From: a virus
Taxonomy: Duplodnaviria; Caudoviricetes
Strand: one strand, 5' to 3'
Virus record (IMG/VR): IMGVR_UViG_3300008255_000016
Coordinates: 1-50,655 of that record
Length of the DNA: 50,655 nucleotides
The notes under the pieces are model-generated. The model had not been told where the DNA came from and ran no database searches. It worked only from the letters and a program-made list of their open reading frames with translations. Positions 1-50,655 of the stretch are shown piece after piece. Made by a program: the position numbers and the translations under genes. Position 1 is the stretch's first letter. Each line of letters opens with the position of its first letter.

Positions 1-123
1 CGGACCCATCGACGAGCTGGCGAAGAACGAGACGGGCGAGGTCGGTGTGGCGCTGTGGTCACAGCGGCGCGGCCAGTACCTCTGCGTGTTCGGCCCGCGC
101 GTGTACGCCTACCGCTACAGCCC
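1..123. repeat. Terminal direct repeat, copy 1 (circular assembly overlap)
   Basis: Bases 1-123 (cggacccatc...ctacagccc) are identical to 50533-50655 and lie inside a coding sequence. Confidence 0.97.
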
Positions 124-547
124 GAAGTCGAAGCGCATGGGTTGGACCACCTGGGAGCTGGAGACGGACATCGTCGCCATCGTCGAGCTGTTGGGCAAAA
201 CCTACATGCGCGGCGCGAACGACTGGCTCTACGTCATGGACCCGGACTATGACGACGGCTCCGAGTTCGAGCTGGTGCTGAACGACATCCACGGCAAGAA
301 CCCGTTCGTGAACAAGCGGGCCGACTTCCTCGAAGTGAACCAGGAAGGCACCTGCACGGTGCGCTGCTACCTCAAGCCTGACAGCACGGACTACTACATC
401 GACGGGCCGACGCTGCGTGGCTCAACCATGAACATCAACCGGGTGTTCCTCGGCGGGCTGTCGCGCACGTTCGGGTTCCGGTTCACAGGCAAGCGTCCGT
501 GGCGCTTCGCGGGCCTGCAACTGACCTACCACGACCTGGGATTCTGA
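2..547 (+). CDS. C-terminal part of the tail tubular B/nozzle-like protein that starts at 49193 and crosses the junction
   Basis: Same frame as 49193 once the 123-bp overlap is removed; beta-rich C-terminus (GWTTWEL...WRFAGLQLTYHDLGF); lies just upstream of the tail fibre. Confidence 0.75.
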   Translation, partial: GPIDELAKNETGEVGVALWSQRRGQYLCVFGPRVYAYRYSPKSKRMGWTTWELETDIVAIVELLGKTYMRGANDWLYVMDPDYDDGSEFELVLNDIHGKNPFVNKRADFLEVNQEGTCTVRCYLKPDSTDYYIDGPTLRGSTMNINRVFLGGLSRTFGFRFTGKRPWRFAGLQLTYHDLGF

Positions 548-548
548 C

Positions 549-2288
549 ATGAGCTACCCCCCTCCGTACCAGCGCCTTTTCAACTTCAACCGGGACAAGA
601 ACAACGGTCTGGAGTCCCCTGATGCGGCCAAGCTCGACGCCGAACTCGACACCATTCAGGTCGTCGTCGGCATGCTGCGTGACCGGGTCAAGGCGATCAC
701 CAGCGCCGATGGTCGCCTGCGGAACGTGGCTTCGCCCCTCGCCGCCGCTCTGGTTGGCACCTGGACCGACACGACAACCGGCGTTCTCGATTACACCACC
801 ACGATCCCCTGGCAGCCCGCGTTCTCCGTGAACTCGGTGCTGGTGATGATCGGCTCGACGGTGTACCGCCCGGGCCAGCTCGCCAGCGTGCAGGACGATG
901 GTGGCTTCCTCGAAGTGAGCTTCCCGGTAGCGACTGGTTCCGGTGACCCCATCGTCGTGTGGGCCTTCGAGCCGGGCGCGGGGCTGCTGACCCAGCTTGC
1001 CAGCACCGCCGCTGGCGACGGGGCCTCGCTCATCGGGATCGAAGATGCCCTGGGCATCCTCGATGCCACGAACGTCGAGGACGCCCTGGCCGAACTCGCT
1101 GCGGAGGCAGACGCTTTCGTCACCGCTGTTGGCGACCTCGATCTCTACTTCAAGGTTGATGGCTCACGCGCCGCGACCGCCGACTGGGACCTGAGTGGGT
1201 TCAAGATCACCAATGCCGCAGACGGCGTGGCTGACGGCGACTTCGTCACGGTGCGCCAGATCGCGGGATTCATTGCCACCTGGAGCGACCTCCAGCGGTT
1301 CTACATGAAGCGCGACGGCACGACGGCGATGGCCGGGCCGCTGAACTTCGGCAACAACAAGGGCTACAACCTCGCAGACCCGGATCTCAACCAGCCACTC
1401 GACGCGGTGAACGTGCGCTCGCTTCTGCGTGCGATCTCGGTCAGCGGCGCGGCTCCAGTGGGTGTGGTGCTGCCATTCGTCGGCAGCGTGCCGCCTGCGG
1501 CTGAGTGGCTGGTCTGTGACGGCTCGGCCTACTCAGACGCGGCCTACCCGATCCTGACCGGACTGCTTGGAGGAGCGTACAAGCCCCCCGGTCTGCCTGC
1601 GCAGGGCTGCATCACTACCAAGTTCCCGGCGCTGGTGAGCGGCGACATTACCGCAGGCGTCATCACCACGCTGCCGCCCGTCAACGTCGTCGGGCAGGGC
1701 TACGAGCACATCCCACAGATCGTGTGCGAGAACACGGACGGTGGCGCGGCACCGACTGCCCAGCCGACGTTCTCGGTCGTCCTGTCCACCCTGGTCACTG
1801 ACGGCCCGAACGCTTCGGGCGGCGAGCCGACGATCACCCTGGTCTCCGGCGGCACCGGCATCCGGGCGGGTGCGGTCATCAAGGTCAATCCGGTGCGCGC
1901 GGCTGACCCGACGCTGCCTGCGTTCGCCCAGCTCCCCGCAGGATACTTCCGCGTCCCCGATCTGCGCGGTCGTGTGGTCATTGGCGTCGGCACCGAGAGC
2001 AAGACTCCTGGCATCGTCAACCCGCCGTCGCAGTCCGCAGGCGACACCTACGACGCGACCACCCGCGCGGTGGGAGACATCGGTGGCGAGGAGAAGCACC
2101 GGCTCACCGAAGCTGAGCTGGCGCGTCACGACCACGGTGTCTACCCGAGCGGGCCAAGCCATCGGCAGCGTGATAGTGGTGCTGGGGCCTTCGCGGGGGA
2201 CGCCACGCCGGGCTACGCTGGCAACGACGAGGCCCACAACACCGTGCCGCCGTACCACGTCCTGAACTACATCATCAAGGCGAAGTAA
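549..2288 (+). CDS. Tail fibre protein with a phage tail-collar domain
   Basis: Collar motifs PVGVVLPFVG..WLVCDGSAY..YPIL, FRVPDLRGRVVIGVG, GGEEKHRLTEAEL..HDH and HNTVPPYHVLNYIIKAK; fibre-type repeats KITNAADG..D.VT and NLADP..DAVN. Confidence 0.85.
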   Translation: MSYPPPYQRLFNFNRDKNNGLESPDAAKLDAELDTIQVVVGMLRDRVKAITSADGRLRNVASPLAAALVGTWTDTTTGVLDYTTTIPWQPAFSVNSVLVMIGSTVYRPGQLASVQDDGGFLEVSFPVATGSGDPIVVWAFEPGAGLLTQLASTAAGDGASLIGIEDALGILDATNVEDALAELAAEADAFVTAVGDLDLYFKVDGSRAATADWDLSGFKITNAADGVADGDFVTVRQIAGFIATWSDLQRFYMKRDGTTAMAGPLNFGNNKGYNLADPDLNQPLDAVNVRSLLRAISVSGAAPVGVVLPFVGSVPPAAEWLVCDGSAYSDAAYPILTGLLGGAYKPPGLPAQGCITTKFPALVSGDITAGVITTLPPVNVVGQGYEHIPQIVCENTDGGAAPTAQPTFSVVLSTLVTDGPNASGGEPTITLVSGGTGIRAGAVIKVNPVRAADPTLPAFAQLPAGYFRVPDLRGRVVIGVGTESKTPGIVNPPSQSAGDTYDATTRAVGDIGGEEKHRLTEAELARHDHGVYPSGPSHRQRDSGAGAFAGDATPGYAGNDEAHNTVPPYHVLNYIIKAK

Positions 2289-2291
2289 GCC

Positions 2292-3287
2292 ATGGCATAC
2301 GACGACTATCGCTTCGCGCCGCAGGGCCAGCAGAACCCCTGGATGCTCCAGGGGTCGCCGCAGCAGTTCTACGCGCCGAGTTCGTCGGTGTGGGGGAACT
2401 CGCTCAAGGGCGACACGTTTGGCAGTGATCTGCTAGCCAAAGGGTTGATGACAAATCCGATCACGAGGCCACTCGGCATCGCGCGCGGAGCGTTCTTCGG
2501 CAACCAGAACAAGCGCAAGCAGGAGGACGCCAAGAACGCGCGCCGCAACGCGGTTGAGCAGTACCGCCTTGGTGAGATGGGTCGCCTCGGTGATCGCCTC
2601 GGTCAGCAGGGCGCGGACGTTCGGGCGGATCTTGAAGGCGAGCTGCGGAATGCCCTGTATGCGGGCGGCGACATGGGTGACCAGGACGCCATGCAGAACG
2701 CGATGACGCAGTTCCAGCAGCGGGCGCAGCAGTACCTCATGGGTCGCCAGCGAGCCGGACAGGCGCGGCAGGTAGACGCGATGTTCGCGGATCCGAACCG
2801 GGCTGCTGACCGCGCGCGGCGCATGGGTGCCGAGCGTGAGCAGGGCCTCGCAGGCATCGCGGAGCAGTACCGCATCGGTCAGCGCGACAATGCCTTCAAT
2901 CAGGCGCGGCGCGGCATGCAGGGCAGCTCAGTCGATGTCGAGAAGCAGGGCCAGCTCGGGCGCGGGCGCGACACCGCAGCGATGGGACTCCAGTCGGGCC
3001 TCGATCAGCGGGCACAGCAGTACCGCCTGGGCGACCAGCAGCAGCGCGCGGCGCTGATGGGTCTCATCTACGCCGATGACCCGAACACCGCTGCGGCATT
3101 CAGTCGCACCCTTGAGGGGATCGGCAACCAGGGCAAGCTGCTCCAGGAACAGCAAGCCGTGCAGAGCCAGCTCTCAGCTCAGCGCGGCGCAGCCGCGACG
3201 GGCTACTCGCAGGCGCTCGGCGGGGCGATGAGCGCGGCAAGCAAGCCGCTCGGGTATTACATCGAACACCGTGGAGCAGGAGCATAA
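2292..3287 (+). CDS. Putative internal virion/ejection protein
   Basis: 331 aa, Gln/Ala/Gly-rich and helical; sits after the tail genes in a podovirus-like order. Confidence 0.55.
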   Translation: MAYDDYRFAPQGQQNPWMLQGSPQQFYAPSSSVWGNSLKGDTFGSDLLAKGLMTNPITRPLGIARGAFFGNQNKRKQEDAKNARRNAVEQYRLGEMGRLGDRLGQQGADVRADLEGELRNALYAGGDMGDQDAMQNAMTQFQQRAQQYLMGRQRAGQARQVDAMFADPNRAADRARRMGAEREQGLAGIAEQYRIGQRDNAFNQARRGMQGSSVDVEKQGQLGRGRDTAAMGLQSGLDQRAQQYRLGDQQQRAALMGLIYADDPNTAAAFSRTLEGIGNQGKLLQEQQAVQSQLSAQRGAAATGYSQALGGAMSAASKPLGYYIEHRGAGA

Positions 3288-3288
3288 C

Positions 3289-4038
3289 ATGGACCCCCTC
3301 ACCATGGGAATCGGCGCGGGGATGATGGGCGTTGGCACCGCCATGAACCTCTATGGCACGCACCAGCGTGACAAGGCGACCAAGCGGGCGCTCAAGGACT
3401 ACCAGAACGCGGTCAACGCGAAGGCTGGGGAAGATCGCGCGGCGCTGGGCGAGGAGCAGGGCCTCCTGTACGGGCTGGCTGATGAGCGGCAGCGCGGCAT
3501 CGGTGGCTACCTCAACCAGCTCTCGATGGCTCAGCGTCCCGGCACCGACGACGGCTTCCGCCAGCGGCAGACCGGCATTCTGTCGGACATCGGGCGGCAG
3601 ACGCAGGGCATGGACTCCGCGTTCGCCTACGGTGGCCAGCCGCGCATCGACGCGGAGCGCATGCAGGGCGGGATCACCGCCGACCGCAATGCCAAGTTGG
3701 CCGAAGCCCTGATGGCCGACTACGAGACGCGCCAGATCGATGAGCGTGAGCGCGGGGCGCAGACCCGCCTGTCGCTCGGTGAGCTGCTGCGCAGCGGTAA
3801 GGGGAAGACGATGCAGGAGCGGTTCGCCCTCGCCCGCGCTCTGCGTGACCTCGACTGGCAGAAGAAAACCGCCGCGATGCAGAACAACCTCAACAGCGCC
3901 CAGCAGAAGGGCCAGTGGATGAACGTCCTCGGTGGCCTTGGCACCCAGGGCGGCGGCATGGCGATCACCGCTGGGCTGGCCAGCCCAGGCGCTCCTCCGG
4001 GTCCGACCGAGACCGGATCATACCTCGCAAACGCATAG
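3289..4038 (+). CDS. Putative internal virion/ejection protein (P22 gp7/T7 gp14-like position)
   Basis: ATG 3289 after AGGAG; Gly-rich hydrophobic N-terminus MDPLTMGIGAGMMGVG and Gly-rich C-terminus. Confidence 0.6.
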   Translation: MDPLTMGIGAGMMGVGTAMNLYGTHQRDKATKRALKDYQNAVNAKAGEDRAALGEEQGLLYGLADERQRGIGGYLNQLSMAQRPGTDDGFRQRQTGILSDIGRQTQGMDSAFAYGGQPRIDAERMQGGITADRNAKLAEALMADYETRQIDERERGAQTRLSLGELLRSGKGKTMQERFALARALRDLDWQKKTAAMQNNLNSAQQKGQWMNVLGGLGTQGGGMAITAGLASPGAPPGPTETGSYLANA

Positions 4039-4047
4039 GACCTGACC

Positions 4048-4851
4048 ATGGCACTTCGCTTCGACCCTGCTTCTATCCTCGCTCCGGGCGGCGTCATGTC
4101 GGGTCTCGATGACCTCGGCTCGGCGGTCATGAACGCGATGAACCGTCGCGCTGAGCGCAAGTACGCCTCCGAGGCGGCTGCGGCCAAAGCGGCAGCCGAG
4201 GAGTCACAGTTCGCCCGGGGCCTCGGCTCGCGGGAGAAGATCGCGGCTGAGGGGAACACGGCTGCGATGGAGCGCGTCAAGGCTGAGAACGCTGGCGCGT
4301 TCGGGCGCACCGCGCTCACACAGGGCCAGCAGTTCGCCAGCAAGCTGATTGGGGAAGGCAGTGATATTCTCCAGACCGGGATGCGCGTCGTCGGCGGCTG
4401 GGGCCGGAAGTCCGGGTCCGTCGATGGCAAGAACGAACTGGCTGCGGTGAAGGAACTCAACGACACCCTCGCGGATGCCGAGCGCATCGCTGTGGCCAAG
4501 TACAAGGACTACGTTCCGACCCTCCAGGAAATGTACACCACGACTGGAGCCGCTGCTGTCCAACAGAAGAAAGCCGCCATCGAGCAGGCGCGCAAGCAGG
4601 CCGTCGCAGACTACATGGCCCGGGCGGGGTACGCGGCATCACCTGATGGAAAGTACACCCCCCAACGTGCCACACAGATTCCGGTGACACCGGGTCTCAA
4701 GGTCGCAGGTGCGATGGGAACGCCCCCGGCTCCCGCTGGTGCTCCGGCTACTGATCCCGCGAAAGCCGAGGCGTGGTCGCGCGCGCAAAAGAACGGCTGG
4801 ACCCTGGAGCAGTTCGAGGCACGGTGGGCTGCGAAGCAGCAGGGGAAGTGA
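4048..4851 (+). CDS. Putative internal virion/ejection protein
   Basis: 267 aa, Ala-rich and helical; AGGA RBS; lies between ejection-type genes. Confidence 0.55.
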   Translation: MALRFDPASILAPGGVMSGLDDLGSAVMNAMNRRAERKYASEAAAAKAAAEESQFARGLGSREKIAAEGNTAAMERVKAENAGAFGRTALTQGQQFASKLIGEGSDILQTGMRVVGGWGRKSGSVDGKNELAAVKELNDTLADAERIAVAKYKDYVPTLQEMYTTTGAAAVQQKKAAIEQARKQAVADYMARAGYAASPDGKYTPQRATQIPVTPGLKVAGAMGTPPAPAGAPATDPAKAEAWSRAQKNGWTLEQFEARWAAKQQGK

Positions 4852-4854
4852 ACC

Positions 4855-7800
4855 ATGCCTGACGACTTCGACGCGCCGCCGGACGACTTCGATCAGCCGC
4901 CGGTCGCTACTGAACCCACACCAAAGCCCGCTCCCATCGACGATGGGATGGAGCCGCTGAACGGGTTCACATGGCGCAGTACCACCTCGCCGCGTCCGCG
5001 CCCCGGAGAAGACCCGCTCATGTGGGCGCGTGCGCGTGCCCGGCAGCAGCTTCACGACAATCGTCGCCTGTTGAAGCAGTCCCCACTCTCGGGCGATGCC
5101 GAGCGAGCGGTCGAGGATGAGCAGGCCGCGTACAATCTCGCAGCGTGGGTCACGGAGAACACGCAGCGGGAGCAAGAGCAGCGTGCGCGCGAGGAAGCGG
5201 CCCAGGCGGGTTTCGGCGGTCCGACTGCCCCGGGGCATTTCTCGTCTCACTTCGGTTCGGATCCTGTCGAACACCTGGAGATGGCGCATCAGGCGCTTGG
5301 CACGGGGAAGTCCACGAAGGATCAGCAGGGCAAGTGGCTCGCGGCGCTCAAGGGGGCCGTAGGCGCAGGCAAGGCTCCAATGGATCTGCTCGGGGGCCTC
5401 ATGGGGCCGTCGTCTCCAATCAGCGCCGCATCGCGGGAGAGCGAGCGCGGGATGGCAACGTGGAGCGATCAGTTCGCCCCACCCACGGAAGGCGAGCGGT
5501 ACGCGGAGATGGGTGGAGCCGTCGTTCCGTCTCTCATCCAGTCCGGCGGTGCCGGTGCGTTCGGTCGCTACGCCGGGCAGAGTCTTCTCACCAAGGCTGG
5601 GGTCCTCGGGCGTGGTGAACGTCTCGCCCAGGGGTTGGAGCCGTGGGCGATGCCTGCGGGCGTCGGCGCGTCGTCGATGGCCAACGAGATGTCACGGCTC
5701 GGTCAGGGTCCGGGCATCGATATGTTCTCCGAGGAGGGAGCAAAGCTCGCTGGTCAGTCCCTAGCCGAAGCCTTCGCCACTCGTCTCGGTGGGCGCTTCG
5801 AGCCGTTCGTGGATCGGTTCACGAAGCCCGGCCTGCGGAGCATTTTCCCGATCCTTGGTGAAGGTGGGGAAGGTGCGCTGGCCAGCGGCTTGCAGACCAC
5901 GATGACCACGGGGCAGACCCTCGCGGATGTTCCACGGTCCATGGTCGAAGGCGGCTTGTCCGAGATGGCTGGAGCGGGCTTCGCCCGGTCGGCGCAGGCT
6001 GGTATCGACCTCACCAACGCGGCGCAGAAGTCCTACCTCAACGCGCTCCGCATCCGGCAGGGCCTCGCTCCACTCCCGTCGTCTGAGGTCGAGGGGTCCG
6101 TGGCCCCTGCGCCGGTCAACGAGACAGCGCTTGCCGAGGTGCCTGGGGCGGATGTCTCCAACCAGATCGCAGACCAGCTCGCGGCGTTTGAGCAGGCCCA
6201 GGCGCTCGGCGTTCAGGTTCCTGGAAGCCGGTCGATCCTCAACCCGGCCACGCCGGACATGAGCAACGTCCCGGCCCTGCCCCCGACCCAGGCCGATCCC
6301 CTGTTCGGCGTCCTGCGGACCCGCAGTGGCAAGGGGGAAGGCGTCGGCGGGAAGCTCATCGAGTCGCAGCTTCCGCAGTCGGTGCTCGCTGCGCGCGAGG
6401 CCCAGGCACTCATCGACCAGCAGCCCACGCTCGCCGCTGATGCCCAGGAGCAGGATGTCGCTGCGCTGGCCCAGCAGGAGGCCCCCACGCCGGAGGGCGC
6501 GCAGTCCTATGAGCAGGCCATGCAGGAGTCCGTCGCCCGCCAGATGGACCTCGACAACGCTCCGGCCATCGAAGCCCAGCAGGCGGCGCAACGCGCCGCG
6601 CTGGCCGAGGAAGTCGCCCAGGATGAGGCCCGGATGCGGGCCGAGGCCGATGCGGCGGACATGGCTCGGCAGCAGGCCGAGATCGAAGCTGCCCGCGCCG
6701 AGGAGACCAAGGGCCGCAAGTTCGCGGAGGAGCTGGGGCTGACCAAGGGGAAGGCGGTCAAGCCGCCCCCCACCAGCACCACCCAGCCCGTTGAGATGGG
6801 CGTCCCCGCTGGGGAAGGCCCGGTTGACACGGATGTCGAGTCCGCACGCCGGATGGCGTACACGCTCGGGTTGACCCCTGGGAAGGCGGTCAAGCCGCCA
6901 CCCACCCAGGTCGCCCCCGAGACGGACCCGGACGCCGAACAGGCCCCCGCCGAGGACCCGCTAGACCGGGATCGCCGGATGGCCTACACCATGGGCCTGT
7001 CCCTGACGCCACCCAAGGCTGCGCCAAAGCCCAAAGCAGCCCCAAAGACGAAGGGCGAGGCCGCAGCGGCGGCGATGGCCCCGACGCCCGAGATCGCCCA
7101 GGAAACGACCCCGGAGGCTGCTCCAGAGGCCGAAGTCCAGGCTCTCAGTCAGGACCTCGCCACGGGGGAGACGGCCCCCGCCGACGAGGCAGCGGCAGTA
7201 GAGTCCGAACTGGCTCGTACCTTGGGTTGGGCCGATCCGGCAGCGGACACCCCACCTGTGTCCGAAGCTCCAGCTCCGGCTGTGTCTCCGGCCAAGGCCC
7301 CCGCTCCGGCAGTCGAGGAGGCAGGCGTGGCCCGCACGCCGACCACCATCGAGCCGACCAATGGGCCGACGCGCCGGGTCGCCATCGGCAACCGGCAGGA
7401 CATCGAAGTGTCCGACGCCCAGGACGATCAGGTCACGTTCACCCCCGAGAAGGGGAAGCCGCGCACCTATGGCGTGGGCCAGCTCCCCTCGGGTGAGTGG
7501 GTCCAGTGGGGGCATCACAAGGGCGGCGCGTCCCGGCGCGGCGTGCCAGATCGCGTGCTCGATGCCAACGGCAACCCGCTCGACACCTGGGAGGGTGCGC
7601 AGAACCGGATGGCCAAGTTCCCGGACAAGGCCGCTGCGCTGGCCGATCTCCAGGAGAAGTTCGGCGCTCCGGCTCCGAGCCTCGAAGCCGAGACGGCTGC
7701 CGAGCAGGAGCAGGCGCTCACCGTCGAGAACAACCTGCGTGGTCTGTTCCAGCGGTCGCGCACGCCATGGTCAGACGACCCGGAGGCCCGGCGTGCAGCC

Positions 7801-10800
7801 ATTGAAAGCAGCAAGACGCTCTCGATGGAGCAGGCCCAGGTCATGCTCGACCAGGAAGACACGCTCGCGGGCCTGCGCTCGCGCGTGCAGGAGAAGGGGC
7901 AGATCCAGGCCGCGACGGACGAGGCTCCGGTGGTCGAGACCCCGGAGACGCCGCGCGAGCCACGCACGCCGAAGGTCCTCAAAGAGTTCGGCATCGACCC
8001 GACCCTCCAGGGCCAGAAGCTCCTCGAAGCTGTCGAGGCGAAGATCGAAGCCGGTGAGATGACGGACGTGGATGCGGACCGGGTTGCCGCTGCAATGGCC
8101 GCAGACGCCAAGCCCGGCTCGTTCCTGTCCGGCAACAAGTCCCGGCGCGGCAGCGTCTCGTTCGGTGGCCCACCGAACCCGAACTCCCCTGTCAACAAGG
8201 TTCTCAAAGCGATTGAGGATCGGGCGGTCGCGGCGTGGAACACCCCGAAGGGACTGCGCCGGGCGATGGCTGAACTGGACGCGGAACGTGACGCGGCGCG
8301 GATGACCACGGATGTCCGCATCTCTGGCGAAGACCTCGCCTCGGCTGCGATGGCGTCGTTCGTCCTTCCGTCGCACCTCGCCAACACCCACACGGAGTTC
8401 GCCCCCGTCAAGGACGCGGCGACCGAGCGCACGCGCTCGATCCACGAGGATGTCGCCATCGCCGCACACGGCACCCCGGAGCTGATGGCCCTCCAGGGAC
8501 CAGAACGCGCGAAGGTCAACGCGGTGCTCGACCAGCAGCGGCGGGACGCGAAGGATTACACCGACGCGGAACTGGCTGAACGCGGACTCAACGACACGGA
8601 GATCCAGGCCGTTCACCAGCAGCGTGAGATGGTCAACGCGATCCGTGGGAACATCAAAGATGCTGCGTTCGAGCAGGCCGGGTTCGACCCCATGGACACC
8701 GCTGCGTTCAAGCAGAAGGCTGAGGAGATGGAGGCGGCGGGGGACCCGAAGGCCGCGTCCGCGATGGCGCTGGCCGAGGAGCTGGAAGCCATCGATGACA
8801 TGGCCAAGCCCGGGTACACGCCCTACCGCCGCCCCTCGGGCAAGTATGTGATCTACGCGAAGGACGCGGACGGGAAGACGATCTTCTCGACGCGCACCAA
8901 GAGCGCGAAGGAAGCGGTGAAGATCGCTGCCGAGGTGCGGGCCAAGTACGGCAACGCGGAGACTCCTCCGGCCCTGACGATCAGCGAGCAGAACGCTATC
9001 GACATGGCCTACCAGTTCGGCTCCACGCCCGCGCAGCTTGAGCGCATCGCCAAGCGGGCAGGCATGTCGGAGCGTGGGCTGGCTGAGCTGATGCAGCGCG
9101 TGGCCCCGAAGCTCGCCACCCGTGGAGCGCGCAGCAGCCTGCTGCACAGCGACGACATCCCTGGGTACGACACGGATCATGTGTCGTCGCTCCAGCGCAC
9201 CTACCTCGCTTCGGTGATGGCGCACCGCAACGCGCAGTTCCAGCGCGTCGTCGATACGCAGATGGAGGCGATGTCGAAGAACGGCAAGAGCCAGCTTGGG
9301 GACTACACCAAGAGCTACGCTTCCGAACAGCTCGACCCGGAGAGCAAGTCCGCGAACCTGATCCGGGCCGCGACGTTCTTCGGCACCTCAGCACTCAAGC
9401 CCGCGACCCTGCTCACCAACCTGACGCAGCCAGTCCTGTTCCATGCCCCGGAAATGATCGCTCTTGGTGCCTCGCCTGCGGTGTACCTCCGCACCAGCGC
9501 GGCGATGCTCAACAACCTGGGCGCGATCCCACGGGCCGCGTTCCACGCCGCCGCACAGAAGAACCTCGCAGCATGGAAGAAGTTCTCTCCCACGGAGGCG
9601 ATGATTCTCTCCTACGAGAAGCGTGCCCCGGAGTTCGGCAAGATCCTGCGGACGCTCTCGGATCGTGGTGAGCTGGGCGACAACATGATCGAGGCGTTCA
9701 GCGAGACGGGCAAGGGCAAGGGCCTTGCCTCCAGGATCGCTGCGGTCGCCTCGTCACCGTTCGCGGAGACGGAGCGCGTGAACCGCATGGCTTCGGCCAA
9801 GGTCGCTTACGACCTGTACAACCGGAACAAGAATGACCAGACGTGGTGGGCGAACGCGAAGAAACACGGCTACCGGGGACCGACCGAAGGCCCCAAAGCT
9901 GGGCAGACGTTCGTCGAGTTCGCCATCTCCCGCTCGAACTTCGAGTACGGCAAAGCGAACCGCCCACTCATCGGCGCGGGCAAGATCGGTGGCACAAACA
10001 TCAACATGCCCCCGGTCGGTGCGCTGCTCTACTCGATGAAGCACTTCCAGGTCAGCTCGCTGGGCACCGTGCTGCGGATGATCCGCAATCTGCCCCAGGG
10101 TGGGGAAGACCGCAGGGCTGCGATGGCCATGCTCACGGGCCTGCTCGCGGCTGGCGGCATCGCTGGTCTGCCGTTCGTGCAGCAGGGGTACAGCGTGATC
10201 CGTGAAATGGTCAACGCCGCAGGCGGGGACCTCAAAGGCTTCAACGAGGAAACCAACACCGCATTCAAGAACATCGAACAGTACACGGGCGAGTTCGGTG
10301 CGAACATCCTCAAGGGTGGTGCTGGCCGCGCACTCAAGCAGCCGGAACTGGAGAGCATCGGTCAGCGCACCGGACTCCAGAACATCGTACCCGAAGTGAC
10401 CTCCTGGCAGCAGATGGTTGGTGTCCCGGCCTCGGCGGTCACGCGACTGGTCAAGGATGTGGCCATCGCCAAGGACATGCTCACTGACAAGGGGTCCGAG
10501 GAGGCCAAGCAGATGCGCCCCGCGCAGGCGGTGGCCAACATCATCGACGATCTCGGCCTTCCGGTCGGCGCACTCTACCGTGCCAAGCGGCAGGCTGAGA
10601 CCGGAGACGTGATCGACCGCAGCGGACGGAAGGTCCACGGCACCACGATCAGCCCAGCCGGGACGGCGCTCGGGTTCCAGGACCCGTCGATGGCGGCGCA
10701 GCGTGAGATGCGTGAGTCCCAGCAGGAAGTCGGCAAGGCCAAGCTCGACCTCAAGGCAGGAGTCGTGCGCGATATCATGGAGAGTGCCAGCAGCGGAGAC

Positions 10801-11061
10801 GACACGCTGGCGAACTCGGCCATCGAACGCCTCGTGGCCCACAACAAGAAAGCCGCTGCGGCTGAGAAGTGGGATGACATCATCACTGACAACGAGGTGA
10901 AGATGTCCGTGAAGGGTGCGCTCATCGGGCAGCTCGACGGCCCGCTGTCGTTCAAGGCGATCCAGTCGGCTCCGGAACAGAACCGCCCGCGCCTGCTCGA
11001 ACTGCGCCGCTGGATCGAGAACGAGATCGAGGGCCGGAAAACAGACGAACCCGCCGAGTAG
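4855..11061 (+). CDS. Large internal virion/DNA-ejection protein (2068 aa)
   Basis: Last and largest late gene; Gly/Ala hydrophobic N-region, Pro/Ala/Glu-rich linker and helical C-terminal half with hydrophobic segment LTGLLAAGGIAGLPF. Confidence 0.65.
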   Translation: MPDDFDAPPDDFDQPPVATEPTPKPAPIDDGMEPLNGFTWRSTTSPRPRPGEDPLMWARARARQQLHDNRRLLKQSPLSGDAERAVEDEQAAYNLAAWVTENTQREQEQRAREEAAQAGFGGPTAPGHFSSHFGSDPVEHLEMAHQALGTGKSTKDQQGKWLAALKGAVGAGKAPMDLLGGLMGPSSPISAASRESERGMATWSDQFAPPTEGERYAEMGGAVVPSLIQSGGAGAFGRYAGQSLLTKAGVLGRGERLAQGLEPWAMPAGVGASSMANEMSRLGQGPGIDMFSEEGAKLAGQSLAEAFATRLGGRFEPFVDRFTKPGLRSIFPILGEGGEGALASGLQTTMTTGQTLADVPRSMVEGGLSEMAGAGFARSAQAGIDLTNAAQKSYLNALRIRQGLAPLPSSEVEGSVAPAPVNETALAEVPGADVSNQIADQLAAFEQAQALGVQVPGSRSILNPATPDMSNVPALPPTQADPLFGVLRTRSGKGEGVGGKLIESQLPQSVLAAREAQALIDQQPTLAADAQEQDVAALAQQEAPTPEGAQSYEQAMQESVARQMDLDNAPAIEAQQAAQRAALAEEVAQDEARMRAEADAADMARQQAEIEAARAEETKGRKFAEELGLTKGKAVKPPPTSTTQPVEMGVPAGEGPVDTDVESARRMAYTLGLTPGKAVKPPPTQVAPETDPDAEQAPAEDPLDRDRRMAYTMGLSLTPPKAAPKPKAAPKTKGEAAAAAMAPTPEIAQETTPEAAPEAEVQALSQDLATGETAPADEAAAVESELARTLGWADPAADTPPVSEAPAPAVSPAKAPAPAVEEAGVARTPTTIEPTNGPTRRVAIGNRQDIEVSDAQDDQVTFTPEKGKPRTYGVGQLPSGEWVQWGHHKGGASRRGVPDRVLDANGNPLDTWEGAQNRMAKFPDKAAALADLQEKFGAPAPSLEAETAAEQEQALTVENNLRGLFQRSRTPWSDDPEARRAAIESSKTLSMEQAQVMLDQEDTLAGLRSRVQEKGQIQAATDEAPVVETPETPREPRTPKVLKEFGIDPTLQGQKLLEAVEAKIEAGEMTDVDADRVAAAMAADAKPGSFLSGNKSRRGSVSFGGPPNPNSPVNKVLKAIEDRAVAAWNTPKGLRRAMAELDAERDAARMTTDVRISGEDLASAAMASFVLPSHLANTHTEFAPVKDAATERTRSIHEDVAIAAHGTPELMALQGPERAKVNAVLDQQRRDAKDYTDAELAERGLNDTEIQAVHQQREMVNAIRGNIKDAAFEQAGFDPMDTAAFKQKAEEMEAAGDPKAASAMALAEELEAIDDMAKPGYTPYRRPSGKYVIYAKDADGKTIFSTRTKSAKEAVKIAAEVRAKYGNAETPPALTISEQNAIDMAYQFGSTPAQLERIAKRAGMSERGLAELMQRVAPKLATRGARSSLLHSDDIPGYDTDHVSSLQRTYLASVMAHRNAQFQRVVDTQMEAMSKNGKSQLGDYTKSYASEQLDPESKSANLIRAATFFGTSALKPATLLTNLTQPVLFHAPEMIALGASPAVYLRTSAAMLNNLGAIPRAAFHAAAQKNLAAWKKFSPTEAMILSYEKRAPEFGKILRTLSDRGELGDNMIEAFSETGKGKGLASRIAAVASSPFAETERVNRMASAKVAYDLYNRNKNDQTWWANAKKHGYRGPTEGPKAGQTFVEFAISRSNFEYGKANRPLIGAGKIGGTNINMPPVGALLYSMKHFQVSSLGTVLRMIRNLPQGGEDRRAAMAMLTGLLAAGGIAGLPFVQQGYSVIREMVNAAGGDLKGFNEETNTAFKNIEQYTGEFGANILKGGAGRALKQPELESIGQRTGLQNIVPEVTSWQQMVGVPASAVTRLVKDVAIAKDMLTDKGSEEAKQMRPAQAVANIIDDLGLPVGALYRAKRQAETGDVIDRSGRKVHGTTISPAGTALGFQDPSMAAQREMRESQQEVGKAKLDLKAGVVRDIMESASSGDDTLANSAIERLVAHNKKAAAAEKWDDIITDNEVKMSVKGALIGQLDGPLSFKAIQSAPEQNRPRLLELRRWIENEIEGRKTDEPAE

Positions 11062-11072
11062 TCGGCGGGTTC
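11047..11072. terminator. Hairpin at the convergence of the two genome arms, probably a bidirectional terminator
   Basis: Perfect 11-bp stem GAACCCGCCGA/TCGGCGGGTTC with loop GTAG containing the stop codon; no clear U-tract. Confidence 0.6.
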
Positions 11073-11076
11073 AGCG

Positions 11077-11292
11077 TCACCAGAATGGTGTGACCTTCGG
11101 TGGGTCGTTCGCACAGGCGTGAGGCGTGCCTCCGATGGTCACCAACCTCCACCGGGTCCCCTGCATCTCCCACACCAGATCCTTCTCACCGCAGAACTTG
11201 CATGTGCCACGTTCGTCTCCGTGGTGTTCCGCTTCCGGGCGTCGGCGTGGGATCTTCGTGCCCGGGTGGTATCCGTATGGGGCGTCAGACAT
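11077..11292 (-). CDS. Small Zn-ribbon protein
   Basis: GTCKFCGEK...WRL...PHAC; last gene of the minus-strand operon. Confidence 0.6.
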   Translation of the reverse strand: MSDAPYGYHPGTKIPRRRPEAEHHGDERGTCKFCGEKDLVWEMQGTRWRLVTIGGTPHACANDPPKVTPFW

Positions 11293-11413
11293 GGCGGGCC
11301 AACCACTTGATCCCGAGCGAGAGCGCGTGGCATGCGCAGAGAATCAGGAAGGGGACGACGGCCAGCCCGAGGATCCCGAGGAGGATGCCCCCGAGCAGGA
11401 GGAGAAGGTTCAC
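11285..11413 (-). CDS. Membrane microprotein (42 aa, not in ORF track)
   Basis: GTG start overlaps the upstream TGA; MNLLLLLGGILLGILGLAVVPFLILCACHALSLGIKWLARHV. Confidence 0.6.
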   Translation of the reverse strand: MNLLLLLGGILLGILGLAVVPFLILCACHALSLGIKWLARHV

Positions 11414-11589
11414 GGGAGCATCCCATAGAGAACCCACATCATAACCAGAGGCGGCATCGGGTAGAGCAGCACCGAGCCGACAGCGCGATTGAGGCCACCT
11501 TTCGGGTGGGCCAAAAGCGCGACGAACACACAGAGCGCAGAGAGTAGGCCACAGATTGTGACGAGGATGGTCAGCGCGAGTAGGATCAT
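11410..11589 (-). CDS. Two-TM membrane microprotein (59 aa, not in ORF track)
   Basis: ATGA overlap with the upstream gene; MILLALTILVTICGLLSALCVFVALLAHPKGGLNRAVGSVLLYPMPPLVMMWVLYGMLP. Confidence 0.6.
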   Translation of the reverse strand: MILLALTILVTICGLLSALCVFVALLAHPKGGLNRAVGSVLLYPMPPLVMMWVLYGMLP

Positions 11590-11924
11590 CGGGGAATCTC
11601 CGTCTGTTCGCGGGCGTTCAGCAGATGCACCAGGGCCGCGACCAGCCCTTCGTTTCGTGGAATGTTCTTGTTGTAGGGGGTGCTGGCGTCGATGAGAGCA
11701 ATGGCAACACCGTCACAATACAACCACGACGGGTTGGTGTGCTTCGCGTGGTACTTCCCGAGCGGCATGGCGCTCAGGTAGATCCGCAGCAGGGCTTCGT
11801 CGTAGCGGGAAGCCTTTGCTTCGGCGGCTTCGATCTCGTTGCCCAACTGCCGGATCTCGCTGCCGACGATGATGGCGCGATCATCCTTGCTGCGCTCGCA
11901 CAATTCACGGGCGAATGGACTCAT
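11586..11924 (-). CDS. Hypothetical protein
   Basis: ATGA-coupled to neighbours; starts MSPFARELCERS. Confidence 0.6.
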   Translation of the reverse strand: MSPFARELCERSKDDRAIIVGSEIRQLGNEIEAAEAKASRYDEALLRIYLSAMPLGKYHAKHTNPSWLYCDGVAIALIDASTPYNKNIPRNEGLVAALVHLLNAREQTEIPR

Positions 11925-12208
11925 GGCGTCGGCCCTTTCTCGACGGTCGGCGGTGCAAGCGGTGGAAGCAGGCAACAGGTCGCTAGCCCCTCGCTGCCGG
12001 TGATGAGTAGCACGCGCTCGCCGGTCGGCAGCACGATGATCTTGGCATTCATGCCCCAGCCAACGTCGATCTTCTGCTCGACGGTCGGCTTCGTGGTTTG
12101 TTGCGCAAACGCCCCGGTGCTAGGCTTGACGATAAAGGGGATGGCGATGGCAGCGATGATCGTCAGGATCGCGCCAATAAGCACCCATTCGATGAGGGTC
12201 ATTTTCAT
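11921..12208 (-). CDS. Type IV pilin-like (N-methylation motif) protein
   Basis: MK-MTLIEWVLIGAILTIIAAIAIP aligns with the pilin helix FTLIELMIVVAIIGILAAIAIP, with Glu5 and Pro22 conserved. Confidence 0.7.
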   Translation of the reverse strand: MKMTLIEWVLIGAILTIIAAIAIPFIVKPSTGAFAQQTTKPTVEQKIDVGWGMNAKIIVLPTGERVLLITGSEGLATCCLLPPLAPPTVEKGPTP

Positions 12209-12612
12209 GGCTTGTCCTTCGCCGCCGCAGCGACGGGCTTCGGAGTGTGTTCGGTGATCCAGGCGTTGAGTATGGCGAGCAGCCGGGTGTGCGCGTCGGC
12301 GTTCAGGTTCGCCAGCGCCTCAACCGGGATGTCGAGGATGAATCGCTTCGGGGTGATCGTGTAGTCAATGGTCGGAGGGCAGCGATGGAGGTTGGCCACC
12401 ATCGCACCTTCGAGTTGGTTTGGCATGGTTGATTCCTTGGGCATGAGAGTGGCGGTGGACAGGGGCACGTCGCGCATCCGATCCACCGGGGCGGGGCCGT
12501 AGAATCGCTGGTATTGGTTGCGGCAGGATGCGTGCCACACCTGCCCGCCGCCGACCACCCAGGCAGTATCCCCATCCTCAACCCGCTTGGAGCAGCCAGG
12601 GCAGACGTTCAT
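12205..12612 (-). CDS. Hypothetical protein with N-terminal CxxC...WHxxC zinc finger
   Basis: CPGC-x19-HASC (WHASC); possible second in-frame start (AAGGA..ATG CCA AAC). Confidence 0.55.
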   Translation of the reverse strand: MNVCPGCSKRVEDGDTAWVVGGGQVWHASCRNQYQRFYGPAPVDRMRDVPLSTATLMPKESTMPNQLEGAMVANLHRCPPTIDYTITPKRFILDIPVEALANLNADAHTRLLAILNAWITEHTPKPVAAAAKDKP

Positions 12613-12878
12613 GATTTCTTGCGGAATATGATCTGGGTGCAGGCCACCCCTTTCGGTGGATCGTTCACGAGGACCGACAGGCTGAGATCACACAGCACGC
12701 TGCCGTCCTCCTGCACCTTGGTGGTAAGGAAGTGTTGGGTCAGGAATATCGCCAGCTTGTCTGCGATCCGCCCAGCCATCACCGACTGCGGGATGTTGGC
12801 CTTGTCCACCATCTCCCGAGCGATGACCCCTTTGATGTTCAGCACAACGACGTTCGAGGTGTAGGTCTTATCGGACAC
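12609..12878 (-). CDS. Hypothetical protein
   Basis: GGAGG RBS before GTG 12878; coupled to the downstream gene. Confidence 0.55.
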   Translation of the reverse strand: MSDKTYTSNVVVLNIKGVIAREMVDKANIPQSVMAGRIADKLAIFLTQHFLTTKVQEDGSVLCDLSLSVLVNDPPKGVACTQIIFRKKS

Positions 12879-13140
12879 GACGGATCCTCCGGGTAGCAGG
12901 CTGGGTCCTTGGGGCAGGGTGCGGGTCGAGAGTTCGACGCGGGTCAGTGACCGCCTCATGGAACGCAAGGTATGACCGTTGTTCTTGCGCTTGCGCTTCC
13001 GCTGCCGCGTGCTTCCAGGCTTCTGCGACCGAGACCGCGAGTTCGATGCGGGCGTAGAGCGTAGTCTTGTTGGAGCGGCGAGATACGCCAACCAGAAGGT
13101 CGGCGGGGCGTCGATAGTATGCGAGGGCATCGTTGCTCAC
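12868..13140 (-). CDS. Hypothetical protein
   Basis: GTGA overlap with the stop of the HicA-like gene. Confidence 0.5.
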   Translation of the reverse strand: MSNDALAYYRRPADLLVGVSRRSNKTTLYARIELAVSVAEAWKHAAAEAQAQEQRSYLAFHEAVTDPRRTLDPHPAPRTQPATRRIRRVR

Positions 13141-13334
13141 GGGGTTGGTGCTTTCTGGCGTAGGAGACGCCGGGCGGTGGCGAGTATGTTTCGACTCGCG
13201 CGGTTGTCGGACGGGGACACGGCGCATACGAGAAGTCCTCCAACGGGGTGCTTGAAGATGTGGTGCTTGCCAGTTCGGTGCAGAACGAATCCCATGTCTC
13301 TGAGCTGGTTCAACGTTTCACGATGGCTTGACAT
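13137..13334 (-). CDS. hicA: HicA-like mRNA interferase (dsRBD-fold toxin)
   Basis: 65 aa, basic; LRDMGFVLHRTGKHHIFKHPVG matches the HicA L..GF...R..G.H..F.HP pattern; GGAGG upstream. Confidence 0.7.
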   Translation of the reverse strand: MSSHRETLNQLRDMGFVLHRTGKHHIFKHPVGGLLVCAVSPSDNRASRNILATARRLLRQKAPTP

Positions 13335-13902
13335 CTTCCACCTCCGGCTCGATGTCGATGAACGCCTCGGGTTCGGTTGGTTGTGGATACCGAGCGGCCA
13401 GTTCTGCTAGACTCAGCGGTCGAAGATTACGAACCCCCGCTGGCGATAGATCCTGATTCCGGGCCATGAGTCGTTGACGCATCGCCTCCTGATACCGCTG
13501 CTCAATCGTGTTCATCTGCGCCTGGGCTTGAGCCATTGCTCGTAGACGAGCACGATGTTCGTTGTCCCCCTGCAACGCACGAATAGCACGCTGGATGTAG
13601 TCGGTTGAGTCCACCACATCTTCGTGGGTTCGAGCAGCCGCGTAGTTGATGGCCCCAGGTGCCGTGTTCGGGAGGGTGTCGGATATGGCCTGCTCGAAGC
13701 TCTCGTCCCACCGCATGGGAACACCTTGGAAGGTAGCAACATCATGCGGATTCATGTTCCGGAGCTGATTCTGCGCGGCCCGAAGGGCCTCACGCTCACT
13801 CGCGGAACGTCGGCCATCGTCAACACGTTCGTCAATCATGAGGCCAGTGTATGTTCTACCCCGGAGCTGGAAGTTCCCGGGGTCAGGTCGGTGACGTGGC
13901 AT
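13318..13902 (-). CDS. Hypothetical protein
   Basis: TAATG coupling to the RuvC-like gene; 194 aa. Confidence 0.55.
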   Translation of the reverse strand: MPRHRPDPGNFQLRGRTYTGLMIDERVDDGRRSASEREALRAAQNQLRNMNPHDVATFQGVPMRWDESFEQAISDTLPNTAPGAINYAAARTHEDVVDSTDYIQRAIRALQGDNEHRARLRAMAQAQAQMNTIEQRYQEAMRQRLMARNQDLSPAGVRNLRPLSLAELAARYPQPTEPEAFIDIEPEVEDVKPS

Positions 13903-14351
13903 TAGAAGCTCTCCAGGTAGGTGTGAAGGGGCACCCAGTCTTCGGGGTGCAGGTTGTGGAAGAACAGCATGGCCTCGCACTCGCGGAGGTCTTTCTTCTT
14001 CTGGACTGCGCCAGCGATCTTGTGTCGGGTCTTCTCCTCGTAGCCCTTGGTCCAGACGTTCGACGGGGCGACAAGGAACGTCACGGGAGGATGGGCTGCC
14101 TCGGCGTGCCGGGCGAGGGTCGCGGCCCACGCGACATTCCAGAGCGCCCACTTGGCGAGCTGGGTCATCGCCGCGTTCGATCCGTGCCCCCGGTTGAACG
14201 ACACCGGGGACGCGATCTCGAACAGCACGATGTCGTCAGGGCCATAGATGAGGCCCTGACACACGTCCCAGGGGGTAGCTCCCCGCCACGCGAAACCGTT
14301 CCGGTTCACCATGAAACTCTCGCGCAGATCGCAGTCTATCGCATAGATCAT
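13902..14351 (-). CDS. RuvC-like Holliday junction resolvase (divergent)
   Basis: MIYAID, VLFE, VAPSNVWTK and DLRECEA fit the spacing of RNase H-fold RuvC motifs. Confidence 0.55.
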   Translation of the reverse strand: MIYAIDCDLRESFMVNRNGFAWRGATPWDVCQGLIYGPDDIVLFEIASPVSFNRGHGSNAAMTQLAKWALWNVAWAATLARHAEAAHPPVTFLVAPSNVWTKGYEEKTRHKIAGAVQKKKDLRECEAMLFFHNLHPEDWVPLHTYLESF

Positions 14352-14560
14352 GCGTCGGAGGGGAACTTGCTGTCCGCGTAGGCTTTCGCCTGCGGGTCGA
14401 TGGCACGAGGCATGGGCGGCACGACATCTTCGCGCCGGGTCATGACGAGCAGGGCGCAGCGAGACAGGAACTCGCTCCGGTCGATGCCGATGCGCTTGCA
14501 CGTCCTGTCGAGCGAGGTCAGGAACTCCTGATCGACCGAGACGTTGATGTGTACTTTCAT
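14348..14560 (-). CDS. Ribbon-helix-helix (CopG/Arc-like) DNA-binding protein
   Basis: MKVHINVSVDQEFLTSLDRTCKRIGIDRSEFLSR: alternating beta strand, L.LD...G..RSEF. Confidence 0.8.
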   Translation of the reverse strand: MKVHINVSVDQEFLTSLDRTCKRIGIDRSEFLSRCALLVMTRREDVVPPMPRAIDPQAKAYADSKFPSDA

Positions 14561-15417
14561 GGGATGAGTCCTGCAAAGTTCATGGTGGGTGGGGCAGAGG
14601 TGAGGCCGTGCATCGCCCCCGGAGGGGGGATGGTCTTGTTCTTGCAGATGTTCCTGTACGGGCACCACTCGTCGGAGCAATGATCGCCCATGCGCGGCAC
14701 CGCATACTTGAACAGGGCCGCGCTCGACAGGTACTTGAGGTACTGCATGACGTGGACCGTCCACTCGGCGTTCTCGGCGGTCTCGAAGTTCACCGGGCAG
14801 GGGAGAACCCAATCGCTCCGGCTGGAGACGTAGAGGATCAGCCCGCGCTTGGCCCACACTCCGGTCTTCTGTGCGACCATGATGCGGTAGCCAGTGAGCT
14901 GCGCGAGGTGTGCGGCCTTGATCTTGTTCCCAGGTGGCGGACGGCTCGTGGTCTTGAGGTCCACGATGTCGAGGTAGTCCTGAGAAAGAAAGTCGATGTG
15001 ACCCTGGAGGAACTTGCCCCAGGACCATTCACTCTCTGCCAGCCAGGGCTGACCATCCTGGGTCGCGGGCATGTGGCGGGCGGCGAGCGTGGCACAGGCG
15101 CGAATCTGCGTCTCGCACTCCTCCGCGCTGCCATTCCACATCTTCGCCGCGTTCGCCTTCTGCTCCGGCTCCGGCGCGAAGTCCGCAGGCGGACCAGGGA
15201 ACGCGCAGCGCAGCCCATCCTGGAGATGGAAGTGCGCGCAGGTTCCGAAGTCTGCCTGCGGGCTGGAGGTCTTGTTCGCCGCCACGTCAGCGGCAGCTTC
15301 GGACTCCAGCTCGACCAATCCTTCGGCCACCGCACGGTCGAACGCGGCGCGGAAATCGCAGGAGAAGTAGTAGCCGAGGGCTGAGGCGCGGCACCGCCAA
15401 CGTGGGGCGCGGGGCAT
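14557..15417 (-). CDS. Cas4-like PD-(D/E)XK exonuclease
   Basis: ASAL..YFSC, FGTCAH, GHIDFL, IVDLKTT, QLTGY and the C-terminal HCSDEWCPYRNIC Fe-S cysteines. Confidence 0.85.
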   Translation of the reverse strand: MPRAPRWRCRASALGYYFSCDFRAAFDRAVAEGLVELESEAAADVAANKTSSPQADFGTCAHFHLQDGLRCAFPGPPADFAPEPEQKANAAKMWNGSAEECETQIRACATLAARHMPATQDGQPWLAESEWSWGKFLQGHIDFLSQDYLDIVDLKTTSRPPPGNKIKAAHLAQLTGYRIMVAQKTGVWAKRGLILYVSSRSDWVLPCPVNFETAENAEWTVHVMQYLKYLSSAALFKYAVPRMGDHCSDEWCPYRNICKNKTIPPPGAMHGLTSAPPTMNFAGLIP

Positions 15418-15418
15418 A

Positions 15419-15625
15419 TTACTTCACCTTCCCCGAGGCTTCGAGCGCGGCCCGAACGAGGCAGTCCTTCGCTTCGAGCAGTTTGCGGAGGCCCGCCGAC
15501 TTCTCGGGGCTGTCGGGCAGCGTCTCCTCGTAGTGGCGAGCCACATCACAGATCGGCTTCGACGCCGCCTGCCCCTCAGGTGAGAGGTGTTCGTAGTGGA
15601 ACCACTTGATGATGGGGGATGGCAT
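15419..15625 (-). CDS. Small helical-hairpin protein, Acb2/Tad1-hairpin-like
   Basis: F.YEHL...Q..SKP......LPDSPEKSAGLRKLLEAKDCLVRAAL resembles the widespread phage hairpin family related to Acb2. Confidence 0.55.
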   Translation of the reverse strand: MPSPIIKWFHYEHLSPEGQAASKPICDVARHYEETLPDSPEKSAGLRKLLEAKDCLVRAALEASGKVK

Positions 15626-15626
15626 A

Positions 15627-15818
15627 TTACTTCCCCTTGACCGAACGAGCGACCGGGACACGGACCTTGCGGGCCTTCCGGCGCTTGATCTTCTCGGTGA
15701 TGGTGCGGATGCCCGCCTTCACGACGAGCAGCTTGGCGACAGTCAGGCCAGCGGAGGCACGGTCGAGGGCCTTGCCGATGCGCTTGAGGTCGCGGGTGTT
15801 GAGGATGACGATATTCAT
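15627..15818 (-). CDS. Small basic protein
   Basis: AAAGGTGA RBS; Lys/Arg-rich C-terminus. Confidence 0.5.
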   Translation of the reverse strand: MNIVILNTRDLKRIGKALDRASAGLTVAKLLVVKAGIRTITEKIKRRKARKVRVPVARSVKGK

Positions 15819-15861
15819 GTTCACCTTTCGGGTGTGGGTGGAGTCGTCTTACACCACTTAG

Positions 15862-15887
15862 CCCCACGCCGGATTCCCGGCGTGGGG
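15862..15887. terminator. Intergenic hairpin downstream of the putative SSB gene
   Basis: Perfect 11-bp stem CCCCACGCCGG/CCGGCGTGGGG with 4-nt loop. Confidence 0.5.
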
Positions 15888-15997
15888 TTCGTGGATCTTC
15901 ATTCCCTGATGCGATTCTTCCCACTCAATCGTGGTGAAAGGGATTGTGGTCCCTAAAAGAGATCGCGGGGCGCTACCGGGGATCAGACCGTGGAGAC

Positions 15998-17032
15998 TCA
16001 GCCGAGGGTCTTGGCCTTGGCCAGCCGCCCGAGGATTTCCTCGGTCAGCTTGCGGTCGTCGCCCATGATCCATTCCTTGAGCAAGGCCTGGACATCGGGC
16101 GCGTCGGCCAGCTTGGTGCGCCACGCGGCGTAGGAATCCCACCACGCCTTGCCGCTCTCGTTCATCACCGCCGAGATGTCGAAGGTGTGGATCGACACCT
16201 GATTCGGTCCGATGGTTTCGGTGTTGGTCACCGAGCGGATCGAGCAGGGGAACTGCGAGAGCGCCCCGGTGCGCGGATCGACGTGCCGCTTGAGGTTATC
16301 GAGCGACCGCTTCCAGGACGAGTAGTGGCTCACCGTCTGGACCACGATCACGTCATCGACCGAGGGCAGATAGACGAGGAGCTGGAGCGTCGGGCGGATG
16401 TGCCCAACCCCCGAAGCAGCCATGTTCCACAGGGGCTTGTTGACGCCCTTGGTGAACTGGTACTTCTGGCACGCCTCGGCCAGCAGACGGCTCGCGTCAC
16501 CGTTCATGCACGGCACGACGACGGACCACGCGGGCTTGTCCGCACCCTCGGGCTGCGCACCTGCCGCCTGCTTCTCCTGGTAGGAGATGGGCCACGCGGT
16601 CACCTCGTTGCGGTAGGCCAGGAACACACCCTCGACGGGCTTGCGACCCTGGGGCAGCATGTCCGCGATCTCCTGCGGGGTGCCGGAGAGCGGGACGAAC
16701 GCGCCGCCAGCGTTGCCACCGGAGACGGTCAGGATCGGGAAGGCCGGGCCACCGCCGAAGTCCTGGACATCAGTCGCGGCGATCAGGCCCGCTGCCATGT
16801 TGATCTCGGCACCGAACAGGGACATCGCCCCGTTATTGGTGTCCTTGATGCTGACAGCGGTGGAGGTGGCAGGAGCGGCGGGCGGGGCCGGGACGGATGG
16901 TGCCGTGTGGACGACGGTCGCCTCGACGGTGCGGGTCGGCTCGGGGGCCGGAGCAGGGGTGGGGGTGGGGGTGGGGGTGGGGGTGGGGGGAGCAGCGGCG
17001 GCAGCCGTTGCCCGGATGCGGTTGAAAGCCAT
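15998..17032 (-). CDS. Putative ssDNA-binding/annealing protein with PT-repeat N-terminus
   Basis: GAGGAG RBS; strongly biased codons; lies between the Gp157-like and Cas4-like genes; function inferred from context only. Confidence 0.4.
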   Translation of the reverse strand: MAFNRIRATAAAAAPPTPTPTPTPTPAPAPEPTRTVEATVVHTAPSVPAPPAAPATSTAVSIKDTNNGAMSLFGAEINMAAGLIAATDVQDFGGGPAFPILTVSGGNAGGAFVPLSGTPQEIADMLPQGRKPVEGVFLAYRNEVTAWPISYQEKQAAGAQPEGADKPAWSVVVPCMNGDASRLLAEACQKYQFTKGVNKPLWNMAASGVGHIRPTLQLLVYLPSVDDVIVVQTVSHYSSWKRSLDNLKRHVDPRTGALSQFPCSIRSVTNTETIGPNQVSIHTFDISAVMNESGKAWWDSYAAWRTKLADAPDVQALLKEWIMGDDRKLTEEILGRLAKAKTLG

Positions 17033-17110
17033 GACGGCTATCTCCTCAAGTGGACTCGGCACAGCGGGTCCTGGGTCTATTAGTGGGGCGCACCTGTGCG
17101 TGCGCCAGTA

Positions 17111-17138
17111 GGGATACTTGTGTGTGCGCCCGTGTCAA
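17111..17138 (-). promoter_or_regulatory. Putative sigma70-like promoter
   Basis: TTGACA-N16-TATCCC on the minus strand in the gap upstream of the SSB-like gene. Confidence 0.35.
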
Positions 17139-17752
17139 CGGGAAACGACAGAGCGGGTAGTCGCCAGCTTGCACCCCGGGACAGGGGTGCCACTGCGGAG
17201 GTCAGCCAAGATCGCAATGGGGTCCACCCGCAGATACTTACGTGGGATCAGGGACTCGTCCACGATCTCGACGTGGTAATCCGTCCGGGTCTGAACCGGA
17301 GCAGCCTCGGGGATGACCACACTGGTCACGATCCGGGGCGTCTGCCCTGTCTCGGCGGACTCCAGCCGGGCAGCCGTCTCGTGATGGGCCTGCTCCCCGG
17401 CAGCCAGGATGCGACGACGCTCCACCTCCATAGCATACTCGGCAATGCCACGTTTTACCGTGGCAATGCACGCCTTCACCTGGACGGAGAGTTTCTGCGC
17501 CTCGGCGTCAATGGCCCGGCCAGCCGCCAGGAACGGAGCCTTGGCTGTGGTGCGCTGGTCCTCGATCAGCTTGGCCAGCTCCGCGAGTTCGAGCAGCAGC
17601 TCGCGTCGTTCCTGGCACTCCTCGTTGGTGGTCAGCGCAGGCAGGGTGCTGACCGCCAGCACCGCGAGTTCCGTGTTGCTGACCAGCTCCTCCGGCGCGA
17701 CGATGATGCTCGGCGGGCAGGCAGGGGTCAGGGCGATGAGGTCGGTTGGCAT
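17135..17752 (-). CDS. Siphovirus Gp157/Gam-like coiled-coil protein
   Basis: Long coiled coil followed by EIVDESLIPRKYLRVD..AI...L.SG..VPGC. Confidence 0.65.
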   Translation of the reverse strand: MPTDLIALTPACPPSIIVAPEELVSNTELAVLAVSTLPALTTNEECQERRELLLELAELAKLIEDQRTTAKAPFLAAGRAIDAEAQKLSVQVKACIATVKRGIAEYAMEVERRRILAAGEQAHHETAARLESAETGQTPRIVTSVVIPEAAPVQTRTDYHVEIVDESLIPRKYLRVDPIAILADLRSGTPVPGCKLATTRSVVSR

Positions 17753-19332
17753 ATGTAGGCTCCTATGAGGGCGCGTTGGATGTCATTGTACTCTACACAC
17801 TGAGCATCGAAGTTCTCGGCTTCGCGCAGTTTCTTGAGTACCGTGAGCTGGAACTTGTTGGTGACGAGATCAAGGTGGTGGCAGACGTCGGTCTGACCAC
17901 GACGGCAGGTGCGGGCAAGCATCTGCGCGTAGTCCGCACCGGACCAGTTGAAGTCGAGAGTGACGGAGATGCAGGACCGAAACAGGTCCATGCTGATACC
18001 TGCCGCGTGCTCCTGTCCGAGAAAGACCTGTGCCTCTCCGGCCTGGAACTTGCGCTGCGCTTCGATGCGATCCTTGCCCGTCACCGAACCGTCCACCCGG
18101 ACGAAGGTGTAGCCGTTCTCGATGAGCATGGCCTGCGCAGCGTCGAGCGATTCGGTGTAGCCCGCGAAGATGGCCACTGACTCACCGCCGGGTGGATCCA
18201 TCTCCGTCAGCAAGTAGTCCAGTTTCTCGTCAACACCCGCGCGAGCGAGAACGTGGGCGACCGCCGACGCTTCGGGGATCTTGCCGTGCTCCTGGATGTA
18301 GGCCCGCACGAAGTCGGCAGCCAGGGTGTCGAGTGGGATGGAACAGTCCCCGAGTTCGATGGTGTGGAGGTGCTGATCCGGGAACTGAATCTCACGCCGC
18401 ACGATCTCGCTGGCCTTGGTCATGGTGATCGTGTGCCGACCCATGAACTCGAAGAACAGCTCACGGGCCGGGCCAACGGGACGAGCCAGTCCGGTGACGG
18501 TGCGTGCGCCCAGCTTCTTCTTGATGAGGCAGCGGAAGTATTCACCGCATCGCCAGAGGTTGCCGAACCACGAGGCACCCGGGATGGCGAGGTCGAGGAT
18601 CGACAGCGACTTGTGGATGCCGCCGTGATTCATCGTGCCAGTGAGGCAGAAGCCGCAGTCAAAGGTGTTGCGGACGATGTGCGCGGACTTGGTGCGACGA
18701 GCACGGGGTTCCCCGAGCAGATGCACCTCGTCGAAGATGATGACACCGCCGAGGTTCGCGCAGCCGACCGCCTTGTGCAGCGAATCCATCGAGATGATCT
18801 GCACATCTAGGAATACCTGCTTGAGTGCGGGCACGAACCGCCGCCACGCGCCGAAGGCGTTGACCGGGCAGACGATCCAACACCGCTTCGACTTCTCCGG
18901 GTTCTCACTGGCGATGGCGATAGCAAGCGCAGCAGTAGGCAGCGTCTTGCCCAGGCCACAGCCCAGGTTGAGGACCGCCCCGGCTGGGGTGGTGTTGGCG
19001 ATGGTATAGGTCTGGTACTCGGACAACACCAGCCCATCGACGGACAGCGGAATGAAGCGGCGGTTGACATTCCAGACTCGCGGATCGTGCAGGCAGTTGG
19101 CCCACGACAGGACCCGGTTCTGTGGTACGCCCTCGTCGTGGAGGTAGCGGACCAGCGCGGTGCGGCTCTGCTCCGGGGTGAGCCTGCGAGCAATGCCACC
19201 GAGCACCGCCCCATCCGACAACATGCTGGCGAGAGCTGATACAGCAGCGCAGACCGGGCGGTCAGCAGACGAGAGCGCCTGCGGCCCGGTGTTGGGCAGG
19301 AATGGGATGGGGTAGGTGAAGGCTGGGATCAT
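17728..19332 (-). CDS. SNF2-like superfamily 2 helicase
   Basis: GCGLGKT, IFDEVH, LTGT, RVDGSV...R....KFQ, AAGISMDL and QMLARTCRRGQ. Confidence 0.9.
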   Translation of the reverse strand: MIPAFTYPIPFLPNTGPQALSSADRPVCAAVSALASMLSDGAVLGGIARRLTPEQSRTALVRYLHDEGVPQNRVLSWANCLHDPRVWNVNRRFIPLSVDGLVLSEYQTYTIANTTPAGAVLNLGCGLGKTLPTAALAIAIASENPEKSKRCWIVCPVNAFGAWRRFVPALKQVFLDVQIISMDSLHKAVGCANLGGVIIFDEVHLLGEPRARRTKSAHIVRNTFDCGFCLTGTMNHGGIHKSLSILDLAIPGASWFGNLWRCGEYFRCLIKKKLGARTVTGLARPVGPARELFFEFMGRHTITMTKASEIVRREIQFPDQHLHTIELGDCSIPLDTLAADFVRAYIQEHGKIPEASAVAHVLARAGVDEKLDYLLTEMDPPGGESVAIFAGYTESLDAAQAMLIENGYTFVRVDGSVTGKDRIEAQRKFQAGEAQVFLGQEHAAGISMDLFRSCISVTLDFNWSGADYAQMLARTCRRGQTDVCHHLDLVTNKFQLTVLKKLREAENFDAQCVEYNDIQRALIGAYICQPTSSP

Positions 19333-19511
19333 GGTACGGGGATGATCTTTCTCACCGCATCCTGGAGGCCGCGACGAGCGGACTCCAGCTTGATGAGGGC
19401 ATGGGACAGGTCGGCGTGGCGGGGCAGCGCATGCAGGCGTTCGATCTCGACGGCGAGCCGCCCGTCGAGATCCTTGATCGCCTCATGCTGTGCCGAAGTG
19501 AACTCGTCCAT
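19329..19511 (-). CDS. Small helical hairpin protein
   Basis: GGAGTGATG coupling; MDEFTSAQHEAIKDLD...LPRHADLSHALIKLESA. Confidence 0.55.
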   Translation of the reverse strand: MDEFTSAQHEAIKDLDGRLAVEIERLHALPRHADLSHALIKLESARRGLQDAVRKIIPVP

Positions 19512-19807
19512 CACTCCACCGACACATTGACAGAGGGATAGCCGGACTTGTTCGTCCCGGCGCAGACGCACTCGTACTCGCCACCGTTGGCGAGGATGAA
19601 GGCGACCGCTGCCGAGCAGTCCTTGGGGATGAAGCCGATGTGCGCGCCATCCTTGAGGATCTTCACGGCGAAGGGATCGAACTGGTTGGTCGGCTCCGGC
19701 TCCAGCGTCAGCTTGTCACCGGGCTGGAGCGAGAGCGCGATGGCCCGCTCGGCAGGAGTGCGGAAGGAAATGCCAGCGACAGTGAAGCCGCGCAGGAAAG
19801 GGGTCAT
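19511..19807 (-). CDS. HIRAN domain protein
   Basis: FTVAGISFR...L.PGD.L.LEPEPTNQFDPFAVKI....HIGFIP is the HIRAN signature. Confidence 0.9.
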   Translation of the reverse strand: MTPFLRGFTVAGISFRTPAERAIALSLQPGDKLTLEPEPTNQFDPFAVKILKDGAHIGFIPKDCSAAVAFILANGGEYECVCAGTNKSGYPSVNVSVE

Positions 19808-19810
19808 GGG

Positions 19811-20008
19811 TTAGTTCTCCTTGTGGGGGAAGTGAAGATCAACGATGTGGCGGGTGCCAGCACCGTCACTCTGTGAGCAGATCCAGCGGTGGTCGATGAT
19901 GCGGACGCGGCCACTCATCAGGGGCGGCATCTGGCTATCGCACCGGAGCATGGGCTTGCCGCACACCGGGCACGGTGGCGTGGGCATGGAGCAGTTGGGA
20001 CAGGTCAT
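19811..20008 (-). CDS. Small Zn-finger protein
   Basis: CPNC..CPVCGKPM..WICS; GGAGG RBS. Confidence 0.55.
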   Translation of the reverse strand: MTCPNCSMPTPPCPVCGKPMLRCDSQMPPLMSGRVRIIDHRWICSQSDGAGTRHIVDLHFPHKEN

Positions 20009-20322
20009 CGAATCAGTCCTCCGCGATATGGGAGCAGCTTGGGTTCCAGGTCGAGTGGGTCGTGTGCGCTGGCCCAGGCCAATCGTTCCTTGGCCCGGGT
20101 AAGATTCGCGGTGATGATCTTCACCTGCTGCTGCTTCCGCAGGCGGTACGAGAACAGCGCCGCTTCCTTGGTTTGGTGGGCGAAGTGCCCGTGCTTGTAG
20201 ATCCGCCGCACCTCACCATAGAGAGTGATGACGAAGGTGTGCGGCGTCTCCTTCACCACGGTCCACTCGTCGATGAGCGGCTTGCTCCCGATAGGTGAGT
20301 CGATCAGCCGATACAGAATCAT
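20005..20322 (-). CDS. Hypothetical protein
   Basis: ATGA-coupled to the polymerase gene; VVKETP...FAHQTKEAAL.SY..RK. Confidence 0.6.
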   Translation of the reverse strand: MILYRLIDSPIGSKPLIDEWTVVKETPHTFVITLYGEVRRIYKHGHFAHQTKEAALFSYRLRKQQQVKIITANLTRAKERLAWASAHDPLDLEPKLLPYRGGLIR

Positions 20323-22457
20323 GGCAGATTCTCCAAGAGTTTTGGGTTGGTCTTGAGGGCTTCCCACCACGCCATGTTCGGCGGGTAGATCAGCTTGCCG
20401 TTCTTCTCTCCGATGGGTGGCAGCAGCGTGCCCATATCAGACTCAAACATGGACTGGCTCACATTCACTTCGGTCGGATCGAGGTGAACTGCCCAGCCCC
20501 AGCCGATCTCGGTGCTGGCGGCGAGAAGATCCTCTCTCGCCTTGATAACCTCGGACACATCCTTGGACACAGCGAGAAGCGCCTCGTCGTGAACGGAGAG
20601 CTGGTATTCATAGCCCTTCCGCTTGAGGTTGAGCTGCATCTCGCACAGCGCGTTGCGTGCTGCGGCCTGCACCACATTCTCGATCACGATGCTGGGCGAG
20701 AGGGCGCGGTAGCCTTTGCTGCCCGCCATCGAGGTCAGCGCGATGCCACCGTTGTCGCCCACTGGACGCACGTCGATGTCGCGCCACGTCACGGTTGGGC
20801 AGTCCCACAATCCGCAGCGCACGCGCACCGACCGACCCTCGAAGGTTTCGTCCCAACGCAGATCAATCAGCCCACGATCCGGGGCGTTCGGCTGACCGTA
20901 GAGCTGGTCGAGCGCACGGTTCGCCTCGGTCGCATTCACACAGCGATTCAGCCGTTCGAGCGTGGTCATCAGCCAGCGCGAGGTGCGACCGAACTCGGGA
21001 TGAATCTCGTTGAACAGGATGCGGGTGTGGTAGGCCACCGCCGCGACTTCCCACGGAGCATTGAGCTTGGTCATGGCCCGGCGGGTCGCACCGTCTGCGG
21101 GCGGACCCCAATGCTGATCCTCGCACACCTTACGCAGATCCGCGAGCGAGACGCCGAAGGTCGGGTCAGCCACCGCCAGGAGCAGCGTGCTGATCCAGGT
21201 CTGGATGCCCATGCCGTAGCCCAGCCCGAGCACCGCTGCCTTCGCAATCTGACGGGCCGCATCGGCCTTGGTGACGAGCTTGCCTGTCGCCGCCAACCAG
21301 AACGCAGCGTAGGGATCGGCCCCGATGTTCGTCTCGAACAGTGAGCGGACGTGCGCGCTCTTGGTAAGCATGCCTTCGATGCGGTACTCCACGTTGGCGA
21401 AGTCGCCGCGCACGAAGCATGCCCACTCGGGCAGCCGGAAGATCGAGCGGATCGCTTTCGACAGCCGCTTGTCCCGCTTCGGCAGGTTGTGGAGGTTGAT
21501 GCCCTTGCCGCCGGGCTGCGGGCTGGACAGCCGACCCGTGTGCGCCCTATGATACCCAAGTTCAACGTCAACCTCGGGGATACCAGAGAACGCGGAGATG
21601 CGGCGACCATGGGACAGCGACTTGTTCGCCCGCTCGGTGCTGCGCAGCACCGTCACCGCCTCGGGCGCAGCGGCAGACAACTTGGTCGGGTTGATTTTCT
21701 TGAAGCTGATGCTCTGTGTGTCGAAGCCGAACTCGGACAGGAGCAGAGCCTTCACGGTGGCAGGCTTGACGCTACGCACCTTGGTGCCGTCCATGCCGAA
21801 AGCCTTGGCCCCATCATCACCCAACAGGAGAACCGCTTGCTCGACGGACTCGCTCGCCACCCGAGCGAACTCCTCTTGTGCCGTCGCAAGTTTGTCCGCG
21901 TCGATCTCGAAGTACATCTCGCGCGCTGCGTTGCACATCTCCGCGAGCATCACTTCCTTCGGATGCAGGCGGGCCATCGCCCGCTGATGAATCGCCCGGC
22001 AGATCCGCACGTCCTGCTTGCAGTAGGCAGCCAACATCTCGGGCGACATGCCCATCACTTTCGTGCCCTCGCCCAGCTTGGTCAGGCCCAGGTTCAAGGT
22101 GCGCGTCAGGTTGTCGATGCCGTAGCCGCCGGGATGATTGGGCCACGCACCGCACGCCAGCTCCAGCGAGCAATGCACATGCTGCGGCTGCGACAGTCCG
22201 TACTTGTGCCGGAGGTAGCGCAGATCGAAAGCGCAGTTGTGGGCGACGAAGGTCCAGTCCGGGTCATTGGCTAGTGCCTCAACCTGTGGGAGAATCGCCT
22301 CGAACTCAGCCGGAAGATACCACTCCGGCTCCTCCTCATCCATCGAGAACGAGATGCCCAGCATGTGCGAGCTGGCGATGTACTTTCGCAGTGTCATCTT
22401 CGACAATGACACTTCCCGAGAGTAGGAACTCTCGATGTCGAAGTAGAGGTAGTGCAT
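20319..22457 (-). CDS. polA: Family A DNA polymerase with 3'-5' exonuclease
   Basis: Exo motifs FDIES, HNCAFD, YCKQDV; polymerase motifs HTGRLSS, DFANVEYR (A), RQIAKAAVLGLGYG (B), ENVVQ and SVHDE (C). Confidence 0.95.
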   Translation of the reverse strand: MHYLYFDIESSYSREVSLSKMTLRKYIASSHMLGISFSMDEEEPEWYLPAEFEAILPQVEALANDPDWTFVAHNCAFDLRYLRHKYGLSQPQHVHCSLELACGAWPNHPGGYGIDNLTRTLNLGLTKLGEGTKVMGMSPEMLAAYCKQDVRICRAIHQRAMARLHPKEVMLAEMCNAAREMYFEIDADKLATAQEEFARVASESVEQAVLLLGDDGAKAFGMDGTKVRSVKPATVKALLLSEFGFDTQSISFKKINPTKLSAAAPEAVTVLRSTERANKSLSHGRRISAFSGIPEVDVELGYHRAHTGRLSSPQPGGKGINLHNLPKRDKRLSKAIRSIFRLPEWACFVRGDFANVEYRIEGMLTKSAHVRSLFETNIGADPYAAFWLAATGKLVTKADAARQIAKAAVLGLGYGMGIQTWISTLLLAVADPTFGVSLADLRKVCEDQHWGPPADGATRRAMTKLNAPWEVAAVAYHTRILFNEIHPEFGRTSRWLMTTLERLNRCVNATEANRALDQLYGQPNAPDRGLIDLRWDETFEGRSVRVRCGLWDCPTVTWRDIDVRPVGDNGGIALTSMAGSKGYRALSPSIVIENVVQAAARNALCEMQLNLKRKGYEYQLSVHDEALLAVSKDVSEVIKAREDLLAASTEIGWGWAVHLDPTEVNVSQSMFESDMGTLLPPIGEKNGKLIYPPNMAWWEALKTNPKLLENLP

Positions 22458-22459
22458 GC

Positions 22460-24808
22460 CTACTCCGGTGGGAGTGTGCGGTGGGTGGCGGGTGCATCCT
22501 GTTCGATACGGACCCGGATCGCGCCGCTGTTGTCGCTCATCCGCGTCATCTTCCATCCGCGCTCACCACAGATGTCGGGCAGCAACCACTCAGCTCCGAC
22601 CTGTGGCATGAGTGCTTTCAGATCCCGGGCGAACGCGAGGGACATCACGCGGTCGCTGACGTTGCGGGTGCGGCCACCGATGAAGGTGAGCAGCGTGCCG
22701 AGATTGCTGTTGGTGCTGCCTGCAATCGTGAGGCGACCACGCAGGATTGCGGTCGGGGATAGGCCATGCGCCCCACCATCCGGGGACTCCTGCCGGGCCA
22801 CCTGCACCAGTTCCTCGATCCGCATGGGACCGATCTCAGAGAACACGGCATAGGCGCGGACAACCACACCGTCACCGTCCATCTGTTGTGCGAGAAGCCC
22901 ACTGCTTTCGGCCTCCCTGGTGTGCGCGCCGATGGCCTTGCGACAGGACTCCATGAACGAGTCGATGGCGAGCGTGGCCTCTACGTCCGGCAATCCATCA
23001 CGCTGACGCAGGATGCGGATAGCCATGGCCCGGATGTTCGAGTAGCGGGAGCCGCTGTTCGTGGTGCCGAAGCGCCCGTCGTTCACGTAATCGACCAGCC
23101 CCAGGCGTTCAATCATACCCAGCGCCGCCAGCCGCAGGCGCACGCTCACGACACCTGCTTCCACCTCATGCAGCACGTCGGCGCGCGACCGCTGTTCATC
23201 GGTGAACGTCTCCATGAACACCGGGAAGCAACGGTTCACCAGATCCGGCGGCACGTAGAACACTTTGGTGTTGGCGATCAGCGGATACTTGAGGGTGACG
23301 GGGAAGCTCTCGTTCTCGAAGGTCTTGCCCATCTTGACCGCCCCACCGACGAGCAGCGATTGCAGATTCTTGTGGCAGAGGAAGTGCTGCCCGGACTGGG
23401 GCATCACCCACTCGTCGATGTTCAGCGTGCCGTAGTGCTCGACATCCGCAGCGAGTGCGCGCATGTCCGGGGCAGAGGTCGAAGTCGGAACCGCATCAGC
23501 ACGCCCGATGCCGGGGACGAAGGCGTTGGCTACCACATCGGCGGCGTAGGTCTTGCCTTGGTTGGTTGCGTCCTCGGGCTGCGGGTCCGCAGGCATGAAC
23601 AGAATGAAGGGTTTCTCCCGCTGCAAACTCGGGCACTCCACCCGCATCAGCCCAGCGCAGAGGATGGAATCGAAGACAGCCTTGAACGCAGGCTGGAACA
23701 AACGGTACCGCTCGAAGCTCGTGTTCGGGAAAGCGTGCAGGAAAATATCAGACGGGCGAGCATAGGTATCGTAGGTTTTCGGGAGGCTGGCGATGTACCG
23801 CATCTTCGCCTCGACATCAGCAGTCCCAGGCTTGAGGTTCCAATCGAAGCCGATGATCTCCTCTGTCCCGCCCGGAACCAGTTCCACCTTCCCATTCTCA
23901 GCCATCCACACGTTGGTCAGCCGCATCCCATGCTGCACGAACCCGTGCATGGACTGCGGGTCAGGCATCAGCCGGGACCACGGGCCAGCCAGCACGAACC
24001 CAGGCACGTTTGCGAGAGACTGCCGCTCCAGATAGTTCGACACGGGCAGCGACTTGAGCAGGTTGTTCACGGCCACGGCGAGTGGGTGCGCTAGCTTCCC
24101 ACGGTTCGGTGGCAGGCCCAGCGCAGGCCCGAGCATGTCGAGGTGCCGCTTGGTGCAGAGGTTCGTACCATCGGGGGCATCGACGAAGATGGCCTTGCCC
24201 TCGTAGGTGACCACCAACCCGTGGATCCGTGAGAATCGCAGGTGTTTCAGCAGGTGGATGTACGCGACAATCTTGTGCCAGTCGTGGATGAAGATGCTGT
24301 CCTTGGGTGCGAACTGTATGGCGAACCGTAGCTCAGCCCACGGAACCAACCCCAGCGACACAGGCCACCCGCACAGACGGTGTGCCTCAGCCAGCGCGGT
24401 GCGCCACTCCTCGATGGTCTCGTCCGGGCGCATGGCGCACATCGGGTAGAGGGAGGAGAGCAGGGTGGCGATCTTGTGGTGGTGCTTGAAGCCAACGCCT
24501 CCGAACAGGCAGCGCATGCGGGACCAGTGGAAATCTGCGGTGCTCGGATCGTGGTGAACGCTAATCAGTTTCAACTCTGAGACGTGGTCTGCGAGGCAGA
24601 GGAAGATGTCGAGTGTGGCCTGGTCCTCGTTGTTCTCATCGTACTGCCCACTCGCTCGACCGAAGGCTGCATCCAGCGCCTCGCGCTCCGGGTCATCAGC
24701 CTCGAACTTGCGACTGGTCTGTTCGGGATCGTTGTAGATGGGGAGGAATAGGTTGTTCGTTCGGGCGGCGATCTCCCGTGTCGCTGCGACGTTGATGTCG
24801 TCGGGCAT
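22460..24808 (-). CDS. Putative SF3/AAA+-like replicative helicase with uncharacterised N-terminal half
   Basis: Atypical Walker A (ATNQGKT), Walker B LNIDE, sensor-like LIANT and DLVNR; next to polA. Confidence 0.55.
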   Translation of the reverse strand: MPDDINVAATREIAARTNNLFLPIYNDPEQTSRKFEADDPEREALDAAFGRASGQYDENNEDQATLDIFLCLADHVSELKLISVHHDPSTADFHWSRMRCLFGGVGFKHHHKIATLLSSLYPMCAMRPDETIEEWRTALAEAHRLCGWPVSLGLVPWAELRFAIQFAPKDSIFIHDWHKIVAYIHLLKHLRFSRIHGLVVTYEGKAIFVDAPDGTNLCTKRHLDMLGPALGLPPNRGKLAHPLAVAVNNLLKSLPVSNYLERQSLANVPGFVLAGPWSRLMPDPQSMHGFVQHGMRLTNVWMAENGKVELVPGGTEEIIGFDWNLKPGTADVEAKMRYIASLPKTYDTYARPSDIFLHAFPNTSFERYRLFQPAFKAVFDSILCAGLMRVECPSLQREKPFILFMPADPQPEDATNQGKTYAADVVANAFVPGIGRADAVPTSTSAPDMRALAADVEHYGTLNIDEWVMPQSGQHFLCHKNLQSLLVGGAVKMGKTFENESFPVTLKYPLIANTKVFYVPPDLVNRCFPVFMETFTDEQRSRADVLHEVEAGVVSVRLRLAALGMIERLGLVDYVNDGRFGTTNSGSRYSNIRAMAIRILRQRDGLPDVEATLAIDSFMESCRKAIGAHTREAESSGLLAQQMDGDGVVVRAYAVFSEIGPMRIEELVQVARQESPDGGAHGLSPTAILRGRLTIAGSTNSNLGTLLTFIGGRTRNVSDRVMSLAFARDLKALMPQVGAEWLLPDICGERGWKMTRMSDNSGAIRVRIEQDAPATHRTLPPE

Positions 24809-24845
24809 GCATACTCCTGAGATGCGGCGGATTGGACCGGCTATC

Positions 24846-24883
24846 CTACCCGTAGCGGCCAGTTGTCCAGCCGCTACGGGTAG
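24846..24883. promoter_or_regulatory. 14-bp perfect inverted repeat upstream of the helicase/polymerase operon
   Basis: CTACCCGTAGCGGC-N10-GCCGCTACGGGTAG; overlaps a TGGACA-N15-TAGGAT promoter-like sequence on the minus strand. Confidence 0.5.
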
Positions 24884-24900
24884 TGTTGGGTTGGATCAGA

Positions 24901-25233
24901 CTACACAACGGTTGCGGGTGCAGCTTTCTTGAGCGCCCGCAGCTCGTCTACCAGTAAATCCATGATGTGCTCCAACATCTCGACCCCACCGGGGTTTGCT
25001 GGTGTTGGCCCGATCAAGCAGATGTTGTGGAGCGGACGGGCCACCGAGAGGATCGAACACTTCTCGTTCCCTTCGACAGCCTTCGCCATCTTCCGCATCA
25101 GGTCGATGGCATCGACTGGACCGAGGCGCTGCGAGACAAGCGTGATGGCTGCGAGCGCGCGGCTCGCGTACTGGCGGTCCGGGAAGGACTGCCAGAACAT
25201 CTTGACCACGCGGTCGGTAGGATCATGCGGCAC
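24901..25233 (-). CDS. Hypothetical protein
   Basis: GGAGGAG upstream of GTG 25233. Confidence 0.55.
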   Translation of the reverse strand: MPHDPTDRVVKMFWQSFPDRQYASRALAAITLVSQRLGPVDAIDLMRKMAKAVEGNEKCSILSVARPLHNICLIGPTPANPGGVEMLEHIMDLLVDELRALKKAAPATVV

Positions 25234-25660
25234 GGGCCATCTCCTCCAGGTTGGTGAGGACGATACCCAGCACACGGTCGAACTCGTCACCGAGCACGTC
25301 CTTGAGCCGGTCACGCAGCAGGCCGAGGCGCTCGAACGCCACAGTCGCGTAGCGCATGTCGTCCTCCCCTGCCCCGGTGCGGGCTATCTGCATCAGCTCC
25401 TCCGGGGTGGTCGAGACATGCCGAGCGGCAATCTCCATCATCAGCGTCTTGAACACCGCATTGGTGTCGATGCTGCTGCCACCTTGGAGGTTCGGTCCAC
25501 GGGCATAGGGTATGAGCATCTGCCTGCCCCCACGCTGGATGCAGATGACCCAACGGTGCGCCCGCTGCGGGCCGTTTATCATCGAGCGATCACGAAGGGA
25601 TCGCTGGGTCGGGCGATAGGCCGTGATCTTCACGTCCTCAGCCAGATTGATGCGTTTCAT
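25223..25660 (-). CDS. Hypothetical protein
   Basis: AAAGGA RBS; directly follows the GATase gene. Confidence 0.6.
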   Translation of the reverse strand: MKRINLAEDVKITAYRPTQRSLRDRSMINGPQRAHRWVICIQRGGRQMLIPYARGPNLQGGSSIDTNAVFKTLMMEIAARHVSTTPEELMQIARTGAGEDDMRYATVAFERLGLLRDRLKDVLGDEFDRVLGIVLTNLEEMARAA

Positions 25661-25663
25661 GGT

Positions 25664-26506
25664 TCAGTCCTTTCCTGATTCACGGCGGTCGTTCTCAACG
25701 ACAGCCTCGTAGTTGCGGATGGCGACCTCATCTTCCTGCCCGAGCATCAGCTCTAGCAGTTCTTCCTTGGTTATGCCTAGCTCGCGGCACACCTCATCAT
25801 CGTCGTTCTTATGCCGGGACCTCGAAGCCGTGACGATGGAGATGGCTGCGTCCTTGTGCGCGTCAGGCTTGGGCTTGGCCTTCCGCTTGCCCCACCGCTC
25901 ACGTAGATTGGTGCGGCCAGTGACGAGGAGCGGGGTCGTCTCGAAGTTCGCATACACGATGCGCTTGTACGATCCGTTGCTCCACCAACACCCAAGATCC
26001 CAGGTTCCTGCCCGCTCGTTGAGGATGAGCACGCGCCCCAGGCGTGTGAGGAACACCAGCTTGTTGCCCATGCCTGCGTAGCCGTCGATCAGGTGGATGG
26101 TAGCGGCGTTGTCCATCCAGTCGGCGGGCAGTTTCTTGAGCACATCCTCGACGAACGTCGCGGTGTCTGAGAGTCCGTCCTGCTCGCGCGCCTTGATCGG
26201 CAAGATCCCGTTGTGAACCATGGCACACTCATTCTTTTTGATCCAGAACGGGTGCGTCATGCTCTCGTCCCGCTTGCCGTGCGTGGCGATGCGGAAGTGG
26301 GCGACAGCAACAGCATCGCGCGGCACCATCGCCCAACAGTCGAGGAACTTGGCGAAGGTCATCAGCCCCTTCCAGACGTGCATCCTACCCCGATGCGCGA
26401 CCATGATACCAGCCCCGTGCGGGTTCGTCTGCCAACAGTTGTAGAGCGTGTCCTTGGTGATGGATTCACGATCCACCGTGTCAGGTTTCATCAGAATGAT
26501 GCACAT
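25664..26506 (-). CDS. Class II (Ntn) glutamine amidotransferase
   Basis: N-terminal nucleophile M-C2; NPHGAG, HFRIATHG, HPF, HNG and SDT motifs. Confidence 0.92.
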   Translation of the reverse strand: MCIILMKPDTVDRESITKDTLYNCWQTNPHGAGIMVAHRGRMHVWKGLMTFAKFLDCWAMVPRDAVAVAHFRIATHGKRDESMTHPFWIKKNECAMVHNGILPIKAREQDGLSDTATFVEDVLKKLPADWMDNAATIHLIDGYAGMGNKLVFLTRLGRVLILNERAGTWDLGCWWSNGSYKRIVYANFETTPLLVTGRTNLRERWGKRKAKPKPDAHKDAAISIVTASRSRHKNDDDEVCRELGITKEELLELMLGQEDEVAIRNYEAVVENDRRESGKD

Positions 26507-26508
26507 GA

Positions 26509-28020
26509 TTAGACCCCTGCCAGTTCACGCTTGGCTGCGCGGTTGATGATGGTTGCTAGGAGATTCGGATAGCGAGCGGCGTTCTCCGATACGAAGGCGT
26601 TGTAATCTGGACCCGAGGGCAGCAGACCACGCGTGGCGCAGTTCTTGCAGTAGAACATCATGCTCTCGACCGCCTCCAGGTTCGCAAAGAACCCGGCCTC
26701 CGCGATGGTGCCACGGAAGATGCGGAACTCGATAGTCTTGTTCGTGACGTTGACCGCCGTGTACTTCGTCGGTGACATCTCGCGCATACCAGAATCCAGG
26801 TCGGCAAAGTGTTGGGTCGGTGTCCCGCGCGGGTTTGCCCACTGGATCAGTTTGCTCTCCTCGCGCCTCGATAGGCTCAGGATCAGCGATGGGTTCATCT
26901 GCACGAACCGAAGCAGCACCTCGAGAGTACCATGCAGGAACGGTCGCTTGGTCACATGGACATGCATGCCACAGGTCGGGGCATCGTAGGACTTGTGCCC
27001 GGTCTCCCGCATCTTGGCGAGAACGGTCTTGAGCATGCCTGAACCTGCATCGCTCCGCATCCAATCCGATGAGAACGGATGGCTCACGTACTCGACACCG
27101 TGCTCCAATGATCCATCGTGCTTGGCGTAGAACAGATCGGGCGCGGTCTGCAATACCTCGTATGCCCGCTCAGATTCCTTGATGCCGCGAGGAAGCTCAG
27201 TTTCGATCTCGACACCCATGCACCACTCGTCCATGTTGAGCACCGGGACACGACCGCGTGTCGTGAAGAACGTCGGTCGCGGCTTGTGGCTGTAGCTCTG
27301 GATGCAGCGATCACGCACACACCCCGGGCAGGTGCCATTGCGCACCTCACCACGGCGCACCGCCCGATCACAGGTCGGGCATATCTCCATCCTGGCCTCG
27401 AAGCAGCGCGGGCACATGGGTGCGACACCCGGGGCTGCACGCATGTCCTCCCACATGATGTGGGTGTGGCACTCCGGGCACTCGCGCTCATCGAACTGAC
27501 GACACACCGGGCAGACCAGACCTCCATGCACCATGGTCAGCATGGTCGGGTCGCTGACCTGGGCACCACAACGACTGCACTCGGGCAGCAGCGCGCGGTC
27601 AGGTTCGTCGATCTCCTGGAATCCGGTGAGGCTCATCACTCGATTGCGTGTGAGCATCGCCTGTGGATCGCGCGCTAGTGCTTCCCGAGTTGCGAACCCG
27701 AAGGTGAAGCCCTGGCGTGACTGGATGCGACCGATGTCCGCCAGTCTGGTCAGCGAGTTTCGGACGCGCGAGAAGTCCACATCCCTCGGCGGTTCGATCA
27801 CCCGCTGCGCCTTGCGCGGACGGCTGGTGTCGAGCACTACCTTGGAGAGTTGGAGAGCGAGTTCGACTTGCGCTTGCGGTGGCAGAGCCTCCGCGACATC
27901 GGGCGAGAACTCATAGCCCGCAGGTTCGTGGATCGTGGGCGTGCGCGTGTTAGCCGCCGCGCGCTCCATCAGACGCCGCCAGATGGCGCGTCGATCTAGG
28001 GTGGGAGGGGATTCGGGCAT
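26509..28020 (-). CDS. Putative amidoligase (COOH-NH2 ligase, Amidoligase_2-like) with N-terminal Zn ribbons
   Basis: GVEIE, KHDGSL..GVEYVS, CGMHVHV, KYTAVN and TIEFRIFRGT; six CxxC pairs upstream. Confidence 0.88.
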   Translation of the reverse strand: MPESPPTLDRRAIWRRLMERAAANTRTPTIHEPAGYEFSPDVAEALPPQAQVELALQLSKVVLDTSRPRKAQRVIEPPRDVDFSRVRNSLTRLADIGRIQSRQGFTFGFATREALARDPQAMLTRNRVMSLTGFQEIDEPDRALLPECSRCGAQVSDPTMLTMVHGGLVCPVCRQFDERECPECHTHIMWEDMRAAPGVAPMCPRCFEARMEICPTCDRAVRRGEVRNGTCPGCVRDRCIQSYSHKPRPTFFTTRGRVPVLNMDEWCMGVEIETELPRGIKESERAYEVLQTAPDLFYAKHDGSLEHGVEYVSHPFSSDWMRSDAGSGMLKTVLAKMRETGHKSYDAPTCGMHVHVTKRPFLHGTLEVLLRFVQMNPSLILSLSRREESKLIQWANPRGTPTQHFADLDSGMREMSPTKYTAVNVTNKTIEFRIFRGTIAEAGFFANLEAVESMMFYCKNCATRGLLPSGPDYNAFVSENAARYPNLLATIINRAAKRELAGV

Positions 28021-28134
28021 AGTGTTCCTACTCGGTGCCGGGGATGCGAGTCAACCTGCGCGTGTCGCAGGTGAGTCGTTTCGGTCACGCAATGATCCCC
28101 GAGATTGCTCTCGGGGATCCCTGCGTAATCGGAA

Positions 28135-28458
28135 CTAGCGTTCCGTGTCACCCTCGGGCGGCGGTTCAGTGGCCACCCCAGCGACACCCATATCCAGCGC
28201 CTCGCGTGAGGCATCCGGGGGGTTGAAGCTGGCGGGCTTGTTGATCCGCACACCATCCCGATCCCGGGTGACAGCGTTGTCTATCGCTTCGCCCAGGGTC
28301 GGGTGTTCGCGGCGGTCGATGGCACGACCGTTCGCAAAAATCGAGGTGAAGAACTTGGACGCCTGTGTGGAGTCCATGAAGCGTTCGATGATAACGACCG
28401 GACCTTTGACGACATCAGTCGCAAGGTCCCGGCGTGTGGGGTAGAGGAGAATGGGCAT
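28135..28458 (-). CDS. Hypothetical protein
   Basis: AGGAACACAC-ATG start. Confidence 0.6.
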   Translation of the reverse strand: MPILLYPTRRDLATDVVKGPVVIIERFMDSTQASKFFTSIFANGRAIDRREHPTLGEAIDNAVTRDRDGVRINKPASFNPPDASREALDMGVAGVATEPPPEGDTER

Positions 28459-28531
28459 GTGTGTTCCTGTGTGTTGATGTGTGAACACAGGCGAGTCACA
28501 ACGGATGTTGCGACTCGCCGTGTGAGATCCG

Positions 28532-29098
28532 TTAGACCGCGAGACCCAGCTTGGCCAGCAAGGCGTCGGGCTTGGCTGCCCTCTCGGCCAAGGCGGCTTC
28601 GACCATGGCGAACCACGCTTCGACCTCCTCGGTCGTGGCGAAGTGCCACGAGTCCCGGTAGGTGAACGGGGCATAATTCCCGTTCTCCAGCTCACCAGTT
28701 CCACGATTGAACTTGAGGCAGACATCCTGCTCAGCCAGGGCAATGACACATTCACCAATCGGGTAGTTGTGGCTGCTGACATCACGGGTCATCACAACGA
28801 ACTCACCGGCCTTGTGGACGAACCCCGGGGCTCCGGCGCGGCGGATGCCCACCTTCTCCAGCACCGCGTTCTGCGCGGTGGCACCCAGGCCCGAGAACTC
28901 GCCCAGGATCGCGGCGATACCCTTGAGATGGCCCTCTGCGAAGTGGGCCTTGGCGGTGGTCAGGGCGCGTTCGAGATTGCGCATCTCGGGGCTGAACTCG
29001 ACGATGGTTGCCTCGACCGGCACGGCGCGGGCGGCGATGCAGGCAAGGGCGTTGGTCTTGAGAGCGGCGAGGCGCTCGGGGGTGATGCGGAACGACAT
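28532..29098 (-). CDS. Hypothetical protein
   Basis: GGAG RBS before ATG 29098; phage-typical codon bias. Confidence 0.65.
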   Translation of the reverse strand: MSFRITPERLAALKTNALACIAARAVPVEATIVEFSPEMRNLERALTTAKAHFAEGHLKGIAAILGEFSGLGATAQNAVLEKVGIRRAGAPGFVHKAGEFVVMTRDVSSHNYPIGECVIALAEQDVCLKFNRGTGELENGNYAPFTYRDSWHFATTEEVEAWFAMVEAALAERAAKPDALLAKLGLAV

Positions 29099-29211
29099 GG
29101 GATACTCCACGGAGGCCGTGTGGGTTGATTGCTTACTCTGCGACATGCAGAGCTTGCAGTTGGCCATCCATGATGCCTAGGATGCGGACACATCCTAGGA
29201 CACATGGAAAG

Positions 29212-29667
29212 TCAAGCGGCTTGCTTGGTATTCAGGTACTCAGACATGATGGATGCATATGTTGCGCGATCAGGAACCAACAGTTTCGGCTGATGCAACC
29301 GGACCAACACTAGCTCGACATCCTGGCCAATGTGTGGGAGTGAGAGCGGGGTTGGTCGCCAGTTGCGAAACGAGTTCGCGCAGGCGTGTCGTGGAAGCTG
29401 CATCGACAGCCCCATCACGACATCGTGTGCGAGCATCCATTGCGATTGGAACATCGCCATGCGCTGCGTGATTGGATGATGCGGATGCGCGAGGCGATAG
29501 GGCTGACCATCGGCCCGCAGCATCGTGGTGCTGCCCGTGCGGAGAATCTCGGTTGCTGCGAGCAGTTGGCAGCCTTCGAGCAGTTGCTTGCGTGCTCTGA
29601 TCGGATCGAGAGCCATGAACAGTTCAGCAGACCGCACCGGGTCTTGGTCAATGAGAAACAGATTCAT
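29212..29667 (-). CDS. Pyrimidine-dimer DNA glycosylase/endonuclease V-like protein
   Basis: MNLFLIDQDP..SA.....KQLLEGCQLL......YRLAHPHHP matches the DenV-like MNIF.LD.DP...K..LE..Q.L...Y...H..HP pattern. Confidence 0.7.
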   Translation of the reverse strand: MNLFLIDQDPVRSAELFMALDPIRARKQLLEGCQLLAATEILRTGSTTMLRADGQPYRLAHPHHPITQRMAMFQSQWMLAHDVVMGLSMQLPRHACANSFRNWRPTPLSLPHIGQDVELVLVRLHQPKLLVPDRATYASIMSEYLNTKQAA

Positions 29668-29849
29668 ACTGGTCCGGGGTGTTGGGTTGGTTGTGGTGGC
29701 CGCTCATCGTGCGTTGGGCGTACCGTCTTGATCGCCCGGGTGACGACTGCCGGAGAGCAGTTGAATCTCCGGCAGATGGTGGCGACATCGCAAGCAGTGT
29801 GGAAGTAGAACCACGATATGCTGTGAATGGTTTCGTCAGAATACTTCAT
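29664..29849 (-). CDS. Small helix-turn-helix protein
   Basis: DVATICRRFNCSPAVVTRAIK HTH pattern. Confidence 0.55.
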   Translation of the reverse strand: MKYSDETIHSISWFYFHTACDVATICRRFNCSPAVVTRAIKTVRPTHDERPPQPTQHPGPV

Positions 29850-30019
29850 CGCTTGCACCATGTCTGGTTGGTGATGATGCGGCCAAGAGCTATCGCTGAG
29901 GCCCACAGCGGAGGGTTGTGGAGCGACGCGGCTCGCATCTTGTCTTGGAGCGCGATCAGTTCGGCTTGCAGCTTCACCATTCCACGCTTGGGCTTCCATC
30001 GCTTGATGCGACGTTTCAT
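29846..30019 (-). CDS. Small basic protein (57 aa, not in ORF track)
   Basis: ATGA overlaps at both ends; MKRRIKRWKPKRGMVKLQAEL... Confidence 0.5.
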   Translation of the reverse strand: MKRRIKRWKPKRGMVKLQAELIALQDKMRAASLHNPPLWASAIALGRIITNQTWCKR

Positions 30020-30264
30020 GGATGCCCCAGTCGAGCCTGCACCGCTGCGAGTGCTTGCTCCCGGAGCGCGTTCAACCGCGCCCGCTTTCTGGCCTGCGCG
30101 GCTCTGCGCTTGGCAAGATGCTTGATCGCCACCTGCACGAGTCGATCTAACAGATCGAGGTCGATGCGGTTGAGCGTGATGCGGTTGCGGGTGTTGATGG
30201 CGGTCCAGAACTTGATGGCAAGCTGGATACTCGCCGCATGCCGATTCATCCTAGGGTGTGGCAT
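30016..30264 (-). CDS. Hypothetical basic protein
   Basis: Coupled in the minus-strand operon. Confidence 0.5.
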   Translation of the reverse strand: MPHPRMNRHAASIQLAIKFWTAINTRNRITLNRIDLDLLDRLVQVAIKHLAKRRAAQARKRARLNALREQALAAVQARLGHP

Positions 30265-30265
30265 G

Positions 30266-30577
30266 TCAGTTCCGTTCCGGGGTGGTCTCTGTCTCGACCT
30301 TCCCTTCTGCGAGTTCAGCCTTGAAGCCGTGCAGGCTCGCAATGGCCTTATCGACCTGCTCTGAGGGGGTCTTGTCCTTGTCCACCATGGCAAAGACCAT
30401 GGCCGGTGCGCGATCCTTACGGGGCGCGACGGCGATGGCGAGCAGATCCTTGCCTGGGGTGTCTTGAGCTTTCATCGTGAGCGAGGCAATCCTCATCACG
30501 GTGTCTGCGAGGGTTTCGTTGGTCATGCACAGGTGCATGGCTATGAGCCTGGGGTCGGGGCGTGGTTCAGTACTCAT
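30266..30577 (-). CDS. Hypothetical protein
   Basis: 103-aa ORF in the operon. Confidence 0.55.
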   Translation of the reverse strand: MSTEPRPDPRLIAMHLCMTNETLADTVMRIASLTMKAQDTPGKDLLAIAVAPRKDRAPAMVFAMVDKDKTPSEQVDKAIASLHGFKAELAEGKVETETTPERN

Positions 30578-30731
30578 CGTATGCCTTCGGGTTGCGGATG
30601 GTGCCTAGACCTTTGCAGGCTGGGCATCTCCAGTGGTCATCACCGCCGCCCGAACCTCCACAGTCCGGGCAGTCGATGTGAGAGGGTTCTGGTTCGGTTT
30701 CGGTCTCAGGTTCATCCTCATCGGGGATCAT
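30567..30731 (-). CDS. DnaJ-type zinc-finger microprotein (54 aa, not in ORF track)
   Basis: GGAGGAG RBS; MIPDEDEPETETEPEPSHIDCPDCGGSGGGDDHWRCPACKGLGTIRNPKAYDEY has two CxxCxGxG motifs. Confidence 0.7.
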   Translation of the reverse strand: MIPDEDEPETETEPEPSHIDCPDCGGSGGGDDHWRCPACKGLGTIRNPKAYDEY

Positions 30732-30888
30732 CGTCGGCTCCTCCAAGTGGAATGATGAAGGTGAGATTCAAGATGCCGAGCATGCCTCCCATGAGGAAGC
30801 ACAGGAAGGCAAGCGATTGAATCGGGGTGAGCAAGCCTGCGACACAGCACAGGATTGCGATGAGGTTGAAGACGCGCGCTGGTGTCAT
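30718..30888 (-). CDS. Two-TM membrane microprotein
   Basis: MTPARVFNLIAILCCVAGLL...LAFLCFLMGGMLGILNLTFII. Confidence 0.55.
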   Translation of the reverse strand: MTPARVFNLIAILCCVAGLLTPIQSLAFLCFLMGGMLGILNLTFIIPLGGADDDPR

Positions 30889-31115
30889 GGCTTGACCTTG
30901 TAGGTGAGGAATCGCCAGTTGTTCTGGCGACAGAAATCTTTTGCATCCTCGTGGCGCTTCCACGGATCCGTGCCTAGGACCGGCGGGAAGGCAGCTTCGA
31001 TCTTCTGATCGGCGCGGCGCACGATGATGAGTTGCTCAACCCTGAATGGTGAGAGCATGATGTGATGGGTTATCGGGGATGTGGGATTCAGGGGAGTTGA
31101 TGGGAGAGCGGTCAT
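30885..31115 (-). CDS. Hypothetical protein
   Basis: TAGGAACACACCA-ATG start. Confidence 0.55.
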   Translation of the reverse strand: MTALPSTPLNPTSPITHHIMLSPFRVEQLIIVRRADQKIEAAFPPVLGTDPWKRHEDAKDFCRQNNWRFLTYKVKP

Positions 31116-31212
31116 TGGTGTGTTCCTACAGGGATATGTGTGGACACAAGGCCGGACACATCAGTCCAAGTGAAATTGCACATACGGAGAGGCGTGACAT
31201 GCGCCTATGTAT

Positions 31213-31644
31213 CTATGTGTAGAACCCGGTGCGTGGCGGATCCATCCCGGCGCGGATGGGGGCATAATAGGCGTCCCCCTTCTCCTGCTTTCCTGGGCTG
31301 AATACGGGCCGGATCCGCTGCCACTCCTCCCAGGTCGGCTCCCGGTGATCCGACTCCAGGAAAACGCCTGGAAAGCTCATCAGTGAGCGAATCGGGGGTG
31401 TTGGGATCTGGAGCAGGTATTCGAGAGCTTCGTTCCGGGCCAAGCCCAAGGCCGCAGCCCGGTCGAACGCGGTGCGCGGTGTGTACCCAGGGCATGCGGC
31501 CTCGGCTGTGGGCAGAAAGTGGAGAGGAGAACGGGCGAAAGTCAGCCGCTTCCCATATCCAACCTGTCCGTCAAAGGTCCGGACGACCAGGATCGGAGTG
31601 CGGGCGATGTGGAAGCCTCCAAGCTGGTAGCATGGAATATGCAT
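31213..31644 (-). CDS. Hypothetical protein
   Basis: GGGAG RBS before ATG 31644; downstream of the TTGACA palindrome. Confidence 0.55.
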   Translation of the reverse strand: MHIPCYQLGGFHIARTPILVVRTFDGQVGYGKRLTFARSPLHFLPTAEAACPGYTPRTAFDRAAALGLARNEALEYLLQIPTPPIRSLMSFPGVFLESDHREPTWEEWQRIRPVFSPGKQEKGDAYYAPIRAGMDPPRTGFYT

Positions 31645-31802
31645 GGTTGCTCCCAGTCTTGGGAGGGTACTTGACATGGAATCGTGTCAAGTTCAGGCTG
31701 TAGGGGTGGTCCGCCCATACGTGGCATGGATGTCGGTTTCGGGGGTGTTTCGCGCTGTAAGTCTATACACCACAAGGGATCAAGTGGGTTGGTATGGCTC
31801 TA

Positions 31803-31903
31803 GTATGGATGCGCCACAGCGGAGAGAGAAGAGAGAGAGGGAGAGCGCACTTTCTTTCTTATATTTATACTTCTCTCGCTCTCTCTATAGATAGTATCCA
31901 TAC
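31803..31903. other. AT-rich core flanked by nested inverted repeats (candidate replication origin)
   Basis: GTATGGAT/ATCCATAC and AGAGAGAGGGAGAG/CTCTCGCTCTCTCT arms around TTTCTTTCTTATATTTATACTT. Confidence 0.45.
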
Positions 31904-31928
31904 CATTGAAAAGTGAGTTTTCCACAGA

Positions 31929-32114
31929 CTAAGTGCTTGCCAGATCAGGAGTTAGGTGCAACGGTATGGCTGATCTACGGGTCCGTATGAACCGTATTGT
32001 GGAAAACTTAGGGGTAAAGAGTGCGCGCTTGCACCCGGAACAAACACACAGCCCCGGCAAGGCCGGGGCTGCGGAACAGAGGCAACACTTCACTACCACG
32101 CGGGGTCGAGTCAT
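31929..32114 (-). CDS. Possible small Cys-rich protein
   Basis: ATGA-coupled; CCLC...CVCSGC; contains a terminator-like hairpin, so the call is uncertain. Confidence 0.35.
   Translation of the reverse strand: MTRPRVVVKCCLCSAAPALPGLCVCSGCKRALFTPKFSTIRFIRTRRSAIPLHLTPDLAST
32039..32071 (-). terminator. Putative intrinsic terminator
   Basis: 10-bp stem CAGCCCCGGC/GCCGGGGCTG followed on the minus strand by TGTGTTTGTT. Confidence 0.45.
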
Positions 32115-32248
32115 GCGCCCTCCCCAAGCCACTCGGGCGCAGTCCAGAGCCGGAGAGCCGCGCGGTCGATGGGGTGGAAGATCCACTCGGAATGCTGATC
32201 CGCTGCGCAGCGGACAGTGAGGGATAGGATGCGGAGCTTGCGGTCCAT
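32111..32248 (-). CDS. Hypothetical microprotein (45 aa)
   Basis: AAAGGATCGACC-ATG, similar to the RBS of the upstream gene. Confidence 0.45.
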   Translation of the reverse strand: MDRKLRILSLTVRCAADQHSEWIFHPIDRAALRLWTAPEWLGEGA

Positions 32249-32317
32249 GGTCGATCCTTTCAGGGTCGAGGGGTGGAGGATCCGCCCAGGCTCGCGCCTG
32301 GGCAGCACCTTCACTCC

Positions 32318-33022
32318 TCAGACCTGGGCAATGGCCGGGACCACTGCGGCTGGTTGCGCCTTGGCCGCCATCGTGGCCAGGATCGCGCCAATCGCTTCAT
32401 CCGGCAGACCCATGGCCTTGAGCAAGGTTGCGACTTGTGTCGGGTCGGCAGTCAGGAGCGCGGCTGCATGCGCCTCCAGACGCTTGCCTGGAGCCTTGGC
32501 AGCCTTCTCCGGGTTGATCGACGCAAAGGCGACCGACTGCGCCCGCGCAGCATCCCACGCGACCCGGAGCATGTGCAACGTGTCCAGGAGCGCGAGAGCC
32601 TTGGCACCGTCGGCATGCTCATGGCGCGCGGTGAGGAGCACGGGACGCTGCGCATCCGGGGTCGCTTTCGGGATGGACACGGCCAGCGCGCGACCATCTA
32701 CGCCAGTTTGCCCGGCCTTCACTTTCGGAATGTCGATGCGCTGCGCGTTGGTCGCAACGGCCAGCGTCCGGGCATTGTGCGAGACTGCCGACAACTGGAC
32801 GGACGCTTCCCGGATGGCCGTCAGGGGGTCCGCCCCGCTGGCCATGTAATTCCGGAGGAATGCGGCCTCCGCTTTCGTGATGAGGAGCGGCGCGGCAGTC
32901 TGCCGGGCACGGGCGGCGCGGGATGCTAGACCGATGAAGGCGGCAGACTGCGCGACTGCGGCAGCCTGATCCTTACCGACTAGGCTGGACAGGGAGGGGG
33001 ACAGGGTACGGGGGACGCTCAT
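32318..33022 (-). CDS. First early gene, Ala-rich hypothetical protein
   Basis: AAAGGATCACGCC-ATG; 234 aa. Confidence 0.65.
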   Translation of the reverse strand: MSVPRTLSPSLSSLVGKDQAAAVAQSAAFIGLASRAARARQTAAPLLITKAEAAFLRNYMASGADPLTAIREASVQLSAVSHNARTLAVATNAQRIDIPKVKAGQTGVDGRALAVSIPKATPDAQRPVLLTARHEHADGAKALALLDTLHMLRVAWDAARAQSVAFASINPEKAAKAPGKRLEAHAAALLTADPTQVATLLKAMGLPDEAIGAILATMAAKAQPAAVVPAIAQV

Positions 33023-33305
33023 GGCGTGATCCTTTCGAGGCGGGGTTGTGTGCCTCTACCCTATGCACACACAGACACATGACGGGGACACATGATGCGG
33101 GTCGAGCGCGGACGACAAGCACCCACGATGAGGGGTCGGGGGAGGGGCATCCACTTTATCCGGGCGCACGGAGGCCGGGACTCCGGTAATGGGTCCCCAG
33201 GAAAAAACCGTAGTGAAAACCTGAAAGGTATGTGCATGTATGTACATATCATCTTTCTCGTCCCTCCAGTTGTGCCAATCCCGCACCACGCTACCATACA
33301 TGCAC

Positions 33306-33650
33306 ATGCCACGCATCCCGGTTCGATACGCCCAGCGCATGCCCTCCATCGCAGCCGAGCTGCGAGCGCAGCTCGATCTCACCACCTACGTGCGACTTCT
33401 GCACGAAGCTGCGATGACAGGTCAGCTCCCGATCTACCACGTTTCCGGGCGACCGACCGGAAACTTCATGGCCTTGAACGCTGACCAGCGCATCGAACTC
33501 ATGCGGTTCTTCATCAACAAAGTCGTTCCGGATCCTCCGCGCGAAACCCACATCACGAACGTCACCCCGGATCAGATCGCACACGATCCATCCTCGGTCG
33601 TCGAGATGTCCACCGCTGAGCTGCTACGGATCGTCAATGAACCTACTTGA
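33306..33650 (+). CDS. Putative terminase small subunit
   Basis: Overlaps the TerL start; C-terminal EMSTAELLRI is typical of TerS; start codon uncertain. Confidence 0.55.
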   Translation: MPRIPVRYAQRMPSIAAELRAQLDLTTYVRLLHEAAMTGQLPIYHVSGRPTGNFMALNADQRIELMRFFINKVVPDPPRETHITNVTPDQIAHDPSSVVEMSTAELLRIVNEPT

Positions 33651-35220
33651 AACCTCATCCTTCGAGGAGTCCCTCGCCGCCATCGCGCGGGCCGTCGCCT
33701 ACCGCGAGTCAGCCCGCCGGGAACTCGCGCGCCGGGAACTGATCAGGTTCACCGAATACTTCACCCGCGACTACCAGATTGGACGCATCCACGAAGAAAT
33801 CTGTGAACTCCTGATGGCGTTCATCGAGGCGTGTGAGCGGAAGCTCGGCCCGCGCCTGATCATCCAGCTCCCGCCACGCCACGGTAAAAGCCAGATCGTC
33901 TCCCGCTGCCTGCCCGCGTTCATCTTGGGCAAGCACCCGGAGTGGGAGGTGGTGACCGCGACCTACGCCCAGGATCTCGCGTCGGATCTTGGACGTGATG
34001 TCCGGAACACCCTGAATCATCCGACCTATCCGGATCTCTTTCCAGCGTCGGTCATCCAACAAGACTCCAACGCGATCGATTTCGTGAAGATGGAATCGGG
34101 CGGATCGTACCGTGCGGTTGGTGTTGGTGGTGGCCTCACGGGCATGGGCGCACACTGTCTCCTGATTGATGATCCGGTGAAGAACCGTGAGGACGCGGAC
34201 TCGGAACTGGTGCGGGAAACCACCTGGAAGTGGTATCAGACGGTCGCGCGCACGCGCCTCGCGCCGGGTGGAGGCATCTGCATCTGCCTCACGCGCTGGC
34301 ACGAAGACGATCTCGCAGGCAAGATTCTCCAGCAGTCGCAAGCCTCGCCGGATGCATCGAAGTGGCATGTGTACAGCTTCCCCGCGATTGCGACCGAGAA
34401 GGAGAAGAATCGGGAGGAGGGCGAGGCGCTGCATCCGGAACGGTGGCCGCTCGCAGAACTCCAGAAGCTCAAGGCGGACATGGATCCGCGCGAGTGGTCG
34501 GCGCTCTACCAGCAGAATCCAACACCGCCGGAAGGCATCGCGTTCAAGCGTGAGTGGCTCGCCTACGAAGTCCCACCCGCGAATCTGAACTGGTACATCA
34601 CCACCGACTTCGCCATCGGGGAGAAGACCACCAACGACCGCACCGTGCTCCTGCCGTTTGGTATCGCGCCGGATGGAACGTGCTACTTCGACATGCCGAT
34701 CCGTGGGCGGTTCGATTCCATGAAGATCGTCGAAGACCTCTGCGACATAATGGACAACAAACACCCGGTCCAGGTCGCCATCGAGAATGTTCACATCTCG
34801 AAGACCATTGGACCCTTCCTCAAGAAACGCATGATGGAGCGCCGGATCTACGCGGCGTTTTGGGATTTCACCGCGACCAGGGACAAGCTCGCGCGCTCGG
34901 CATCGTTGCGTGGTCGCATGCAGCAGGGCAAGGTACGATTCCACCCACTGTTCAAGAACATCATCGAGGAGGAGTTCATTCCATTCCCAGCAGGCAAGCA
35001 CGACGACACGGTGGACGCTGCGTCGGTCGGCATGCTCATGCTCGATGCGTTGCGCACCCCCCAGGGGCCACCAGATCCACCGAAAGCCGGTCCGCCAGAG
35101 TGGTCGATGGAGTGGATGAAAGAGCGGATCGCATCGTCGTCATCGAGTCGGTCACCCGCCCCACCACACCTCAACGGCAAGCCACGCGAGAAGCGGAAGG
35201 TCGGGCAATGGAACTCCTGA
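33637..35220 (+). CDS. terL: Terminase large subunit
   Basis: PPRHGKS Walker A, LIDDP Walker B, TRWHEDDL, ALYQQNP, nuclease motifs TDFA and HDDTVDA. Confidence 0.96.
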   Translation: MNLLETSSFEESLAAIARAVAYRESARRELARRELIRFTEYFTRDYQIGRIHEEICELLMAFIEACERKLGPRLIIQLPPRHGKSQIVSRCLPAFILGKHPEWEVVTATYAQDLASDLGRDVRNTLNHPTYPDLFPASVIQQDSNAIDFVKMESGGSYRAVGVGGGLTGMGAHCLLIDDPVKNREDADSELVRETTWKWYQTVARTRLAPGGGICICLTRWHEDDLAGKILQQSQASPDASKWHVYSFPAIATEKEKNREEGEALHPERWPLAELQKLKADMDPREWSALYQQNPTPPEGIAFKREWLAYEVPPANLNWYITTDFAIGEKTTNDRTVLLPFGIAPDGTCYFDMPIRGRFDSMKIVEDLCDIMDNKHPVQVAIENVHISKTIGPFLKKRMMERRIYAAFWDFTATRDKLARSASLRGRMQQGKVRFHPLFKNIIEEEFIPFPAGKHDDTVDAASVGMLMLDALRTPQGPPDPPKAGPPEWSMEWMKERIASSSSSRSPAPPHLNGKPREKRKVGQWNS

Positions 35221-35732
35221 TCTATGCTCCAGGCCCGAACCTCGAACGGACGATGTGCCCGCCCACGCCAGGGCAGTTGACCATTGCCGTGAACGCCGCG
35301 TTCACGCGCGTGCCATACCCCATCGACTGGTACTGCGCGGGAGACACGCTCGCCTACACCTATGAGTTCACCCACGGCAAGCGCCCGCGCCTGGGTTGGG
35401 TGTGCAAGGATCCGACCTACCGCCGCCAGATCCAGGACACCCACCAGGATTTCGCCAAACTCCCGAGCTGGACCTGGGACGAAATCTCGAAGGTCCCGTT
35501 TCAGTATTCGATCACCGCCGCCTACGCCCTAGCCCGCATGATCGGAGCCACGCGCGTCCGCGTGTTCGGTGCGGATCAGATCGACGACGGTATCCGCATC
35601 CCCGCGAAATCCGACCCAAGCAAGACCATGATGCGCTACTCCCCGGGCCGGTGCGAAGTGGAGAACCGCGAGCGCGAGCGCATCGTCTCAGCGACCGGCT
35701 TGCAGATTGAACGGGTGCTATGGACGGCGTGA
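35208..35732 (+). CDS. Maf/sialyltransferase-like Rossmann-fold (putative glycosyltransferase) protein
   Basis: IYAPGPNL, TIAVNAA, SITAAYALARMIGATRVRVFGAD match the GPSL/AVN/S..A..LA..MG...I...G.D pattern. Confidence 0.6.
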   Translation: MELLIYAPGPNLERTMCPPTPGQLTIAVNAAFTRVPYPIDWYCAGDTLAYTYEFTHGKRPRLGWVCKDPTYRRQIQDTHQDFAKLPSWTWDEISKVPFQYSITAAYALARMIGATRVRVFGADQIDDGIRIPAKSDPSKTMMRYSPGRCEVENRERERIVSATGLQIERVLWTA

Positions 35733-35962
35733 ATCCACTGCTGCCGATCCGCAACCGCCCGGGGCTGTTCGCGGTGGTCACGCGCGAAACCGGCGAAATC
35801 CTGGCGAAAGGGTACATGAAACTCTACTGGACGCCGCACAACATCGTGCTGGTTGAGTCGATTACCCGCAATCGAACACCCCTGGCGAACTGGGATCCGG
35901 ACTATCGGGTGGTGTTCGTGGCGTTGAATCAGGACGGTGGATTGACCTACGAAGGGGCTTGA
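35720..35962 (+). CDS. Hypothetical protein
   Basis: 80-aa ORF overlapping the previous stop; GTG 35729 is an alternative start. Confidence 0.5.
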   Translation: MDGVNPLLPIRNRPGLFAVVTRETGEILAKGYMKLYWTPHNIVLVESITRNRTPLANWDPDYRVVFVALNQDGGLTYEGA

Positions 35963-36022
35963 CTTCGTCCCCCGACCACACCAACGATAGGGCCACAGGC
36001 ACACCAACCCTAGGAATCTGCC

Positions 36023-36811
36023 ATGACCCTCCAGTCCGCTCCCATCTCCAAGGCCCCCCGCGTCATCAACCTGCCGGTCACGACTGGCACGGGTTCGCGC
36101 ACCAGCACCGGCACCTGCGACAAGGTGACCGCCGTGCGCCTCTCCCCCTTCGAGCCGGGCCAGTCGGTCCTCGCGCTCTCGCCGGGAGCTGGTCAGGTGT
36201 TCGGCGTTCCTTCCCCCTCGGGCGACAAGCATCGCCACCTGACCTTCGTCATCAGCGGCACGGACATCACCGCCGCCGCCTACAAGGTCGGTCAGGTCGC
36301 TGCGACCGGCGGTCGCACCGATGCCGCGAAGGTGCAGACCGATCTGACGGTCAGCCTCGGCATCATCACCACAGGCGAGCTGGCCATCGGTCAGCTCACC
36401 GCTGCGGCCACCAGCGTGCAGGCCGACGACATGCTGTCGGTCATCCTGACCGTCAATGGCGTGCCGTACACCCGCATCCTCGATGCCTCCAGCCCGGCCC
36501 CCGCCGCTGGTGAGTGGTGCCTCGACAGCGACGACAAGACCGTGCTGGTCATCGGTGCCGACTCGACCGACTACCTGCCGGTCGGCGCGCAGATCGACAT
36601 CTTCAAGACCGACACCACCCTGGTGAAGCTGCTGTCCAAGCCCGGTGCGGTCACTGGTGCTGCGTTCGTCGCTGGTGTTGCCGAGGAGCGCATGCTGTCG
36701 GTTCCGGTGTCGTACACCGACCTGAATGGCCGCACCGGCAACCGCGAAGCGCGCGTGGACTTCGTCGCTGCCGACGTGGCTCAGGTTGCGCTGACCGGCC
36801 TGTCGAAGTAA
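36023..36811 (+). CDS. Probable abundant virion structural/decoration protein
   Basis: Thr/Val/Ala-rich beta protein with strong codon bias and its own terminator. Confidence 0.5.
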   Translation: MTLQSAPISKAPRVINLPVTTGTGSRTSTGTCDKVTAVRLSPFEPGQSVLALSPGAGQVFGVPSPSGDKHRHLTFVISGTDITAAAYKVGQVAATGGRTDAAKVQTDLTVSLGIITTGELAIGQLTAAATSVQADDMLSVILTVNGVPYTRILDASSPAPAAGEWCLDSDDKTVLVIGADSTDYLPVGAQIDIFKTDTTLVKLLSKPGAVTGAAFVAGVAEERMLSVPVSYTDLNGRTGNREARVDFVAADVAQVALTGLSK

Positions 36812-36820
36812 GCTGACGGG

Positions 36821-36856
36821 AACACCCTGGGCGTTGCACGCCCAGGGTGTTTCTCT
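36821..36856 (+). terminator. Intrinsic terminator
   Basis: 14-bp stem AACACCCTGGGCGT/ACGCCCAGGGTGTT followed by TCTCT. Confidence 0.7.
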
Positions 36857-36883
36857 ATCCTCACGCCATCCCAGGAGGTTCTC

Positions 36884-37168
36884 GTGCTTTCCACTGTCGT
36901 TCCTCGTATCGCCGTGCGGCAAGTGGTTCTGGCGGGAGCAGGCAAGCTGTCCGCTGGCACCATCACCCCGGCAGCTACTCCCTCAATCCCACGTAAGATC
37001 GTCGCGGCTGACGTGTACAACGCCGCCGCGTGGACCTTCACCGATGTCGCAGGTGGCGTCGGCTTCCCGGTGCTGGCGGGTGAAGTCCGCCAGCTCCCCG
37101 GTTCGTTCGTGAAGGACGCGATCTTCGCTGCCGGAACGTACATCGTCTGTTTCTACATGGACGTGTGA
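36884..37168 (+). CDS. Hypothetical virion protein
   Basis: AGGAGG RBS before GTG. Confidence 0.6.
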   Translation: MLSTVVPRIAVRQVVLAGAGKLSAGTITPAATPSIPRKIVAADVYNAAAWTFTDVAGGVGFPVLAGEVRQLPGSFVKDAIFAAGTYIVCFYMDV

Positions 37169-37169
37169 C

Positions 37170-38090
37170 ATGGCTGACACCCTCATCTCTGACATGCCGG
37201 TGAACGCAACGCCGACCGCCAACGACATCTTCGAGACAGTGCAGTCCGGTGTCAGCCGACAGCTCTCGTTCTCGGTGTTCCTCGGCTCGACGATCTTCAC
37301 CAATGCGGTCAATAGTCGCATCGCTACGGCCATCGCCGCAGGCATCACCCCCGGCGGTGCAGCCGGTGGTGACCTCGCGGGCAGCTACCCGAATCCGACG
37401 ATCAAGGTTCTGGCCGGGCTGGTTTCAGGTTCCTACGGCGGGGCCACGATGGTCCCGGTCGTCACGGTCAACACCAAGGGTCAGGTGACGGGCATTTCCC
37501 AGGTGCCAGTGACCGCTGACCTGACTGGCGCGGTGCGCTATGATGCCCCGCAGGTTCTCTCCAGTGGTGAGCAGACGGTCGCGCGCGGGAACATCAACGC
37601 GCAGGAAAGCACGCCGCAGGTTGCGGCGATCCAGGCGCTCGCGTTCTCGGCATCCATCGCGGTGTGGGATTCGACCAGCGTGGCCCGCGCGGTCAGCATC
37701 ACGGCGTACATGGAAGGGCTGCTCGGATCAGCAGACGCCGCCGCCATTCGGTCGGCGCTCGATGTCCTGCCCGCTGGCTACCAGGAAGTCGTGCCGATCA
37801 CTGACACGCTGCCGGTCACGCCCTACGTCCCGGACGACGAAGGGGTCATCCTCGCAGACGCCTCCGCTGGTGCGGTGGCTATCGACCTGCCCAAGATCGA
37901 CGCGGATCTCGATGGGCGCACCATCACCATCAAGGCGGTGGATGCGACCAACAACATCACGGTGACCGCCGACACCACAGCCCCGGATCTCATCGACGGC
38001 GCTGCGAGCCTCGTCCTCAACGTCACGTATCAGAGCTACACCCTCGTCGCCAGCTACGATGCGGGCGGCTCGTTCTGGAGTATCATCTAG
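37170..38090 (+). CDS. Fibre-like virion protein
   Basis: MADTLISDMP start, AGGDLAGSYPNPT, GSYG...VTVNTKGQVT and QTVARGNI fibre-type motifs. Confidence 0.6.
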   Translation: MADTLISDMPVNATPTANDIFETVQSGVSRQLSFSVFLGSTIFTNAVNSRIATAIAAGITPGGAAGGDLAGSYPNPTIKVLAGLVSGSYGGATMVPVVTVNTKGQVTGISQVPVTADLTGAVRYDAPQVLSSGEQTVARGNINAQESTPQVAAIQALAFSASIAVWDSTSVARAVSITAYMEGLLGSADAAAIRSALDVLPAGYQEVVPITDTLPVTPYVPDDEGVILADASAGAVAIDLPKIDADLDGRTITIKAVDATNNITVTADTTAPDLIDGAASLVLNVTYQSYTLVASYDAGGSFWSII

Positions 38091-38623
38091 TGAGCTACGA
38101 CGAGCGAAACTCGCTAGTGCGCTGGAATGATTGGCGCTGGGCCGGCGCGGGGGTGAACCCCCCTGGCGTCCCGTCCCCCGCTGTGCTGACCGAGATCGCA
38201 ACGGATTGGTGGTCGTGGTTGTTCACCAACAACAACGTGTTGGCCTTCCACGACCTCCAGATTCCACACGACTACGCCGAAGGCACGGACATCATTCCGC
38301 ACATCCACTGGTGTCCGACGACCACTGCGACGTACACCGGAACGTGGACGCTGACGATCAATAGCTGGCTGTTGGCAGCGAATGGTGAGCCACGCGAAAC
38401 GCCGCTGGTAGTCACGCAGGCGTTCAACGCGGCCATGACGCAGTACCAGATGCAGTCCGCCGACTTCTCGGCCAACCTGCTCGGCGCTGGCCGGAAGATC
38501 AGCAGCATGGCCACCGCCACGCTGTCCCTGTCCCTCTCAGCGGGCGCAGGCTGCGCCCTCCTGGGGCTGGACGGCCATTACCAAGTGGACGGCCACGGTA
38601 GCCGGGAGGTACTGGCGAAATGA
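38090..38623 (+). CDS. Hypothetical virion protein
   Basis: TAGTG coupling; QIPHDYAEGTDIIPHIHW beta-sandwich-like segment. Confidence 0.55.
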   Translation: MSYDERNSLVRWNDWRWAGAGVNPPGVPSPAVLTEIATDWWSWLFTNNNVLAFHDLQIPHDYAEGTDIIPHIHWCPTTTATYTGTWTLTINSWLLAANGEPRETPLVVTQAFNAAMTQYQMQSADFSANLLGAGRKISSMATATLSLSLSAGAGCALLGLDGHYQVDGHGSREVLAK

Positions 38624-39015
38624 CCTACAACCCTAACTGGTCTACAGGTGAGGAGGCTGATTCAGCCAGCCTACGCGGCTCCATCGACATCTACACCGCG
38701 ATCACGGCTATCCCCATCCCCAACCCATTCACCAAGAGCCGCATCGAAAGCGTCCGTCTGTTCAACGCGAGCCGTGACTTATCTTCGAGCGTTGCTACGC
38801 TGACCCTCGGCACCACGAGCGGTGACGATGACCTTGCTACCAGCACAGCGGTGACCCCGCTGACGACCTCTGAAAAGATCCTGGCGATGACGCTACTGGC
38901 CGATGAAGTCCGCACCGAGGCGACCCTCTACCTCAACGTCGAGGCGGTTGACACCGACTCGGATGCAACGGTCGATTACCAGATCACCTTCTCCAGACTG
39001 GACCTCGCGCTCTAA
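38620..39015 (+). CDS. Hypothetical virion protein
   Basis: ATGA-coupled; Thr/Ser-rich. Confidence 0.55.
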   Translation: MTYNPNWSTGEEADSASLRGSIDIYTAITAIPIPNPFTKSRIESVRLFNASRDLSSSVATLTLGTTSGDDDLATSTAVTPLTTSEKILAMTLLADEVRTEATLYLNVEAVDTDSDATVDYQITFSRLDLAL

Positions 39016-39362
39016 TGGACCTCGCCGCCCTCCTCCAGACCTTCGGCTTCCCGGTGGCGCTCGCCATCGCGCTCGTCTATTGGTGGCGGCGCGACTATGC
39101 CGATCTGGTCAAACGCGTGCGTCAGGTCGAGGAAGCGCGGGCCATGGAGCTGAAAGCCTACGCGAACAGCTACAAGGTGCTGGCCGAGCGTGTGGTCGAG
39201 GCGCTGGAGCAGCACAATATGCTGTTCCGCCAGCACATGCGCTCGCGCGGAGAGAAACCGTGGGGGGGCGAAACCGACCGTCACACTCCGCGTCCGCATC
39301 CGGTCGTGCGCCCTGAGAAGTTTCGCACACCCTTGCCGTTCCCCGAGGGGAAGCAGGGATGA
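39015..39362 (+). CDS. Putative holin (single N-terminal TM)
   Basis: LLQTFGFPVALAIALVYWW followed by a coiled coil, as in GFP-motif phage holins. Confidence 0.5.
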   Translation: MDLAALLQTFGFPVALAIALVYWWRRDYADLVKRVRQVEEARAMELKAYANSYKVLAERVVEALEQHNMLFRQHMRSRGEKPWGGETDRHTPRPHPVVRPEKFRTPLPFPEGKQG

Positions 39363-39886
39363 AGTTCACCGTCCTGCTCGCGCTGCTGGCGCTGCTCGGC
39401 CTCCTGCTCGGGGGCTGCGGCTCCACGCGCGAGGAACAGCAGAACACCACCGAGCAGGAGATGTACGAGATCGGCCCGATGTACGTCGATACTCCAGTCG
39501 GGGTGGTGACGCTCCACAAGACCGGCGTGATCCGGCGCATGAGCCGCGTCCGCACCACGACCGAAACCAAGGAATACACCTTCCCCGAGGTCAAGGAAAT
39601 CGGTGGTGCAATGCTCGGCGGATTGCTTGGCCCGCTGGGCGGCGGCGGGACGGTCGGTCTGATCGCAGCCTACTTCATCAAGCGGATCAAGGACAAGAAC
39701 GAGCAAGAGCGCGAGGCAATGGAGCGCGACCGCAAGGCGAAGATCGCCGCGATGGACGCCTACGCCAAGGACATCGAGAAGGCTGAAACCGACGAGGATG
39801 TTGAGAAGATCAAAACCAAACACGCTGAGCGCCAGAAGGTGCTCGGCATCCACGATCAACTGGCGCAAGACCGCCACGGAGGATGA
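39359..39886 (+). CDS. Lipoprotein with a second hydrophobic segment (spanin-like)
   Basis: Lipobox LLGG-C20; later GGAMLGGLLGPLGGGGTVGLIAAYFI. Confidence 0.5.
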   Translation: MKFTVLLALLALLGLLLGGCGSTREEQQNTTEQEMYEIGPMYVDTPVGVVTLHKTGVIRRMSRVRTTTETKEYTFPEVKEIGGAMLGGLLGPLGGGGTVGLIAAYFIKRIKDKNEQEREAMERDRKAKIAAMDAYAKDIEKAETDEDVEKIKTKHAERQKVLGIHDQLAQDRHGG

Positions 39887-39887
39887 C

Positions 39888-40019
39888 ATGAGCGACGGCA
39901 AGAACACTGAGCAGGTGCAGGGTTTCTTCGTGAAACTCGTCACCAGCCCTAACACCTACATCGGCTTCGGCGGCGGACTCGTCGTCATGTACGCTGTCGC
40001 GCGCATCTTCGGAGTCTGA
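39888..40019 (+). CDS. Membrane microprotein (43 aa)
   Basis: GGAGG RBS; C-terminal YIGFGGGLVVMYAVARIFGV. Confidence 0.55.
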   Translation: MSDGKNTEQVQGFFVKLVTSPNTYIGFGGGLVVMYAVARIFGV

Positions 40020-40021
40020 CC

Positions 40022-40846
40022 ATGCCGCGTGGACTCGGCCTCGGTCTTGGGCTGCGGCGCGGCGGTAGCCTTGCTGTTCCGGCCTCTCTCACCGGATGGT
40101 ACACCCGTGTTGTCGCGGCTGGCGGGGCCGTCACGCAGTCAATGGTGAACGCGCTTGAACCGCTCGTCACTGCCTACGCCAACGCCGGATTTACCGATGC
40201 CAACTGCCGTTTCAATCCGTACTGCGGCGTCAACTTAACGGCGGCGCGGGTCCCCGTATTCCGTGGCGGTGGGGCCGACATTGACACAAATGTCAACTTC
40301 ATCGACAGCGATTACACGCCGAGCGGCGGTCTGGTTGGAGGGTCTAAATACCTCGACACCACTGTCGCGCATTCGTCGCTCGGCGGGGAGAATACATATC
40401 ACTTCGGCGTTTATTCTTTGCTGTCCCCTACCGCCCTCGGCATCCAGATGGGCGCTCGCAACTCAGATTCGCAGATTCAACACCTGCTTCTGACCGATGG
40501 TACAGGTAAAGTTATTTCAAGCATCTGGTCAACGTCAGGTGGCGGTGTCCTGTCCTTCGCGTATGCGAATCCGACACGGTTCTGTTTGGCCAACCGTGTA
40601 TCGTCAACCTCCCATGCCTTCTATTCCGATGGGACGCTGCGAGGATCAAGCGCAACACTACGCACTGGCACGCGTCCTACACTATCCACCTTCGTTCATG
40701 CGCGCAACAATGTCGGTTCTCCTGATGGTGTAGGCAACCACCCGCTCGGTGGGTACTCGTTCGGCTTGAACATCCCCGCCGCGAGCATTGCCGCCGTGTC
40801 CGCTGCCTGGAAAACCTACTCAAACGCCATGGGGAGGATGGTATGA
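40022..40846 (+). CDS. Putative virion lectin-like (beta-sandwich) protein
   Basis: MPRGLGLGLGL N-terminus; Ser/Thr/Gly-rich; atypical codon usage. Confidence 0.45.
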   Translation: MPRGLGLGLGLRRGGSLAVPASLTGWYTRVVAAGGAVTQSMVNALEPLVTAYANAGFTDANCRFNPYCGVNLTAARVPVFRGGGADIDTNVNFIDSDYTPSGGLVGGSKYLDTTVAHSSLGGENTYHFGVYSLLSPTALGIQMGARNSDSQIQHLLLTDGTGKVISSIWSTSGGGVLSFAYANPTRFCLANRVSSTSHAFYSDGTLRGSSATLRTGTRPTLSTFVHARNNVGSPDGVGNHPLGGYSFGLNIPAASIAAVSAAWKTYSNAMGRMV

Positions 40847-41061
40847 TCCTTGACGCGCTGGTCGTTTCCCCCATTGACCTCGATGCCATCGAGGTCATCA
40901 ACGACACACAAACTGACCAGAAGCTCGTTCCGTTCCACACCACAGACGGTCGTATGGCGCTGCCTGCGGATCTTCTGACTGCGTGCCATGTTGGTCAAAC
41001 CTGGGCGGACTATCGTGAGGTTCTGATCCGTCTGCCCCGCGAAACTGTCGAGATACTCTGA
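40843..41061 (+). CDS. Hypothetical protein, partner of the upstream gene
   Basis: GGAGG RBS and ATGA overlap. Confidence 0.55.
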   Translation: MILDALVVSPIDLDAIEVINDTQTDQKLVPFHTTDGRMALPADLLTACHVGQTWADYREVLIRLPRETVEIL

Positions 41062-41100
41062 GCATCGACAGCGAGCTTCCCCACGCTAGGATCGAACGCC

Positions 41101-43356
41101 ATGCTACCCGAGTCTCCCGACCCGACTGCCCCGGCAGACCCGTCTATGGCCATGGCTGTCGCTGCCCCCGAGGTTGAAGCCGAGGTCATCGTCGAGGAGA
41201 AGGCACCGGAGCCGGTGCAGCGCGAAGTCTCGCTCATCGCCCAGTTCAGCGCCCAGGTCGAGGTCGCGCAATTCCTCCAGCGGTGGTACTTGCAGTTCGA
41301 TGCCGACCGCAAGTACGTCAACGAGGAGTGCCTGCTCATCGACGACGTGGACACCGTTTCGACGAACTACGTCCTGCGCAACCAGTACGTCCTGCTCGCC
41401 AACCTGTTCGCCCGCGATCCCGTCATCGCATGGCGTCCGGGTGCGATCATCGGGGAGCATCCTCCCCTCCTGCACCAGTTCGGGCGCACGCTCGACATCT
41501 ACTGTGCGAAGATGGCTGAGGAGATGGAGATGCGCCGCCTGCTGCGTGGCGGAATCCAGGACGCCTCGACGGTCGGCTGGCAGGTGTACAAGCTGAATCC
41601 CCAGGAGGACCCGAAGCTCGATCCGCTTGGCGCTCGTCGCCAGAACGACCAGCTCGACAACCTCGCGCGATACCAGTGGCTCAAGAAACGGATGGCCACC
41701 CAGCACTTCACTGAGGACGACGCCATCGCCAAAGAGATCGAGGATCTCCAGAAGGTAGTCTCGAAGTATCTGCTCGATCAGATGCAGGGCGATGTCATCA
41801 ACAATCCGATTGCCCAGCAACCAATCATGGTTCCGAACCCGATGACGGGAATGATGGAACCACAGCTCGACCCAGTCACGGGCGAGCCGATGACCCAGGA
41901 CGACATGAGTGACCCCCGGGTTGCTCGGATGCAGGCACTCGAACAGGGCCAGATCCCCGAGGACTACGAGCCGGGTGAGATCGCCCGCTACGTCGGATTC
42001 AACCTCGACCCGATCCAGGCCGAGGACTTCCGCTTCGACTGGACCGTGCCGTCACCAGAGCGCATGTACGAGGCAGGCTGGATTGCCCATCGCGTCTACA
42101 TGACCTACGATGACTTCGGCTCGAAGTTTCCGGATCTCAAGCCCGAGGAGTTCGGGCAGATCGTACTGTTCGGGGAAGATGGTAAGTCGCTGGGCAAGGA
42201 CCGGCGCTGGTCGCGCACCGGACCGACCACGGGCGGTGGATCAGGCGAAAGCGAAGGCCCGAGTGATCGCGGCTCGCTGGAGACGCAGACCAACATGGGC
42301 CGCTGCGCCGTGTGGGAAATGTGGCACAAGGGCCAGGGACGCGTCTATGTGTGGGCCGAGGGCATGCAGCGGTTCATGATGAACTACTGCCCGGTCATCG
42401 TCGGTCGCCGCTGGTACCCGTTTTACATCCTGCCGTTCAACCGCGTCACGGGCCGTGTGATTCCGCTGTCGGACACCACCCTGACCCGTCAGCTCCAGGA
42501 CGAGCTGAACCGCCGCCGCACCCTGGAGGCCGAGGCGCAGAAGGCCGCGTTCCCGCGCATCTTCATCAAGCGTGGTGCGCTGGAGAAGGGCGAGAAGGAA
42601 GCTATCGAGTTGTCGAATCCCTACCAAGTGATCGAGCTGTCAGATCCGCAGTCGGTGCAGAACGCTTTCGCGGAGACCAAGCCACTACCCTTCAACCCGG
42701 ATCTCTACCGGCGCGACGAGACGCGCATCGAGCTGGAGATGATGAGCGGCATCAGCCGCAACGCCGCAGGCACCGCGTCGGGTGATCTGGCGACCACCGC
42801 TGCGGTGGCCAACGAGCAGATGGGCGTGCAGATGGATTTCCGCCGCACGCTGCTCGACGAGCTGATCTACGACATCCTCTACGACGTAGCCTACATGGCG
42901 ATCCAGTTCGTTCCCGAGGAGAACTGGAAGAAAATCTGCGGGCCACAAGCCTACGTTCCGCTGCTGGAGCGCGAAGTCTTCCTGCGCCAGCTCAAGCTCG
43001 AAGTGCGCGCCGGATCGACCGGACGCCCGGATGCTGACAAGATGCTGGCCACGATGGAGAAGTTCGCCAACGTCGCCACCTCGCTTGGGCTGCCTGTCGA
43101 TGGTGAGCCGCTGCTCGAAGACATCATGTACGAGATGGGCAAGCACGATTGGCGGCGCTACCTGCTCACCCCTGAGAAGATGATGCAGCGTGCTGCGATG
43201 GGCATGCCGGTCGGCCCGATGGGCGGACCCGGTGGCGTCGGCCCGACTGCACCGCGCGGCAACGCCGCGCAGAGCCAACCCACACCCGGAGAAGGATCAC
43301 CGACGATGGCCGAGCGCGGCCCGCCGTCACCTGATTCTGTTCCCGGCCCAGTTTAG
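41101..43356 (+). CDS. Portal protein
   Basis: 751 aa; precedes scaffold and capsid; YPFYIL, LQDELNRRR, MSGIS..A.G..ATTAA and Pro/Gly-rich tail as in podovirus portals. Confidence 0.8.
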   Translation: MLPESPDPTAPADPSMAMAVAAPEVEAEVIVEEKAPEPVQREVSLIAQFSAQVEVAQFLQRWYLQFDADRKYVNEECLLIDDVDTVSTNYVLRNQYVLLANLFARDPVIAWRPGAIIGEHPPLLHQFGRTLDIYCAKMAEEMEMRRLLRGGIQDASTVGWQVYKLNPQEDPKLDPLGARRQNDQLDNLARYQWLKKRMATQHFTEDDAIAKEIEDLQKVVSKYLLDQMQGDVINNPIAQQPIMVPNPMTGMMEPQLDPVTGEPMTQDDMSDPRVARMQALEQGQIPEDYEPGEIARYVGFNLDPIQAEDFRFDWTVPSPERMYEAGWIAHRVYMTYDDFGSKFPDLKPEEFGQIVLFGEDGKSLGKDRRWSRTGPTTGGGSGESEGPSDRGSLETQTNMGRCAVWEMWHKGQGRVYVWAEGMQRFMMNYCPVIVGRRWYPFYILPFNRVTGRVIPLSDTTLTRQLQDELNRRRTLEAEAQKAAFPRIFIKRGALEKGEKEAIELSNPYQVIELSDPQSVQNAFAETKPLPFNPDLYRRDETRIELEMMSGISRNAAGTASGDLATTAAVANEQMGVQMDFRRTLLDELIYDILYDVAYMAIQFVPEENWKKICGPQAYVPLLEREVFLRQLKLEVRAGSTGRPDADKMLATMEKFANVATSLGLPVDGEPLLEDIMYEMGKHDWRRYLLTPEKMMQRAAMGMPVGPMGGPGGVGPTAPRGNAAQSQPTPGEGSPTMAERGPPSPDSVPGPV

Positions 43357-43383
43357 ATTGAATCCACCGAGTAGGGAGATACC

Positions 43384-44517
43384 ATGTCCGCCGACGAACC
43401 AAGCACGCTGCTCCAGATGGGTGACAAGTCGCCCATCACTCCGATCAACGAGGAGCCAGCCACACCCGAGCCGAAGCCCGCTGAGAGCGAGCCGACGCCC
43501 CCCGAGCCTGCACAGACTGGCGAGGGCAGTTCACCGCCGGAACCGAAGCCGGAAGACCCGCCCAAGGCGGACGATCCTCCGAAACCGGAACCGACTGCGC
43601 GTGAACGGCTCATTGCCAAGCTCACAGGCGCGGAAGACGACGAAGAACCAACGAACGTAGATGCGGACCCAGCACCGGAGACTCCTCCGAAAGCCGAGGC
43701 CCCTGAAACTCCCCCAGCCCCGGAGCCTGAGAAATCAGACGTCGAGGAGCTGACGGAGCTGACCAACGATACGGCGTCGAAGCTCAAGCCCGGTGACTAC
43801 CGGCGCAAGGTCAACAAGTTGATCTCGCGCGTGAAGCAGGCCGAGCCGCTCGCAGCCGTGGGCAAAGAGATCATCGAACTGTGCGAAGCTAACAAGCTCG
43901 CCCCACCCGACTACAAGGCGTGGGTCGAGGTCGGAATCGGTTTGCAGAACGGTGACCCACAAGCCCTCGCCATGCTCAAGAACGTGGCGACGAAGGCTGG
44001 TATCATGCCAACCTCTGTTCCGGCGACCATGTCGCCAGAACTCGATGCATGGTTGACCACCCAGGAGAAGGCCCTGGAGATCGCTCCATCGGTCGCAGCA
44101 GAGTTGCGGAAACGGCTCGGACCTCCGGCTGCCCCTCCTGCACCTCCGACTGCTCCAACCCCACAGCCCCCTCCGACACAGCGGCAACAGGCCCCGCCTG
44201 CGGCTAACCCATATGTACAGGCACAGACTCGTGCGGTGAAAGAGATTGATCGCATCGCTGATGAGTACATTGCCAAGCTCGGGGATGCTCGGTTCGCTGA
44301 ACTGGAACCGAAAATCATGGTCGCCCTCAAGGCTCGCAAAGGGAAGCACCCCGATGCGTGGCCCGACATCTTCCGTGCCGTGGTAGCCGAAGAACTGGCC
44401 AAAGCGCCCAAGCTGGCGACTCCTGGCCAACCTCTGCGCCCAGGTTCAACCCCGTCTTCCGCAACGCCGCAGTTCAAGACCGAACGCGAGCGCCTCATCC
44501 ACAAGTATTCAGCATAG
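43384..44517 (+). CDS. Capsid scaffolding protein
   Basis: Acidic Pro/Glu-rich N-terminus, helical core; lies between portal and capsid. Confidence 0.65.
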   Translation: MSADEPSTLLQMGDKSPITPINEEPATPEPKPAESEPTPPEPAQTGEGSSPPEPKPEDPPKADDPPKPEPTARERLIAKLTGAEDDEEPTNVDADPAPETPPKAEAPETPPAPEPEKSDVEELTELTNDTASKLKPGDYRRKVNKLISRVKQAEPLAAVGKEIIELCEANKLAPPDYKAWVEVGIGLQNGDPQALAMLKNVATKAGIMPTSVPATMSPELDAWLTTQEKALEIAPSVAAELRKRLGPPAAPPAPPTAPTPQPPPTQRQQAPPAANPYVQAQTRAVKEIDRIADEYIAKLGDARFAELEPKIMVALKARKGKHPDAWPDIFRAVVAEELAKAPKLATPGQPLRPGSTPSSATPQFKTERERLIHKYSA

Positions 44518-44549
44518 CCCACCACCGAGTGGGCTGAAAGACCAATCCC

Positions 44550-45692
44550 ATGCCCACTCCCATCACCCCCTCCCTCATCCGGGAAACTGCCTTCGCGGTC
44601 ACCACCGACGTGATGAACCGCAAGGAAGCCATCGCCATCGACCGTCAGGCGATGCCGTTCCTGGAGTTCTCGTGGGGTCGCCGCAAGACCGATGCTGGTC
44701 AGGCTGGCGGCAAGACCCGCGTCAACCTCAAGGTCGCAGGCGACCAGTCCCTCCAGGGCTGGAATGGCCGTCAGGTCCTCGGCTTCCAGGGGAACGAGAT
44801 CGACCTGTTCCTGGAGTTCGAGTTCTACAACCTGCACATGGGCCTTGAGTTCGTGCATACCGACTACCTCGACATGGGGTACACGGTCATGTACAACGAG
44901 CCGCGCACCAAGACCTTCCTCAAGAAAGCTCCGCCGGATGAAGTGAACCGGCTGTGCGACCTGTTCACCGAGAAGGTCGAGACGCACTTCGACAACTACA
45001 AGGTCCTGATGGACCGGATGATGCACTACAGCACCGATCCGATGCTGCCCCCGGGCCTCGATCAGCTCATCTCGGTCACCCCCACGGTCGGCACCATCGG
45101 TGGCCGTGACCGCGCTGCCAACCCGCTGCTCCAGAACGTCGGCGGCACGGTGCAGGGCATCAACCTGAACACCCTGGACTGCTCGGGCAACGGCAACCTG
45201 TACCGTGGCCTGACCATCGCGCTGCGTCAGGCGAATATCTACGGGCGTGGTCGTTCCGCGCGCGTGGACCGTCTGTTCGCTGGCTCGAAGTTCATCGACG
45301 GCCACTCGCAGTACCGCCTGCGCACCGGCACGTCGCATGAGGGTCTGCGCATCAGCGCCGGTTCGGCTGCCAAGATGGGCAAGCAGGACATGGCGATCCT
45401 GGACACCGAGCACTACTTCTCGGGTCTGCCCATCGAGTACAACCCGACGCTCGACTACCTCGACCAGATCGGCACCCCGAACAACGGTGTTCCGTTCGGC
45501 TGCCGCTGCTACGGCATCGCCAGCAAGGCGTTCGAGGTTCGCTGCCCGCCCAAGATGGACATGCAGGTGTCCTTCCCGGCGGATCCGCCCGACCAGCGGT
45601 TCACCCGCATGTCCACCGACTCGCGCCTCGCGCCAGTCGTGACCGTGCCGAACGCGCACTTCGTCGTGGCTGTCGATCCCGCGACCGTGTAG
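44550..45692 (+). CDS. Major capsid protein
   Basis: 380 aa after the scaffold; strongest codon bias; GLDQLIS..P..GTIGG.DRA; followed by hairpins. Confidence 0.8.
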   Translation: MPTPITPSLIRETAFAVTTDVMNRKEAIAIDRQAMPFLEFSWGRRKTDAGQAGGKTRVNLKVAGDQSLQGWNGRQVLGFQGNEIDLFLEFEFYNLHMGLEFVHTDYLDMGYTVMYNEPRTKTFLKKAPPDEVNRLCDLFTEKVETHFDNYKVLMDRMMHYSTDPMLPPGLDQLISVTPTVGTIGGRDRAANPLLQNVGGTVQGINLNTLDCSGNGNLYRGLTIALRQANIYGRGRSARVDRLFAGSKFIDGHSQYRLRTGTSHEGLRISAGSAAKMGKQDMAILDTEHYFSGLPIEYNPTLDYLDQIGTPNNGVPFGCRCYGIASKAFEVRCPPKMDMQVSFPADPPDQRFTRMSTDSRLAPVVTVPNAHFVVAVDPATV

Positions 45693-45739
45693 TGCCCTGA
45701 ACATCCTAAAACACGGGTCCCTACTCCCCGTGTCCTGGG

Positions 45740-45770
45740 CACCCCCGAACTTGTGTTCGGGGGTGTGGTT
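45740..45770 (+). terminator. Hairpin after the capsid gene (terminator/attenuator)
   Basis: 11-bp stem CACCCCCGAAC/GTTCGGGGGTG with a weak U-tract. Confidence 0.55.
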
Positions 45771-45801
45771 CGTTATGCTACCGCCCGAGTAGGAGAACCT
45801 C

Positions 45802-46419
45802 ATGACTCTGATCCGCCACGTAGCTTTCCTCATCCCACGCTCGACCAGCCAGATCATGGTGGTCCCGCTGTACGAAAAGCCGCTGCTCCAGATCAAGTTC
45901 AACGCCAACCAAGGGGACCGCTCGCTGCACATCAAGCAGCTCCCCGAGATCCCCAAGGACCTTCCACCCAGCGCCGAAGTGCGTGAGCTGAACGAGGAGG
46001 CTGAGATCGAGCGGCTCGCAGCCACCTACGGAGTCGATAACTTCCGTCGCGCATACCCCATCGACGAAGCCTTCACCAAAGCCTTTGAGTCCTCGCAGAC
46101 CGTGACCCTGCCCTCGCAGGAAGGCCACGTTCCCGACATGGCCAAGGCCCCCGAGTCCCTGGTCGATGAGTTCCTGGAGCTGCGCGTACCGAACATGGAC
46201 AGGGCCAAGGCGACCAAGCTGGTTGAAGCAGGCTATCAGGTTCTCACCATCTCGAACAACGACATCCGGGCCATCGCGGCTGTCACTGGTCTGTCGAACA
46301 ACCTCCTCCGGGCAACCATCGAGGCAGCAAAATCGGCCACCCCGATTCCTGCGCCTCGCGGAGCGCCGAGTGCGCCGAGTGAGCTGCGTGCTACTTCTGT
46401 GGAGGCACCGGGCCTCTAA
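45802..46419 (+). CDS. Hypothetical protein
   Basis: GAGTAGGAG RBS; 205 aa. Confidence 0.65.
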   Translation: MTLIRHVAFLIPRSTSQIMVVPLYEKPLLQIKFNANQGDRSLHIKQLPEIPKDLPPSAEVRELNEEAEIERLAATYGVDNFRRAYPIDEAFTKAFESSQTVTLPSQEGHVPDMAKAPESLVDEFLELRVPNMDRAKATKLVEAGYQVLTISNNDIRAIAAVTGLSNNLLRATIEAAKSATPIPAPRGAPSAPSELRATSVEAPGL

Positions 46420-46428
46420 CGGGGTTCC

Positions 46429-47160
46429 ATGTCTCTCGCACTACCACCGACCCTCGCAGAAATCCGGCTCGAAACGCTCGCCAGTTGCGGCCTCGCAACT
46501 GAGGGGAACATTCCGCGCAACATCCAGGACGTGATCGACACCCGCATCCGGCGGGCGCACGCGATGCTGTACGAGAACAGCCCATGGCTGCGCACCCTGG
46601 TGGAGCGCGAGATCCCTGTCGAGGATAACGTCACCGACTACGATGTCCCTGACGACACCGAACCGGGTAAGATCGAAGCCGTAGGCATCCGTCGCGTTGA
46701 TGATGGCTGGGTCTTCCGGCTGGAGCCGGGCATCCGGCTGGGCGAAACGAACGTCCTCAAGCCGCGCATGTCGCTCTCGTACCCGATGCGGTACACCTTC
46801 ATCAACCAGATCATGCGGGTCGAGCCTGCGCCGACCCACCCCTACTATGACGTGCTGATGCTCCAGTACCGGCAGGTGCCGGGGCCGCTGATGCAGGACA
46901 GCGAGCGGGTGGTCGTGGATGGCATCGCGGTGAAGATGCTGGCCGAGATCCTGGTCAAAGAACACTTCGGTGGACAGGACACCCAGGCGCTTCGCCGGGA
47001 TCTCCAGAGCTACGCAGACTCGATCAAGTCCGACCAGAGCGACGGCGAGGGCCTCCAGATGGGCGGTCACCAGTCGGCCTACGCGCAGACCCAGGCCCGC
47101 AACCGCTTCGTGCGCGCGGGTGCAGGCTGGGCTAATTGGCAAAACTGGAGGCCCTGGTGA
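46429..47160 (+). CDS. Head-tail adaptor/tail tubular protein A-like
   Basis: TLAEIR....., W.....Y.VP.D, MRVEPAP....L.Y pattern and position. Confidence 0.65.
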   Translation: MSLALPPTLAEIRLETLASCGLATEGNIPRNIQDVIDTRIRRAHAMLYENSPWLRTLVEREIPVEDNVTDYDVPDDTEPGKIEAVGIRRVDDGWVFRLEPGIRLGETNVLKPRMSLSYPMRYTFINQIMRVEPAPTHPYYDVLMLQYRQVPGPLMQDSERVVVDGIAVKMLAEILVKEHFGGQDTQALRRDLQSYADSIKSDQSDGEGLQMGGHQSAYAQTQARNRFVRAGAGWANWQNWRPW

Positions 47161-49196
47161 TCGTCGAACCCCATCGGGAAGCGGATCGCCGCATCCGGGG
47201 AGCCACCGCGTCAGCCGCGTGGGGCATCGGCGGCATTGCCATCGTGTCGCCGCTCACTGAGCATGTGACGATGCTCGAACGCCTGTTCGGGTTCCGGTTC
47301 TCCAAGAGTCTGCATCTGCCCGGTGTGGCTCCGCTGTCGGTGTCCTGCGACCGCGTGCGCAATGCCCTGTGGGTCGGCGGGGCGAACGGCATCCTGGTGC
47401 GGCTGTCGAACGACGAGTACCAGCCTGCCGAGCTGGGTCGTGTGGACCTGGGCGGACGCATCGGCTGGGTGGCGCTGGGGGCGAGCGCCCTCGACACCCG
47501 GAACCGGCGTGACACGTCGGCGCATTTCCTGGAGACCCCAGCGGGAAACCAGCGCGTCAGCAACATGCGGTCGGACTTCATGGCCTTCGCGCCGTCGCCC
47601 ACTGGCATCCGGGTGTTCAACGCCCGGCTGGATGGCATGCAGGAGATGGGCGAGATTCAGGGTGTCCCAAGCTACGAGGCTGGGGCCTTCGACGCGACCA
47701 CCGGCTGCTTGTATCTTGCCTCCCGCCGTGGGCAGGGCGCGGTCGTGCGCGTGAATGCTGACAACAGCTTCACCACCCTGTCGATGCTCTCGTTCCCGAA
47801 CGTGCAGGGTGCGATCCAGGCGCGGGTGATCGGTGATGCGCTGCACGTCATCTGCGAGTCCCGCAACCGCTGGCTCACCTGGGACATCAGCGACCCAGTG
47901 AATCCGGTCCTGGCTGCGGACGACACCTACGACGTGGGCCTCTACTGGGAGCAGAACCCGGTGCGCTGGATCACCGCGACTGGAGAACTTCTGCGCCGCA
48001 CCGGATCGTGGCCGGGATTCATCCCCCAGGACTGGCCCATCGTGGACGGAGGCTACGCCATCGAGCCACTGACCGGCGACGAGTACCGCTGGGCGCTGCA
48101 CGGCGAGATCGGGCAGATCACCTGGGATCAGCGGCGCGGCGTTCTGCCCTTCCGCCTGTTCCGCTCCGGTGGTCTCATCAGCAGCCCGATCAAGAAAGTC
48201 GGATGCATCCCGTGTCCTGAGTACGTGTTCGTGGACCCGACGACCCCGGCCACGACGCTCGAAACTCCCGGGGGAACAGGTGCGGCCATCACTGAGCTGG
48301 CGGTGTGGGACGCAGACGACAACGAAGTCCACAGCGCCGTGCGTTTCGATTCCGGAACGCAGTTCCCACCGCTGACGGCTCCGATCCGGGTCAGCTACTA
48401 CGACTGCCTTGAAGGCACGCAGCCACACCAATGCGGGCGCTCGACGCAGGTACCGAGTGACGGTACGAACATCGTGCGCGTGGCTTTCCGGTATCGGCGT
48501 CTGTCGGTGGATGGACTTCGCGCGCGCGTCAGCGCCGGGGCAACCCCAACGTTCACAACTTCGCAGAGTGGGTTCTTCCAGAACCCGAACGACGGTGTTG
48601 TCACCATCACCCGCTACTACGAGGGCGAAGACGGCAACACCGTGGTTCAGCTCGCCGCCGCCGTACCGCTCGGGCGCATCATCACCATCCAGGAGTCTGC
48701 CTACGCTTCCAGCACTACGGAGATCGGTGGGCCGTTCGTGCGACAGGTGCCGCCCCAGGTGTTCTTCACGGTGCTGGCGTCAGGCGCTCGCGCCTGGGTT
48801 CCTGCTCCCGAAGCCGGGTATACGTTTGACACCAGCGGTCATGTTCCTGGCACCTACCGGATCTGGTGGAAGTCCGGGGCGTTCTTCGATCCGAACACGA
48901 ACCAGTATTTTGTGTTCAATCTCGATGGGACATCGAAGCTCGGTGTGCGGCACATTTCTGGACAAGGTGACGGGACTCCGGTGCCGAACACCCTGACTGA
49001 ACTGTCTCCGGTGCTGGATGCCGCAGCGACCCAAGCTGCTGCCGAGGCCCTTGCCTCGGCCCAGGACACCCTGCTGTTCACCATCGCGCAGCCGAACCAA
49101 CTTCGCATGGCTGTCGGTCTGATGACCCCACCCGCAGGCTGCACCGGCAGCGTTCAGGTGTACCTCGAACGCACGACGCCGTGGAGTCCGACATGA
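47157..49196 (+). CDS. Tail-associated beta-propeller protein
   Basis: GTGA coupling; LVIVD-like repeat WLTWDISDPVNPVL; beta-rich. Confidence 0.55.
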   Translation: MIVEPHREADRRIRGATASAAWGIGGIAIVSPLTEHVTMLERLFGFRFSKSLHLPGVAPLSVSCDRVRNALWVGGANGILVRLSNDEYQPAELGRVDLGGRIGWVALGASALDTRNRRDTSAHFLETPAGNQRVSNMRSDFMAFAPSPTGIRVFNARLDGMQEMGEIQGVPSYEAGAFDATTGCLYLASRRGQGAVVRVNADNSFTTLSMLSFPNVQGAIQARVIGDALHVICESRNRWLTWDISDPVNPVLAADDTYDVGLYWEQNPVRWITATGELLRRTGSWPGFIPQDWPIVDGGYAIEPLTGDEYRWALHGEIGQITWDQRRGVLPFRLFRSGGLISSPIKKVGCIPCPEYVFVDPTTPATTLETPGGTGAAITELAVWDADDNEVHSAVRFDSGTQFPPLTAPIRVSYYDCLEGTQPHQCGRSTQVPSDGTNIVRVAFRYRRLSVDGLRARVSAGATPTFTTSQSGFFQNPNDGVVTITRYYEGEDGNTVVQLAAAVPLGRIITIQESAYASSTTEIGGPFVRQVPPQVFFTVLASGARAWVPAPEAGYTFDTSGHVPGTYRIWWKSGAFFDPNTNQYFVFNLDGTSKLGVRHISGQGDGTPVPNTLTELSPVLDAAATQAAAEALASAQDTLLFTIAQPNQLRMAVGLMTPPAGCTGSVQVYLERTTPWSPT

Positions 49197-50655
49197 CCAA
49201 CGTCCGCGTCAGTGATATGCAGGGCCTCGATGTCCGCCGCATGCGCGAGTCCAGTGACCCGCGCACCGCGCGCGTGGCGAAGAACCTCGACCTCACCCTC
49301 GGCGGCGAGTACGAGGCGCGTGATGGCCTGCGCCCGCTCATGCAGCTCGATCCCCGCTCGAAGGGCCTCTATGCCCTGGGCGGCACCCTGCGCGCCGCAG
49401 CGCCAGCAGGCCAGGGCGTGCCGCTGAACGCGGTCGGGCCGGTGCGTGTGCGCTACGACCACCTGGGCTTCGGTGACGCCTACTTCTCGTCGATCATGGT
49501 GTCGGTGAACTCATCGGCTGACATCCAGATCATCGGGCGCGAATGGCCGGTGGACACGGTGGGCAACCCCATCCTCATCGGTGGCGTCCAGTCGGTCACC
49601 GTGGTATCGACGGACGGGCAGAACGCGGTGGTGAACGCGGTGGTCACGCTGCCGCCCGGCGTCTACCCGTTCGTCCTCTCGACCACGCCGGTTGCCCTGT
49701 CGCGCACGATCAACCTCGCGCCGTCGTCGGACGTTGTGACCCTGGTGAACGGCACTTGGCCCGAGAACATCGACGGGCGGAACTTCTCGGTGCTGCGTGC
49801 CGGGTTCACTGCCAAGGTCGTTGCCCGGCTGTCGGCCACACAGATCCGGGTGGATCAGCCATACCAAGGTTCGGCGCTCAACGAGGTCGAGTTCCAGCTC
49901 GACGGCACCGCGACCGCCTATCCGCTCAACACCCTGGTGCGGGTCACGGCTGTCGAGTCCTATGGCGCGAACGCCAGCTTCGGCGTGTACCCCTACCTCG
50001 TCGTCGAGCGGTGGCTCGACACTGACGACCGTTCGCGCGGCACCACCTTCGAGCACCATTGGGTGACCCGTGAAGCGACTGACCCGGACACCGCTCTCGC
50101 CACGCAGATTCGTCTGCCGTTCTCGCCGGGGGCCACGGTCCTCAAGGCGGCGGGCAAGCTGTTCGCGCCGGATGACGTGAACGGTGTGGTGCGGTTCTGC
50201 TCGACGGCCAATGGCCCGAGCGACTGGGTGACGCCAGAAGATGCGGGCTACATCCCGGTCATCACCCACGCAAGCGGTGATCGCCGCATCCAGGGCCTCG
50301 GGGTCTATGACGACAAGATGGCCGTGATCTTCGCGGACTCGATGCAGCTTTGGGCTACCGATCCGCAGCCGAGCAACATCACCCTGGTGCGGATCATCAA
50401 CGGTCCCGGCACCGACCAGCCGCGCTCGGTGGTCAACGTCCTGGGTGACCTGTTCTACTTCACGCGCGGCGGCTTCCGCTCGCTGCACATGCAGACCGTG
50501 ACCGGCCAGATCCAGGAGCAGGACGACATCGGCGGACCCATCGACGAGCTGGCGAAGAACGAGACGGGCGAGGTCGGTGTGGCGCTGTGGTCACAGCGGC
50601 GCGGCCAGTACCTCTGCGTGTTCGGCCCGCGCGTGTACGCCTACCGCTACAGCCC
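49193..50655 (+). CDS. Tail tubular B/nozzle-like protein, N-terminal part (628 aa in total with 124-547)
   Basis: ATG 49193 in an ATGA overlap; open to the contig end and in frame with 47..547; VRFCSTANGPSDW, GDLFYFTRGGFRSL; missing from the ORF track. Confidence 0.8.
   Translation, partial: MTNVRVSDMQGLDVRRMRESSDPRTARVAKNLDLTLGGEYEARDGLRPLMQLDPRSKGLYALGGTLRAAAPAGQGVPLNAVGPVRVRYDHLGFGDAYFSSIMVSVNSSADIQIIGREWPVDTVGNPILIGGVQSVTVVSTDGQNAVVNAVVTLPPGVYPFVLSTTPVALSRTINLAPSSDVVTLVNGTWPENIDGRNFSVLRAGFTAKVVARLSATQIRVDQPYQGSALNEVEFQLDGTATAYPLNTLVRVTAVESYGANASFGVYPYLVVERWLDTDDRSRGTTFEHHWVTREATDPDTALATQIRLPFSPGATVLKAAGKLFAPDDVNGVVRFCSTANGPSDWVTPEDAGYIPVITHASGDRRIQGLGVYDDKMAVIFADSMQLWATDPQPSNITLVRIINGPGTDQPRSVVNVLGDLFYFTRGGFRSLHMQTVTGQIQEQDDIGGPIDELAKNETGEVGVALWSQRRGQYLCVFGPRVYAYRYS
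50533..50655. repeat. Terminal direct repeat, copy 2
   Basis: Identical to 1-123. Confidence 0.97.

Follow-up and report, generated by a model that had tools for sequence, protein, structure and literature searches.

The window, a complete virus record of 50,655 bp with direct terminal repeats, carries on its minus strand a gene of 95 codons plus a stop (11921-12208), whose product is predicted to be a small phage protein, either exported or membrane-anchored. The reading favoured here, with slightly better than even confidence, is that of an accessory phage protein that displays a beta domain in the periplasm and whose tether is a decayed prepilin-type signal. A tether is more likely than a true pilin decoy, because the pilin-like front end is one of three interchangeable anchors that relatives place on the same domain.

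An earlier note, made from the letters of this DNA, had marked the same open reading frame as a phage mimic of type IV pilins and had left its strand unstated. The frame is confirmed and lies on the minus strand. Its likely start is the first ATG, because a Shine-Dalgarno sequence (AAGGA, 12215-12219, minus strand) is found 6 nt 5′ of this codon, because the codon overlaps the stop of the upstream gene (12205-12612) in an ATGA (12205-12208, minus strand), and because the second ATG is not conserved in P0002, the closest relative, where residue 3 is Ile. The same features disfavour the idea of the note that a ready-matured pilin is translated from the second ATG. The ATGA is read as translational coupling to the upstream gene. 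At the other end, the TGA of the gene overlaps the ATG of the downstream gene (11586-11924), again as an ATGA (11921-11924). A V-E-K ending recurs across the family and is also found on neighbouring small ORFs in one of the metagenomic loci described below (L003); we take it to stem from the ribosome-binding site of the gene that follows. An ORF on the opposite strand (11625-12257, plus) was rejected by its codon-position pattern as a shadow of minus-strand genes.

The protein is organized, from its N-terminus and with all coordinates on the minus strand, into a two-residue leader, a helix, a linker, a domain and a tail. The leader is Met-Lys (12203-12208) and places Lys at position -1, as judged from the translation and from the alignment with canonical members of the family. 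Residues 3-26 (12131-12202) form a hydrophobic helix resembling class III (type IV pilin) signals, which the structural model, an HMM and the alignment mark as the predicted membrane anchor. The linker, residues 27-41 (12086-12130), is coil in both AlphaFold2 models and is the block with the lowest pLDDT; its residues 33-35 read Ala-Phe-Ala, a possible signal-peptidase I site picked out by eye rather than by a predictor. Residues 42-82 (11963-12085) make up a conserved four-strand beta-meander domain, delimited by the 47-sequence alignment and AlphaFold2, whose core motif is VLPTGERVL, then CC, then LLPP. The remaining residues 83-95, with the stop (11921-11962), form a Pro-rich tail, taken from the sequence and the ORF list.

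The pilin-like character of the helix, the point of departure of the earlier note, stands up well. Taking Met3 as +1 puts Glu7 at +5 and Pro24 at +22, as had been noted, and a hand count reproduces the 13 identities over the 22 positions of residues 3-24 with the pilin consensus used there; T-L-I-E (+2 to +5) and A-A-I-A-I-P (+17 to +22) are among them. The expected stretch of about 21 hydrophobic residues broken by Glu at +5 is present, the hydrophobic run extending to Pro24. An N-terminal HMM was built from 13 family members with canonical prepilin motifs and used to score the 471 ORFs of at least 40 aa in the window. The query reaches 20.7 bits (E 5.5e-6) and the runner-up 4.6 bits; P0002 scores 23.9 bits, and P0003, in which Glu5 is gone, 2.0 bits. 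The helix aligns in register with the 13 canonical members, and the Glu is invariant in all 15 aligned rows. On sequence grounds, the resemblance to a type IV pilin N-terminus is therefore judged to be real, in register and beyond chance, given the gap between 20.7 bits and the 4.6 bits of the next window ORF. The HMM and the in-register alignment thus bear out the assignment of this N-terminus to the class III signals.

Public models see much less of it. The N_methyl HMM search suggested in the earlier note comes out empty for the query, PF07963 giving no match at E up to 10, nor does this model match anywhere in the 50,655-bp record; the curated cut-offs of PF07963 and TIGR02532 are not reached by the query. 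Its sole NCBIfam match with E below 0.01 covers the N-terminal end of a PilA model (E 0.0043) and scores 17 bits where the cut-off is 400. For P0002 there are weak N-terminal matches to five pilin or pseudopilin models, PilA, PpdD, GspG, a Verru_Chthon cassette protein and ComGC.

The leader is where the query departs from a prepilin. Instead of Gly (or the tolerated Ala) at -1 after a short hydrophilic leader, it has the Lys of its Met-Lys leader, exactly as the earlier note had read from the translation. The available text of PMC4471445 describes Gly at -1 as critical for prepilin processing and Glu5 as needed for assembly and not for cleavage, and PilD is reported to cleave after Gly or Ala in the accessible part of PMC3244431. 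The query should thus not be cuttable by prepilin peptidase, its -1 residue being neither Gly nor Ala, which supports the claim that it lacks a cleavable -1 residue. A lipobox is also missing, there being no Cys before residue 78. In the clade of the query, the leader is down to two residues and +1 is Met or Ile instead of Phe. Together with the loss of Glu5 in P0003, the short leader and the +1 change suggest that the pilin features are decaying within this clade.

Relatives reveal how unusual this front end is. A word-indexed search returned 10 proteins including the query, and their alignment showed a conserved C-terminal half and differing N-termini. Among the closest nine relatives, seven carry a lipoprotein signal with a lipobox Cys, one carries a Sec-like signal, and the pilin-like helix is found only in P0002. 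A profile search of 1.84 billion representatives then gave 46 proteins at E up to 1e-3, and the classification set comprises 47 short members, the query included. Five long repetitive proteins were left out before classification: P0029 and P0038 were judged on inspection to be spurious repeat matches, and P0032, P0034 and P0042 were left out by pattern alone, since they match in many short stretches as P0029 and P0038 do.

Sorted by regular expression (20 of the lipoboxes by regular expression and two by eye), the 47 members fall into 22 with a lipoprotein signal, 15 with a canonical prepilin motif, seven with a plain transmembrane anchor, two with the truncated Met-Lys form (the query and P0002 only) and one that is ambiguous, P0003, whose N-terminus resembles an ordinary Sec signal. 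Residue -1, which the earlier note had singled out for comparison across homologues, gives a divided answer. The 15 canonical members have Ala (12) or Gly (three) in this position, followed mostly by F-T-L-I-E, and the Met-Lys form has Lys. Loss of TLIE and Glu5 among homologues, which would have counted against the pilin interpretation, is not seen family-wide, and all 17 pilin-type members retain Glu5. PF07963 is matched by 10 of the 47 members at E up to 0.01 (best 1.5e-7), TIGR02532 likewise by 10 of 47 at E up to 0.01, and three members carry prepilin-type protein names in a source database. As the defining part of the protein, however, the pilin-like segment does not hold, lipoprotein signals being present in seven of the nine closest relatives and 22 of the 47 overall. 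The CC pair that had been remarked upon does consist of the sole cysteines of the query (C78 and C79), and it is conserved only in part of the family.

Some members combine features in unexpected ways. P0016 has Ala at -1 and Glu at +5, as in the canonical prepilin motif, and a Cys ending its hydrophobic segment, at the position where relatives have the lipobox Cys; judged by its sequence, it may be an intermediate between anchor types. P0020, P0049 and P0052 bear N-terminal extensions of 54 to about 95 residues before the anchor, two of them alike. Either the starts are mis-called, or the extensions are genuine, cytoplasmic and far longer than normal prepilin leaders.

A tree was built from 58 columns of the beta domain alone; its deep parts are weak, as 25 of 44 inner branches are unresolved. 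Its well-supported tips pair proteins with different anchors. P0022 and P0024 are sisters (100/100) with a transmembrane and a lipoprotein anchor, respectively; P0049 and P0051 (99/93) pair a pilin-type with a transmembrane anchor, and P0026 and P0037 (97/94) a lipoprotein with a pilin-type anchor. P0002 and P0003 (96/81) also differ, the former with the Met-Lys pilin-like helix and the latter with its ambiguous, Sec-like N-terminus. Overall, the domain tree requires at least 17 changes of anchor class. Because the near-identical domains of P0022 and P0024 sit behind unrelated N-termini, this pair points to module exchange rather than gradual drift.

The earlier note had seen in the C-terminal part the tiny head of a pilin. 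Tiny it is, 71 aa (residues 25-95) following the helix, of which residues 42-81 form four beta strands in the AlphaFold2 model. With the 47-sequence alignment, this model has a mean pLDDT of 85 (67 for an earlier model with 14 sequences), a helix at 5-26, coil at 27-41, and strands at 42-50, 53-59, 65-70 and 76-81, the strand block reaching pLDDT 87-92. Gly63, Glu64, Arg65 and Pro82 are invariant across the 47 sequences. A pilin head is absent from the model: the helix ends at residue 26 and gives way to coil, no alpha1-C helix is packed on the sheet, and no pilin appears among the structural matches listed. Foldseek against PDB and BFVD returned no match at E up to 0.001, an exhaustive VIA-align search reached a best Z of 5.0 with generic four-strand beta-meanders or single propeller-blade units, and the scores of a look-alike search in the ESM Atlas are all below 0.9. 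With all 47 members scanned, no Pfam or PHROGs v4 family covers the beta domain.

This small domain is nevertheless held nearly constant. Over a 27-codon core, the query differs from three metagenomic homologues (L001-L003) at 18-20 third positions and by just 2-3 amino-acid changes, and because of this disparity the codon comparison indicates that the domain is under strong purifying selection.

The three homologues lie on short metagenome contigs and encode lipoprotein versions. At L001, the neighbours of the family gene include a small ORF and a large one that is transcribed divergently. An all-against-all BLASTP of window ORFs with those of L001-L003 found only the family gene, with its antisense shadow, in common, and no neighbour gene is shared between the four readable loci. 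Because nothing else is common to the window and these loci, the family gene behaves, as far as gene content can tell, as a rare, solitary, accessory gene that moves as a single cassette. At L003, the family gene is surrounded by small membrane ORFs, a run of which (1275-2758, plus strand) has stop/start overlaps and K/R-V-E-K/R endings; the shared ending probably reflects a repeated ribosome-binding and coupling cassette. The run includes an ORF (2504-2758, plus) that is identical to P0015 and in which a distantly paralogous beta domain follows a plain membrane anchor.

Elsewhere, the family is scarce. Positions 10500-14500 have no blastn match in GenBank phages. Used as tblastn query, the protein gives a single chance-level row (E 7) against 50,697 GenBank phage records and no match against 72,556 plasmids; the canonical member P0033 has no tblastn match in phages, possibly through the low-complexity filter. 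Pattern scans of IMG/VR contigs (with P0031 and P0036 among the queries) and of species-representative genomes confirmed no relative.

Within the window, the gene belongs to a leftward block of about 11.1-33.0 kb that encodes a DNA polymerase, a helicase, a Cas4/RecB-like exonuclease, an amidoligase and a HicA-like protein. The rightward blocks carry the large terminase, portal, major head protein, tail fibre and SU10-type adaptor. Its placement in the non-structural arm, claimed earlier, is thus correct and can be specified as the leftward replication arm, and the remark that no integrase is visible agrees with the 42 window genes scanned, none of which encodes one. No pilus, secretion, holin or endolysin gene was recognised among the same 42 genes, and the window holds no tRNAs. 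Coupled by ATGA overlaps, the gene lies upstream of small membrane ORFs and of a terminator-like hairpin with a 12-bp stem and a T run (11046-11073, minus strand), which ends the leftward operon.

Several neighbours deserve mention in their own right. Just downstream in the same operon are ORFs of 59 aa (11410-11589) and 50 aa (11285-11437), both on the minus strand and each with two hydrophobic segments by eye; the 59-aa ORF has no PHROG match. Three genes upstream of the family gene lies that of the HicA-like toxin (13137-13334, minus; 65 aa; phrog_2053, E 6e-12; phrog_353 "toxin", E 6.5e-5), and the ORF downstream of it (12609-13130, minus), which has no family match, could be a candidate antitoxin. 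Farther away, adjacent glutamine-amidotransferase-like and amidoligase-like genes (25664-26506 and 26509-28020, minus) hint at a module for nucleotide or DNA modification or for peptide ligation. Convergent with the leftward operon, an Ala/Glu/Pro-rich protein of 2,068 aa (4855-11061, plus) ends the rightward structural block and may be an internal virion or ejection protein. The SU10-type head-to-tail adaptor (46429-47160, plus; PF24175, E 7.7e-7, above cut-off) suggests that the virion is podovirus-like. Identity of the large terminase to its GenBank phage counterparts does not exceed 42%, and the matching phages come from mixed hosts.

These observations can be assembled into a model. A gene of the replication (early) arm would encode an accessory protein whose working part is the four-strand beta domain of about 40 residues, displayed in the periplasm, by its predicted topology, on a Pro-rich tether. 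Relatives deliver this domain on any of three interchangeable N-terminal modules, of the lipoprotein, prepilin-type (class III) or plain transmembrane kind. A membrane-tethered periplasmic protein is preferred because periplasmic display is the common denominator of these three anchor types. In the query and P0002, the prepilin-type helix would have had its leader shrunk to Met-Lys, leaving prepilin peptidase unable to cut. The query helix would most likely serve as an uncleaved N-in/C-out signal anchor, or possibly as a long Sec signal cut at 33-35. The domain itself may bind a conserved envelope or periplasmic target of the host, with the exclusion of superinfecting phages as the most likely outcome, or some other remodelling of the envelope during infection. 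The non-structural arm, the predicted periplasmic display and the solitary-cassette behaviour are indirect hints, and the proposed superinfection-exclusion role is drawn by analogy with small envelope proteins of other phages.

One feature resists an account in which the helix only anchors. Glu5 is a charged residue inside a membrane helix, yet all pilin-type members have it, and F-T-L-I-E persists across clusters that are less than 50% identical to one another. Unless capture of the modules was recent, this points to selection for some property peculiar to pilins rather than for mere anchoring.

The main rival, which carries real weight although it is unlikely, is a true pilin mimic, whose uncleavable helix would join the inner-membrane pilin pool of the host and stall the assembly platform of type IV pili or of type II secretion, or occupy the peptidase. 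A phage receptor would be removed or secretion blocked, and canonical relatives, having Ala or Gly at -1, would undergo processing and could be incorporated into filaments as minimal minor pilins. It draws on the N-terminus in register with class III signals, the constancy of Glu5, the relatives matched by PF07963 or TIGR02532 and named prepilin-type, and the published requirements for Gly or Ala at -1 and for Glu5 (PMC4471445 and PMC3244431, in the parts available). It must contend with the lipoprotein signals and the seven plain anchors that carry the same domain, the former on proteins unable to enter a pilus, with sister sequences that swap anchors, and with P0003, the closest protein by its domain, which lacks Glu5. 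The model without an alpha1-C helix on the sheet and the scan of 42 window genes without pilus or secretion functions also weigh against it. A variant, somewhat less likely still, would treat the family as phage "minimal pilins": a genuine prepilin signal, in most cases with the unusual Ala at -1, would feed the constrained domain into the host machinery for type IV pili or type II secretion, the Met-Lys form would be an uncleavable derivative kept in the inner membrane, where it would poison pilin processing or assembly and remove the receptor, and the lipoproteins would arrive at the same periplasmic target by a different route.

A slightly more doubtful alternative retains periplasmic delivery and dispenses with the anchor. 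Signal peptidase I would cut after Ala-Phe-Ala at 33-35 and free the beta domain as a soluble periplasmic protein. An Ala-x-Ala follows the hydrophobic segment in the query, P0002 and P0003 (by eye), and the P0003 N-terminus looks like an ordinary Sec signal. The hydrophobic helix is however about 22 residues in length, with a further 8 residues before the candidate site, both of which are long for a cleaved signal, and most relatives are tethered by lipid or helix. A spanin-type lysis component that links or fuses membranes late in infection is very unlikely, for although many relatives are small Pro-rich lipoproteins with cysteines and one of the 47 members matches a P2 Rz1-like NCBIfam model (E 0.001), no holin, endolysin or partner spanin is adjacent or among the 42 scanned genes, neighbours are not conserved, the domain also occurs on inner-membrane anchors, no C-terminal membrane segment is present and the gene lies in the replication arm rather than in a lysis cassette.

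If the tethered-domain reading is true, the family represents a new and very strongly conserved periplasmic phage domain, absent from Pfam, PHROGs, and the GenBank phages and representative bacterial genomes searched. Three anchors on one domain would then serve as a natural experiment, showing any contribution of class III signals beyond anchoring, and as a handle on whether phages use prepilin signals as generic tethers or as an entry to the pilus or secretion pathway. It also raises the question of which envelope target keeps the domain near-invariant with synonymous sites close to saturated.

The closest comparison is with type IV pilins and type II secretion pseudopilins. Like these, the query joins a hydrophobic N-terminal helix, marked by T-L-I-E at positions +2 to +5 and a Pro at +22, to a four-strand antiparallel sheet, and 15 of its 47 relatives have the full pilin motif with Ala or Gly at -1. 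Unlike them, it has a leader of two residues, Lys at -1, Met at +1 and no PF07963 match. Pilins have a continuous alpha1 of about 50 residues whose C-terminal half packs against a sheet of four strands, whereas the query helix stops at 26 and its "head" has about 40 folded residues, and most of its relatives are not pilin-like. Several PHROGs of pilin type (phrog_3433 "pilin", phrog_11263, phrog_27437, phrog_11596 and phrog_13280) match 3 to 8 of the 47 members by their N-termini at E up to 0.001. These matches are mostly confined to the N-terminal segment (ranges are given for the query, where they cover residues 3-25 and are weak, E 0.065-0.12), and no PHROG family outside the pilin-type groups matches the 47 members.

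Modular pilins such as Streptococcus sanguinis PilB offer a second parallel, a class III N-terminus carrying an unrelated module. Those described in the accessible part of PMC8179133 combine a complete pilin module with a further domain, and their genes belong to pilus operons. By contrast, the query is phage-borne, has no pilin module, and rides on a carrier that can be swapped for a lipoprotein signal.

Some phages are known to achieve superinfection exclusion by disabling type IV pili, with proteins such as D3112 Gp05, DMS3 Aqs1 and Pf4 pVII, which act on the cytoplasmic side through PilB, PilC or PilJ and are not pilin-like, according to the available portion of a 2024 review (PMC11436027); that portion mentions no pilin mimic. 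The query resembles them as a small accessory phage protein that could remove a pilus receptor, as the earlier note had proposed. A search of open-access papers and bioRxiv found no description of a phage-encoded pilin mimic or of a class III phage protein. T5 Llp, the Cor proteins of phi80 and N15, and T4 Spackle are small phage lipoproteins or periplasmic proteins that exclude other phages at the envelope. The resemblance of the query to these proteins lies in its proposed mode of action and is one of analogy: a small phage domain held at the envelope, where it would keep other phages out.
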